From the NCBI GenBank assembly GCA_026023565.1, contig JAPETS010000002.1, positions 186,001 through 250,000 on the forward strand: DNA of 64,000 bases. Direction: 5' to 3'. The translations under genes were made by a program, and so were the position numbers. How positions within the stretch are numbered: position 1 is the first letter of the stretch; the number at the start of each line of letters is the position of its first letter. The notes beneath the pieces are model-generated. The model did not search any database and was not told the DNA's origin. It saw nothing but the letters and a program-made list of their open reading frames with translations. The DNA comes from Cirrosporium novae-zelandiae. Taxonomy: Eukaryota. This document shows, in pieces, positions 1-64,000 of the stretch.

Positions 1-40
1 TGAGTTATTTTATTTACTTCGAGTTACTAATTATTGGCAG

Positions 41-420
41 ATGATTTCCGTGGTCATCGTGGAGGTGGCCGCTTTGACCGTTATGATGATCGTCGTCCTT
101 ATGGGCGTCGTGATGATTATGGTTATCGTGGGGGCTCTTCTCGCTACGGTGGAGGCTACGGCGACCGAGACCGCTACTACGACCGACGTGATGACTACGG
201 TTCTCGCGGAATCGATCGATATGCGTCAGGTCGTGAAGACCGCTACGGTGGTGACCGTAGTGAGGGCAGACGTGGAGGTGGCTACTATGATAGGGATGAT
301 AGCCGGTCTTCTCATGCCGGTTATGGTGGTGGACCTGCTGCAAGAGAGCCTCGCGATCCTTATGTTAGGCCTGGATATGATGAAGCTCGTGCTCCTGCAG
401 AGGATAGGTATGCTCGGTAG
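41..420 (+). CDS. Last exon of an SR/Tra2-like RNA-binding protein (RD/RG/Y-rich C-terminal tail); 5' part lies outside the window
   Basis: The window opens inside an intron (tgagt...TACTAAT...cag ending at 40). The exon encodes DFRGHRGGGRFDRYDDRRPYGRRDDYG..., a low-complexity tail typical of fungal RRM/SR-like proteins; TAG at 418-420. The RRM itself is not visible. Confidence 0.7.
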
Positions 421-2354
421 GTTCAGAGAGACTGACCTGTGCAGGCAATTCTTCTGGTGCAACCTCAACACGGTTATGTCTGGAGTTTCGGGCATCTACT
501 TCTGGCATTATCTCCGGCTTATGCCAGCTTCTACTTCCTCCCTTCACATGGCTATGTTTATTGCTATGTGATTTGTGAGAGTTTTAAGGAGATATCCACC
601 TAGCGATGCCTTTTCAGCAGTTTCTCTCTTACATCAAAAGTTTCGCTTTCGGATCAAAGGGTAACGGCGGATACTGGATGGAACAACAAATTGTATTCGG
701 TCTATCGGCGCTTCGTCCAGGTTGTATCACCTAACAAACGGTCGTTCTGGCAGGATTTCCTTTTTATTCAATGGTCAGGTCGGTCAGATCAGCACGGGTT
801 CAGTCGAAGAACATCTGGGATTATGTCATTCAGCCACACACTGTATTCTTTCGGTAGTCAGCTTTCTCCTCCAGTTCGGCTTTCAGCAAAGAAAAGAAAA
901 CGCTATCAGCAACTTAACGCTGTCAAGCCGACATAACATCCGCCGTAATATTCCTGGTCTAGTCGTCGCATTCTGTCGCAAATTTGAGCCGCCTTGCACC
1001 TCATCGTAATCGCTATGCAATAATATGTTCGCTTTTCGCCTCGCCATCACCTATAGTGAATGAATCGATGCCAGGCGACTCCAACTATCTGCAACCATGT
1101 AGTGGTCGGATGAGCTCTTCATCAACATATTTATCCAACATCATGTTCACCTTAGTCGACAGTCTCGCATTTAATCGGAAGTCTGTCTGCCAATTCATAC
1201 CTACTTTTTGAAGCTTTGGAGGTGCGTACATTTCGGTATTTTTTCCCTGCCTTAATTTGTTGGCACAGTTTTGTAGTCTCTTGATCATTTTGTGAAACCC
1301 CATCTTTGTGTGCTCTCGCAGAAGAACAGTAAAACGGCTATGTGCCTAATGATAGGTTTATGCGCCTCGGCCAATCACTAACCTCAGCCTTGTGTTTTGT
1401 CTAGCCCAGGTTCAGATGTGGCGTCGATGTGGACAATTCTACTGTGCCCTCTCTGACCTTCCTGCCTCATTGCATACCTGTGTTTGGTCTTGCTTCTACC
1501 TATGAAGATTCCTGTAATGGTGAACTTTTCGCTTATTGTGATGCTAAATACTCTTCGTGAGAGTACCTGAATTCTGCATGTCTTATGCATATGCCCGGAT
1601 ACCTAAGACCTGCATATTGCAACGGATGCCTGCTGCGAACGAGACTTTGTTATTGTGGCATACCTGCTATGTGACTTCTCATTACCTTGAGGGATAATGC
1701 TACTGCAGATACTTCTGTACTGTGATGTATTACTCCTAAAAATTAGATCTACTATCCAGATCACCTAAAGCTCATTGCCTCTCTTTGCTGTTGCTTACAT
1801 ATGTTTAAGCCATCTCACTATTAGTATATGGCATTGCGTTATAGATGAAGAGTGGGTACTAGTCTAGCTTAGAGATAGTTGATTATTGGTTTATTCTATC
1901 TATACATGTACATGATAACTAGATTAACACTCTGGCCTCATTATTCTGTAATATCAAAAAGTAGACTTTGGGTTCTAATATTTCATAGGCGAACAACTTG
2001 TAGAATAAAATCAATAGTATACCACTTTAGCATTCAACAATTAGAAGAATAGAATATCCTTGATAGTTACAGCATTTGAAAAATTTCATAGGATATGTAA
2101 GTTATTATATTTATTGATTCAATATTAGGGCTCTAAATGGTATTCATCATAGCTAGCATACAAATAACTTTCCGTCCACCCTTATACCTCCTACGATCTG
2201 AATTGGCGAGGAAATCTCTCAACTACGCCAACTTTCTCTATTGAAAATGTCCCGCTTTAATGGCCTTGCGAGTTGGGCCAGCACTAACACCCGAGAGTCA
2301 TAGCGACAAAGACCCATGTATAGAAACCCCGGAGGGAACGAAGCCAGGAAGAAT

Positions 2355-4107
2355 TCAAGATGGCGCCCGACTCTTCACCTTTGTCCATCCCGAATTACCC
2401 TTTGTCCTCCCACTTTCCTCGTCTGTTTTCGATGTCCTGCTCCTGCTCCCATCATCAGTTCCATCCCCACCTACATTATCCTCCGGTTTAATCATGATAC
2501 TCCTAGTTTCTTCAAATCTCTTTTCCTTCCCCCCTCCTCTATCCCTCCGCTTTGGCCTCACCAGCACGGCTTCCTCGTCCTTATCATCCTCGGCTGCAGT
2601 GGGCGCAGGACCACTGGCCCATTCATTCTCTTCTAGCATTTCCCATTCTGCCCCTGTCATTTCCGATACGAGGGCCGCTTTCAGCTGGTCAACGATTAGG
2701 AGGGGAGTCTGCAGAGGCCACGCGCGCATGTATTCGGTCCCGCGGGCGCCCGCAAGGAAGGTATGTGATGTTCCATGGGAGTAGCTGCCTAGCAGTGGAA
2801 CAGAGCGCGCACGTGTACGTTCTTGGGAGGACCTGCGGAGTTGCGGGTTGAGACTCGTGCTGGAAGGGTGGCGAGATGAGATGTTGATGCCAGAGTTTGA
2901 AGCAGAACGGTGTTGGGGGTCTTGTGACACAAGTTGGGGATAAGGAGGGGTGGCAAGAAGGAGCTCGTAAAGGTTGCGGCCGATGGCGCATACGTCTTCC
3001 CAGGTGTTGAGTCTGGAATTCAGGCCCTGGCTGCGACAGACCCAAGCCACATCCCAGGCCAGAAGTGACACACCTTCGAGGAAAAGAGAGTAGCCCACTA
3101 GATCGGTTTTGGCTAAATGCACTAATTTCTTGTCGGTGTAGAGGGGGCGAGGGCGCGGAAGATGCCCTGAGTCATCATGCCGTGAGGCGTGGGGTGAGGT
3201 GTTAGTAGACGGGCCAAGACCCGGGAAAGGTACAGACAAGCCAGTGTAGGAAGACGAAGGCTGAAATATGGTTGGTAGAGGATAGTTTTTTTGGGGGAGG
3301 GTGATTTCAGCGGGGAGGCGAAGGGAGAGATAGTGGGTGATGAGAACGAGGACACGGGCAATGTAGGTCATGCATGTCGTGATGAAGATTGGATGGCTAT
3401 CTATCCTCTAGTTAGTAGTCATAGATCTTGCGGCGGAAAGGATAAGAGTGAGATGTACTGTTGAGATCTCTTAGGTCTATTATTTGAATATTTCCTCCCA
3501 TATAAAATTGCTCGCGAATAGTTCCATCTTCTTTTTTTCTCCTACGGCATCTTAGGTCATAGAGACCAGCAACCTCTCGACAAAGGAACGTTCGAGATTC
3601 GGCGGTTTTGTTGTGCAGATGATCCCACAGCCGTTCTTTATGCTTGATAGACATCCGGGCGTCTTGGAGAGCGCTGGCACCTTGTTCGCGGTAATGTTGA
3701 GAGGTAGATGTTAAGGCTGTGCGTCGTTTGTCAAGACTTGTCTTCCTCCTGGCCAGCTCCGCCCGCGCATCCTCTATTTCCTTCCTTAAGCTTTCTGCAT
3801 GATTCAGTATGTCCTGAGTTCTTTCGATACAACGATTCCTTTCTGCTGTACTATTCTCGGCCGTTAAGCGCTTCGATATGGAGATGGGTACATCGGTCTC
3901 GGGATTATTGTTTTGCGCCGGGGGTACTTGAGCCTTGTTGCAGGAGGCGGACGCAAGAGCAGCTTCGACTTGTCGCGCAGCACTTTCTTTGGCAAGCAGA
4001 GCACGGGCGATATCAAGACGGGGTTCGTATAGGCAGTTTTTGGCACAGGTTTGGCAGTGGAAAGGTAGGTTTGCATTGTGGGATCGAAAGCAGGTGTCAC
4101 ATTGCAT
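2355..4107 (-). CDS. Atg14/Vps38 (UVRAG-like) autophagy-related PI3K complex subunit
   Basis: Exons 4107-3459 and 3400-2355; intron 3458-3401 (GTACAT...TACTAAC...TAG) joins the two ORFs in frame. N-terminal CxxC..CxxC (MQCDTC...HCQTC), long coiled coil, HYLSLRLPAEI and FLEGVSLLAWDVAWVC motifs of the Atg14/UVRAG family. Confidence 0.85.
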
Positions 4108-5221
4108 GGCTAGATGACAATAACAAGAGTACCGACAGGGTATACCTGACAGTGACCTTGAAGTCGGCGGTCAAAGAAGAAATGTCAAGGTATGAGGATT
4201 CCATGGACAGCTAACAGTTAGGGTAAAAGTGAAGCCATTCTGCTTCTTTGTCTTTCGTTATGGTTGAGAAGAGATTTGTGTTGTTTAGTTTTCTGAGGTT
4301 GGTGTTTCGGTAGTCGGTTTGATCGGTTTGATTGATGGTCATGACCCGATAAGATTAAGCCTGACGTAGGTACCCTTTTCTAATGGCTGGTATGTACTTT
4401 GATGACATCTCTTAGCTATTATTGTGTGGTACCTTGGTATCTTTGTTACTTTGTTACTTTGGTATGTATGTAATTATTGTATGGTTATTGTATCATTTGT
4501 TATATATGGTTTATCGTACGGTAATGGAGTTAATGCCGAGGTAGTTGGTGGCGAGACTTAAATGTGGCTTGATCGGGGGGAAATGTGTGGCGTAAAAGGA
4601 GTCTTGTGGGATGATCACATGACATAGATTTAGGTTACCACTTGGTTGTCTTGGTTGTATGATAGGTATGATAGTTACAAGAAATAGAGTGTTCAAGTCC
4701 AAGTCCAAGCCCAAATGTCGGGGCCTCGGTGCTTCGGGCTTCCCAAGGTCCCGACGGAGGCTGCACTTATAAGTATACTTTAGCCTCATTAAGCCCCCAA
4801 TACCCCCAATACCCTTTACTAAAATAGCCCCGTACTTGTAGGACGGATAAATTCCGCTCGCACATTTTAATTTCTACTTCTGGGCAAAGTACAACAGAAA
4901 GAACCCGGGCATCTTGGACACTTCTTGAACTCCTTGCATCACTAAATCCAAGATAGATAGCCCTTCCGGTCCATAATTGGTATGGCTGCCGCTACCAACT
5001 GATACCGCAGAAAGTTGCCTTGGCCGCCCTCTAGTTAGTTACTACAGTAGGCCCCATGCTGACACTGGTCTCGGAGTCGATACTAGACTCTACCTAATTA
5101 TAGTTAATTCTTGGTATCCTCCTCCTTACAGGCATCAGTGGGTGTTACTTGTTTAGGAAGGTGCCAAAGGTTCCCCTAACCCAAAGACAAACCTGACCTC
5201 GCGATCCAAGGAGAAAGAAAT

Positions 5222-5235
5222 ACGCGTAAACGCGT
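5222..5235. promoter_or_regulatory. Tandem MCB (MluI cell-cycle) boxes
   Basis: ACGCGT at 5222-5227 and 5230-5235, about 85-100 nt upstream of a DNA-repair nuclease start codon. Confidence 0.6.
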
Positions 5236-5319
5236 TCGCCTGTCTTTGTTTGAGTCTTACCCCGCAGTTTCCATTCTTCTCTAAAAATTTAGCCCTATAT
5301 AGTAGCTGGTCAAAAGCAG

Positions 5320-7954
5320 ATGCTTAGGAATAAAATTAACCACCCACCACCTACCAGGTGGGACGACGATGATTTTGAATGTCCCCCGACAAAACGACGG
5401 AAAGAGGAAAGCCTTGGTAGCCTTTCTTGTGACCTAGTTACCCCTTCCCTAGGGGACGATCAAGAACGGACGTTGGGAAAAGGGGAGACTGAAGAGAATG
5501 ACGAGATTGCTGCGGCGACATTACCACTTAAAGGCCATACCGAGCTAGAAGATGCATTGCCACCTGTCAACACAGATGAAGAGGCTATTCAAGAATATAA
5601 AGCGGCAAGGAAAGCAGAAGATCTACCGGCCATAGAGGAACGATTAATCAATCGATCATGGACAAAAGGAAAGACATCGATATATGTGGATGCTTTTAAT
5701 TTTGCACTGGAAACTGTATTGGACCAGGAATCACATCTCTTTAATGAAACTGAAAATGTAATCTTCGAACATTGGAGAAATTTAAACTACGAGGCACAGC
5801 ATCTGTGAGTCGCTACCTGTCATGTCCATGCCATATGGTATTACCTACTACTGGATTCTGACATGGCGTAGCTACGTAAGGCTCTTCTTAAGAAAGACTT
5901 TGGCATGGCATCGCATCAACCGCCTAGGTTACCACGATGATATTGCTAATATTCCCGCAGCCGTCAAAGACCTTCAGGCAGCAAGAGAATTACCTAGAAT
6001 TATAGGAAAGAAGGAATATTGTCCCGAGAAACCTGAAGAACCGGATGATATTCAGTCAAGCCTGTTCATGACTTTTGCTCACGGGTCTGAAGAGAGACTC
6101 ACCTCTTTGGAAGATGCGTCGTCGCTGCTCCTCTTAGATGAGCTTAAAGACATCGCAAAGGAGGCGAAACTTCAGGGCAAGAACAAGCAAGAGCTATTGA
6201 ATGCCTTGCGAACTACAAGCAAGCGCCAAAGGGGCCTATCTTGGACCGGACTCCGCTGCCCTAACATCCCTTCTCAAAGCGCTGAATTAAGCGGAAAAAA
6301 CTCTCCTACCCTCAGTGAAGGTGACTTCCACGAGGATAGCGCCACGAACCTGGACGAATATTTCGTGCATAAAATTCTAGTAATCATAGGGTCATGCATC
6401 CAACTTTCAGAGGAACCATTAAAATTGTTTGAGCGTGTCCACTTAGTATTCTATCGATCGACGGAGTGGACGGAAAACTCTTTAACGACTATTATCCTAG
6501 CCAGAATATCTCGACGTAATTTCCCCCAATATATTGTTTCTCGTTCTTCGAATATATTTCCATCTCGTGCTTTGTTGCTTGAATTTGAATGGGCATTACG
6601 AATCCAGTTCGAGATTGACTCGATCCTAGAGGTGACTGGTACACCAAACGAGGAAGGATGGCAGAAAATGAAGGATATTTTTGACGACATATATCCTCGA
6701 TGGAAATTATGTCTCCAGGATGAACAACATAAAGAAGATCATGTCTATGAGACGGGGGAAGGGGCATACCTACGTCGTTTTTCTCCAGGATGGGTATATA
6801 CTCGGATTGTCCATAAAACATTGACAGTCTTTGCTAGGCGTAAGGAACATCAAGAAGAGTATAACATTCTCAATGAGCTCCTAGCTCAAAGTCTTTTCCA
6901 TGCAGCCAGAAGAGGAGTATGGTATCAGAGAAAAGCTTTAATTGAGGAGCATTATATGTGGGCATTGGAATCTACTTCTGAATCAAGCAAAGAACGACTT
7001 AAAAAAGACTGGAAAAGGACGTCCCTTCAAACCTGCGAAAGAGGCCTACAAGATCGAGACTGTCATCTAGTTTATCACCACGATTTACAGAAACGGATCA
7101 CAAAACTCGAAAGAAGCTTGAAAATTCCAAAACGAGAGCAGCATAACTTTGACCATGTTCGACTTATTCAACCATCTGAACGCACTATTGATGGCATCAG
7201 GATTGAGAGGGAGCAAACTCCTTCACGGAACGGCATGAAATCGTCGAATAAGATAGGCACCAAAACTATCTGGATAGATGAAAGAGAAGGTGGCGAAGAG
7301 TGTAGTGTCGAAAGTATGTGTTTGAGTTGGTATCGTGATCAAGGGTGGAAAGGGTACCACTCTGAAGGAAGTATCGTTCGAACACTGGTATGTAACGCAA
7401 CATGATCTGCAAAGCCAGTGCTTACTTGGTGCTCATAGTTCGGCTATCTGTTTTACGATATTCTGTTTTTGTATATTCCAAATGTCTTCCAGACAGCATT
7501 CCAAACTTGTCCGTTAGATTTGCATACAGACTCCTTCTACCCTTCCCGGGCCTCCGAGATCAATCATCGGTTAGCGGAAATTGCAAATGGAGCAGCCCGA
7601 CAACTGCTAATAGAAGTTCACGAGCGGGAATTTGAGAAACAAACGTGTGTGGTGGGTCTGGATTGGTCGTTTGAGTTTGAAGATCTTCTGGAGATCGTTA
7701 CGTGCTTCCGAGGAGAAGCGTTGGCAGTATTATGTAAAGTGATGGCACAAGAATATCAACAACGTGGAGGGGGTATTCCAGATCTTTTCTTATGGAACCC
7801 AAGGACGAAAGAAGTCATGTTTTCGGAAATAAAATCTGAAAATGACCGACTGAGCGACAAGCAACGGCTCTGGATCCACGTTTTGACAGGGGCCGGGGTG
7901 TCGGTAGAGCTTTGCAACGCGGTTGCGCGGGAGGTTCGGGTTAAAGATAATTAG
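5320..7954 (+). CDS. fan1: Fanconi-associated nuclease 1 homolog (VRR-NUC domain)
   Basis: Exons 5320-5804, 5872-7387, 7439-7954 (GTGAGT..TAG and GTATGT..TAG introns keep the frame). Motifs YVRLFLRK, SAP-like LLLDELK, GWKGYHSEG, FQTCPLDL and PD-(D/E)xK GIPDLFLW...SEIKSENDRLSDKQRLWI. Confidence 0.92.
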
Positions 7955-10022
7955 TGCATCTTTCGGCATATCAAAGTATTGCCAATACAGGAAATAAAGG
8001 ACGACAAACTTCACGGAATGTCAAACCGGACCAATCAAACCAGCCATACAGATCGGGAATTAGGTCATTAATGGCAAATGCAGTTTTGTTAACCTTGGTT
8101 AACTTTTTTATCATAAGTATCATGACAACCATGGTAATTGAAATTACCCTCTAGCCTCTGGGGCTTCTGGGGCTCATGGGAGATGGGGGGAAGGGGGCAC
8201 TCACAAAACTGTGGCGGTGATGGTTCAAGGTTAAGGGTTGGATTGTACATAATTTAGTATCGATGACAGGGGCCAAGTGAGGACCGTTCATCCTTCCAAT
8301 TCTAATCATGTTAGGATGAGCCGATATAGGGATTTCAAACTTCACCAGCGGCAAGGATGTCCCAAACTCATTTTTCTGGTCGACAACTTTTGACGGTCTG
8401 CCTATTTCTGATGATGAAATGGATCATAAATGAACTCTCCTTGAAAGTACATTTAGTCATTGAAGTAAAAAGAGAAAGGTAGTAAGAGTAAGTAGAGGTT
8501 CTATCAAATAGAGTTGGAGTAATTACTCCCTTTGATCCGAATTCACATTGTCAGTCGTCAGTTTCGATCAGTTTCAATAATTAATGGGGTAATGGGATGA
8601 ACTTTAAGACGGTAGGCAACTGTGATGTGGATGTGTGTTGTATTGTAGGTGTCACAGAGTGTAGTGGTACAGAGTAGGTCCCTGGTGGATTTTTGCATTG
8701 ATTACCCTTTTGAGAAAGAAGTGAGATAATCATAATTATCATAATGTCTAGATTCCAAGATTTCAGGCTTGTCAAGTTGCGTGGAGTCTTTTAAAAAAAA
8801 AAAAGCTTATTCATACGCCACGGAAAGGATTCCTAGACATTGTAGAGAAGCTGAGGAGGATAGATATATTATGTACTTGTTTAGGAAAACAGTTTAATCA
8901 AGGGTAAAAAAGCACCTTGTAGATAGAGGAAGGTAGTGAAGAAAGAAAGAAATAAATCAGCCGCATTGCCGCATAAGCGGTATGAACTACCGAGGATTAC
9001 CAAGACATACAATATACTAATACAGCATTAGAGTCCAACACTTGGACAGAAACTAGATACTCTAATCAACTAATCACCTGTACAGGCAACTAACCACCTC
9101 CCCAACTGCCCAAGGACCCAACTACCTACACACAACTATAGACCCCGTCCACCATGGAAAAGCTAACTTGGTTCCAGTGCACGGACAGTACATCGCATCG
9201 GACTTAATAGTTAATTACGCTTTCTCCAATATTCGTTTAAATGGTCCATTCATGGTAGTAGCAAGGTAGAACTGATGAGTATTCACCCATGGAGGGACAA
9301 TACAAGAAGAATACAAGTATGATACAGGTATAGTTTACTTAGTTATACATTACCTGTTGAATGTATTCAGTTGACCCACCATTCCCACCCACCCCCATAA
9401 CTCCCATAACTCCATAGCTGGCATCCACTTACTGTCACTTAACTACTATCACTGCTACTATGTCATCGTCACCCCCATAATACCAAAATACCTTCAGAAT
9501 ACAGCCATAATACCGTCCATCTGCATCTGGGCCTTGTAATCAGATCCACCACTGTTGACTATAATCCCTTTTGGGTAAGAAGTTATGATCATGTATCAGC
9601 CCGAGCCTATACCTTGTCGCAAGGGAATCTCCATCCTTTTAGTTATTCCCGCTGAACGAAACCTCCACACAACATCATATTGTCTCTATTACCCATCTAG
9701 GGGAATGGCAAATCTTGATATCCTTCAGCTGCCGGTCCTGGCTATCAGACCTTCACATTCAAATAAAATAAATAAACCTGCCATTATTTTAGTATCAGCA
9801 TAAGGGATTATTAAGATTATTCACCCCCCTCCCAAGGGTCTTTTAAAAGCTCCCGCCCTTGCAGAATCGCTTACTTATCGTCGAGTTCTTCGTCATGGTT
9901 CATGAACGTGGTTCCAAACCAAGTCCACCTGGTAAGATGCCTTTTCTACTCCACCTCCAGGCTTTTATCTCTTTCCTATTTGCATTTTCACAAATTTACT
10001 GGGTAGATATTGATATGATCCC

Positions 10023-11907
10023 ATGTCGGCCTTCTTAGATAGGTCCCTAAATAGCAAAAATGCGGACTTGGAGAATGATGCACCTGCATCTGGTCGGTTC
10101 TTCTTTATAGATCCAAGCAACAAAGATCATCGTAGACAAGTTCGAAAACATGTCATGCGTGAACACTTTCGTCAAAAGCGACAGAATGTGAAGGCCCAAT
10201 CTCAACCGGGCCAAAATCAGACTTCAGCAACTCCAATGGTTTCGAAATGGAGGCTGCACGCTGGTCCCAGCTCTATCCCCCAGGAAAGCAGACCAGATCC
10301 AAATTCAAGACCATCAAGCAAGGGTTCCTCCACTCCAAGCCCGCCAGCGGAAGAGCGGAAAGACTCACTCGACTTTCAGAGACCACCAACCTCAAGTCAG
10401 ATTGCCTTAAGAATCGGATCAGTCTCTTCCATTCACGAGGCAGACCGTTTCTCTGCTCGATCATCCTCAGAGGTATATGCAGAGGCATCACCCGCTAGTG
10501 CAAGACCTTTTGGAGGTTCCTTAGCACAAACGCGATTACCTAGTCCTCAGTCTCTTCTCGATGGTGCCAATGTTGATCCGTTCGATGTCCTTCCTATGTC
10601 ACTCAGTCTTGATGAGCATAGTTTAGTCAATCATTTTGTTTCGACTGCGCCGACGGTCCCTTCGGTTCCATTTTATCTCCACTTTAGGGCGGATGCCCCT
10701 TTCAATCCATACAGACATCTCATATTCAAATTAGCTCTACTAGGACCACTTTCTTTTGAAGTAGGTGTTTTAACTTTTGCCTCAATCCATCGGAAGTGTC
10801 TACTCGAATTTGAGGGCCGTGAGGCAGATGTCCTTCAGGTAGCAACAACCAGCTCTGAAGCTAGGAAAGCTCGTGCCGTTCGTCTTTTGCAAGAAAGAAT
10901 AGAATCACCAGATTCACACAACGACGACGAAACTATTATGGCAACAGCATCTATGGCGGCTTGTGAGGTGAGAAGAAATATGACCTGTCACTACTAATAT
11001 AGGGCAAGGCTAAAGTAAACTGTACAGGTACGCTTTGGTGACATACAGGCTGGTTGGAATTATCTTCAAGCTGCAATGAACATGGCGAAGAAAAGGGGCG
11101 GACCCACTTCGATGAGGAAAAACCCGGCTCTGGAGATATATTTACATTGGTAATAGCCCTTCACGATTAGGTGCGCCGAGCCACAGCTGATTATATAATT
11201 CTAGGGTACGTATTACTATGCCAGGCTATCAGCCTCCTGATTTCCTACCGAACTTTGCGTCTTGGCCCTATCGTCCAATTCCACCTCCTAATCAAGGGGA
11301 CGAAATTTTAGAAGACGTTCCAAGAACGCTTCCTGAAGATCTTGATATTCTAATTCGTTTCATTCGCAATTGTGAACATCTACATCTCTCTCAAACGCCT
11401 AGATCATCCAGAGCTGAATGGTCATGGCGACGAACTCTCTTCCAACCTGGAACTCCTATTCACCGCTTACTTTCTTGCCAACCTCGATTCAAACTTCAAG
11501 TTTTTGCCCGCATGACTGCACTCATGTACTTTCATGTAGTGCTCTGGGACTACCGTCGAGAAGATGATCGCTTAGAGTGGTTCCTCTCGTTGGTAAATAA
11601 ACAGGTTCTGGAGAACAAGCTTGATCAGATTGCAGAGGTACAAATGGTCATTTGGGTCCTGATGAAGCTCGAATACACACCTGGTATCGGCAGGCCGCAA
11701 CGGCCGTGGACTGTGGAACGTCTTTTAAGCCTGGCAAAAAGGATGAATCATTCTTCTTGGGAAAGAATTGAGGCGCTTCTTCTCAGATGCCTTGTTGTTG
11801 ATGATTCGCCGACGGAACCAAACAACTTCTTACTGTGGGAAGATGATCTTAGACAAGAAATTATGAACGCTCCTGCAACTGCTCGGATAGCACCTGTCCT
11901 GCTTTAG
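10023..11907 (+). CDS. Fungal transcription-factor-like protein (no Zn2Cys6 cluster seen; basic VRKHVMR N-terminus, DPFD motif)
   Basis: Exons 10023-10967, 11028-11149, 11205-11907 join in frame. RRQVRKHVMR, NVDPFDVLP and KKRGGP motifs recur in a large family of Pezizomycotina TF-like proteins; function uncertain. Confidence 0.7.
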
Positions 11908-12924
11908 CAGAGCTGGAATTCACAGCACAGCTATAATGGCCCTGGGCGCAGAGAGAGCGCTTTTAAAGTTTTGATGACAACGGTTTCAACTCAGCGGCTT
12001 TAAAGGTTATTTATATGAAAGTCTGCACAGGTAATTTGTTGACTGATTCTCGAAGCTGAGGTAGGTAGGAAATTCCTGATGAGGTAAACGTTCAAGAGGA
12101 GGGTTGTGTGACCGCTTATTCAGAAGTTGATCGGAGCTTATGACCTAAATACAGCCGAGTCCAAGTAACTTTTTTCGGTTGAAGATTGGCCGCAAAAACG
12201 CCGGCCAAGAAAAGGGTTTCCAAAGGAACAAAAAGACAATTGGAACAACAAACCGCAAACACTGCAGAAGCCGCAGGTGATCTCATCCAAAGTTACCTTA
12301 CCGGTTCTTACCAGTTCTTACCAACTCTGCGCCCCCAGTTGACATCCCCCAGTACACCTGCAACCCCATTCCTCCGCATCAAGCACTGGCCACCCCGAAA
12401 CCCTCCATTGTTGCTAAAATCCGTCAGATCTCTTCTGGAAAAATTCACCACTGCCATGATCCCAGATCCGATCAACAGATCGACCACTCTTTCTGTAAAT
12501 ACCCCATCAGATGTCCTCCCTTCTGTCTAATCGGCCCGATTCCTTCCATTTGTCATTCGCCTCCACTTGGCTTATCCGACTTAAGACATGAAAATATCGG
12601 TCAGGACCTTGCAGAAACCGTTGTCTTGTGAACCTATCTGCTAGACCCGTAGAATAGACCTCTTTGGCCTATCCCAATGCGGGGAAAGCTGTCTTATTCT
12701 AAATGGAACCCTGGACCTAAACGCGACCTGTTACGTACTAAAACACATTGGCACTAACATATTGCCTGTCGTGTCACTGATAATATGACATTGATGAAAG
12801 TGGGCTTTCGGTGTCATCCGCCAATATGCGCCTCCTATATATGCCACAGCCCTCGGATGGATTGTCCAAGTCATCTCCATCCTTCTCATCGGTCGGAAGT
12901 TTTTCGATAACTTTTGCAAGTGCG

Positions 12925-14645
12925 ATGTTTATATTCTTATCAGCGTGGGTGTTTGCCTTACTGGCTTCTAGGACCCAGGCGCAATCTTCTACGTCGACAT
13001 CTACCTATGTAGAATCAGATGTTCCTACCGGCACTCCAGTCCCTGGTAATTATACCGGGGAGCTTCGTCCACAGGTGCATTATTCTCCACCTACAAGTTT
13101 TATGAATGATCCCAATGGCATGTTTGTCGACGCCAATGGGACCTATCACCTCTATTACCAATGTTTGCATTCTTATTCCATCTCTTCCGGCTATGCTAAC
13201 TAGAACAAACAGACAATCCCACCTCTAACGTAGCAGGAAACCAACATTGGGGGCATGCAACGTCTCGGGATCTGTACCACTGGATTAATCAGCCTATTGC
13301 CATCTACCCTGGCGCCACGGGTGAAGGTATCTTCTCTGGGTCTGCTGTTATCGACGTAAATAATACTTCTGGTTTCTTCCCGGACCAGGACAATGGCGTT
13401 GTTGCCTTTTACACACTTAACACGGCAGAAGCAGAGACACAGAATATCGCCTACTCACACGACGGCGGCTACACCTTCACAAAATATGCAGGTAACCCTG
13501 TCATTCCAAGTAACTCGACGCAGTTTAGGGATCCGAAAGTTTTCTACCATGCTGAAACAGAAAGCTGGGTTATGGTCATTGCCTATGCGCAAGAGTTTAC
13601 TATTGGAATTTACACATCTGCCGATCTCATAACCTGGACACACGCATCAAACTTCTCCCATTATGGCCTATTGGGTTTGCAGTACGAATGCCCAAACTTA
13701 CTGCCGATGCCGATGGTCAACTCTTCCACTGAATTATACGTGCTTTGGATTAGCATCAATCCTGGTGCCCCTCTTGGTGGCAGTATTAGCCAGTACTTCC
13801 CTGGCACTTTCAATGGAACTCATTTTACCCCTGTTGATAATGCTGCTCGCATCTCTGACTTCGCCAAAGACAACTATGCTGGGCAATTCTTTGGGGAGAT
13901 ACCAGGAACAGAGCCGCAAATTGCGATTCAATGGGCAAGTAACTGGCAGTACGCGCAGAACGTGCCAACAGGGGAGAGAGAGGATTGGCGATCCGCGATG
14001 GGCCTTCCAAGGACTACTTATCTCGCCAACATCACACGTTTGGGGTACGACCTTATCCAACAGCCATATAATCTGTCTTCCATCATGGGATCGCAACTCG
14101 CGCATAGCACAAGTCTGGCTAATCAGACAATAATCCAGAATTACACATCAGTCGCCTCGAAAGCTGTATATTTAGATCTAAACATAACAAATTTCCTTGC
14201 TTCGGGAGATGAATCAGGAACATTGAATTTTACATTCTATTCTTCTGATTCTCCCACCACGAACGTCTCTGCAGGATTTTTCCTGGGCGGCGATAGTCCC
14301 TTCTGGATTGATCGCAGACATAGCGGTCCCTTCGCTGCCACCAATCCCTTTTTCACTGGTCTCTTTAGCACTTCAGTGTTGCTTCCTGATGAGGGCGGCT
14401 CCTATCGCATACAAGCATTTATTGATAGATCTATCTTGGAGGTGTTTTTAGATAATGGTAAGTTTACCGCCACGGCAACCTTTTATCCTCCGGCTGGAGT
14501 AATGCTGGATACGGTGAAGGTGGGGAGTGCAGAACTGGCGGCGGGAGTAGGAATTAGTGCGGATGTGTGGAGCTTGAAGAGCGCTTGGGCGGCTGAAGCA
14601 GGGAGTGATGGGATTGTAAAGGGGAATGTGACAACATTGTCGTGA
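12925..14645 (+). CDS. Secreted glycoside hydrolase family 32 (beta-fructofuranosidase/invertase or exo-inulinase)
   Basis: Signal peptide [19 protein letters not shown]; exons 12925-13162 and 13213-14645. GH32 motifs [27 protein letters not shown] and C-terminal DRSILEVF. Confidence 0.95.
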
Positions 14646-15600
14646 GGCATTGGTTATAAGAGAAGGAAGAAAGGAACCTTGCCTGAGGTGGTAAAGAAAC
14701 AACATTAAAAAATAAACCCGAGCTGCATTGATGGAGGTGAGCATGCATGCATATTTATTCATATACTACATATACATAGATGCATATCGTCGGATGTATC
14801 AACAATTTTAATAAGTTTCTCAAGCTTAGCAAAAGAATATTTTGCATTTATTTTTTTACCAACCAATAATTGTCTACGCTATCCATCTCCACTAACACTC
14901 TTAAATTATTTCCTCGTTCTTATTATATTGTCACACAGCGGCACCATAGTCAGTCGATGCCCATAATAGCCCAAGGCCAACAGATAGAATGAATCATCAT
15001 CACTATAACTAGCTAGATACTACTAGGATTCATAACTGGCAATACCTCTAAAATCCTATATTCTGGTGTCCAAGCCCCGAACATCAAAAGAACAAGTAGG
15101 AAGAGAACTCTTTACCCTTAATTTCTTCTAATACGTCTTCCTCCGTAAGTACCATTCAAGTAACATGAATATGGTCTGAGAAAGAAAAAGATGATAAAAA
15201 TAATTCTTTTCTAAGAGATCTTTTCCTTACGAGGATTTTTGAGTATGTATAGGCAAATATTTGCTTCTTGTGGTTTCTTCGGCTCATTTTTTATAAATAT
15301 TCTCTTTCGCTCTCTTGAACAGAAAAGGGGTTTTTTTTTCGAGAAAACGACAGGCGGGTTGGTTGGATATTTGTGAGGGGTGTTAGAATATAGTATAGTA
15401 TAGTAAGATGTAGCTGTTCTTTATCAGCTTCGCTCTACGTTAGTTTAGTTTGATACACTGAGGCAGGAGAGCACTGAAGGTGGATATTGTGGAACGTTTA
15501 TTGATATCGTACTCATAAGTATATATACATGCTAGACTAGATTTATCCTCTATGAAGGGTATCTTAACCAAAAATGCCAGGCCAGATGAACGTGAGGAGA

Positions 15601-16935
15601 CTAAATCAATCCATTCAAGTCGTAGTTAGGTTCCGTTGCTGGAATCCAGCCATGACCTTGTAGCGCCATATCTATTTGTTTGATACGGGCTTTATACGTA
15701 GCAACAAGCTTAGGATCACAATTACGCTTTGATAGTTCTGCTTTAATCTTAAATTGAACCTCCTTGCGTAGATAACGTAGAGTAGTTACTTCTACGGAAT
15801 TTTGTGGGTCGAGTCGATCTAGTCCGTCGTTTATAGGGTATGCTGAAGCGTTGGGAAGAGTGTGAGGTCTGAAAAAGCCTTCAACAAGAGTTCCACGGGG
15901 ATTATTCAAGGCGGCTTTGATTCTTTCCACATAAGTACCCGTCCACTTCTCAGACCAAACTACCTTTGTGGCTTGATTAGATATATACCCTTTTGATAGA
16001 TCATCATCGGCAGCGTAGAGATGAGCGTAAACTCTAGGAACTTGGCGGGTCCCGGTAAAAGACTGTTCGTCCCATAATTTGATGGAGGAATGTGGCCTGG
16101 GGTCACCGCCACCATTAACTCGGAGAGCATGATACATGGAAACAACGGTAATCAAACGAGTAGGCCGAAGGTTCAGATGAAAAGCTCGAGCATGGGCTCG
16201 ACGGAGGTACCCCTCTATTAGCCTCAGTTCATCCTGCAGGCGCTCGTGGCTTGGATTTCCATATGGAAACAAGACCATGGTAAATTCCGGAAGCTCGGTC
16301 GTACAATCTTTATCATTAGAACGGTAACGCCATGTGAGTTTTGATTTGGGGGGCTCATAAACCGCCGCATCGGATTTCGATGCCTGGCATTTTATACAAC
16401 TTGCATCCGTTGCAAAATTGAATGCGCCATCACCTGCGCAGATCCAGTTGCCACTCTTGAATACCAAGGGAACCGAGCCAAGAGGTGACCGCATTCCCCT
16501 GCGCACATAAAGTTCTCCGTCATACCGTGTCTGTATCTGAGTGGAACACCCTGCGAGAAACAGGTTGGAGTTTCGACGTTTCGAGGTCTTCAAATGCCAT
16601 GAAGTTGGACAAGGCGCGTGTGGAATATCAGGTTGGGGATGACACGATAAATCCAGAGTTGTTGAATACCTGGCCGTCCGAGGCCACTGCGAGAATAAAT
16701 ACCTCATGCCCGGATGTGTCCTTAAATAACTCCCAGCCAATATAATTAGAGAGATATTTGAGCTTGAAGTTTGGAAGATGCAGGCTGACCTCAAGAAGTG
16801 CTTTATGGACACAGAAGAAATAACGGAAATTCCCCTGGTCCAGTATGAATACAATTGATATCCATAAGCCACCTGACTCCAATTGGCACACAAAATATAT
16901 GACAACGGTGGAGGAAATTTAACATATATTAGCAT
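15601..16935 (-). CDS. Hypothetical protein with a degenerate RanBP2-type zinc finger; true start may be the ATG at 16707
   Basis: 444-codon uninterrupted ORF; GNWICAGDGAFNFATDASCIKC resembles W-x-C-x2-C-x3-N-x6-C-x2-C. Confidence 0.6.
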   Translation of the reverse strand: MLIYVKFPPPLSYILCANWSQVAYGYQLYSYWTRGISVISSVSIKHFLRSACIFQTSSSNISLIILAGSYLRTHPGMRYLFSQWPRTARYSTTLDLSCHPQPDIPHAPCPTSWHLKTSKRRNSNLFLAGCSTQIQTRYDGELYVRRGMRSPLGSVPLVFKSGNWICAGDGAFNFATDASCIKCQASKSDAAVYEPPKSKLTWRYRSNDKDCTTELPEFTMVLFPYGNPSHERLQDELRLIEGYLRRAHARAFHLNLRPTRLITVVSMYHALRVNGGGDPRPHSSIKLWDEQSFTGTRQVPRVYAHLYAADDDLSKGYISNQATKVVWSEKWTGTYVERIKAALNNPRGTLVEGFFRPHTLPNASAYPINDGLDRLDPQNSVEVTTLRYLRKEVQFKIKAELSKRNCDPKLVATYKARIKQIDMALQGHGWIPATEPNYDLNGLI

Positions 16936-17086
16936 TAGATCTCGGAGGCTACGGAGGATAGAAGTGAGTAGGAATAGGGCCGAGTATGTGTTGTATTAAG
17001 AACTCTGTAGTGTACGCTTATTTCAAGGATACAAATCTTCACCTTAACCTTCCCTTTTCCACACCTTTAACACCTTTCAAACAAAT

Positions 17087-17651
17087 ATGGCAACCTCCAA
17101 TATACCTTCAGTAACTCCTGTAAGCTACTTTTCTCTCTTTAAATTCTTGACTAATTTTTAAACAGCAAGATTTGACTCATTTCCATCAAAAGCACTTTGG
17201 CTCTAGGGCGGAACAACACCCGAGCCAAAACGACGTCTGTGATGCTGATGATTTAGGATACTATGAAGATGGATACAAAAGAACGTTGACCGATGACCAA
17301 ATTGCCATGTTTCGGCACAGTGAAATCCAGACAATTCTTCGAGCGAGACGGCACAAGAGAGAAGCAGAGGAATGTGATGGTTCAGATCACCACGATCAGG
17401 CGCCATCCCTTAGAGATCATTTACAGGAGCAAAATATCATTAAACCACGCCAGAGAAAAAAGACAAAAAGAAATGAAATACAATATGATCCTGACAGCTC
17501 TCATGCTGCTACTACTACCGATTTCTTGGATTATGGTGATGAACCTATATCGTCGAGCATAAGCCACTCAATACCAGGACGGAAAATAGTCTCATATGCT
17601 GATGTCGAGCACTCATCCGCGTCAGAGCGAAACAATGTAGATACTATCTAG
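17087..17651 (+). CDS. DUF3807-family conserved fungal protein
   Basis: Exons 17087-17119 (MATSNIPSVTP) and 17166-17651; intron GTAAGC..GACTAAT..CAG. Signature DDLGYYEDGYKRTLTDDQIAMFRHSEIQ. Confidence 0.8.
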
Positions 17652-18646
17652 GACGAAGACTTGATGTTTATTTAGCCAGCCATCGGTTCTTGAATAGCAA
17701 TTAAGAGCCCATATCATTATCCGATCATCTTTGCACTAAATACGCATCTGGTTCCGTCTATTTTGTGCCAGGACCTCAGCTGAATTACAGTTCGATACTC
17801 ATGAATTACCCGACTTTGTATTGGTCTAATAATTACCTCGGTGAGTTTCTTCCTTTGTACTAGTTTACTTCTTATTTCTATGATGAGTCCGCTGTCATCC
17901 TTAAACTGAGCAAGCGTTCCGAACCCCTGGTTCTGCCTTATATCAGCTTTTGTTGGTCTGGCGAAGCCGTTGTACGGACCAAAGACGAATAGCCTAATCT
18001 TCTCTCTGATACCTTCAATTTCCCTCATTATATTCACTTTTGTGCAGTACAATTCGATAGCCTATACTAACTCTTACACAACAAGCTCCCTCAACTTAAG
18101 TTATAAATGGCTATCAAAATAGGCCTTAACCCTCGCCGTGTGAACCTAAAGATTGGGCATTTGGATAGCCTCTTAGTACTTATCAGCCATCTTTACCTAA
18201 AAGCTTCCAAGTCACCCCCAGGTCCATATTAGAAAGCGTGGAGTTATTGTCTTTGATACAATGGCAAAATCTATATTCTGTCTGCGAATAAACGATTGCA
18301 AGTCGGAGTTGGTTAAAAATATAAGTTTCAGGGAAAGAAATAGCATACTCAAGGGCGCATTTTATAAGTATTTGAGCCTAAGAGCTTAAGTAGGCGTGAC
18401 CCGAATATTCTGGTTACCCTATTTCCTCGCACCTCTTCAGCTGTACAAGGCACGCTTCCTGTCTTTCGGGTAAGGTTAGGAACCCCAGCTCAGATAATCT
18501 ATCACAAATACTTGGCAAGGCAACAGTCAGTTCTCAAACATCCCCAGAGTCAAGGATCCAGCGAATATGATAACTGCAGCAAGGATACTAATAATGTAAC
18601 TGTTCTATAATGAGTAATGGAGTAATATATCAATCACAGCCCACCT

Positions 18647-19398
18647 TCAACGTATTTTGATAACAATCTTCCCGAAATGGCTTCCACCCCACATGTATTG
18701 TAGTGTTTCCTTGGCCTCTTCAAATTTAAAAATCTTATCCACCACCGGTTTTATCTTATGTTCCTCTGCAAACTACAACATCTCCTGAAACCTATCTACT
18801 GGCCCGTTGTTGATCCCTTTATAAGTTATATTTCTCCCACCGGTGATCCTCATGACCTCTTCATCCCAGTCCGGGTTCGTGCGGTAGTTGATCAGATAAT
18901 CGGCACCGAGCTCTTTCGCCCGCTTCAACTTCTCATCGGAGCTCGATGTTATGATGACGGTGGCGCCGCTTACCTTTGAAAGAAGCAGACCCATTATCGC
19001 AACTCCGCCCGTGCCCTGAATTAGAACTATTTCCCCGTTTCCTCCAGGACTTCCTAGGGGTCTCATCCCGTTGAGGGCCATCCACGCGGTTGTACCGGCG
19101 GTTTTCATGTTGCATGCCTCGTCATCTGTCAGATATGACGGCGTCCGCACAACCGCATAGCCATCGAAGATCCGATATTCAGTCAACACACCTGTCATTC
19201 CTGTGCTCGGCACGGCACCAGTCATACCACAAACATAGAGATAGATATGTATGGGTGAGTCTTTCACAACTTACCATGCCTCAAACTAGTCCCAATTCCC
19301 GCACTCAACGCTTTCTCCGTAGGTTGGCCCGTTCTATGCTCTAGATACGCGACACTGCACACCCGATCTCCTTCCTTCCACTCCGTAACCCCCTCTCC

Positions 19399-19430
<32 letters not shown>

Positions 19431-19670
19431 CCACCACCACCTCCTCCCCGGCGCAATCAGTGCAAGGGATCATATACTCAAGCAAATGAACGGACTTATC
19501 ACGGAGGAAGAGGCTGTTGATGGTGTCAGCATCTTTGTAGTTGAGGGAGACGGAGTTTACTTTGACAAGGATTCGGTTTTTGGATGGCTGGGGATGGAGG
19601 CGGTGGTCAGCTGGAGGTTTTTGATTCCATCTAGGTGGAATTGCCATTAGCGGGTGGTGGTGGCAGACAT
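18647..19670 (-). pseudogene. Pseudogene of an MDR-family (zinc-type alcohol dehydrogenase-like) oxidoreductase
   Basis: Recognisable motifs VSLNYKD, AGTTAWMAL, LIQGTGGV, TSSSDEKL, GADYLINY, IKPVVDKIF and HFGKIVI. Lesions: TAA at codon 8, an early frameshift, a poly-Val microsatellite expansion, an apparent internal deletion after ITGGR and a premature TAG at 18773-18775. Confidence 0.85.
19398..19440. repeat. (CAA)n/(CCA)n trinucleotide microsatellite
   Basis: caacaacaa...caccaccac; reads as 14 Val codons in the MDR pseudogene. Confidence 0.95.
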
Positions 19671-20477
19671 ATCTCCCGGTTGGAAAATACTTGTCTCTAT
19701 GTAAATCAACACAGATCAAAAAGCAAGAAGGTTGAAGAAAGTATCAATGAAAAAATGTCTGTTTATCATAATAAATCTTACATAGACTATGATACCTCTC
19801 TACATAAATTAGTGAGAACACTCCAACCCCACCACTGACTTGGCGATTATCAGTCAATCTCGTAACAATTCTTTACATGCTATTATCCCCAATCAACCCG
19901 TTCCTAACCTTCGATATCCATCGATACTCCTAATCCATATCATACCAGCTCTCAGTCTCCCGAGCTTTTAAACATCCGATATCCAATATCCGTGTCCGTA
20001 TCCGATGAGGGGTGTTTATTTTTCTATGCTCTTCGAACATTCCTATTCTACTTATAAATTACTACTGCTACGGCGATCTCCTCATTCCTCATAGAGGAAA
20101 ATTTTCCAGCATTCCATGTCCAGCTATCTATTTTGTTTTGCTCTTTATTCTCACATTCCTAACTTCTAGCTTGCCCTCCAGATATCATCAATACCGTGGA
20201 CTTATACGGTATACATAATACTAATGTAATCCTATTCTTCCATCTTCTGCTCTCTAAGCACATCTACTCTCTTAAATAAAAGTATTACTACATCATTCTT
20301 TTAACAGACAAGTCAAATCGAAAAGAATAAAAGCTCCCCATGCTCATTAATATTATCCTCTCCTTATCCAATATATTGAACTTTATACCAGGATTGAGTA
20401 ATGTCCAGCATGTGAATGCCAACCAGCTGGCCACAGGCAAAAAAAAACAAGAAAAAGAAAAGAAAAAAAACTGGAAG

Positions 20478-21137
20478 ATGAAACTCCATTCCCATTCTAT
20501 ATTCTCCTCCATCATTTATACCACCTGCGCTATCCTCCTCACCAAAACCACCGCCGCCAACCCGCAAGACTCCACACCCACTCCTACCTCATATCCGTCT
20601 CATCTCCACCTCCACCCAAGCCCACCAACAAGAACCACAACGCTCACGCTCACCTCCCGAACCACTCATGTTTACACGATATACAAGCAACACATCGCCG
20701 CCGCCACCACCACCACCACCTCTAATCCATATACCGAAGACCAACAACTTCCACCAATTGCCCCAATTCCTTTGGGAACCGGTCCGTTTATTGAACCTGG
20801 ATTTGGACCTGAAGGGGTAGTGGGAGCCGCTGCTTCTACGACGAGTGGTAGCAGCAGCAGCAGCAACATCAGCAACAGCAACAACAATAGTAGCAGCAGT
20901 AATGGTGGGAATAACAGGAACACGAACATCACAGTGGAAGTCACATCTCCATCTCTATTCACACCCGCCCCATCGCCGCTGATGCCCACCTCACTAGATC
21001 ACGTGTCAGCGAACAACGCCGCCGCGATGGCATTGACAATGGTGGGGAGACCGGATTCGTTGTTTCTGGCCAGGCTTGTAGGGGGAATAGGGATAGGGAT
21101 TGGAATACCATTGCTATCGTTTTTTGGATTGAATTGA
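20478..21137 (+). CDS. Putative secreted Ser/Thr/Pro-rich cell-surface protein (possible GPI anchor)
   Basis: MKLHSHSIFSSIIYTTCAILLTKTTA resembles a signal peptide. The body is T/S/P/N-rich and low-complexity, with small residues SANNAAA followed by a hydrophobic C-terminus (LVGGIGIGIGIPLLSFFGLN). Confidence 0.6.
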   Translation: MKLHSHSIFSSIIYTTCAILLTKTTAANPQDSTPTPTSYPSHLHLHPSPPTRTTTLTLTSRTTHVYTIYKQHIAAATTTTTSNPYTEDQQLPPIAPIPLGTGPFIEPGFGPEGVVGAAASTTSGSSSSSNISNSNNNSSSSNGGNNRNTNITVEVTSPSLFTPAPSPLMPTSLDHVSANNAAAMALTMVGRPDSLFLARLVGGIGIGIGIPLLSFFGLN

Positions 21138-22439
21138 ATCAAATTGAAATTGATATTTAATTAAAACATGCCATATCACATTATTATCAAAAAACTTAGG
21201 AAACTTCAAGAACTTTGATATCATCTTTTTGTTTTTTTTGTTTTTTTAGTAAGTAAACTAGAAAGGTGATGATGATGACGAAGAATATACAGTAACAAGT
21301 TAACAACAAACAAACAATCAAACCCATGACTATTTATTTGGAAGCAAGCATATACATATACATAATTCTAGCCAGTAACTCACATAACCCCCCCCCCCAA
21401 AAAATAATAACTACAAAAAAATCATCATTCATTCATAATTCATTCAGGTCAACAAACAAACAAACAAAACATTCCAAAATTCCAAAAACAACTCCGAAAA
21501 GCTCAGACCTCAAATACAGCCCCGACCCTGACTTGACCTGGCCTATCTATCTATCGGTCTGTCTATCATACAGCTGAAAAAAGAAAAAAGAAGGATTGAC
21601 TTTAAGCTTTGGGCTTTAGGCTGAGCTGTTTAGTTGCGGCTCTTACTTAAGTAGGTACTTCAGCCTCAATGGAAGGAAGGAATGTTGAAAGGAAAGGATT
21701 CTAGAGACCAGGGGGGGGCTTGGTTTGTTGATGAAATGAGGCTGAGAAAGAGGAAAAGAGGCAGGGAAAAAAAAGTAGAATTTTTACATGGATTCGGTCG
21801 GTTGGTTTTTTTTTTTTTTTTTTTTTTTTTTTGATTTGGAATATATAAAATATATATATATGAATGAGTTGGCTAGGATGAGATAGGATGGTCTTGGATT
21901 AATTTTTTCGGTTAGTTTACTATGCATGTATGTATGTATGTGTAGCTAGGTATCCAACTACTGTAGTTGATCCTGCGTATGGATGCACCCTATGTACCCT
22001 ATGTTCATACCTATGTCTATACCTATCTATGTAAGTACACTACATGTACACTACATATCTGCTTACCGCCTTACACTTTCCCTTCTACATGTCCACATCC
22101 ACGTACCTCAACCTCACGCGCTTACTTCCCCCCTGCCCCCTACCCCTACCCCTAAGCACTAGAGTATTTAGTTGATGACTCAACCCTCAACCCCAGAGGG
22201 TCTATAAAATCTGCAATCTAGAATCTGCAATTAAGATGAAAACGGAAGGAGTGAGAGAATAAGGACTCAATGAAAGAAAAGGGTTGGTTATTTTTATGGA
22301 AGCTTTTATGGAAGGGAAGGGGGTTGGCTTCTCTCTCTCTCTTGAAGATTTTTTTTTTTTTTTAGATTTCATCATCATGTGTCTTTGTGGTTAGCCCTTT
22401 TGAGAAGAGAGAGTGAGAAGTGAAAAAAAAAAGTCATGG

Positions 22440-22655
22440 GCTTTTTTGAGGCTGAAAGAGATAGATAGAGATGGAGATGGGGTCATGTTATTTGTGATAT
22501 TTCTTCCTGTCTGGACTAGACTGGACTTGGAGGATAGAGGATAGAGGATAGAAGATAGAATAGAATTCTGGTGTGTGTGCTTTTGAGCTGAAGAGATGGG
22601 GGTTATTCATCATATTCCTGCCTGGACTGGACTTGAGGATAGAATTCTAGTGTGT
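22440..22655. repeat. Degenerate tandem duplication with internal GAGGATA/GACTG slippage repeats
   Basis: cttttttgaggctgaaagag...ttcctgtctggact...gaggatag...aattctggtgtgt is followed by the shorter copy cttttgagctgaagag...ttcctgcctggact...gaggatagaattctagtgtgt. Confidence 0.7.
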
Positions 22656-25600
22656 ATGATGGGATGGGACGGGATGAATGGATGGCTAGATGGGATAGTC
22701 GTGTAGCCCCCCTTCAACAACCAACTTCTATAGCAATAGAGTTGGTTGTTGCTTCGATACACCGATCCTGTCTATCTGTCTGTCTGAGGGACTGCAGCAG
22801 ACCCTCAATCAAACGGATGATTCCAAAAGGTATCTTCGTTTCTCTCAATTACTGAGTTCGCAACCGAGAACTAAGAGGTTGATAATTACTATTCATTTTA
22901 TTGTCCGCATGTCGCATTTAGGTTATGGCGGACAATAGAGAATTTGGAGGTTAATTCTTATTCTCATGGTGACTATGTATATAAATATCCCCAATCGGGG
23001 GCTCGAAGAAAGAAAGATAGAGAAAAAAAGAAAAGTTGTGGACTACAAAGAACAACTTTCTGGCTGTTGGTTCTGTTTGTGATAAGTTGTTATTGCTATA
23101 GCGGTAGGAGGCGGTGTTGAGAGGAATCTTAGCAGTTTAGGCTAGCACGGCTATATATATCATCTATCGGCCTTGATATATGTATGTATGAGACTTTATA
23201 CTGAAGTATATTTCGTTCCATCAGATCATCATCGTCCGTCCACCACTGCTGCAAAAAGACTACTACTACAGCTTCCCTCATATCCCCTCAGCATAGCATC
23301 TTATCTACATGAGTGAATTTTGTCAGATTATGCCAGCAGCAGCTGCTAAAGTCGTCAACCTAACTCTCTCATCTATCTCTCATCATCTACCCATCTTTCG
23401 ATTTTCTTTGTCTCTTGATAACTCACGAAACCACCACACTAACATGGTAGTTCCAGAACTACATTTCTGAAATAAAAAAATGTAATCGTGACATGGCATT
23501 AGTAGTAGCCTCACAGCGGACCCGGCCCCCTGGCATTCTGAGCCGCATTCCCCTTGGGGTTGAAGGCATGCATGCATGCAATCAAAGTGCCGGGCTCCCC
23601 CCCAGGGCACAAAATATTCAACAGCGGCAGAATAGATAGCAGCGGAACAGTTTCCGGTATCCAAATTATTATCATCGCTTAAATCTTTTGAAGATTGTAT
23701 GGATGTGCTTGCGAGACATTTCAACCATTATAATGACACCAATAAGGTGTCGTGGGTTATGTGGAGGGGGGCGTGACATTTTTGAAAAAGAAATCTAAGC
23801 CATTTTGTGAGTGTCAGCCGGGGAAAAACTGCTGGCTAAGAGAGACGAGGCTGCAAAAAAAAAAGAATGTACGCGTGTAGGGGGTTGGGTTGGGTTGCCA
23901 GTTGCAGTTGCTTTCAATACTCCAGTGGAACTGGTCCAAAGACATAATTGGCAATATAATGGTTTTGGGGTTCGGCGAGCAGGTAAACAATTCAGATTTC
24001 ATGTTGATAGGGTTGGCTTTTAGAGGACCAAGGGCATGAGACTATCTGTTACTGGCGGAAATACCCGTGAAATGCTCATACTGCCTGGCACGCGTTCCGG
24101 GATATGTGCTCAAAATCATGACTCCAGCTAGTACCGTGACTCTCTGACCATGCCGACTCTTAGTCCAACCTGGGCTTAATCGTACTTAATTCACATCAAA
24201 GCCATAGCTTTGAGAGACTAAAGGGATTAAACAAACGATAATGTACTCCAACCCCAGATATCTAGTCATGGCCAGCAGGCCATTTGTTGAAGCCTGAGAG
24301 TGAACAAGGATAAAGCACAAGATCAATGGCATGAAGTTGCATTTTCGACATTGTGATTGAAACACGCGAGACGATGATTTCGTCATTGAAATCTGATTTC
24401 TTTCTTCAGCCAGATCTCATCAGCGAAGGAGCATGGAGCGATGGAGCGGTGCCCTCAGCTTCTGGAGAGTTGGACCAGTCTGAATGCTTAGAGGTTTCTA
24501 AATATGTAAACTAGCCTTTGTTTTGGTGGTTTGGGGTTATAAAGTTTTCTGGAAAAATTCAGCCATGGATGAAAGAGGCAGTCAGTACCAGCAGCTAGAG
24601 CTCGATACTACAATGTCAATGGCGAGTGTTGGTCCAATCCATAAAATTCAGACACGTCTACCCCCAGGCATGTCAGATGGGTCTAGTAGTGCATGGTTTT
24701 TTGCAAGTGGAAACATTTTCTGCAAGCCAATTACACAGCGCTTACACGAGGTCCCAAGGTTTTGAGCAGGAAACAATGGTCAACGTTGTCTCCAAGATTA
24801 GTAGTCAGAACCTAAGCTTATCGCCCACGTGCGGAGAAGTAGCATCAGGGCCTCCAAGAGAGAATAAATTTGCATTTGTTATCTTGAGGATACTTTTGTC
24901 TCAGAATACTGGTAAATAAACATCAAACAATAGCAATACAATACCAGCGATGGAGGGATTAAACTTTGATCCAGTAGACCGACCTAGCTACACGTAGGGA
25001 AAAACAATGTAGTTTTAGATGATGGCATAACTTAATCTTCGGACATTTTTACGGAGTGAAATATGGGAATTGAGACAATTGCCGAAGGAGAGAGAAGTGG
25101 AGAATTTAGGCGCGTAATTGGAACTCGGACTCTTTGTTTCTCTCCCCGCAAAAGAGAGAGAGAGAGAGGAGGAAGAAAGAGAGCAAGAGGGATGAAAAGA
25201 GAGAAAGTGGGTTAGGCGCCAGAAGGAGCGTATGATAAGCCAATGAAAAGTATTATTTTTTCATGGGTGCCTTAGCAGTCAGGCGGTCCAGGATAGATAG
25301 GTCACAAAAAGGGTCTTTAATCATTACTTGGCATGGTGGTTAGAAGGTTAGGAAACCATGTACTAACTAATTACTTCTCACCGTCTTCTGTTACTGGACC
25401 TTCCTTGGCTTTAGTTTCGGGTCCAAAGCTAAACGGCGGTGAAGCAAGGATTAAGTCTCCATAATTTTCTGATGCTCACGTTGAACTAGCAATTAGCAGC
25501 GAAGTCGGCCAGGAATTGATGAAAATGTGCTTCTCGTGGTTACGGCTGTCAGGCGATCATTTAGGCTTAGTACGGGATAATATCGGATTGCTTGCGTAGG

Positions 25601-28566
25601 ATATCCGAGCCATCCCTGTTGAAAATCATTTGTAATTCATGCAAGGCATGTGGGGGTTTTGAAGACATGTCACGATATATGACCGACCTGCTATTGAAAC
25701 GGGAAACGCAATAGGCCCTGATAACAAGCCCGGAAGAAACGCGGAGAAATGGCAGTCTACACAGTATGTGGTATTGATGATAGGCGTCCAACTAAGTTGT
25801 TATTATCTTGGTCACCTGCTGGGTGAGAGGTATTTGATCAATCAAGCCTCCAGCGAGGATGTCAGTATAAACCCCAAAGATGAAAAAAATCTGGGGATAA
25901 TTCTCCACAAATACTACAGAGTTGTTGGATATACTCTCATGGTTGATGCAGGAGGAGATCAAAGGTCCACGGGAGCAGAGTTAGAGTTGAGCCAAAAGTC
26001 AAGTTCAAGCCTTTTGAATCCTTGCTAATTGTATGTGCATCTGTAACTATGGCTGCATGGGCTCTGGGCTCTGGGCTATGTCTGATTATGGTCGTCCGAA
26101 CCTGTTGTATAAAAGTAAATGCTATCATTGAGGTACACAATCTCGTGTCATGTCGAAACTAACAGCCGTGTGACGGGATTGCGCAGGGAAAGTATATTGA
26201 TTGAGGGGGAATGTGGCGCCTGCATGGCAATGACAGGACAACTCGATGAATGAAATTGATTTCGTTCTTTGTTGTTGAATGCGATTCATCCGGAGGTCAC
26301 CGTATTGATTTCTGGATGGACAGCAACAGAGGGAGGAGCTGATAGGATGGATGTAGTATTGATGAGTGTTGATATTATTATTATTCCATTATTCCATAAC
26401 CCCTCTATTGACGTTTCGGCAATCATGGAAGGAATAGGCGTAGATTCATCCTACACCTCTTCTGGAACATGTCAGTCTTAAACTCAGAAGAGTCGTAGGT
26501 TGATTATTGAAAAGTTAGTTAAAAACCGGCCAGGACAATCTCCCTTAATCCGTATGCAGGTGTCGTGGACAAATGATGGATAAGCGGGCAGAAGGACAAA
26601 GTTGGATGATACAAAATTCATGATTTTTGAATTGATTGGCAACATTGACGTATTGATAAACCATCAAAACATCAAATTACCTGGTTGGAACTGCCGTTGG
26701 GAGGGAGAGGGGAGGGGGGGGGGTGTGGACGTGTATTGGTCGTGCCGAACAGACCGAAAAGAGCCCCGGAAACCGAAAGGCTGTAGAGGGGGACAAGTAC
26801 AGAGTAAGTAACTGGAGTCCTGAGTCCCTGAATGAATTAGAAAGGAGAAGCTATCATTAACCAAGTTAGCTTAGAGGGAGGGAGAATATTTTGGTGGGGA
26901 ATTTCTTTTTATTTTTTTTATTTTATTTTTTCGTTGGTTAGGCTGTTGAATTGGTTAGTTCGTTAGATGGATGGTCAGATTGACCATCGTGTCCATGCTG
27001 GAATGTAAAGTTAGTTAACTATAGGAGGCTACACTTTGCCCTGCCAATTTTGTGCATGATGCAATAGTGGGTTTTTTTTTTTTTTTTCTCTTTTGGCTTT
27101 CCTGATTATTTTCTTGTGTGTGAGCAAGAGTGTGTGTATATGTGTGTGTCTGTATCTTGGATGTATGTATACTTGTATCTGAGATAAGGTATTAATTATT
27201 ATTATTATGTCTGTCATCAAAAGTGGCTTAGGGCTGAAAATGGAAATGATGAATTGAAATTATAAGAAACTATAAAAATCCCTCAGCTACTAAAAAGTCA
27301 TCATCCATGTATGTTACCATTGTGTAATATTACTGTGCCTTAAAAAATGTAAATGTGAAATTGGAGTTGGGGAAGGGTCGGGGGGGGTCGGGGGGGTCGG
27401 GGGGGGGTGGTTCATGGATGGATGCAAGAGATCAGCATGACCGACCGGAGAAAACAGAAGCAAAGCAGAGCGGTGTTGGGAAAAGTTTTAGCAAAATTGA
27501 GGATTAAAAAGGTCAGGTAAAAAAGTAAGAAAAGAAAAAGGTAAGGCGGCTGTTAGCTTGTTACGGTTTAGACTGGTTTCTAAGGAATGGTCATCAAATG
27601 TCAAGCCTTCCCTTCCTTCACTTCCTTCCCTGGTTCTTTAAAGCCACACACCGTCTAGCCTCTCTTGGACGTTTTAAGCAACATCCCGTTACACTGCTAC
27701 TTTAGTATCCCATCCAATTCATTCATTCATCATTCATTACTTGTACAGTGCAGTTGTACTTGTACCACTTGCTAACCACAGTAAACACCTTGTAATTTCT
27801 CTCATAAGAATACCCGCTGTCGCTGACACACTACCGTTTTTTCCCTTGTTACACATAATAATAAATCCCGCTTTTGTACACCGAGCCCTTGATCTCATTA
27901 TTGCTCCTTCTTCTTCCCACTTCCACTTTATCATCCCGCCTACACCTACACCTACCCACTCGCACTCGCCTTTGCGCTCGCACCTTCGCACTCATCCAGA
28001 GCTCAGGGCTCCTTTGCGCCTGCCTTACGCTTTTCGCCTGCTCCGAAACTCTTCCATCACCTTTCGGTGGCCTGCGCTTGAATTTTGCGAACAAAGACAA
28101 AAAGAAAAGGCGGCAAGGAACTGGGCCTCGCCACCCTTGGAAACATCTTCTCTCATCTGCCTCCGCGCCCTACGAAAAAAAAAAAAAAAACCAACCCACC
28201 TTATCTCATTCCCAATCAACCCAAGTCCCATCGATCCCTTTCCATAATCCCCAGCCTAAGTTGGCAGTCGTGTCTTCAGCTTTGATCGAAATGTCAAATT
28301 CAAGATTATAACAGAGCGGTCCCTAGGGACACAACTACCTCCACTCTCTAGCTTCCATCTCTAGGTGGAATCTTCTACCTGAGGTCGAACTCTCATCTTC
28401 TTCACACCACTACTTTTACATCTGATTCCGAGTGCTAGCCACTCACTGGCCCCATAACTTGATCATCCACACAGATCCCTTGGAGGCTCTTTGCAACTTT
28501 TGTTTTATCTCTTTATTAGTATTCGGGAATCGACAAACAGTCTAGTAACGACTTTCATACTGCTTA

Positions 28567-30972
28567 ATGCCTCATTGTCGACCTCATAATTTCGACGGCG
28601 TTTGGGATACGATGGATTATTTTAACATACACAGTTTATCCAATTCAGCAAACATGCAGTCTGTTGAAGAAGAGCTTGCTGCGGAAGCTGACGAACCTCC
28701 TGACGGCGAAGACTTTTCTCCCAGATCTCTTGTTACATCTCCAGCTGGAGATTACGTCAAATCCCCTTTGATTCCGATGGAGAGAAAAGAATCCTTGTTA
28801 ACTCGCGCCTTGCTCTTGAGCCCTGACATGCGTCCGGTTGATGCAGCTACCGGCGCCACAAGTAGGGGTGTCTCGGTGCTTTCGAATTACAGCATTACCA
28901 GTGCCACATCAACCGTGTCAATGGCAGACTTGATAAGTGATGCGGAGCTTACAAGCCCAGCGAGATCCGACACACCCAGCCCTCCTCCGCCTGTTGCCTT
29001 TTCGCCACTCCCTCCTGCTCTACTGCAAAAACGACATCAACCTCAGTTAGAGTTCGCGCGTCAAAGCACAGAAGCTAATCCCGATGCTGTGGTAATTAGC
29101 TCTCGGGAGTCGGCTGTTGAGGCTGGCCTGGGACGAAAGCGATGCATTACCTTTGGTTGTCCGAAAGTAGCAGAGAAAGAAGATAAGGGAAGGACCAACG
29201 TCACATCCACATCTCCTCCAGCATCTGCCCAACCAGCAAAGCGCTCATGTACTCTTAAATTTGCTTGCCCGACTCGTCCTGATAAAACAGCAATGCTTTC
29301 AGAATCACCAAAGCAAGAAAAGCGCCCATGCTCACTTAAATTTGCCTGTCCACCTCGCCCCCATAAAGTAACTAGCACCAAGGAAGCACACAAAGTGTTA
29401 TTCAGATCCCGCAGTCCAGCCCCCCCTAGAATCAAGATACCTGTTCCACCGCAGTCGATATCTGAAATGCAATCCTCGGTAGCGATTACGAACAGTCTTG
29501 ATTTGAAGAGCTCAACACAGGAAACGGATGTGACGGATGTGACGGATGTGCCGGAAATTCCTCAAGCAGAAAAGGAAGTGACAAAACCACCACCAACCGA
29601 GTTTCATGAATTTGCTAGCTCTCCTGGCGAAGAGGATGAATGGGTCAACAAACCTACCGATACCACAAGAAAGATTACTATCAATGACACGCTTGAAAAG
29701 GAAAACAAGATTAGAAAAATTGGTGAGGAGGCAGAAGAAGAGGCTCTTGAGGAGGAGCAAGAGGAGGAAGATGCTGAGGACGAAGACGGATATGAGGATG
29801 AGGATCAGGAAGATAGTGATGACGATGAACCTGAGCTCAGTGATGAGTCGGATGGAAACGAAACCGATAACGAAGAAGGTTTCGCAGATTCTGACAACGA
29901 GAGCGATGGAGGTTCGGAATATGAATTCTGGACCCCTGGCTTGACCACTGCAGCAACAAGTACAGAACGTCTCGATCATATCCGACCCTTTAATCATCGG
30001 GCTGACTCCATCTCGTCAATCGAGTCGATATTGTCGCCAAATTCGATGGGTATTAACATCCCACCCTCACCACAGCATCGACGCCGCCCTAAACCACGTG
30101 TGAAGATGCTTCCAGGGACCCCTGAACTCCCCGATAGCACTGACTTCGTATGTGGTACTCTGGACGAAGATCGCCCTCTTGAAGCGGCTTACATGTCTTG
30201 CCTCGAGCAACGTAAGAGAGCTAAGCACATACCTGTACCTCAAGATATCGACCCGAGCTTTCCTACCACTGATCCTGAGGATGAAGAGGATGAACACTTT
30301 TCTCTAAAGGATGGTGATGACTACTTCTGGATCCCAGGCCGAATGGAAGATCATGTTGAAGATCAACCTCGTGGGCGCCGTAACACAACGACCAAGAAAT
30401 CTCCCATCCTTTCCCCGAGAAAATATCATTCCCCACCTCCTCTAAAGCGCAATGTCCATCGCTCCCCTCTACCACGTCGGCTGTTTGGCCAGTCTCCAAA
30501 ACAACCCCAGTCTCCACCTCCTCGTCATACTACATCTCCACCGCCAAGCCGACGTGTTTCTCTTGATATTTCACCAAAACAGCAAGCGCAGGGTATACAT
30601 TTCTCTGGCCTTGCACAACGACCTAATCTGATCCATGCCTCATCTCTCCCACGCACCCCAAACCCATTCTTTAATAGGCATAACCGTTGTAACTTTGAGC
30701 AAGTCTCCGGGACTGAGCCTGAACGGGCTCTAAAATCGAAGAAGGTACCAATCCACATGCGTGGTCCTGCGGATATTTACCGAGGCTTGGAGAAGAAAAA
30801 ACAGAAGAGAAGAGAGAAATATCAACGCTTACATGCCAGGAATGGCTGTAAGGAACGTCGAGTTCAACCAGGAGAAGGAGCCGAGAGAATGAAAGAGCTT
30901 GGGCTGGAGATGGCTGGTAGAGGTAAAATCTACGGCCCTGGACAACAGCCGAAGCTTATGCTGTCGATATAA
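28567..30972 (+). CDS. DUF2457-family conserved fungal protein (Pro/Ser-rich, acidic tract)
   Basis: 801-aa single ORF with ELPDSTDFVCGTLDEDRPLEAAY, PQDIDPSFPT and GEGAERMKELGLEMA motifs and a long Asp/Glu tract. Confidence 0.85.
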   Translation: MPHCRPHNFDGVWDTMDYFNIHSLSNSANMQSVEEELAAEADEPPDGEDFSPRSLVTSPAGDYVKSPLIPMERKESLLTRALLLSPDMRPVDAATGATSRGVSVLSNYSITSATSTVSMADLISDAELTSPARSDTPSPPPPVAFSPLPPALLQKRHQPQLEFARQSTEANPDAVVISSRESAVEAGLGRKRCITFGCPKVAEKEDKGRTNVTSTSPPASAQPAKRSCTLKFACPTRPDKTAMLSESPKQEKRPCSLKFACPPRPHKVTSTKEAHKVLFRSRSPAPPRIKIPVPPQSISEMQSSVAITNSLDLKSSTQETDVTDVTDVPEIPQAEKEVTKPPPTEFHEFASSPGEEDEWVNKPTDTTRKITINDTLEKENKIRKIGEEAEEEALEEEQEEEDAEDEDGYEDEDQEDSDDDEPELSDESDGNETDNEEGFADSDNESDGGSEYEFWTPGLTTAATSTERLDHIRPFNHRADSISSIESILSPNSMGINIPPSPQHRRRPKPRVKMLPGTPELPDSTDFVCGTLDEDRPLEAAYMSCLEQRKRAKHIPVPQDIDPSFPTTDPEDEEDEHFSLKDGDDYFWIPGRMEDHVEDQPRGRRNTTTKKSPILSPRKYHSPPPLKRNVHRSPLPRRLFGQSPKQPQSPPPRHTTSPPPSRRVSLDISPKQQAQGIHFSGLAQRPNLIHASSLPRTPNPFFNRHNRCNFEQVSGTEPERALKSKKVPIHMRGPADIYRGLEKKKQKRREKYQRLHARNGCKERRVQPGEGAERMKELGLEMAGRGKIYGPGQQPKLMLSI

Positions 30973-31900
30973 TCCTGCGTCCCTGAGACAGTCGATGCCC
31001 TACTTGCAGGATCCCGACTCTATCTGCTTCACCAAGCTCCTATGTGAATCTACATGCCCTTCTTGTAAATATTTCCACCTGCTGGTAGACGCATGGCTAC
31101 TCAGGTGTATATATTTGTTTCCTTGAGTTACTGTCGTTCGAGCGGTTGATTTGTTTAGTAGCATTTTTTAGCGAAGGAGGATTGACTTTGTTTCTTTCCT
31201 ACATAGGCGTTAGGTTTAAGGTACTGTCATTTCCTGCATAGCATGGATGGGGATTATGATGAAAGACCAGATACCGTCTAAAAGACTGATTATGATCTGA
31301 GGTTTCGAGGTTTGCGAGAAAGATACCCTCATCACTATCACTTTAGTTTTTTATTTCTAGCATTACCATAGCTAGGATATCACATGCAAATTGATTGCTA
31401 AAAACATTCAGACTTTGAGCCAAATCAATTGGGTGCATTGTAGAGAATTTGTTTAAACACATAAACAAAAAAAACCATAACGAGATACAGAAATTCGGAA
31501 ATATAATGACAATGGCAAGTACCAAATCTAATTATATGTAAAACAGCCTGACGTGGGAAGTGGTGAGTGGTGTAGAGCGATAGATTTCATCAATGGGATG
31601 GGATCTCTGTAATTAGATGTGTATCAATACAGTAATTATGACCGCTTCTCGCCTTGGCCGGTGACTTCACAAGTTCACAAATTCATTTATTCCAAGCGGA
31701 ACAACAAATCATAAATCTGGTCAAGTCACACCAACTACAAACCACCGATAAATATCAATCGCTGTCCTCAACCGACATTGCCCACCATCATTATTCCCCA
31801 GATCTCTTGGTCTCTTGCCACAACTCACCACTCATCTTTAACTTAAAAGCAAGTTACTAAATAATTTATATTCCGGTCAGGCCGTGAATTAACGAAAGCT

Positions 31901-32980
<1,080 letters not shown>

Positions 32981-33980
32981 ATACCAAGGCTATCCCTACC
33001 CTAGCCTAGACCTCCGATCGCCTATCCAACCTTATCGAAATCGATAAGAGGCACAATGTTATATATATCGGAAGTTCTCATGATCAACCAATCACGTTTC
33101 CCAAGCCCACATCCAAATGAACAAAGAAAGCAGAAAGCCTTCATCCATCTTCCTCTATCACCCAGCAACGGAATGTATTCCGATCCGCTCAACCGTAATT
33201 GAAGAAGCCCTTCTTCTCTGTGCATGCAGGCGTTCAAAGTTGCATAGGTTATGAATGAAAACATGGCAGAGATATGGAAGGAAAATATGCACGCATGCAT
33301 CATTCATCTTTCATGCCCCCGGTTGTTTTTATTTTGGGTGGATGGACAGGTGGATTTAAGCCATAGAGATATTTTTTTTACTTACTAGTTTAGTTGTTTT
33401 TTCAGACAGGCATTACATTCTCCCTGCTTTCGCAAGGAGAGAGAATGAAAGATTTGCATCCTTTTTTAAAATACCTTGATCCTTATTCTATTCTATCTTT
33501 TTCGAGCATCGTAAAAGGTATTTCCCCTCTACTTCATCTTCTTCTACCTTCACTCCGACATCGCGTTTACTTAAGTACATTGACATGGGCCCATGAAAGG
33601 AATGAACAAAACGAACGATAGTGGAGCAAATTACATGGTCTCTCGGGAAGAGAGAGAGGGGGGGGGGGCAGAGAATAATAAAAATAACCCCAGCTAACCA
33701 GCCAGTCAACCTAGCCATACAAAAATCCAACCCTTTTGCTTTTGCTTTTTACAATCAATGCCATTACCGTCCATCCACATCCACGACCAACCAACCGTTT
33801 AATGTATCAGAAAAGAAATTCGAGACCCACCCCGGCCAACTACAACCCACAACCACAACCATAGAGTTGCATATTACTATATAAAACCACACAGTCCACC
33901 CCCTCCCCTCACCCCACTTATATATATATATATATTTCTTAACACATACTATATACTGTATGTAGGTAGCAACCCATATG

Positions 33981-34020
33981 ATACGATACGCATACGCATA
34001 CGCATACGCATACGCATACG
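33981..34020. repeat. (CATACG)n hexanucleotide microsatellite
   Basis: Five perfect CATACG units preceded by ATACG units; lies in the SSR-rich spacer between SAR1 and PP1. Confidence 0.95.
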
Positions 34021-36006
34021 TCCCATCGTTCACCCGTTCACTCACCCACTCACCCACTCACTCGCCCAGGTCACCTCACCTCGCCTAAATCACATCACAT
34101 CCACATCCACTTTCCACCACCACCTCCGCGGAAACCCTCCACTTCTACTTTTTACCTTTATATTCATATTCCACATCCATATCCAATTAAGAAAACCCAT
34201 AAATACTATAAAACAATTACACATATATAATATACATGTTATGTTATGCTATGTGACTTATGTCCCCGGCGACTTGGCTTTGGGCTTGGAACTTGGGAAG
34301 TATCGTTACCATTATCGTTATCGTGTGCTTGCATCTACATACATACATACATACGATGTGTGATGCAATGTGCAATGCAGTATTTGTGATTTGACTTGAC
34401 TTGCTCACCTACCTTTACCCTTTACCCCTTCCCATCTCTCTCCCCTCTTTCAAATTAAAACTATAGTAATAAATAGTAATAGCAGTGATAGAATATGGAA
34501 GTGGATTGGTCCCGCCGGTTGCATACATAACCTCCCAAAGTCCAAGCTCAAGTTCAAAGCTCAAGTTCTAAGCTCAAGTTCAAAATGAAAGTAAGTTAAA
34601 AAGTAAGAAAAGAAAAAGAAGAAGAAAGCAAATGCATTAACAAAGATGATGATGATAAATAACCCTTTTCCCCCCCCACGACGTTGTTAATGCCAATAAC
34701 CTCTCCCCTCTCCCCTGAAAACTTTACGAATTAAGTTAATCGAGCGTGCGTGCGTGTGGGCGTATAGGCGTGGGGTCACAAGTCAAATCAAATCTACAAG
34801 GCGGTGGGAGTGGAAATGAGGGTGGGGGTTTGGGAGTAAATACGCGCACACTTTTTTTTGGCATCTACGAAAGAAAAGAAAAGATACCTCTTAGTTGACT
34901 TTTCTTGTAGCTGGAAGCAAATTGTCATATCAATCATGTCAACGTGAACGTGAACGAGGGTGCATAATTGAGTTGAAGGGAATAAGATGTGGATGGATAG
35001 GAGAATCTGGCAAGGGTTTAAGAATGTATGAAAAAGGGACGATGGGGTAATGGAATGGAATGGGATGGGATGGGGTATATATCTACTGTGCGTACCGTAT
35101 CCTTAACAACAACAATGCCCACTCATTCACTTGAAGAAGCCTTTTCAGTCAGCCAGTCAGCCAGCACGGTATTCAATAGCAGTGGTAGTAGTTTAGCTTA
35201 GTTAGTAGCCAGCCGACTAATATAACAGTACAAGGCTCATCATGCTCTCTCCACAAACCCAATTCAATTCACCATGTATCATACCTCCATCCATTTCCCC
35301 TGCTCCAGAGGCATTTATCATGTTGATTTGACTGATCCCGGCACAGCCTCCTGTCTCCATTTCACTGGAATAGTACTATGCCCCATTTCAGTCAACTGCA
35401 GTGCAAACACGATTTGGTGAGCCCCCCCCAATAAGAGTTGTAGTGGTAGTAAAAGACTAAAAAGGAACAGGACAAAAAAAGTTGGGGGACCCGCACGGCT
35501 GACGTTGTTCATAAGATGGATAACTAAAATCCCCATTCCAATCCCATTCGATTCCTGTAATAGCATCTGGCTTGGCATGCTCAGGTAATGGCCGGATAGC
35601 ACGACAGTAGGAAAAGAAAAGAGTCCAGAAAACATGGGAAAACAGAAAATTAAGAAACACAGAGGGCTGGGAAAAGTGAAGGCGTTCCGAAGCGCTAAGC
35701 AAAAACTCCATCCTGCATTTCATTTTTTTTCACGTCCGTTCCTGTCAAGCATTATCTTGTAAATATGGGCGGCAATCGTCTCGACTCGCGTATCTCGTCT
35801 AGGGCTTCGCCGCTCGCTAATGAGGAATGTTGTGAGAAGGAATACAGGCTGTTCGGTTTCAAATGTCGTAGTCGCGAAAGAGCTTCGGTGTAGCTCAGGA
35901 ATGGGTGGAGGAATGAATTGGTCGATTATCGAGTCTCGAAGAGGACAATGAGACTTTATCTCCGCCCGAACCTGCTGTACACCGGACAGTTCGTATGATT
36001 TCTCTA

Positions 36007-37219
<1,213 letters not shown>

Positions 37220-37344
37220 CCTGATCTATTATCTGAGGGTGAAAGAGGAGGGAAGAAGGCGACGAGACGATGGGAGGACTGTGAGCTTATGTGATGTCAC
37301 CAATACAGCCTCTAGATTATTATCGAGAATAAAAAAAAGGTAGC

Positions 37345-37442
37345 CTAAAATGTCTGATGTTAGATTATTTTTCTTCATTCGAGTTGACAGACCTATGTTG
37401 TTGTGGAGGAAGTTTCAGTTGACGTGGAGTTGAAAGGCTTAC
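37345..37442 (-). other. Probable 5'-UTR intron of the PP1 gene
   Basis: Minus-strand GTAAGC donor at 37442, TCTAAC branch and TTTTAG acceptor ending at 37345, upstream of the PP1 ATG. Confidence 0.55.
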
Positions 37443-39694
37443 CGTGCAGCTCCTCCTTCCGAACTCCTCCTCGAGCAAACTTAACGAAAGGTAATTCTCT
37501 GCGATAGGACTTTCTGAGTAACTTTCAGGGATATGTTATTGGTCTCGAGCGCTTCTTTAATTTTTTCTGTCGATAACAAGGACAGTACTGAGGGAGAATC
37601 TCTGGCACGCGAAGCCTGTGGGGTAAGCTCTGCGAATCGCACTTTTGTGGCTGTTATGGGAAGAATGAACCAAGTCTGTGCGGGAGCCTATACTATGATC
37701 TCACTTTAGGTATAAGATCAACCAGCAAAGACCAGCGAAAGGATTTGTTTAGGAATTTGACAGTCTGTGGAGATTTGAGACGTTGCGGGCCAGCGGCTTT
37801 GGATGTAGGAATAGAGAAAGCAGCTCACTTTTCACCGCTCGATGTTATCGTTGTTTAAAAGACGCTAGGCAAGATCGGATAGGATGTAAGAAAGGTTTGA
37901 AGATAGAGATGTAGATTTGAACAAGAATAAACTTGTAGTTTGAAGAGTTATAGTCGGTGTCAAAGTAAAGTTGTGTTGTTGGGTTTGTTGGTTTGTTGGT
38001 TGGTTGATTGATTTGGGGGGGGGGGAGGGAGGGATGTTATTTTTTTTGGGTGTTGGGTAGGGAGGCTCTCCTGGTTCAAAGGCAATGCGGTTGATTCAGA
38101 GTTTGGGGGTGTTTGGTGTTGTTGTTTGACGGAGAAGAATAAGTTGCAAAAGATTGAAGGCTCGTTTAGGAAGTCTCTAAAGTGGGAGAGACCCTAGTCA
38201 GTACAAAAATGTAGCAACTTTACTTTCTAGTCAAGTAAAGTAGTAGTAGTTAGGTTAAAAGACTTAGAAGACTTCGAAGACTTCGAAGAGTCATGTCACA
38301 AAAGTGGACAAAAACAAAATGGCCAAATAGACAAGTAGACTAATCGACAAAATCGATAAAGGTCTTAGAATCAAATCAATCAGCCAGGAAAGTCCAAGAA
38401 GTCAAGGGAAGGAGAATTATTAGAGAAAGAGGTGTTTTTTTTTGGGCCAGTAGTAAAAACAATCAGCCCTGGAATGTACAAGCCCCCAGAAGGCCAAGGT
38501 CTATGCCTATAATTATGCCCTTTGCCTTTGCCTCTGCCTACTCTGTCTCTGTCTCTACCTCTCTACTTCTGCCCATGTCTATGCCCTACAATTTAATGCG
38601 ATAATGTAATTAGCCTATCAATTATTTAGACCAGTTTAGACTATTTATTCTCTCTATGTTCGAGAACGTTTGCAAATCCGATCAAAATGTTGATCCTATT
38701 ATCTCAACCAAGTACATGTACTGTACATATATACATACCTACATTACACTTGTCCATTGTTTTGGCCATTTGGTCTATTCGGTCCATTCTCTGGGTGTTT
38801 GGTTATAGTAGATTGTAGAAATGATAATAATAATCAATGGCAATGGCAACTTATCCCGTGTGTCCCCGACTTCCGCCGGATTTTCCTGTTGCTTGGATTT
38901 GCTGGGGCGCCCTCCCCTCCCCTCCCCCTACCTTACCCAATCATAACCATTAATTCATTAATTCCCCCCCCCCCCTCTCATGTTTTCTGGAAGGTCGACA
39001 GAATCGCTTGCCCAACTCCACCCCACAAAGGCCGCGACAATTTTCCCTCTTTCATCCTTTGCGCTAAATGCCGCAACATATCAAAAAGTATATCGGCTTT
39101 TTGTCCGAGTCATCCTAAATCATCCTTGCCACCCCCGAAAGTCCTAGAAAGTTCATAAGCTGCATAAGCCCTCGTGTTACCAGTTCATCTTGATAATCAC
39201 ATACAATCATTCATCAAGTAAATGAGTGGAGACAGAAAAAAACACTCCAAAACCTTTTCAGATTAACAACCTTGAAAAATCTCTTGCTATCTATAGGACA
39301 CTTTCCACCTATGTTTGCTTTCATCCCAACACGCGTGAATCTGAACGCCCGTTGTCAAAAACTATTATAATACATTGAAAGGTCATGCCGCGTTTCATAC
39401 AGTCTTCCAGCATGAGATCGTGCCAAAGCAATCGGCCAAGCTCCACCATGCCAATCAAAACATGCGTAAGAACCATCGTCTTGATGAGGACAGATGCAAA
39501 TGCGTGAATGCATATATCAACTTGGAATAAACACCAAAGGTAAGAAAAAATTCATGCGAGAACGCTGGACGGTGCCTCATAACTCCTGAACGCTGTGTCG
39601 GTCCTATCAACTCCAATTTGCGCCAAAATAAAAAGGACAGAAAACCAGATGCTCCCTTGGGTATAGTCTCCTCCACGTCTTTCATGTTCTTCCG

Positions 39695-42200
39695 TCATCC
39701 CAGTGTACGGCCTCCGCTAATAATTCCTTGGCTATGTGCTCTTGATGCAATTGGATGTGATGCCATAAGAGGAGGGTTATTGTATTCTCCTCGATTTCGT
39801 TCATTCCATTCGTCCTCATTCAAAACATTTAACCAACCCTTTCCCGCCTCCTGCTTTATTGCTTCGAGTTTTTTTCGGTATAAATCACCATTGAAGTCTA
39901 AGTCCATAGTTTGTCCCGTGGTTCTTCGAATATCCTTCACTGAATCAGACTCTGCCCTAGCTAGCATAGGTGGAGGGCTCTTAAGATCCATCTGACCGAT
40001 GGTGGGTGTGTCTTGGGCACAATCAATTTCTGAAAAAGCTGGTTCTAATTTTGGAGGAGGGGATTTATGTTCAGATGCAGTGCGTGACCTGATTTCTGGA
40101 GACGCATCTGCAATACTTGGCAGCGTGGGACTGGGAATATGCTGGGTTTCTTCGTGAGCGATTTCCACAATCCGTCTTCTCGCACCTTTTCGTCTACGCT
40201 GAGAACCAACCGGAACTCCACCTTCCTCGAACACTTGCTGTGCTGAACTTGGACCTTTAGCAGAAATTTCTTCAACGGCTTTGCTTTTTTGTGCTGGCCT
40301 AGACACCAAGCCAGTATCCTTTTTAGGAACTGGTGGCTTCATAACAGGAACACCTTCTGGTTCAGCTACTCGTTCCACAAGCTGCCTACGCTCACTATAT
40401 CCTGGACCAGTACCATCAATAATAATATCCTCGGTATATCCAGGTGTTTTTCTGAACAAATTGAAAATTATAGTTCGATAAGAAGGATGTGTTTTAACAA
40501 AGGGATTATTGGCAACCCAAATTTCCCGAATGTTAGGAATACCAGTCAGTCTAGCCAACTCGGTAGGATCGGTCATCCTATTCTCTCTAAGGTCAAGCCG
40601 TTCCAAAGAAAGTAATCTCTCTACACCAGCTATTGATTGTAGCCGATTTGCCCGGAGATTCAGTGCAGTTATTGCTGGCAAAGGATTCCTGACTAGAGAA
40701 TGCAAAGAGTCAATCATACAGGATGACAAATTGAGGGCCTTGAGAGCACTCAAGGTTGCCAAGCTATCAGGAATATCAGTGAAGAGATTGGTTGATAGAT
40801 CGAGAGAATGTAGAGTATTGGTCAAAGGACATAGACCGCTAGCACTTATGGAGGTTAGGGAATTGTCAGCCAGACTAAGATGCCGGAGAAATCTCCATTT
40901 GGTAGAAGGAAGGAACCCCATTGTGAGGAGATTTGATGAACTTCCAGGTCGATGATGTTCTATTGAATGAGTACTGGAGTTTGAACTTCCTGAACCAGAA
41001 CGTGTTGTTTTTGAAACCCTAACGAACCGATATGACGAGCCTTGTCTGGAACTCGACGGCCGAGTTGGAGACCTGCTCCCAGTTCGGGGACGAGCCTGTA
41101 ATCGTGAATCCTCGGAACCTCCTCGGACCATGGCAACACTTTGAGGGCTGGAAGCGTGTTCAATTTTGATGGATGCGTGGGGTGAGCCAGGTGCTGAGTT
41201 CGATCTGGAAACTTCAGCTCTATTGAGCGAGTGGGTAGAGGATGTCCATGGCAATGGTGCGGATGACTGTATTTTGGATGATCGTCGCCGCCTTTTGTCC
41301 ATATCGTCAAGCACTATCCCTACAAGAAGGTCAGTTGGGTCTTCGACATTTGCTCGTTTGACAGTAAGAGTCCGAAGTTGCTCGGCAAGTCGATCCCAGC
41401 CATAGAAGTTACGGAAATCCACATCAATCACTTCTAGTGCACTGACGTTCTTAAATGCAGTAATGGGAACAGCCGTGTCGAAGGGAAACTCTTCGTAACC
41501 GGCTATTAATCGTGCTCTGTGATCCGGGGATAACCGTAAACAAGGTATCTTGGTGAATGCAGAGTACAAGTACTTCAAGTCAGCTTCCAATGCGGCTTTC
41601 GCCTTCTCAGATTTGGCAACGGAATTGGATGTTCCCAGCCCAAAACTTGACCATAAAGATGACATGCCCGACATCACACTCCGCACACTTGATACTGAGT
41701 GTATCGAGTCCCGGTCACTACGCGTCTTAGACCTTTGAGCCTGGTTGAGAAACGAAACATAATTTGCAGGCGAAGCTTCAGTATGTATATTTTCCAAGCG
41801 TACGTTCATTGGCCCAACCGCGATACCAAGTTCTTCAAATCTGGAGAGGAGATAGAAGAGATGATGTGGTGTAAGGGTAAGTTTGGCAGGCTTAAGGCTT
41901 TGAGAGGTAAAATTCAAGGAACCAAGAGATAAAGCTGCCGCAAGCGTACTTGTGGTGTTGTAGTTTGAAGATGGAGAAACATCTTTGCTGGAGGTATAAG
42001 ATTGACCATTTTTAGTAGGTTGCCGTTTAAGTTGCAGTGCATTAGCAAGGGCTTTTTCGTGCGTTCGAACAAAGTACGCGAGGTTCTATGAAGAAAAGTG
42101 GTTAGATGAATCCTTTGAATAAATCATGGTGACACGATCGCTAAGATCAGATAGTTTATCGACATACCTTCACGAACAGTTGTCCGTCTTCGCTACTCAT
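39695..42200 (-). CDS. Leucine-rich repeat protein (conserved fungal LRR family)
   Basis: Exons 42200-42168 (MSSEDGQLFVK) and 42085-39695 (NLAYFVRTHEKALANALQL...). LRRs LRHLSLADNSL, LHSLDLSTNLF, LKALNLSSCMI, ITALNLRANRL and LERLDLRENRM, then the IWVANNP cap. Confidence 0.9.
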
Positions 42201-45200
42201 ATTTGCGTAAATAAGATAGCTATGTATAGTTATTGTCCTTTTAAGGACGGACGAGAACAAGAAGAAGTAGATTAATATATTGCTACCTAGTCATCAACCA
42301 CTAGATAGGATTGACTCTTGGACTATTTTCGAACGCGTGGGACGTGAACCGTGGATCTAGTAAGAAGACATTAGCATGCGGCTCTGTGAGGATTGCTATC
42401 ACTGAGACAGTAGTCATGAGGTACAGCACGGCTGTGTTCGGCTACTATTTCATTCACTTGGAGGGGTAAACTGAAAAACCAAGAAACTATTTTGAGTTGG
42501 GGGTTTTTTTGTAAATACCCGACACAAAAATTTTGCAAAATTATTCAAGTATATCACAATTATCCAACACCTACCGACAGGTTCAGAAGTTCTTATGTCC
42601 AGAAAGGGGGTTGAATGTAAGGGCGTTAATGTTTAGAACAATGCCATGACGGAAGCCTCTGTATGGTGGCAGAGGTAGTAGAAGAAGTATCGGGGGGGTT
42701 CGAGGATGAACGTTGAGATCGAGGTCGAGGGGGTTAATTATCTGATGTTGTTGTTATGGAGGAGGAAGAGTATGTTGAAGTATGAAACAGCAACAAACAA
42801 CCGACGGCAAGACTTTTTATTTTTCAAGGAGTGGACAAGGCAGCCAGGGTGAAGAAGGGCGTTCAAGGAGAGGATTCTGGCTACGCTCAGCCAGGTAGGT
42901 TAACACAAACGGGTCAGAGCGCAGTGCAAAGCAAAAGGCCTCCTGAGGTGGTTTATGATATAGAAAGAAAGCTGGTTGCGCTTAGATGCGCGAGGAGCCA
43001 AAGGCAGGGAGGAGGAATAGAGAGGATTTGGAGCAAGTGGAGCGGAGCAGATCTAAATGCTGCTTGGTTGGGGGGAGGGTTGGTAAATTTGCTGTTATGT
43101 AGGAAGGGTACTTTTGATGTCGACAGTCGACAGGGCCCAGTATGTGGTGGAGGGGGTCCGCAGCGCAATGGGGAATGGCGGCAAAGGCTAAAATTGCGAC
43201 GACAAGGACCAGGGCGGCCTCTTGCTGGTGGAACCTGCTGGTATTCTTTCACTAGGGATACGATACTAAGGGTGCTTAAGACAACTAGACTTAAAGTCAC
43301 TCTTACAACTTTTTTTTACTCGAGTAAACCTCTAAACAGGGCCTCTTTAATTAGGAGCTTAAAGACCCGTATTTGGTGGTCATGAACCTATCAGACTTTC
43401 TTATCCCCCTATGTCCAGTCATGACCTAATTAAGACCCTGATACCCTGGTATCTTATCCCTTGGGTTATACCAATCTGTACCAGGCCTATCCCAGCTTAT
43501 CCAGACTATCCCTCATCAGCGCCAATCACCGCGCGTGCGCTGACCACATTTATCCATCGTTCATCAATAGCTTGATCAAATAATAATCACTATTATTGAC
43601 TTTCTCTCCCTTCGTTTTCTCTGCCGTCCGATAACCATTTTCAGTGGTTAGCAGGTTGGCACTCCCTCACCAACCCTCCTCAGCATTCCAGCAGTGTGAC
43701 TTGAAATCACTCAACTTAACTCCCTCGACCACGCCCGTATCTTTCTGTTGCTCAGCTCGCCTTGATAGCGGTCAAGAGTTTTTAAGCAGCAGCAAGCATA
43801 TATCATCTGCGAGATGGAGAGGCATTTGCCGGCCTGATAGGGTGGTTCATAATACAATACATCCATCATACGTCCACCAAGGTCTGCACGCCCCCTGTTT
43901 TCCCTTCAGTCATCTGGCATACCTAGGCATATCGAACCGAGGATTTCTGACCCTCGAACCCCGGAGTTGTATGTTTGGTGCTTGATGCGTCCTAAGCATC
44001 CTAACAGGTCGGGTGGATTCGTGGAACATAGTGTGGGCACTTGGCTTCACACAAGAAAGCTAAAAACTGCCAATAACCATCTTATTGAACATCGTGTTTG
44101 TACTACTCCCACAATGCCTACTTTCCATTACGCTGACCACACATGACGATGCATTGGTTAAATCCTCCATCGTCGTCGTTCAACAAGCGAGAGCCATTCA
44201 TGCAACTAATCTATCTAAACTCATGCATTCTCCAGATGACAGTTTGAGGCAGCGCCTTCCAAGCAACTTCTATCAAATTTCTCAACGTTTCTTAGTTGAA
44301 TTAAACATTGACCCATAGCCATGGTGAGACGGACGAGGACCGACTCGATTAGATAGCTAGACCATCTTATTTATGAAATTCAAAATGGGGGTTTAAATGT
44401 TTAAATGGGGGTTTAATAAGTTTAATCAGTTAGATGAATTGAGGCCCTCGGCGCCCCGGCATGGAGCCGGTATCAGTATCAGTATCTGCAGCTTTCCAGC
44501 AATTCGTCGGCAAGCCGCGCTCAAAAGCGAAGAGAATAAATTGTGCCATTGTGGAATCGTGGATTTTTGACCAGACTTTGGGAGGGGATTCGTGTGAAGC
44601 CAAGCTGGTTGATTGAAGATTGGCTCTGATAAAGACGCTGCTCTCTACAGTAGTTACAGTAGTGACCATTTACCACATCAAAACTATTGATGGAAGTAGA
44701 TCATTCTCGAAAATCCTTGGCGTAGTGTGCAGCTGATCTCATCAAGTTGTGAATCGTGAGTTGTGAAGGCGATTGGAAAACGCCCCCAACTAAAAAAACT
44801 CGCGCTCGCACTTGCACGCACTCCTATCATCATCATCACCATCCTCATCATCTCCCATGGGCCATAAAAATCCCATTTACCAATAATAAGGGGTGGATGG
44901 TCAAGCGAAAAATATGACCAAAGTTGTGATCTCTCACATTCTTACATATTTTTTCCAAGGCATCACGGCCACTATCCCACTATCTTACCCTATTACCACT
45001 ATTTTACCCTATTACCACCATCGGGTCAGTTAGAACACGATTTTTTTTTGAAACCGACATTGCGAATATGGGGCTTTTTTTTCTTCTAGTGTGCGCTTCC
45101 ACTACGCTTCCACCACTCCTATGCCTTTTTACCTTGGGACTGCATATCGTAACCATGCAGTAATAACCTGATAACCTGAGATAATATCGCCGTTTCAATC

Positions 45201-47526
45201 TTCCAACTTTTGCTATCTGATGACAGTTGCAACTTGCCACAGTTGCCCCTCTTTCCCCGTTATCCGCCTAGATGCTCCCAAAGCCATATCGCGACATTTT
45301 ACCACAGAACGGAACAAGATTACCGACTTTATCGCTTCAGTTTTGTGTGCTGGAAAAGTTTTGGCTGTAACCCTGCATTTTCGTTTCGGCGTGCTACATG
45401 GAATGGGTGTTAGCAGAAATTTTGTCTTTCCGTTGCCGGAGGCCACTTGCTGGACTAACCAGTCGGTCTAGAGTTGTTTTTCTTCTGTGCAGTCATGCAG
45501 TCCCAACTGGGAACAGCCTTGATACATTTCACATAAACTTTGAACTACTTTCGACACACAGCTGGTGCCATCTTTCGATCCGTGCCATAACCTAAATTCG
45601 CACTATGGAAACATGGACTCTTTCTATCCCACCCCTGCCATCTTTCAATATCAAAAAAAAAGAGACCCAAAAATCATCATCGCGCCTGGTTGGCCAATTG
45701 GATATTAGACATCTTTTCGGATTTTTGATGTTTGGTATCATCATCTGCACCATGACGGATATAATGGATCAATTTACAACATCGCCCCACAAATATCCCA
45801 GCCTTTCACCTTGAATCTCCAACTACAACATTACGAATAGACATAGAAGAAAGCTTGCGACGATAGTAACGCTAGGAGTTAGGTGATCATCGTTTTTCTT
45901 CCTTCACTTTGGAGATCCTGGTTATCCATACAGTGTCTTGAGCTTGATTACGTCGAGTTTGTGTTTGTCACCTACAGACTAAATCGCCCTAAACACAAAT
46001 CATTCCTCCGAATTCTCCTATTTGCAAACCACATGAATGTACCGAGTACTGTTGCAAGATGTGTCATGATATTCGTTTCCTCTTTTTTTTTCATTTGCCT
46101 TTATCCCTCATACATACTAGTGCAAAGATAAATCTCAGGTGTGACTCGCCTCGCATGTGGCTTGCATCGTTTTCTTTTGACGTTTGAAATCTAAAGATAC
46201 CCTGAACGGCAAATTCTCTCTCACAAACAAGGCTCTTTTAAATCTAGGAAAACCCCACTTCATGTGTGACTTTGCCGTCATAGGCGGTGGATACCAGGAA
46301 TGGTTTTACCTGATCCTCGCTCCCTCCACGATTCGGCAATATCCTTGATCCTTGGGGCACCGTGGAAGCTTCTATTGGACGTGCGCTGTGCTACGAGGTT
46401 AAGCCGAATCAAATAGAGAGAGGTTACCATTGTCGCTTCACTTCCGTAAACGCCAGAACTTAGGAGACCCTCTTCAACGACCGGGCTTGAAATTTGGTTT
46501 AGGGCTGGGGTTGACTTCAATGACAAGATAATACTGCATAACATACCTTATCTAAAGTTGAGCCATAGGTACGTTGGGATCTAGCAGAAAGATCGATCAT
46601 TAGAGATATGCTGGGAGATGTATCATTGGCTCTTCGCTAAATTTTGATATCATTTGAAGGTACACGAGGATATGCTTATTATCTTATCTAAGACACAGGA
46701 TCGTTCTCACAAATTCCCAACAAGGTCGCCAAGAATGCCAATATATAGATAAGCCAACCTCCATTATAAATTACTAATGATCTAAGGGTACCATCGGGTT
46801 GAACAAGAAATGATGGCGTATTTGTGTTCTTGGTCTACGGTACTTTTAGGGACATGGGTTTCACAATCATAGTACATTGTCGATCCTGTTGCACTGATGC
46901 AACAGCCGGGAGAAAGATAGAATAATGAAACAAACAAATTCCAGATAGTTGTCAAACGAAGTTAGAGGGGAAATCTTCGGTTGAATTTCCATAACCGTCC
47001 ACCCGTCATAGCCATCTTGCAGTTAGTAGATCTGGAAGGCTTAGAGGGCTATGATTGCACCACGTTGATGGTGGCGTTGGACGATTTATAAAGTCAAACT
47101 TTACTTTTGCTTCAAATACTCGGTGTATCTCACTCTTGACCGACGATTTTGTGCTTGACTGGACTTTTTTGTGTCTAAGGAGCTGGAGTGCAAGGAGGAA
47201 GAGAATAACTAAATGCCGATCACTGATTCATCATTGATGATCGTGAAGAGAGTTTTGTGCTGTGAGGCGAATAAGGCGAATGATCGGGAAATTTACGGTG
47301 ATAGTTGATACAAGGAAAGAGAAAAAATTCATAAAGTCAGCTGGTAGATAACCTGACTGGCTCATGATGGAGGGATGAAGAGGGAGAAAAAGAAGTAGTA
47401 GTACTTAGTAGTAAGAAAAGGTACGAGAATACCTAGGTACCTAGGTAGGATGGATGGAGATGGATAAAAATGGATAGAGGGATGGAGGGGTACTTTGGGG
47501 GGGATGGATTTAATATTATCCCCCGC

Positions 47527-47534
47527 TGACGTCA
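47527..47534. promoter_or_regulatory. CRE/ATF-type palindrome TGACGTCA
   Basis: Perfect TGACGTCA about 340 nt upstream of the patatin lipase ATG; function unverified. Confidence 0.35.
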
Positions 47535-47666
47535 TGATTATGATCAGCCTTTAGTATCTGGTTGACCGAGGCTGATGAGGCTCGGGGCTCTGGGTGGCCA
47601 AAGACCGATTGATTATTCCCCATTAATGAATTGTTGGGGGTCTTCGTTCCTGCATTAACCCAACAA

Positions 47667-47710
47667 CTCTGCCTCTGCCCTCTGCCCTCTGCCCTCTGCC
47701 CTCTGCCCTC
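47667..47710. repeat. (CCCTCTG)n heptanucleotide repeat
   Basis: ctctgcctctgccctctgccctctgccctctgccctctgccctc. Confidence 0.9.
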
Positions 47711-47874
47711 TTACGGCGTGAGGGCAAAGGGTTCCAAGGGGTACATTTTTGCTTTCTCAAAAAACATATTCTACCAATTAACTATACGCTCATTTCATCC
47801 ATCCTAGTATTAACATCTACCCCCCTCGCCGAATTCTCCTAATCATTTGTTTGTACCTTGATACATGACTCCCT

Positions 47875-50157
47875 ATGGCTGATATCTCCAAGGCTTCAAA
47901 CGGTCCCTCGCCATATTCTGCCGAGGGCTTTGATCCCGAACTCCTTCCTGACTTTCATACCGATTTCCTTAGTCAAGCCGATGTTGACGCCTTCGAAAAA
48001 GCACTCGGCGCCCCTCAAGTTTCTCCTGTCATAGCACTTAACGACTGGCGACCTGTGCGACAAATCGCTCGCAAGAAATCAAAGCGTCACAAGCGTCCCG
48101 TTCGGAGCAAAGATGAAACCCGGGAGGGCCACTTCTACCCCATTCTAAGATATCCACTTTTGATCTTCGTCTTTGGCTGGCTGGTATTGCTTGTTAGCGC
48201 TTATACCATCACACGTCTCTATATCTATGCCTACGAGCATTTCGTCGCTTGGACTGGGAAAAGAGAAAGATATAGACAAAAATTGAGATCCGCCACAAAC
48301 TATGCCGACTGGTTAGAGGCTGCGCAGGAGCTGGATCATTATCTAGGAAATGATCAATGGAAGGAGACTGATGAATATGCATATTACGATTCCCTCACTG
48401 TAAAAAATGTCACCGACCAGCTGGTTAAGCTGAGACTAAAGGCAGAAGAACAAGAGGAGCGAGAGGACATGGATGATCTTCGCGGCCTTCGCCCTATCGA
48501 TGAGCTCAAAAATATGGTTGAGGCGTGTGTTAAAAACAACTTTTGCGGAATTGAGAATCCACGGTTATACAGCGAAGCATATTATGGCACTAAACAACTT
48601 GTTCAAGACTTCATCGAAGAATGTCACGCTTCTCTCAGATTCCTGCTTCAGTCGAGTAAGCTAACGCAAGAAGCCAAGTATGTTTTGAGTCGGCGCCTTG
48701 ACACACAACTTGGTCGTACAGCTTTATGCCTTTCTGGGGGAGCATGTTTTGCATATTATCATTTTGGAATCATAAAGTCTCTTTTGGACTCTAATCTTCT
48801 TCCAGATGTTATCACTGGAACGTCAGGGGGTGCACTCGTTGCCAGTTTGATCGGAACCCGAACTAATGACGAACTCAAGAAACTTCTTGTTCCTGCTTTA
48901 GCTTATCGCATCACAGCTTGCGAAGAGGGAATGTCTTCTTGGATCAAGCGTTGGTACCGTACTGGAGCCCGATTTGACAGCATCGAGTGGGCTAAAAAAA
49001 GTAGTTGGTTCACCCGTGGTAGCCTAACCTTTCGAGAGGCATATGAGCGTACTGGGCGTATTCTCAATGTCTCATGTGTCCCTTCTGACCCACATTCTCC
49101 CACTATTCTCAACAATTATCTCACTTCCCCCGATTGTGTTATTTGGTCTGCGGTCCTTGCTTCCGCCGCCGTTCCGGGTATCCTCAATCCTATTGTTCTC
49201 ATGAAGAAAAATCCGGATGGCTCAATCTCGCCCTACTCGTTCGGTCATAAATGGAAAGATGGTTCTCTGAGAACGGATATTCCTCTCAAAGCTCTCAACT
49301 TACACTTCAACGTCAACTTTTCCCTTGTCTCCCAAGTGAACCCACACGTCAACCTCTTTTTCTTCTCCTCCCGTGGATCTGTTGGCCGCCCAGTCACTCA
49401 CCGCAAGGGTCGTGGTTGGCGCGGCGGCTTCTTAGGTTCCGCTGCTGAACAATATCTCAAACTCGATTTCATCAAGTGGCTCAAAGTCCTTCGCCATTTA
49501 GAACTTCTCCCACGTCCTGCCGGCCAGGATTGGTCTGAAGTCTGGCTCCAACGTTTTGAGGGAACTATCACCGTATGGCCTCGTGGCAAGCTGACCGACT
49601 TCATGTACATTCTTACGGACCCTACACCAGAACGTCTTTCAATGATGTTGCAAGTCGGACAGCAGAGTACATTTCCAAAGTTGAAGTTTCTTGCTAATCG
49701 GATGCTACTTGAAAGGGCGGTCATTGACGGACTGAGGAGTACGGCAGGTGAAGCCGCTGTACATCCTGATCGAAATGCTATCTCGGATCTTAAATTTGCC
49801 AGCCTCTCCCATTCAGACTATACTCCCCAGCAAGCAAATGAAAACTCGCTATCTACTCTATTCTCAAATAGTAGAAGAGTCAGAGTGTCTAGCGAATTCG
49901 CAATCAGCACATCAAGCGGAGAGAGTACAGATGATGAGCCTTTTCCCAGAAAGAGAGTGGAAAGGGTGCAAGGCAGAGCAGGTAGCTTTGTCCCGAGTGT
50001 GTTGGAGGAATTGAGGAGACAGAGCAGAGTCTTTTTTGACGATGCGGAAACAACAGGAGGTGAGGACTCCGAAGCCCCATTGATTGTTAATGGGAGGAAG
50101 GAGAAAAAGACTACCAGTAACACTGAAGAGACGGGGAGAGCAAGAATTGTGAGTTAA
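47875..50157 (+). CDS. Patatin-like phospholipase/triacylglycerol lipase (Tgl3/4/5-like family)
   Basis: 760-aa ORF with an N-terminal TM segment, LCLSGGA oxyanion motif, GTSGG nucleophile elbow, SAAVPG and WKDGS catalytic Asp motif. Confidence 0.93.
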   Translation: MADISKASNGPSPYSAEGFDPELLPDFHTDFLSQADVDAFEKALGAPQVSPVIALNDWRPVRQIARKKSKRHKRPVRSKDETREGHFYPILRYPLLIFVFGWLVLLVSAYTITRLYIYAYEHFVAWTGKRERYRQKLRSATNYADWLEAAQELDHYLGNDQWKETDEYAYYDSLTVKNVTDQLVKLRLKAEEQEEREDMDDLRGLRPIDELKNMVEACVKNNFCGIENPRLYSEAYYGTKQLVQDFIEECHASLRFLLQSSKLTQEAKYVLSRRLDTQLGRTALCLSGGACFAYYHFGIIKSLLDSNLLPDVITGTSGGALVASLIGTRTNDELKKLLVPALAYRITACEEGMSSWIKRWYRTGARFDSIEWAKKSSWFTRGSLTFREAYERTGRILNVSCVPSDPHSPTILNNYLTSPDCVIWSAVLASAAVPGILNPIVLMKKNPDGSISPYSFGHKWKDGSLRTDIPLKALNLHFNVNFSLVSQVNPHVNLFFFSSRGSVGRPVTHRKGRGWRGGFLGSAAEQYLKLDFIKWLKVLRHLELLPRPAGQDWSEVWLQRFEGTITVWPRGKLTDFMYILTDPTPERLSMMLQVGQQSTFPKLKFLANRMLLERAVIDGLRSTAGEAAVHPDRNAISDLKFASLSHSDYTPQQANENSLSTLFSNSRRVRVSSEFAISTSSGESTDDEPFPRKRVERVQGRAGSFVPSVLEELRRQSRVFFDDAETTGGEDSEAPLIVNGRKEKKTTSNTEETGRARIVS

Positions 50158-50833
50158 AACCAGCGCTTGCATATGGACTTGGGGAAGAGGCATATACGAA
50201 CTATTGCAATCATTATTGTGCAAGGTGGCTCCGTTTCACTCATTTACGGAGATTCTGGGAATCTAGACTAGCATCATCATCATCTTTGATTTTTTTAGCG
50301 TGGTGTTGGGTGTGTACTTATATGGGGGATGGGGGAGGGAGGGAGGGCATAGAATACTGGTGGGATACTTACTAACAAGCTAGCGAGCATCAAAGCATAT
50401 GTAGCAGCGTTGACTTTTTTTTTTGTATTTTTTTTTGTGTTTTTTGTACTATAAGACTGGACAGCTTTATATGTACCGTACCTCATCAGCAGCAAAAGTG
50501 ATATTTTTAACGGGCATATTTAATTTCTTCATATTTACTTTTTTTTTTTGCTCTTTGATTTCTTCCTTGTAATGGTGATTAATTGCCAGCTATTTTATTT
50601 TATTCAGGATATAGACTACCTATTTTTCCCCAACACTTCTTTCTCTATTCTGGCGCTCCCTGTTGTTCCAAACAATGTCCTCAATAAGGCTGAAACCGTA
50701 GAAATTCTAAGAGAGAGAGTAAAAAGCAAGAGCCTGTGTTTTAATACATTCTACAAATACTGTGTATGATGGATGGTAGACATATGTATGTGATTGATGG
50801 GATACTAAAAACCCCCCCTGGTAAGGAGGCAAA

Positions 50834-52568
50834 TCAAACCGTCGATCTAGTCCTTTCAATCTGTTCTACCACTCCCTCCCCCCCCTTCTTTTCTTCTATC
50901 CTTCCCTTCGTCGTCGTCGTCGTCTCCCCCCCTACTTCCTTCACCGCCATTCCCGCCACCTTGGCGTCCTCGCCGTCAAACAGTATCGCCACCTCCTCCA
51001 GCGTAGGCCCCTTGGTTTCAATAAAGAAGACATAAACGACCGCAAACTGAATAGCTATCCAGGCGACGTAGAAGAAATAGAACTTCCAGCCGAAGGCGTC
51101 GATGCCGAGGGGGTTGACGTAGGTGTTGAAGGCGCCAGCGGCGCCTGTCAGGAGCCAGAAGAGGGCAATGCCCTTAGCGCGGATGGAGTAGGGGAGGATT
51201 TCGACGACGTAGACCATCATTGCGCCGGTCCAGCCGAGGTTGTGGACGCCCGAGTAGAGGTAAATGAAGGCGACCGAGGCGTAGGAGGCCGAGGTTGAGC
51301 TTGTTTCGACGTAGGTGCCCGTGGTGGCGGTGATGATGGAGAAGACGAGCCACATGAGGGCCATGGAGGTGAGGAGGAGCGGGCGGCGACCGACGCGACC
51401 CGGGAGGAATGCAAAGGCTATAGAGCAGAGGAAGGAGAACATCTGCGAGGTGGCGGTGATGAGGGTTTGGTGGAGCTCCGACGTGATGCCGCTGCTCGTG
51501 AGCATCGACGACAGGTAGTACGACACCAGCCCGTTTCCCGACCACTGCTTGCAGATGCCGCACCAGATGAGGATGAAGCTGCGCCAGCGGTTCCCCGGCG
51601 TGCGCCAGAGTTCCGACCAGCGGGTTTGTTTGGCCGAGATTTCGAGCTCGATAGTCGACAGGATCTCGCGGTATTCCGTTTGCACCACTATGTCGGTTCG
51701 GTCGCCGTTGCCGTGGTATTTGGCTAGGATCGAGAGGGCCTTTTCTTCATGGCTGCGTGCCACCAGCCAGCGGGGGGATTCTGGGAGGAAAAATATCCCG
51801 ACTGCTTGAAGGACGGAGGGGAGAGCTTGGAAGATGGTCGGGATGCGCCAGGCCCTGTGGGAGAGGGGTTGTTATTGGGGGTCTAGTTGGCGGAAAGAGC
51901 GCTATATTAAGGGTAGAAAGAAAGTGCTCACCATGAGCTTGACATCCGAAAGCTTCCAAATGTTATCCAAGCGGCGATAATTGCACCGGTGCTGTATTGG
52001 GTGTTTGACAGGGCGGTTGCTGTAGCACGCTGGCTAGGGTAAGCTAGCTCTGCCATGAGGACAGGGCCTACAGCCCCAACGAGGACACCACCTATTCCAA
52101 GCATGAATCGGCCAACGATGAACATGGCGACGTTGATGGCAGCTGTAGCCAATGCAGTCCCGATAATACATATCATGGAGCCAATGAACATTGCTTGACG
52201 CCTTCCGAGACCGTCGGAAAGGAAGGATATAAAGACGACTCCGGCGACATTTCCGACCCAGTAGGAGGCGGATAGAAGACCGAGGATGTTGCCGGTTGGA
52301 TGGTTGAAGTCTATGCTTCGTATTAGAATTGGTTCATGTTGATAATGAAGGGGAGCATACCATTCTGCCATCTATGTAGCTGCTGGACGTTATTGATCAA
52401 GGAGGCATCGTATCCTTGAACGTATTCGGACATCAGGGGGATGAACAACAGTAGGTTGAGCTTTAGGAGACCACGATCGTGCCACCAGTGACCTATCTTG
52501 TCATCTTGAATAGCTACAGAAGCCACAACATGACGATCTGCCTGCGATTCCTTCTTGAAGAAGCCCAT
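50834..52568 (-). CDS. MFS sugar porter, lactose-permease/cellodextrin-transporter-like
   Basis: Exons 52568-52361, 52310-51932, 51854-50834. Motifs GYDASLINNVQ, DGLGRR, GRFMLGIG, ELAYPSQR, PESPRW, QWSGNGLVSYYL, GRVGRR and ETKGPTLEE. Confidence 0.93.
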
Positions 52569-52745
52569 CGTGTTCGGCGGATGATGAGGATATTGAGGAG
52601 GCTCTGAGTAGCTCTCCTAGGAATTAAGGGATAGCCATGACCCCCAGCAGACTTATATAGAGCAAACAGCTGGGGATTGACAATGAGGAGCTCCAAAGAC
52701 TTCAAGGGTTTCCCATGGTTAGCTCTCCAATAGCATTCGGTTCTT

Positions 52746-52762
52746 CGGGATCATAATGACCG
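52746..52762. promoter_or_regulatory. CGG-N11-CCG candidate Zn2Cys6 transcription-factor site
   Basis: CGG GATCATAATGA CCG in the divergent promoter between the permease and the beta-propeller gene. Confidence 0.4.
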
Positions 52763-53309
52763 GAAGGATGGAAACACGGAGATGGATTTTATTTTGGCAA
52801 CAAGAAGGAATTATTGAAAAAAGGAGAATGAGCATCGTCTTCCATTTGACTGCCGAGAAAAATATTTATGATAATTAAAGGTGCCCTTGTTGACCGGATT
52901 AGATAGAGGTGGGAGAGTAAATGCGGGGAATCTGAAGAGTTTGGGGGAGAATGCTTCAGTGGTTCGTCGACATCAGAAACTTGAAAAAAACCTGAAAACT
53001 TGAAAAAGATCCAACTCCCTCCACCCTCCATTTCGGGGCGTGCTAAATTATTATACCTCCAATGAAATATTCAACTCCTATCAGTCCAATGTTGCTAGAC
53101 TCCAAAAGTGTTTCAAGGCCATCTTTTTGAACCAATCTACCATGAATCCATCCCACCCTGTTCTGGAATCTGCAGGCAGGCCCAATTCTTTTGACGGTCT
53201 TCAACCTAAGAAGGGAAGGATAGTGTCATCATGCTGGCGCCTTTTCATTAAAAAGCCCGACGGCGGCGCAGGTGTCGGTTGAGATAATGTCAATAACCTA
53301 AATTCAAAA

Positions 53310-54982
53310 ATGGAAATGACAGAGAAGAAAGAGACTCCTCCTCCATGGCAACGAATCCATCCCGACCTATCTATTTTGGGTCGGGATCCTGGGGAACGTA
53401 CAAAATTTCGCCTAAATGTCAACTCCTTCCAGCAAAGTGCTTTGATATCTTTTAAGCAGTGGCAATATGCTGCTTTCTATACTTGTGACTCTGAACCAGA
53501 TGGTGATGGCACATTTCCAAGATATGTTACCCTCGCAAGGCGAAACCTTTGCACCTTTCCTCCCGAGGAGTCAAAGCGGCGTCCCTGGGAGCTCTTGACA
53601 TTTCATGATTACAAGCAGACGACAGATGATGGCCATAATATAATCTCCATTGGCATCTGCTTTGGAGATGGCACCATTCATGTCTCTTTTGACCACCACT
53701 GCGACCCGTAAGCCCCTCTGCCATACCACATTTAGACCACAGAAGCTAACCCGCGGCACTTATAGCTTACATTATCGAATATCTCAGCCTGGTGCCGCCT
53801 TAGAGCCTGATTTATATGAATGGTCTCCGCAACTCTTTAGCCCGGTTAGAAACCATCTGCCTGGTCTACCTTCTGCTACATCCTCAACTCTCCGAGAAAT
53901 CACATATCCTCGCTTTGTTTCTCACGGCGACGACTTAGTCTTTACTCATAGGATTGGGCAGTAATACCCCCCTTAATAATGTGGCGTTGAGGCCGCTTCT
54001 CTAGTCCCTTGTTCTTGTTATGTTCATGCTCCTAGATATATGATCAACATACCTGTCCAATCGCTAATTTCTAGAACAGAGCAGGCGCTGGATCAGATGT
54101 CCTCTACATCTACCGGGCAAGGACTCACGAGTACACTCTCCTTGGAACTTATCTCACGGGAGTAAACAACAACCCGTATATCAACGGCATGGATAGTTTG
54201 TCTGGCTGCCTATACGTTTCATGGTGTTATCGCGAATTTGTGGAATTCGATAATTCATCAGGGACAGCCCACAAACAGCAAGCCGGACCCAATGGACCCG
54301 AGAACAATCGTGACCTTGGATTCATGTATAGTGAAGATGATGGTCAGACATGGTGTAATAATTCTAGTAGAACCATATGTGACTTAAGTCGGGATGAAAC
54401 CGTCAAGCCAGACACAGAAGGCGCAGTGGTCTTACGGATCCCGAAGAATTCCGGTATTCTCAATCAAGAGAGCCAAGCTGCCGATTCGAATGGCGGCTTC
54501 CATGTCTTGAACCGTGAGAAAAGACATGGACAGATGCAATGGATACACTACTATCGGGACTCTTCTGGTCAGTAATCTCTAATATCATCTCCACGCAGAC
54601 GCCGTAGTAGATTAATACAAACACAGGGGTCTGGATTTCAATTCCAATACTTAATGTGATACCGACGGAAACTGGAAATAGGGGAAGCATAGGGGTTGAC
54701 CGAAAGAATAATGTTTTCTTTCTACTTCCCAGCAACACGGACTCCTCGTTAAGTCTCCTAGCGAGTTCACCTGATAGCTCGTATAGAGAAGTTGAGCTGT
54801 TGTGGAAAGGAACGGGCTATGATGGAGAGCCTCTAATTGATATCGAGCGGTTAAAGACGGAGGATATCCTCTCAGTATTTACGCGGATAGAACCAGAACG
54901 TGGTGGAAGTTTGATAGTCATCGACTTTCACCTATATGCATGGAGTTCAGGGCCAAATATTGGTGAAAGTGACGAGGTCTAA
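53310..54982 (+). CDS. BNR_4 beta-propeller protein, PL42-like (putative L-rhamnose-alpha-1,4-D-glucuronate lyase), no signal peptide
   Basis: Exons 53310-53707, 53766-53960, 54080-54567, 54627-54982 join in frame. Motifs LNVNSFQQSALI, WQYAAFY, DDGHNIISIG, DGTIHVSFDHH, ITYPRF, NPYING, Asp-box YSEDDGQTW, ILNQESQ and YDGEPL. Confidence 0.8.
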
Positions 54983-55462
54983 CGGGAATTGGGGAGGGGA
55001 ACTGTTAGGTTGAATTTCTAATCAATAAATTCCAGAAGGGGTATATAGGTACTTTACAGTAGAATGGATCAAGTTGTACCGAGGTACCGGGGAATCATCT
55101 TCCATCACCTTTTCTCCGCATAAATTTCCCCCCACCATCATTGCCTCCCACATTTTTCTCCTGAAAACTCCCCGCATAGGATGCCATATACAGAAAATTT
55201 CCCCTCTGACATATCCTCAATGAGGTAAATGCATCACTAAATCACCGTTGTTGTATCATTATTGCCTAGTTCTATTTCGCCGAATTTTTACAATGCTACC
55301 TTCAACCATCTGGCTGCCCTCGATCATCACGAAACCCATTTGATTTTTCATTATTCTGAATTTAGGTGTCATTTCTGATTCAGGATATATAAATCAACAT
55401 GATATTTCCTCATATTTCATGCTGTTTCTTTGTTTCCTCCATGTTTATTTTCGCTCGTCATC

Positions 55463-57099
55463 ATGATATCTCTAAGCAGCGCCATATTCTTTCTCTGTAT
55501 CCTTTCAAAGCATAGAGCTTTTGCAGGGACCTATGCGGTCCCTTCTTCCCCGCCGTCAAATGCGAGTCTCCAGCTTCTGGATGATCCGGTTGGGGTATCG
55601 TGCGTCTCTACGATCCTACCGAGGTTCTAACATTCTGACCCTGAAGTAGCCTCGAATTTTTTGCCTTCCCTGCATATTTCCAAGACGTTAGCGCTACATT
55701 GACATGTTTGCAAAATCTGGGAGACGCTATGGGCGCTCTTCCACCTGTACGGATTGGTGGTACAACACAGTCAGTCACTCCCAGTTCTATCAGGTCGTCT
55801 TGTTTAACAATGGTATTCTTCCCCATAGGGATCGATCAACCTATGACCCAACTCTCACCAGCGCTGTTTCATACACCGTTGCCTCAGCGGGTGCTGCACC
55901 CAGCTCCCTGACATTCGGCAAGGAATTCATGGAGATAGCGGGAACCTATGACGGAAATGTCACAATCGGCTTCAACCGTCGTCTCAACAACATTAGTAAC
56001 AGTATTGCTGCCGCAAAGGTCGCTGTCGAGGATATTCCATCCCTTTTCGCTATTGAGCTTGGAAACGAACCAGATCTCTATAGCGGAACTGACCCTATTG
56101 CTGTCAATGATACCTGGAATGTGACTCTTGACCAAAAGTCACAGATTCTTTGGCAGAAGACAGTGGGCTCCGAGCTTGGGCTCACCAACTTTATCGAGGC
56201 AGGCGTCTATCTCCAACCTCCCAAGTGGTCTACCGCACTCCTCGCCCCTCTCGAAGTCTCCAACGATGCTTCCCAGTACGTGAAATCCTTCTCCGACCAC
56301 TCGTACCCGCAATCTGCATGCTCAGGCTCCTCCACCGACCTCGAATCACTCATGACGCATTCCAATATCGTCGACTACACGGTAAAATACAAGGGTGACG
56401 CGGACGCAGCACATGACATCGGGAAGACATTCGTTCTGGGAGAAACGAACAGCGCGACATGTGGCGGAGGTGGCATCAGTCCCACATTCGGAGCCGGGCT
56501 GTGGATAATTGATTATATCATGCAGGCTCTTCTCAACCATGTTGACAAGCTTTATTTCCACCAAGGAACCGTTGGGAACTGTGGGCCCTCCACCTCCCAT
56601 CCTCTCTCATGCCCCCAATTCTCGATGGACATCTGACAACCTTTTAGGCCAATACTGCTGGTGGGGCAAATACGACATGGGCGCCCCCTTCTACGGGGCA
56701 TACTTTGTAGCCTCTGCCCTTGCCGGAGCCGACAAGGTTGTCCAGCTCGATGACGGCGCCACCGACTACGCCGTCTACGCCGTATACGAATCCGGTTCCC
56801 CCCTCCGCGCAGTACTGTACAACTCGGAGTACTACACGAGCGGCACCCGAAGCTCTACGACCTTCTCGCTATCGAACCTCGGTTCCAGCCAGAGTAGCGT
56901 CAAGGCAAAGCGTCTAACGGCGCCGTACGCTACGAGTCGGGTGGATAGGGGAGGGAATCCGAGTTTTGGGGGCCAGACTTTTGCGAATGTTACGTGTGCT
57001 ATTCAGGGGACCGAGACGTTTGAGACGACAACGGTGACTAGCGGCGTTGCGACTTTTACTGTTGGAGCGAGCGAGGCGTTGTTGGTGTACTTGGCATGA
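55463..57099 (+). CDS. Secreted glycoside hydrolase family 79 beta-glucuronidase
   Basis: Signal peptide MISLSSAIFFLCILSKHRAFA; exons 55463-55599, 55650-55769, 55829-56580, 56648-57099. Motifs VSLEF, VRIGGTTQD, IELGNEPD (acid/base), LGETNS (nucleophile), FGAGLWIIDY and YFHQG, then a C-terminal beta-sandwich (AKRLTAP..SFGGQTF). Confidence 0.92.
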
Positions 57100-57398
57100 G
57101 GATGGATGGGGGGAGGGGAGGCGGAATGTAGATCGCTCTTGTCCTCCAACATGCGGATGCTCATGAAGGAATTGAAAAGAAAGAAGATAAGTCTGTGTTC
57201 TTCAATTCCTCTCGATTCTTATTATGTGTCCAACGAATGTAGATTTCTAATCCTATATTATATCTTGAATTCTATTAACCTTTAAATCTCTCTTGAGTAT
57301 CCTCGCCAGAACTCCTTGCAGCCAGATATCTATCTCTATGTCGTGTCTCGTAAGGCGTGAACAACCTCCTCTTTCAATACCAATACACCGCTCACCAT

Positions 57399-58110
57399 CT
57401 AGTCAATTCCCCCATTTATCCTTTTCTCTCCTGTCCACTCCTCAACCAACTTCTCTGGCACGTCTCGGACCAGGACGTGAACATGCTCCAATCCAGGCAC
57501 ACTCTGTAAGGCGGCCCAGTTTTTAAACCACATGACCTTATCATCCGCATCCTCGAATCCCTCCTTGCGTATTCTCTCCACAAAAACCCGTTTCACGAAC
57601 TCCTCAATAACCCTCCTACTCTCATCTGTCACGTCTCCACTCTCTGGATCTGTGGCGATTGGTACCTTCGACCATGTACATATATGTACAATCCCGGGGG
57701 ATACGCCATACGGCCAGTCGTTATTGATGATGGTATAATCGCGGGGATCGGTGAAGGGAACGGGGCTATGGATCTCGAAGCGGAGGTTGGGCGTCGTGGA
57801 GATGGGTGTCCAGCGGAGGCGATGCTTTAAGAGGAAGTTGTTGAGGTCACCATATTCTTGTTTGATTCCGACGGACCAGGAGCGGTAGCGGGCGAGGTCA
57901 GAGGGCACACGTCGTAGGGAAGCGAGATCGTTTTTTGCTGCGTGGGCTTGTTAGTAGGGAAGCGAGATGCCATAGATATATATATGTGCAAGACGGACAG
58001 ATTATTCCTTTGAGGTCCTCCCAGGTATGTTTTTTAAAGTGGGCGTCTGCTACATCAGGAGATGAGCTTTTGGAAGAACGGGTCGATGTAGTTGATGTTG
58101 TGGAGGTCAT
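57399..58110 (-). CDS. DUF3605 / Gig1-like (GlcNAc-induced protein 1 family) protein
   Basis: Exons 58110-57999 and 57937-57399. Motifs HTWEDLK..I, LRRVPSDL, NDWPYG, HICTWSK and WFKNWAALQSVPGLEHVHV. Confidence 0.85.
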
Positions 58111-58799
58111 GTCTCTTAATTGATGAAGTATAACGATAGCTTGTGAGAAATTTAGCTGTAAATCATGGAATAACTGTTTGTCTTTATCCCTTCTAGGTTT
58201 TATAAAAAATAAATGAAAAAGATAGTTACAAAACTCGGTGTATTATTTGTGGACAAAAGTAATTAATGGAGCGTCGAGCTTCACGCGATTTAGCCGTATG
58301 CCGTATACTTTGCCGGTTTGCAGGATTTGCAGGGTTTGCAATGTTTGCGGATTTCGGAAGAGTCGCTTTAGTGGCACAAGTGGTGAAAAGCCTTAAAAAA
58401 AGTTGGGGACAAAATAAAGCCGAAATGGGTTACAAAGTGCCTACTTGGGGGGACCCACAACACCGTACTGTACATGAAATCTAATCTTATCGGCACAGGC
58501 CACGGAACAAATTGCCAAAATGGATCTGTTTCTTCCCTCCCACAATCCATTTTCGTCGTGGTGTCGAAGGCTCACGGTGATAAAACCCCTCTCCCCCACC
58601 ATACTTTCATACCCAGTATACTCAATCGTTTCTTGCGATAAGAGTTAAGACGCTTGGAAGAAAGCTGGTTGAGGACATAAAAGGGTTTTCACCTTTGTTC
58701 AGTTCTCATTGCTGCACGGCCAGTTTTCAGCCCTCCCATTAAACCTACTCCACTCATTCTCGGTTTTCTATTGCCGGTTTTCGCCGATTATAACAAAAG

Positions 58800-59864
58800 A
58801 TGGCCAACGAATCATTAATGGCTAGGAAATATATCGATGGCGTTTATATTCCTACTTTGCTGCTGATTGTTGGTACCGCAATTGTAAAAAGGGAATGGGT
58901 TCCTTATGCTGTCGCGGTGGCTGCTATTGCTGGTGGATACAAGATATTCGCTGGTCGTGAGTCTTTCCCTCGATGATTGACTATCCAAACTCTTTCTCGG
59001 CGTAAATAGATATACCAATGCTAACAATCTCTAATCTTAGAACCAAGGAAGGTCCTCAAACCCACAGAATTTCAAGAATTCGAGTTGTCTGAGAAGACAA
59101 TTCTCTCCCACAATACCGCAATCTACCGCTTCAGGCTACCCAACGAAACCGACATCCTTGGCCTCCCAATTGGCCAGCATATTTCCCTCGCTGCAACTAT
59201 TGAAGGACAGCCCAAGGAAGTTGTTCGCTCATACACCCCCATCTCATCAGACGACAATGCCGGCTACTTTGACCTTCTCGTCAAATCTTACCCCCAAGGA
59301 AATATCTCAAAACACCTCGCAACCCTGAAGGTCGGACAAGTCATGAAGGTCCGTGGTCCTAAGGGCGCCATGACATACAAGCCAAATATGTGCTCTAGGA
59401 TAGGCATGATTGCCGGCGGTACTGGTATTACACCAATGCTGCAAGTTGTGAAGGCAATCATCAAGGGGCGTGCTGCTGGGGACAAGACAAAAGTAGATTT
59501 GATTTTCGCCAATGTTAACCCAGAAGATATCTTGTTGAAGGAGGATTTGGACCAGCTAGCCAAAGATGATGCAGATTTCAACGTCCATTATGTCTTGAAT
59601 AACCCACCTAACAAGTGGGATGGTAGCACTGGTTTTGTTACCGCAGATATGATCAAGGCAAGTAACTTCACCCCGCTGTTCAACGGAAGAAAGCGTATAC
59701 TAATTTCGGAATAGGAAAAACTTCCTCCGCCAGCGGACAATATGAAGCTGTTGATTTGCGGACCACCGCCAATGGTGAGTGCTATGAAAAAGGCAGCAGA
59801 ATCATTGGGGTTCAAAAAGCCTAGAGCTGTCAGCAAGCTCGAAGATCAAGTCTTCTGCTTCTGA
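58800..59864 (+). CDS. CBR1: NADH-cytochrome b5 reductase
   Basis: Exons 58800-58956, 59041-59657, 59715-59864 (second intron is GC-AG). N-terminal membrane anchor; [26 protein letters not shown] and CGPPPM motifs; ends DQVFCF. Confidence 0.95.
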
Positions 59865-60057
59865 TTAAGAGGCTCGGGTTAGAATTTATGTAGAGTGAAG
59901 GGCTGCTCGTTGGTTAGGCAGAAAAGGAATAGCTTAAAAGGGTGCTCAAAAGAAGTCGGGATATTTAAATGAGGGCTTCGTAGATGGAAATGATATAAAG
60001 AGCGCTGATGCTTAGAATATATGCATTAACACGCGTTTATTGTACGTCTATATTCGT

Positions 60058-61125
60058 TCATGGGCTAGATGCAGCCAAATCTCCATGTCCCACTTCCTGG
60101 GAAAACTTCTCAAAATCCACACCATGCTTTTTGAACAGTTTCTTCACTTCTTCCAAGGCAACCTTCTGCCTCTCGGGCGTAAATCCACCGGGTCGTGTAC
60201 TTTCATATTGAATCAACTCAACCCATCTGTAGAACAGATTTTGCTTTCCCATCTCTTCCAATTTCTGCTGCATCTGCATAAAGTTCTGCCTGCGGGCATC
60301 ACTTGCGCCCTCATCTAATTTGTGTAGGTTCCACACCAACCAACCATGTGCATCATGATGCGCAATCACAGCTTTTTGAAAATCATCTATAGCTGCTTTT
60401 TTCGTGTCCACCATTTCGTGTGCCTTGATCATGGCTGCGAAGTTTAGGTCCCAACTCTTGTCCATCATTACATATCCTGTTTTCTCTCGGACATATTGGG
60501 GGTCGATAGCGGGCATAATTCGATCGCGAAAGATCTCCCCACTCCTCTCACCATCCTCATCCGTCTCTTCCCCTTCTTCCATCCACGAGGAAGTAAGCTC
60601 GCTATCCCAACTTAGGCGACTGACCCTCACAACAATCTCCTGATCCCTAAATCCGACTTTCCATTTCCATTGTGCCGGGTTTCCGGGCTCCGCAAAAAAG
60701 AATTCCAAGGGCCACGGCCCGATGAATCGAAATAATATGAAATCAGTCAGAAAGATGGCCGCACGCGAAAATATTATCCAAAGTAGATCCGGCCATGATG
60801 TGTTCCCGACGTCGATTGTCGAAGCGGTTTTATTGCCGAGAGTGGAGAGAAGGATGGAGAAGTAGAAGGGGGCGGCGGCGTAGATACGGTATGCGAGGAG
60901 AATCACAATGCTGATGTTAAGGAGGATAGGAACGTAGAATATACGTTTTTTGAAGTCGGCCGGGAAGGTGTCGATGTGGACGATGTAGATATGGGACGGA
61001 GAGAGTGTTTCTAAAAAGGGGAGGAGGGCCTTTGGAGGTGAAGTGAATGGGGCTGGTGGGCCTGTGGGTTTGGGTTTGCGAGGAGTAGATGAGGGTTTTT
61101 TGGAAGAGGCCTTGTTTCGAGCCAT
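60058..61125 (-). CDS. Conserved hypothetical membrane protein (about 2 TM segments)
   Basis: 355-aa single ORF with hydrophobic stretches IFYVPILLNISIVILLAYRI and LLWIIFSRAAIFLTDFILF; C-terminal NLFYRWVELIQYES. Confidence 0.8.
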   Translation of the reverse strand: MARNKASSKKPSSTPRKPKPTGPPAPFTSPPKALLPFLETLSPSHIYIVHIDTFPADFKKRIFYVPILLNISIVILLAYRIYAAAPFYFSILLSTLGNKTASTIDVGNTSWPDLLWIIFSRAAIFLTDFILFRFIGPWPLEFFFAEPGNPAQWKWKVGFRDQEIVVRVSRLSWDSELTSSWMEEGEETDEDGERSGEIFRDRIMPAIDPQYVREKTGYVMMDKSWDLNFAAMIKAHEMVDTKKAAIDDFQKAVIAHHDAHGWLVWNLHKLDEGASDARRQNFMQMQQKLEEMGKQNLFYRWVELIQYESTRPGGFTPERQKVALEEVKKLFKKHGVDFEKFSQEVGHGDLAASSP

Positions 61126-61764
61126 GGGGAATGGAGTTGAGTGTTGAATTAAATGATATAAAAGGTAATGGCCCGTGGAAATGTTTCAAAGAGAATAAAA
61201 AGAGTCTGTAGGAATATAATTCACTAAACTCATTCTCATTATGCAAAAATCGTAATGGTTCATGCAAGTAATGTACAAGTATGCATATTACGTAGCTCTT
61301 TATAAAGCAGGACTTGGCTTTTCTTTCCAGTCAACGATTGTATATAAACTAATTAATTAATCAATCAATCAATCAATCATTTATGCAAAAAAAAAGCTAA
61401 ATAAGTTTTGGATCGTGTCATCATTAGGCGCCAAGCGCTTAAGGGAAGTTTCGGTATCTTTGGTGTACTCTGGTTGTACTCTGGTTATACCCCTTGTACT
61501 TTACCGTGTAAATTACTTGACCAGCAAAGGCCAAGCAAGGACCAGGCTAGTACCTGAATGAAGGGCTGATGAGAGCTCTGTGGGCACTGAGTGATCTGAA
61601 CCATTTAACTTCTAGAAGATCCATTTCCATGTGTCGCACTGTCTTTGGATTTCATTCAAGGTACCAAAAGTCTACCGCCTTTGAGGATGATTAGAGATGA
61701 TTAGAGACAATTAGACATGAGGCGAACTAAGGCGGACAGTTCAGATTGTAAAGTTGTTACAGTG

Positions 61765-61772
61765 CACGTGAC
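61765..61772. promoter_or_regulatory. CACGTGAC (Cbf1-type E-box)
   Basis: Reverse complement of GTCACGTG in the divergent promoter at 61126-62017; an MCB-like AAACGCGA follows near 61827. Confidence 0.3.
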
Positions 61773-62017
61773 TGTATCCGTTGGCAGTATCTCCACCGCT
61801 AGATCCGAACAAGGTTTTTGAAACGAAACGCGACTGGATATACTTCAATGTACCCTTCGTACCTGTCACTTATCCGCAAACACATCATCAACCTAACCCC
61901 ATCCCATTGCAAAGAAGGATTTTTCTGTCTTAACGGGCTTTAGGCTCAGATTATTATTCTTCTTTCTTCATCCTTTGTTTGATTAAAGAATGTCCAAATC
62001 CTTCCCATTCAATTGCA

Positions 62018-64000
62018 ATGAACAGCTCTAAACCTTCACCGACCGCTCCATCCTTGAAGCGCAGCAAGACTCAACCTGCTCGCAAATTTCCTCCTCGAGA
62101 AGCCTTCCCTCCACCTCGTCCTGATTTCGTCACAGATAGCGTCCTTATCGATAGTTCCCCATCGGTAAAAATCAGTCCGCCTAAAGGTGGAAGTGAAAGC
62201 GTTAGTGGAAGTGGAAATGGACATGGAAATGGAACCCCAGATGGAAATCGAGGCGCTAGACCCACACCCAAGTCGCGGCAATCTACAGGAGGTACAAGGA
62301 GACTTGCTGCTGCTTTCGCCGCTACTGCGCATATGAACGATGAGAATCAGAAGCCAAAGCCTACCACCGCTGCTTCGGCGATAAACGGGAGTGGAATTAT
62401 GCATGGAAGACCTCAGGCTTTCAGGCACGGAAACTCGAAGTCTCTTGCTGGGTTTATGCAAGGAGATGTTACACCAAGTCCATCAAGAACACGACGAGAC
62501 CGCCGCCTATCTCCGAAGTCAACCGCGTCTAGTCCTCCGAGAGGATCTCTTAGGTCACTTAGAGGACTTAGAAATTACCAGCGCTCCAACAAAGAAGGCA
62601 GTCAAAAGTCTCATTCGGAAGACTATTTCGAAGACATCATGGGACTTGTGGATGAGCTAGCGGTCAATCAGCGATATATGGACTACGATCGTGAGCGCAA
62701 CTTTGAAAGATCGCTTGAAACACCACCTTCACTCAAATGGCGGCGTGGTACTATGTACGACTCTCCAAGAACCAATGATATTGCTGAGTTGGAACAAGAA
62801 AATGAGGCTCAGGATGGAGAAATGGACGTTTCCATCTCCGATCTTGGCTCGATGTCCAGTTTCTTTGATACTATGACAGACCGCGATCTGGCAGCTAAGT
62901 TGGCGCAACATGCCAGGGACGAACAGAGAATGTCTGGTGCGATCTCCAGAAATACTCCGGTCTTTGGTAGATTTACAACTGAGCGACCAGGGTTGACATT
63001 TGAGAATTTGCAGCGCCGTGAGCAGGAAGAGAAGGCAAATACAACTATTACACCAGAAAAGAAGCTTCCGATAGCCGCGTCCTTACCCTTTGTAGGTTCG
63101 CCGAAGGACATCGAGGGAAGTATGGCTGGCTCGGAATGGTCAGGACGACAGAATGTACCAAGGGCTTGGGGGAGACATGGAAAAGCTAGGAAAGAATGGC
63201 TCAAAGAGATTAATCGCAATCGACGTAGCCAAACAGGAAGCCCGAATGATAGTGTTCTTGAAAGTTTCCCTCAAATCGAGAAGGCTCCCTTAAACCCTTC
63301 GGACCAACAAACAGAACAACCAGGTGATGACTGGGTTGTTGCGACAGCAGCTAATGTGCCTTTGCCCTCTACAGAAGGTAGCACATCTAGCCAAACCCCA
63401 GCTACTTCAGATTCCATTATTTCCTCAACCGGCTCTTTGGATAAGCTCAAGGAATGGGAGTATCTCGACCAAGATTTCACCGCCAGGTCACTGCAGGTTT
63501 CGCAGACGCCTACGATAAAGAGAAAAATAGATCGCATACAGGACGAAATCGATGCGCTGGAGAAACGAGGTGTTGCAAAAGGAATTCTTCTTAAAGTTCA
63601 CGGCAAGGCCTCGCTTGAGCAACTCCGGAGAACAAAGTCAAATCCAGAGTCAAATCCAGAGTCCAATGATGCAAATTTCGAGGACGAAACAAAATCAGTA
63701 CTAAATGAGCCACAGCCGCAATCGCAGCCAACAGGAGATTTACCCGCCAGTGGCAGCGTCATAGATGAAAAGGGTAATACACTTTCCGTCACCCCGGTCG
63801 TTGACGATAGATCTCGACCGAATTCTGTTTCTGAACACAATAATAACCTTGAAGCAGCTTTAGGAGAGGATGACACACTCAAATTAAAGACCCATTTCCG
63901 GCCACCTCTCGAGAAACAAGATTCAAGGGATGTCCTCCGTCGCCTATCTAGGGTTACAAGTGCCAGCCCCAATTCGCCAGGATCAAGTGCGGTGAGGTCA
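62018..64000 (+). CDS. Large hypothetical protein, truncated at the window end
   Basis: ATG at 62018 (MNSSKPSPTAPSLKRSKTQPARKFPP...) opens a frame that appears to run to the window edge, which would explain its absence from the ORF track. It is S/P/R-rich with blocks PRAWGRHGKARKEWLKEI and WEYLDQDFTARSLQVS. Confidence 0.75.
   Translation, partial: MNSSKPSPTAPSLKRSKTQPARKFPPREAFPPPRPDFVTDSVLIDSSPSVKISPPKGGSESVSGSGNGHGNGTPDGNRGARPTPKSRQSTGGTRRLAAAFAATAHMNDENQKPKPTTAASAINGSGIMHGRPQAFRHGNSKSLAGFMQGDVTPSPSRTRRDRRLSPKSTASSPPRGSLRSLRGLRNYQRSNKEGSQKSHSEDYFEDIMGLVDELAVNQRYMDYDRERNFERSLETPPSLKWRRGTMYDSPRTNDIAELEQENEAQDGEMDVSISDLGSMSSFFDTMTDRDLAAKLAQHARDEQRMSGAISRNTPVFGRFTTERPGLTFENLQRREQEEKANTTITPEKKLPIAASLPFVGSPKDIEGSMAGSEWSGRQNVPRAWGRHGKARKEWLKEINRNRRSQTGSPNDSVLESFPQIEKAPLNPSDQQTEQPGDDWVVATAANVPLPSTEGSTSSQTPATSDSIISSTGSLDKLKEWEYLDQDFTARSLQVSQTPTIKRKIDRIQDEIDALEKRGVAKGILLKVHGKASLEQLRRTKSNPESNPESNDANFEDETKSVLNEPQPQSQPTGDLPASGSVIDEKGNTLSVTPVVDDRSRPNSVSEHNNNLEAALGEDDTLKLKTHFRPPLEKQDSRDVLRRLSRVTSASPNSPGSSAVRS

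What the first reader, a model, noticed from the sequence alone, without database searches (positions are those of the whole stretch)
50834..57099. Candidate fungal polysaccharide-utilisation cluster: secreted GH79 + disaccharide permease + cytosolic PL42-like lyase
Seen: three adjacent carbohydrate genes. An MFS permease is divergently transcribed from a BNR_4 beta-propeller gene, followed about 480 nt later by a signal-peptide-bearing GH79. Established: in Fusarium oxysporum a GH79 (FoBGlcA) releases the Rha-alpha-1,4-GlcA disaccharide from gum arabic/arabinogalactan protein, and a BNR_4 PL42 lyase (FoRham1) splits that linkage. Lactose-permease/CDT-type porters carry disaccharides. Inference: GH79 clips Rha-GlcA outside the cell, the permease imports it, and an intracellular lyase yields L-rhamnose plus unsaturated uronate. 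This would be a 'selfish' uptake pathway resembling bacterial PULs. I know of no description of this three-gene locus or of a Rha-GlcA transporter in fungi, but have not searched.
Basis: partly seen in the sequence, partly recalled or inferred. Interest (0 to 1): 0.85.

Follow-up and report, generated by a model that had tools for sequence, protein, structure and literature searches.

The report
Fungal rhamnose-glucuronate uptake gene cluster
Three neighbouring fungal genes look like a kit for cutting a rhamnose-glucuronic acid cap off plant glycoproteins outside the cell, importing it with a transporter nobody has characterised, and splitting it inside the cell.

Summary
All three genes splice cleanly: a 535-aa sugar porter, a 478-aa signal-less BNR_4 propeller and a 487-aa secreted GH79. 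The propeller keeps FoRham1's PL42 catalytic set and fold (TM 0.92) and belongs to a fungal clade that lacks signal peptides and carries a loop insertion. The GH79 is FoBGlcA-type (about 56% identity). The conserved core is the permease-lyase pair: consecutive accessions in 26 of 28 hand-picked taxa. GH79 is linked only in Eurotiales, one metagenome contig and this genome, and the pair is not universal (4 of 21 informative metagenome loci). The permease clade has Lys and His at two sugar-pocket positions, which fits an acidic substrate. Its Aspergillus niger orthologue, An14g01600, is induced about 50-fold by rhamnose, 7-fold less without RhaR, and barely by cellulose. It is also induced by galacturonate and polygalacturonate, so a pectin-derived substrate remains a real rival. 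No activity, localisation or gum-arabic data exist. Verdict: a new variant of fungal import-then-cleave clusters, directly testable.

The parts
50834..52568 (-). Sugar-porter (MFS) permease, 3 exons, 535 aa, lactose-permease/cellodextrin-type by source names; clade-specific Lys298 and His400 at sugar-pocket positions; keeps Arg137 and the TM1 GYD motif
   Evidence: A. niger orthologue An14g01600
52569..53309 (.). 741-nt divergent promoter region shared by permease and lyase
   Evidence: same head-to-head layout in L012, L014, L016, L021, L022, L024, L025, L035
52746..52762 (.). CGG-N11-CCG, the site bound by A. nidulans RhaR in EMSA
   Evidence: present in 4 of 8 orthologous promoter regions, simulated mean 0.69, p about 0.002
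52921..52928 (+). ATGCGGGG, top-scoring form of the putative A. niger RhaR motif; also fits the recalled CreA consensus SYGGRG
   Evidence: in 5 of 8 orthologous promoter regions (found post hoc)
53056..53062 (+). CCNCCAA (GaaR element); not enriched across orthologous promoters
   Evidence: (p 0.29)
53310..54982 (+). PL42 (BNR_4) beta-propeller lyase without signal peptide, 4 exons, 478 aa; Asp107, His109, His130, Tyr180, Arg195, Tyr231, Arg249, Asn326, Gln327, Arg379, Glu428 match the FoRham1 site; insertion of about 17 aa after Arg249
55170..55177 (-). Second ATGCGGGG, in the 480-nt region upstream of GH79; 2 of the 3 copies in the 64-kb window lie in this cluster's two intergenic regions
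55463..57099 (+). GH79 of the FoBGlcA type with hydrophobic leader and six N-glycosylation sequons, 4 exons, 487 aa; Glu167 (GNEP) and Glu292 (GETNS) kept

Best explanation
An RhaR-linked catabolic cluster for the terminal alpha-L-Rha-(1,4)-D-GlcA cap of plant arabinogalactan-proteins. Step 1 (inferred from homology): the secreted GH79 hydrolyses the beta-glucuronide bond and releases the Rha-GlcA disaccharide. Step 2 (inferred): the permease imports it, probably with a proton, the pocket Lys298/His400 holding the carboxylate. Step 3 (inferred from a conserved active site and no leader): the cytosolic PL42 beta-eliminates it to L-rhamnose and unsaturated glucuronate. Step 4: rhamnose enters the genome's rhamnose pathway (genes shown on contig C45) and feeds back on RhaR; the fate of the keto-deoxy-uronate is unresolved. 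Shown here: gene structure, family membership, residue conservation, synteny, and published rhamnose/RhaR-dependent expression of the A. niger permease orthologue. Not shown: any activity, transport substrate or localisation.
For: PL42: best PDB match FoRham1, E 3e-63; model pLDDT 89.7, TM 0.92, rmsd 2.2 A to 7ESK; catalytic and Rha-binding residues listed in PMC8377490 and PMC10951650 are kept. FoRham1 prefers the free disaccharide made by FoBGlcA, kcat/Km 34 versus 7. Insertion clade: 64 rows, support 99, sister to secreted fungal PL42; 61 of 65 N-complete insertion-motif proteins lack a hydrophobic N-terminus versus 17 of 101 others. GH79: FoBGlcA 7DFQ E 1e-77 versus 2e-6 for the next GH79; 56% to an F. 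oxysporum protein bearing both FoBGlcA motifs tested. Synteny; L021 has the same three genes, order and strands. Permease: Lys298 in 46 of 46 clade members with that column versus 0 of 63 paralogues, His400 53 of 53 versus 3 of 63; they align to STP10 Gln295 and Phe401, both glucose-binding. An14g01600: rhamnose 1751, glucose 35, cellulose 96, rhaR deletion on rhamnose 244. RhaR-type motifs. Rhamnose pathway genes: SDR, Zn2Cys6 factor, rhamnonate-dehydratase-like gene. No secreted PL42 found in this genome.
Against: An14g01600 is induced as strongly by polygalacturonate (66-fold) and galacturonate (27-fold), and gum arabic was not among the tested carbon sources. GH79 is unlinked in 2 of 9 taxa with both tags seen and absent from the 8-10 kb flanks of L012 and L014. 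Only 4 of 21 insertion-clade metagenome loci with at least 2 kb upstream carry the orthologous permease; L010 and L023 keep the flanking FAD-monooxygenase gene but lack it. The lyase differs from FoRham1 at the +1 side (Ser170 to Ala, insertion at Pro223), so specificity could have shifted. FoBGlcA's rhamnose subsite residues could not be checked (paper not held). No KduI match. Expression of the A. niger lyase and GH79 neighbours was not found.
Confidence: 0.62

Rival explanations
1. The permease-lyase pair handles a pectin-derived rhamnose-uronate, such as Rha-alpha-1,4-GalA from rhamnogalacturonan I, or the Rha-GlcA stub where pectin joins arabinogalactan-protein (linkage recalled). GH79 is a co-regulated add-on.
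For: An14g01600 induced 66-fold on polygalacturonate and 27-fold on galacturonate. The pair is kept without an adjacent GH79 in L012 and L014, and no Botrytis or Colletotrichum GH79 was among the 120 of 301 hits listed. Active-site edge altered by the insertion.
Against: FoRham1 shows no activity on RG-I oligosaccharides, and Arg220, which distorts GlcA, is conserved here. An14g01600 is not induced on RG-I, apple pectin or beet pulp at 2 h, although another rhamnose-specific transporter is also flat on RG-I. A beta-glucuronidase neighbour recurs in three separate GH79 lineages.
Confidence: 0.17
2. Longer side-chain oligosaccharides (Rha-GlcA-Gal or larger) are imported; the cytosolic lyase removes rhamnose and a GH88-type or GH154-type enzyme finishes the job.
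For: Yeast-like locus L028 groups a signal-less PL42 with a GH88, a DUF2264 protein, a porter and two transcription factors. This genome has PF07470 and DUF2264 genes elsewhere.
Against: L028's porter is a different lineage (36-39% identity to the porters compared) and its lyase has Met at the His105 position. The adjacent secreted GH79 here would cut exactly that bond outside the cell. The DUF2264 gene and one PF07470 gene examined lie on other contigs with no such cluster evident.
Confidence: 0.09
3. Cleavage is extracellular, as in Fusarium: the lyase leaves by a non-classical route and the permease takes up a monomer (rhamnose or a uronate).
For: An14g01600 responds to the monomers rhamnose and galacturonate. 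FoRham1 was purified from culture supernatant.
Against: A whole clade lacks leaders while its sister clade keeps them. The permease sits among porters that sources name lactose permeases, a clade that holds disaccharide carriers; the A. niger rhamnose and galacturonate transporters are other genes.
Confidence: 0.09
4. The three genes are neighbours by chance or by shared regulation only, with no shared substrate.
For: Linkage is lost in several lineages.
Against: Head-to-head pair kept across several fungal classes with different flanking genes; full trio in L021 and Rasamsonia byssochlamydoides.
Confidence: 0.03

Closest known systems
FoRham1, PL42 L-rhamnose-alpha-1,4-D-glucuronate lyase (F. 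oxysporum; PDB 7ESK)
   Same: Fold (TM 0.92), His-His-Asp triad, Arg neutraliser, rhamnose-binding residues.
   Different: 34% identity; FoRham1 is secreted, this protein has no leader and carries an insertion of about 17 aa beside the GlcA subsite; Ser170 to Ala, Tyr26 to Phe.
[quoted passage not shown]
   Same: Sole strong PDB match, about 56% identity to its F. oxysporum relative, both catalytic Glu motifs, secreted.
   Different: Separate branch of the subfamily; in three Nectriaceae gene models the enzyme is fused to an alpha-rhamnosidase domain instead.
Fungal import-then-cleave systems: LAC12-LAC4, CDT-1/GH1-1, MAL clusters (recalled; lacpA/B and CDT1/2 clade seen)
   Same: Sugar porter plus intracellular cleaving enzyme, shared divergent promoter, secreted upstream hydrolase.
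   Different: Cleavage by a polysaccharide lyase; acidic hetero-disaccharide proposed; Lys/His pocket absent from 63 paralogous porters.
Bacterial gum-arabic loci (Bacteroides BT3686/PL27; Bifidobacterium type-II arabinogalactan cluster with intracellular PL27)
   Same: Co-located uptake and cell-associated cleavage of the Rha-GlcA linkage.
   Different: No SusC/D or ABC system, only three genes, eukaryotic; not a PUL by definition.

Membership tests
PL42 | BNR_4 seven-bladed beta-propeller homologous to FoRham1/former GH145 | tested here: met
   PF15892 E 4e-65; top seven-plus fold matches are FoRham1 then GH145
PL42 | Anterior lyase site: Asp83, His85, His105, Tyr150, Arg166, Tyr202, Arg220 | tested here: met
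   Asp107, His109, His130, Tyr180, Arg195, Tyr231, Arg249
PL42 | Rhamnose subsite: Tyr26, Asn275, Gln276, Arg331, Glu381 | tested here: met
   Four identical; Tyr26 is Phe, as in four secreted relatives P0059-P0062
PL42 | beta-elimination of Rha-alpha-1,4-GlcA | not testable with these tools
   needs enzyme assay
GH145-type retaining rhamnosidase (BT3686) | NCBIfam equivalog score above cut-off | tested here: not met
   103 bits against cut-off 700
GH79, FoBGlcA type | GH79 barrel with two catalytic Glu and C-terminal beta domain; closest to FoBGlcA | tested here: met
GH79, FoBGlcA type | Wide pocket accepting rhamnose on O4 of GlcA | not tested
   primary paper not held; no coordinates available to scripts
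GH79, FoBGlcA type | Secretion signal | tested here: met
   hydropathy proxy only, 2.5-2.9 in the first 15 residues, plus sequons
Sugar porter family | PF00083 / TIGR00879 above cut-off; proton-site Arg of TM4 | tested here: met
   Arg137 aligns to STP10 Arg142
Cellodextrin/lactose permease (functional) | Induction by and transport of cellobiose or lactose | tested here: inconclusive
   orthologue only 2.8-fold on cellulose and flat on galactose; transport untested
Bacterial PUL | SusC/SusD pair or equivalent, with adjacent regulator | tested here: not met
   flanks are a patatin-like lipase and DUF3605; no regulator among the flanking ORFs scanned
RhaR regulon | Rhamnose induction lost in rhaR deletion; RhaR site in promoter | tested here: inconclusive
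   met for the A. niger permease orthologue in published data; motifs present here; no expression data for this genome

The most novel reading that the evidence does not exclude
A widespread, undescribed fungal module: the first eukaryotic transporter dedicated to an acidic rhamnose-uronate disaccharide, paired with a cytosolic PL42 subfamily, inherited or transferred as a unit (both gene trees group Colletotrichum with Rasamsonia, Onygenales and Xylogone), with FoBGlcA-type GH79 either ancestral to the locus or recruited up to three times. [quoted passage not shown]
Probability: 0.45. Interest if true: 0.76.

Novelty: new variant of a known kind. Interest (0 to 1): 0.64.

Why it matters
It names a candidate substrate for an orphan transporter conserved from A. 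niger to Botrytis and Colletotrichum, and shows that many fungal PL42 genes are probably cytosolic rather than secreted. That changes how arabinogalactan-protein and pectin-junction breakdown is modelled in fungi. A. niger An14g01600 makes the idea testable at once in a standard laboratory organism, and a Lys/His pocket would be a handle for engineering acidic-oligosaccharide uptake in yeast.

Tried and rejected
Single-sequence fold of the permease was useless (pLDDT 42.5), so pocket positions rest on alignment to STP10. No RNA holder was listed for the locus (no evidence either way). Earlier scan notes: nothing shown. The protein atlas gave only generic sugar-porter clusters. The first promoter scan wrongly included permease coding DNA for L022 and was redone; seven named motifs were tried, so p 0.002 for CGG-N11-CCG is about 0.014 after correction; GaaR and CreA consensus motifs were not enriched. 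A. niger NRRL3_00701 (GH79, 34-fold RhaR-dependent) was considered as the cluster GH79 but not accepted: its listed neighbours are a short-chain dehydrogenase and an oxidoreductase; NRRL3_00703-00709 gave no match to the cluster. An14g01610/An14g01620 were not found in four other A. niger papers or supplements. The database GH79 model P0063 (456 aa) reads into intron 3 and has a shorter N-terminal part; my model was preferred because it restores the FoBGlcA-like HQGTVGNCQYCWW stretch. One origin for all linked GH79s was rejected (p-AU 0.0097), but linked copies are paraphyletic, so ancestral linkage with loss fits as well as repeated recruitment. Papers not held: FoBGlcA, the RG-I/AGP linkage paper, the Bacteroides AGP paper. 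A whole-genome CAZyme inventory could not be made.
Full report
Observation. The three genes are real and lie as described. Spliced models with GT-AG introns give a 535-aa permease on the minus strand (52568 to 50834), a 478-aa BNR_4 protein (53310-54982) and a 487-aa GH79 (55463-57099), none with internal stops. Pfam confirms Sugar_tr, BNR_4 and Glyco_hydro_79C. The lyase model is letter for letter database protein P0001, which its source names as from Cirrosporium novae-zelandiae, class Xylobotryomycetes. The genome gave one BNR_4 locus and two GH79 loci (lower bounds).

The lyase. FoRham1 is the best PDB match by sequence (E 3e-63) and by fold (model pLDDT 89.7; TM 0.92, rmsd 2.2 A, 34% identity). 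I read parts 1-5 of 7 of PMC8377490 and passages of PMC10951650. The residues they name as catalytic or substrate-binding are kept: Asp83, His85, His105, Tyr150, Arg166, Tyr202, Arg220, Asn275, Gln276, Arg331, Glu381. Two differ: Tyr26 is Phe and Ser170 is Ala; FoRham1 S170A keeps 30% activity on Rha-GlcA. FoRham1 is about five times more efficient on the free disaccharide than on the tetrasaccharide and inactive on RG-I oligosaccharides. The window protein has an insertion of about 17 residues after the Arg220 equivalent. In a tree of 163 N-complete homologues, 64 insertion-bearing proteins form one clade (support 99), sister to seven secreted fungal proteins; one bacterial-type row matched the motif by coincidence. 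Of 65 motif-bearing rows 61 lack a hydrophobic N-terminus, against 17 of 101 others (hydropathy proxy). Two clade members do have plausible leaders. So this is a signal-less fungal subfamily of PL42.

The GH79. FoBGlcA (7DFQ) is the only strong PDB match. My model is 56% identical to an F. oxysporum protein carrying both FoBGlcA motifs tested, against 30% to the genome's second GH79. Glu167 and Glu292 sit in the GNEP and GETNS motifs (roles recalled from clan GH-A). FoBGlcA's release of Rha-GlcA is taken from PMC8377490 and passages of PMC13259613; its own paper was not held, so the rhamnose subsite was not checked.

The permease. It heads a clade of 33 of 88 near-full-length rows (support 100). 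Among 120 listed hits, Lys298 is present in 46 of 46 close members having that column and 0 of 63 paralogues; His400 in 53 of 53 against 3 of 63. They align to STP10 Gln295 and Phe401, and Arg137 to Arg142 (one-residue offset); passages of PMC6345825 give these as glucose-binding and proton-site residues. A basic pocket fits a carboxylate; this is inference. A motif search of supplement 1 of PMC5968117 identified the A. niger orthologue as An14g01600. Its row in supplement 4 (means): rhamnose 1751, galacturonate 921, polygalacturonate 2290, galactan 848, arabinan 240, cellulose 96, glucose 35, RG-I 25, apple pectin 60, beet pulp 46, rhaR deletion on rhamnose 244. Gum arabic was not tested. This argues against a cellodextrin role and for a rhamnose/uronate role, but it does not choose between GlcA and GalA.

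Synteny. I looked up 10 lyase clusters, 10 permease clusters and 10 GH79/permease clusters, chosen because their taxa overlapped, so these counts are not frequencies (with 23, 25, 26). Lyase and permease have consecutive accessions or tags in 26 of 28 taxa where both were seen: seven Botrytis/Botryotinia, Monilinia, Clarireedia, Venustampulla, Hymenoscyphus, Xylogone, six Colletotrichum, two Rasamsonia, three Aspergillus, one Onygenales, Neofusicoccum ribis and Aplosporella. C. scovillei and N. parvum are 19-23 numbers apart (465 in one assembly) and unresolved. GH79 lies within two numbers in 7 of 9 taxa: A. ellipticus, A. heteromorphus, A. steynii, A. wentii, Paecilomyces variotii, Penicillium verhagenii and R. 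byssochlamydoides; only in the last were all three genes seen, so the middle gene is inferred in six. It is unlinked in two Onygenales. At DNA level, 8 of 47 metagenome loci show the permease head to head with the lyase, and L021 repeats the full trio in the same order and strands. Against: of 21 insertion-clade loci with at least 2 kb upstream only 4 carry the orthologous permease (the set is redundant and includes distant, probably basidiomycete loci); L010 and L023 have lost it from the same syntenic slot; L012 and L014 have no GH79 nearby. Linked GH79s are not one clade (p-AU 0.0097) but paraphyletic, so ancestral linkage and repeated recruitment both fit. A yeast-like locus, L028, places a signal-less PL42 with a GH88, a DUF2264 protein whose PDB matches are glucuronate dehydratases and a beta-galactosidase (GH154 link recalled), another porter and two regulators, an independent sign that this clade works inside the cell on uronate glycans.

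Regulation and downstream. The shared promoter holds CGG-N11-CCG, the A. nidulans RhaR site (passages of PMC4245848), found in 4 of 8 orthologous regions against 0.69 expected. ATGCGGGG, which I found post hoc in 5 of 8 regions, is the top-scoring form of the putative A. niger RhaR motif (PMC5617896 passages and dataset S5); 2 of its 3 copies in the window lie in the cluster's two intergenic regions. It also fits the recalled CreA consensus. Contig C45 carries a short-chain dehydrogenase, a Zn2Cys6 factor and a rhamnonate-dehydratase-like gene (373 bits on a partial frame, cut-off 393). No KduI was found, so the uronate product's fate is open.

Mechanism and rivals. Most likely (0.62): GH79 releases Rha-GlcA outside, the permease imports it, the cytosolic lyase splits it. 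Rivals: a pectin-derived rhamnose-uronate (0.17), import of longer oligosaccharides (0.09), extracellular cleavage with monomer uptake (0.09), chance (0.03).

Novelty. The two enzyme families and the import-then-cleave design are known. Ten full-text searches (listings and abstract starts seen, plus the papers named above and passages of PMC13712309) showed no description of this locus, a cytosolic fungal PL42 or a Rha-GlcA transporter. The library lacks most subscription journals and bioRxiv supplements were closed, so absence is not proven. An14g01600 is listed as uncharacterised in the 2018 supplement. I rate it a new variant of a known kind, interest 0.64.

Noticed in passing
L028:3292-15638: Intronless, yeast-like cluster: Zn2Cys6 factor, sugar porter, GH88, signal-less PL42 (Met at the His105 position), DUF2264 protein, C2H2 factor; resembles a compact uronate-oligosaccharide locus.
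   Followed up: partly
P0169, P0176, P0178: Fusarium and Cylindrodendrum gene models fuse the FoBGlcA-type GH79 to an alpha-rhamnosidase domain, suggesting an adjacent hydrolytic route for the same disaccharide.
   Followed up: no
L031:2367-7587: Bacterial PL42 next to an AraC regulator, a xylose-isomerase-like barrel and an FGGY kinase, possibly rhamnose catabolism.
   Followed up: no
P0023, P0029, P0034-P0047; P0187, P0191, P0193, P0206: Both lyase and permease trees group Colletotrichum with Rasamsonia, Onygenales and Xylogone, against expected species relationships; possible joint transfer or hidden paralogy.
   Followed up: partly
L062:304-6905 (G000 C45): Rhamnose catabolic cluster (dehydrogenase, Zn2Cys6 factor, dehydratase) with CGG-N11-CCG sites at 1604 and 5217.
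   Followed up: partly
L010, L012, L014, L022, L024, L025: In Leotiomycete-like loci the lyase lies beside MND1 and an arrestin gene, which explains several fused database gene models (P0017, P0028, P0385).
   Followed up: partly
window:47869-50157, 57399-57950, 58800-59714, 60058-61185: Flanking genes: patatin-like lipase with DUF3336, DUF3605 protein, cytochrome b5 reductase-like oxidoreductase, and a 375-aa frame with no Pfam match.
   Followed up: no
window:55463-57099: Top database hits of the GH79 exon include chytrid, Tremellomycete and Agaricomycete proteins at 55-59% identity, as close as ascomycete ones; its placement is weakly resolved.
   Followed up: partly
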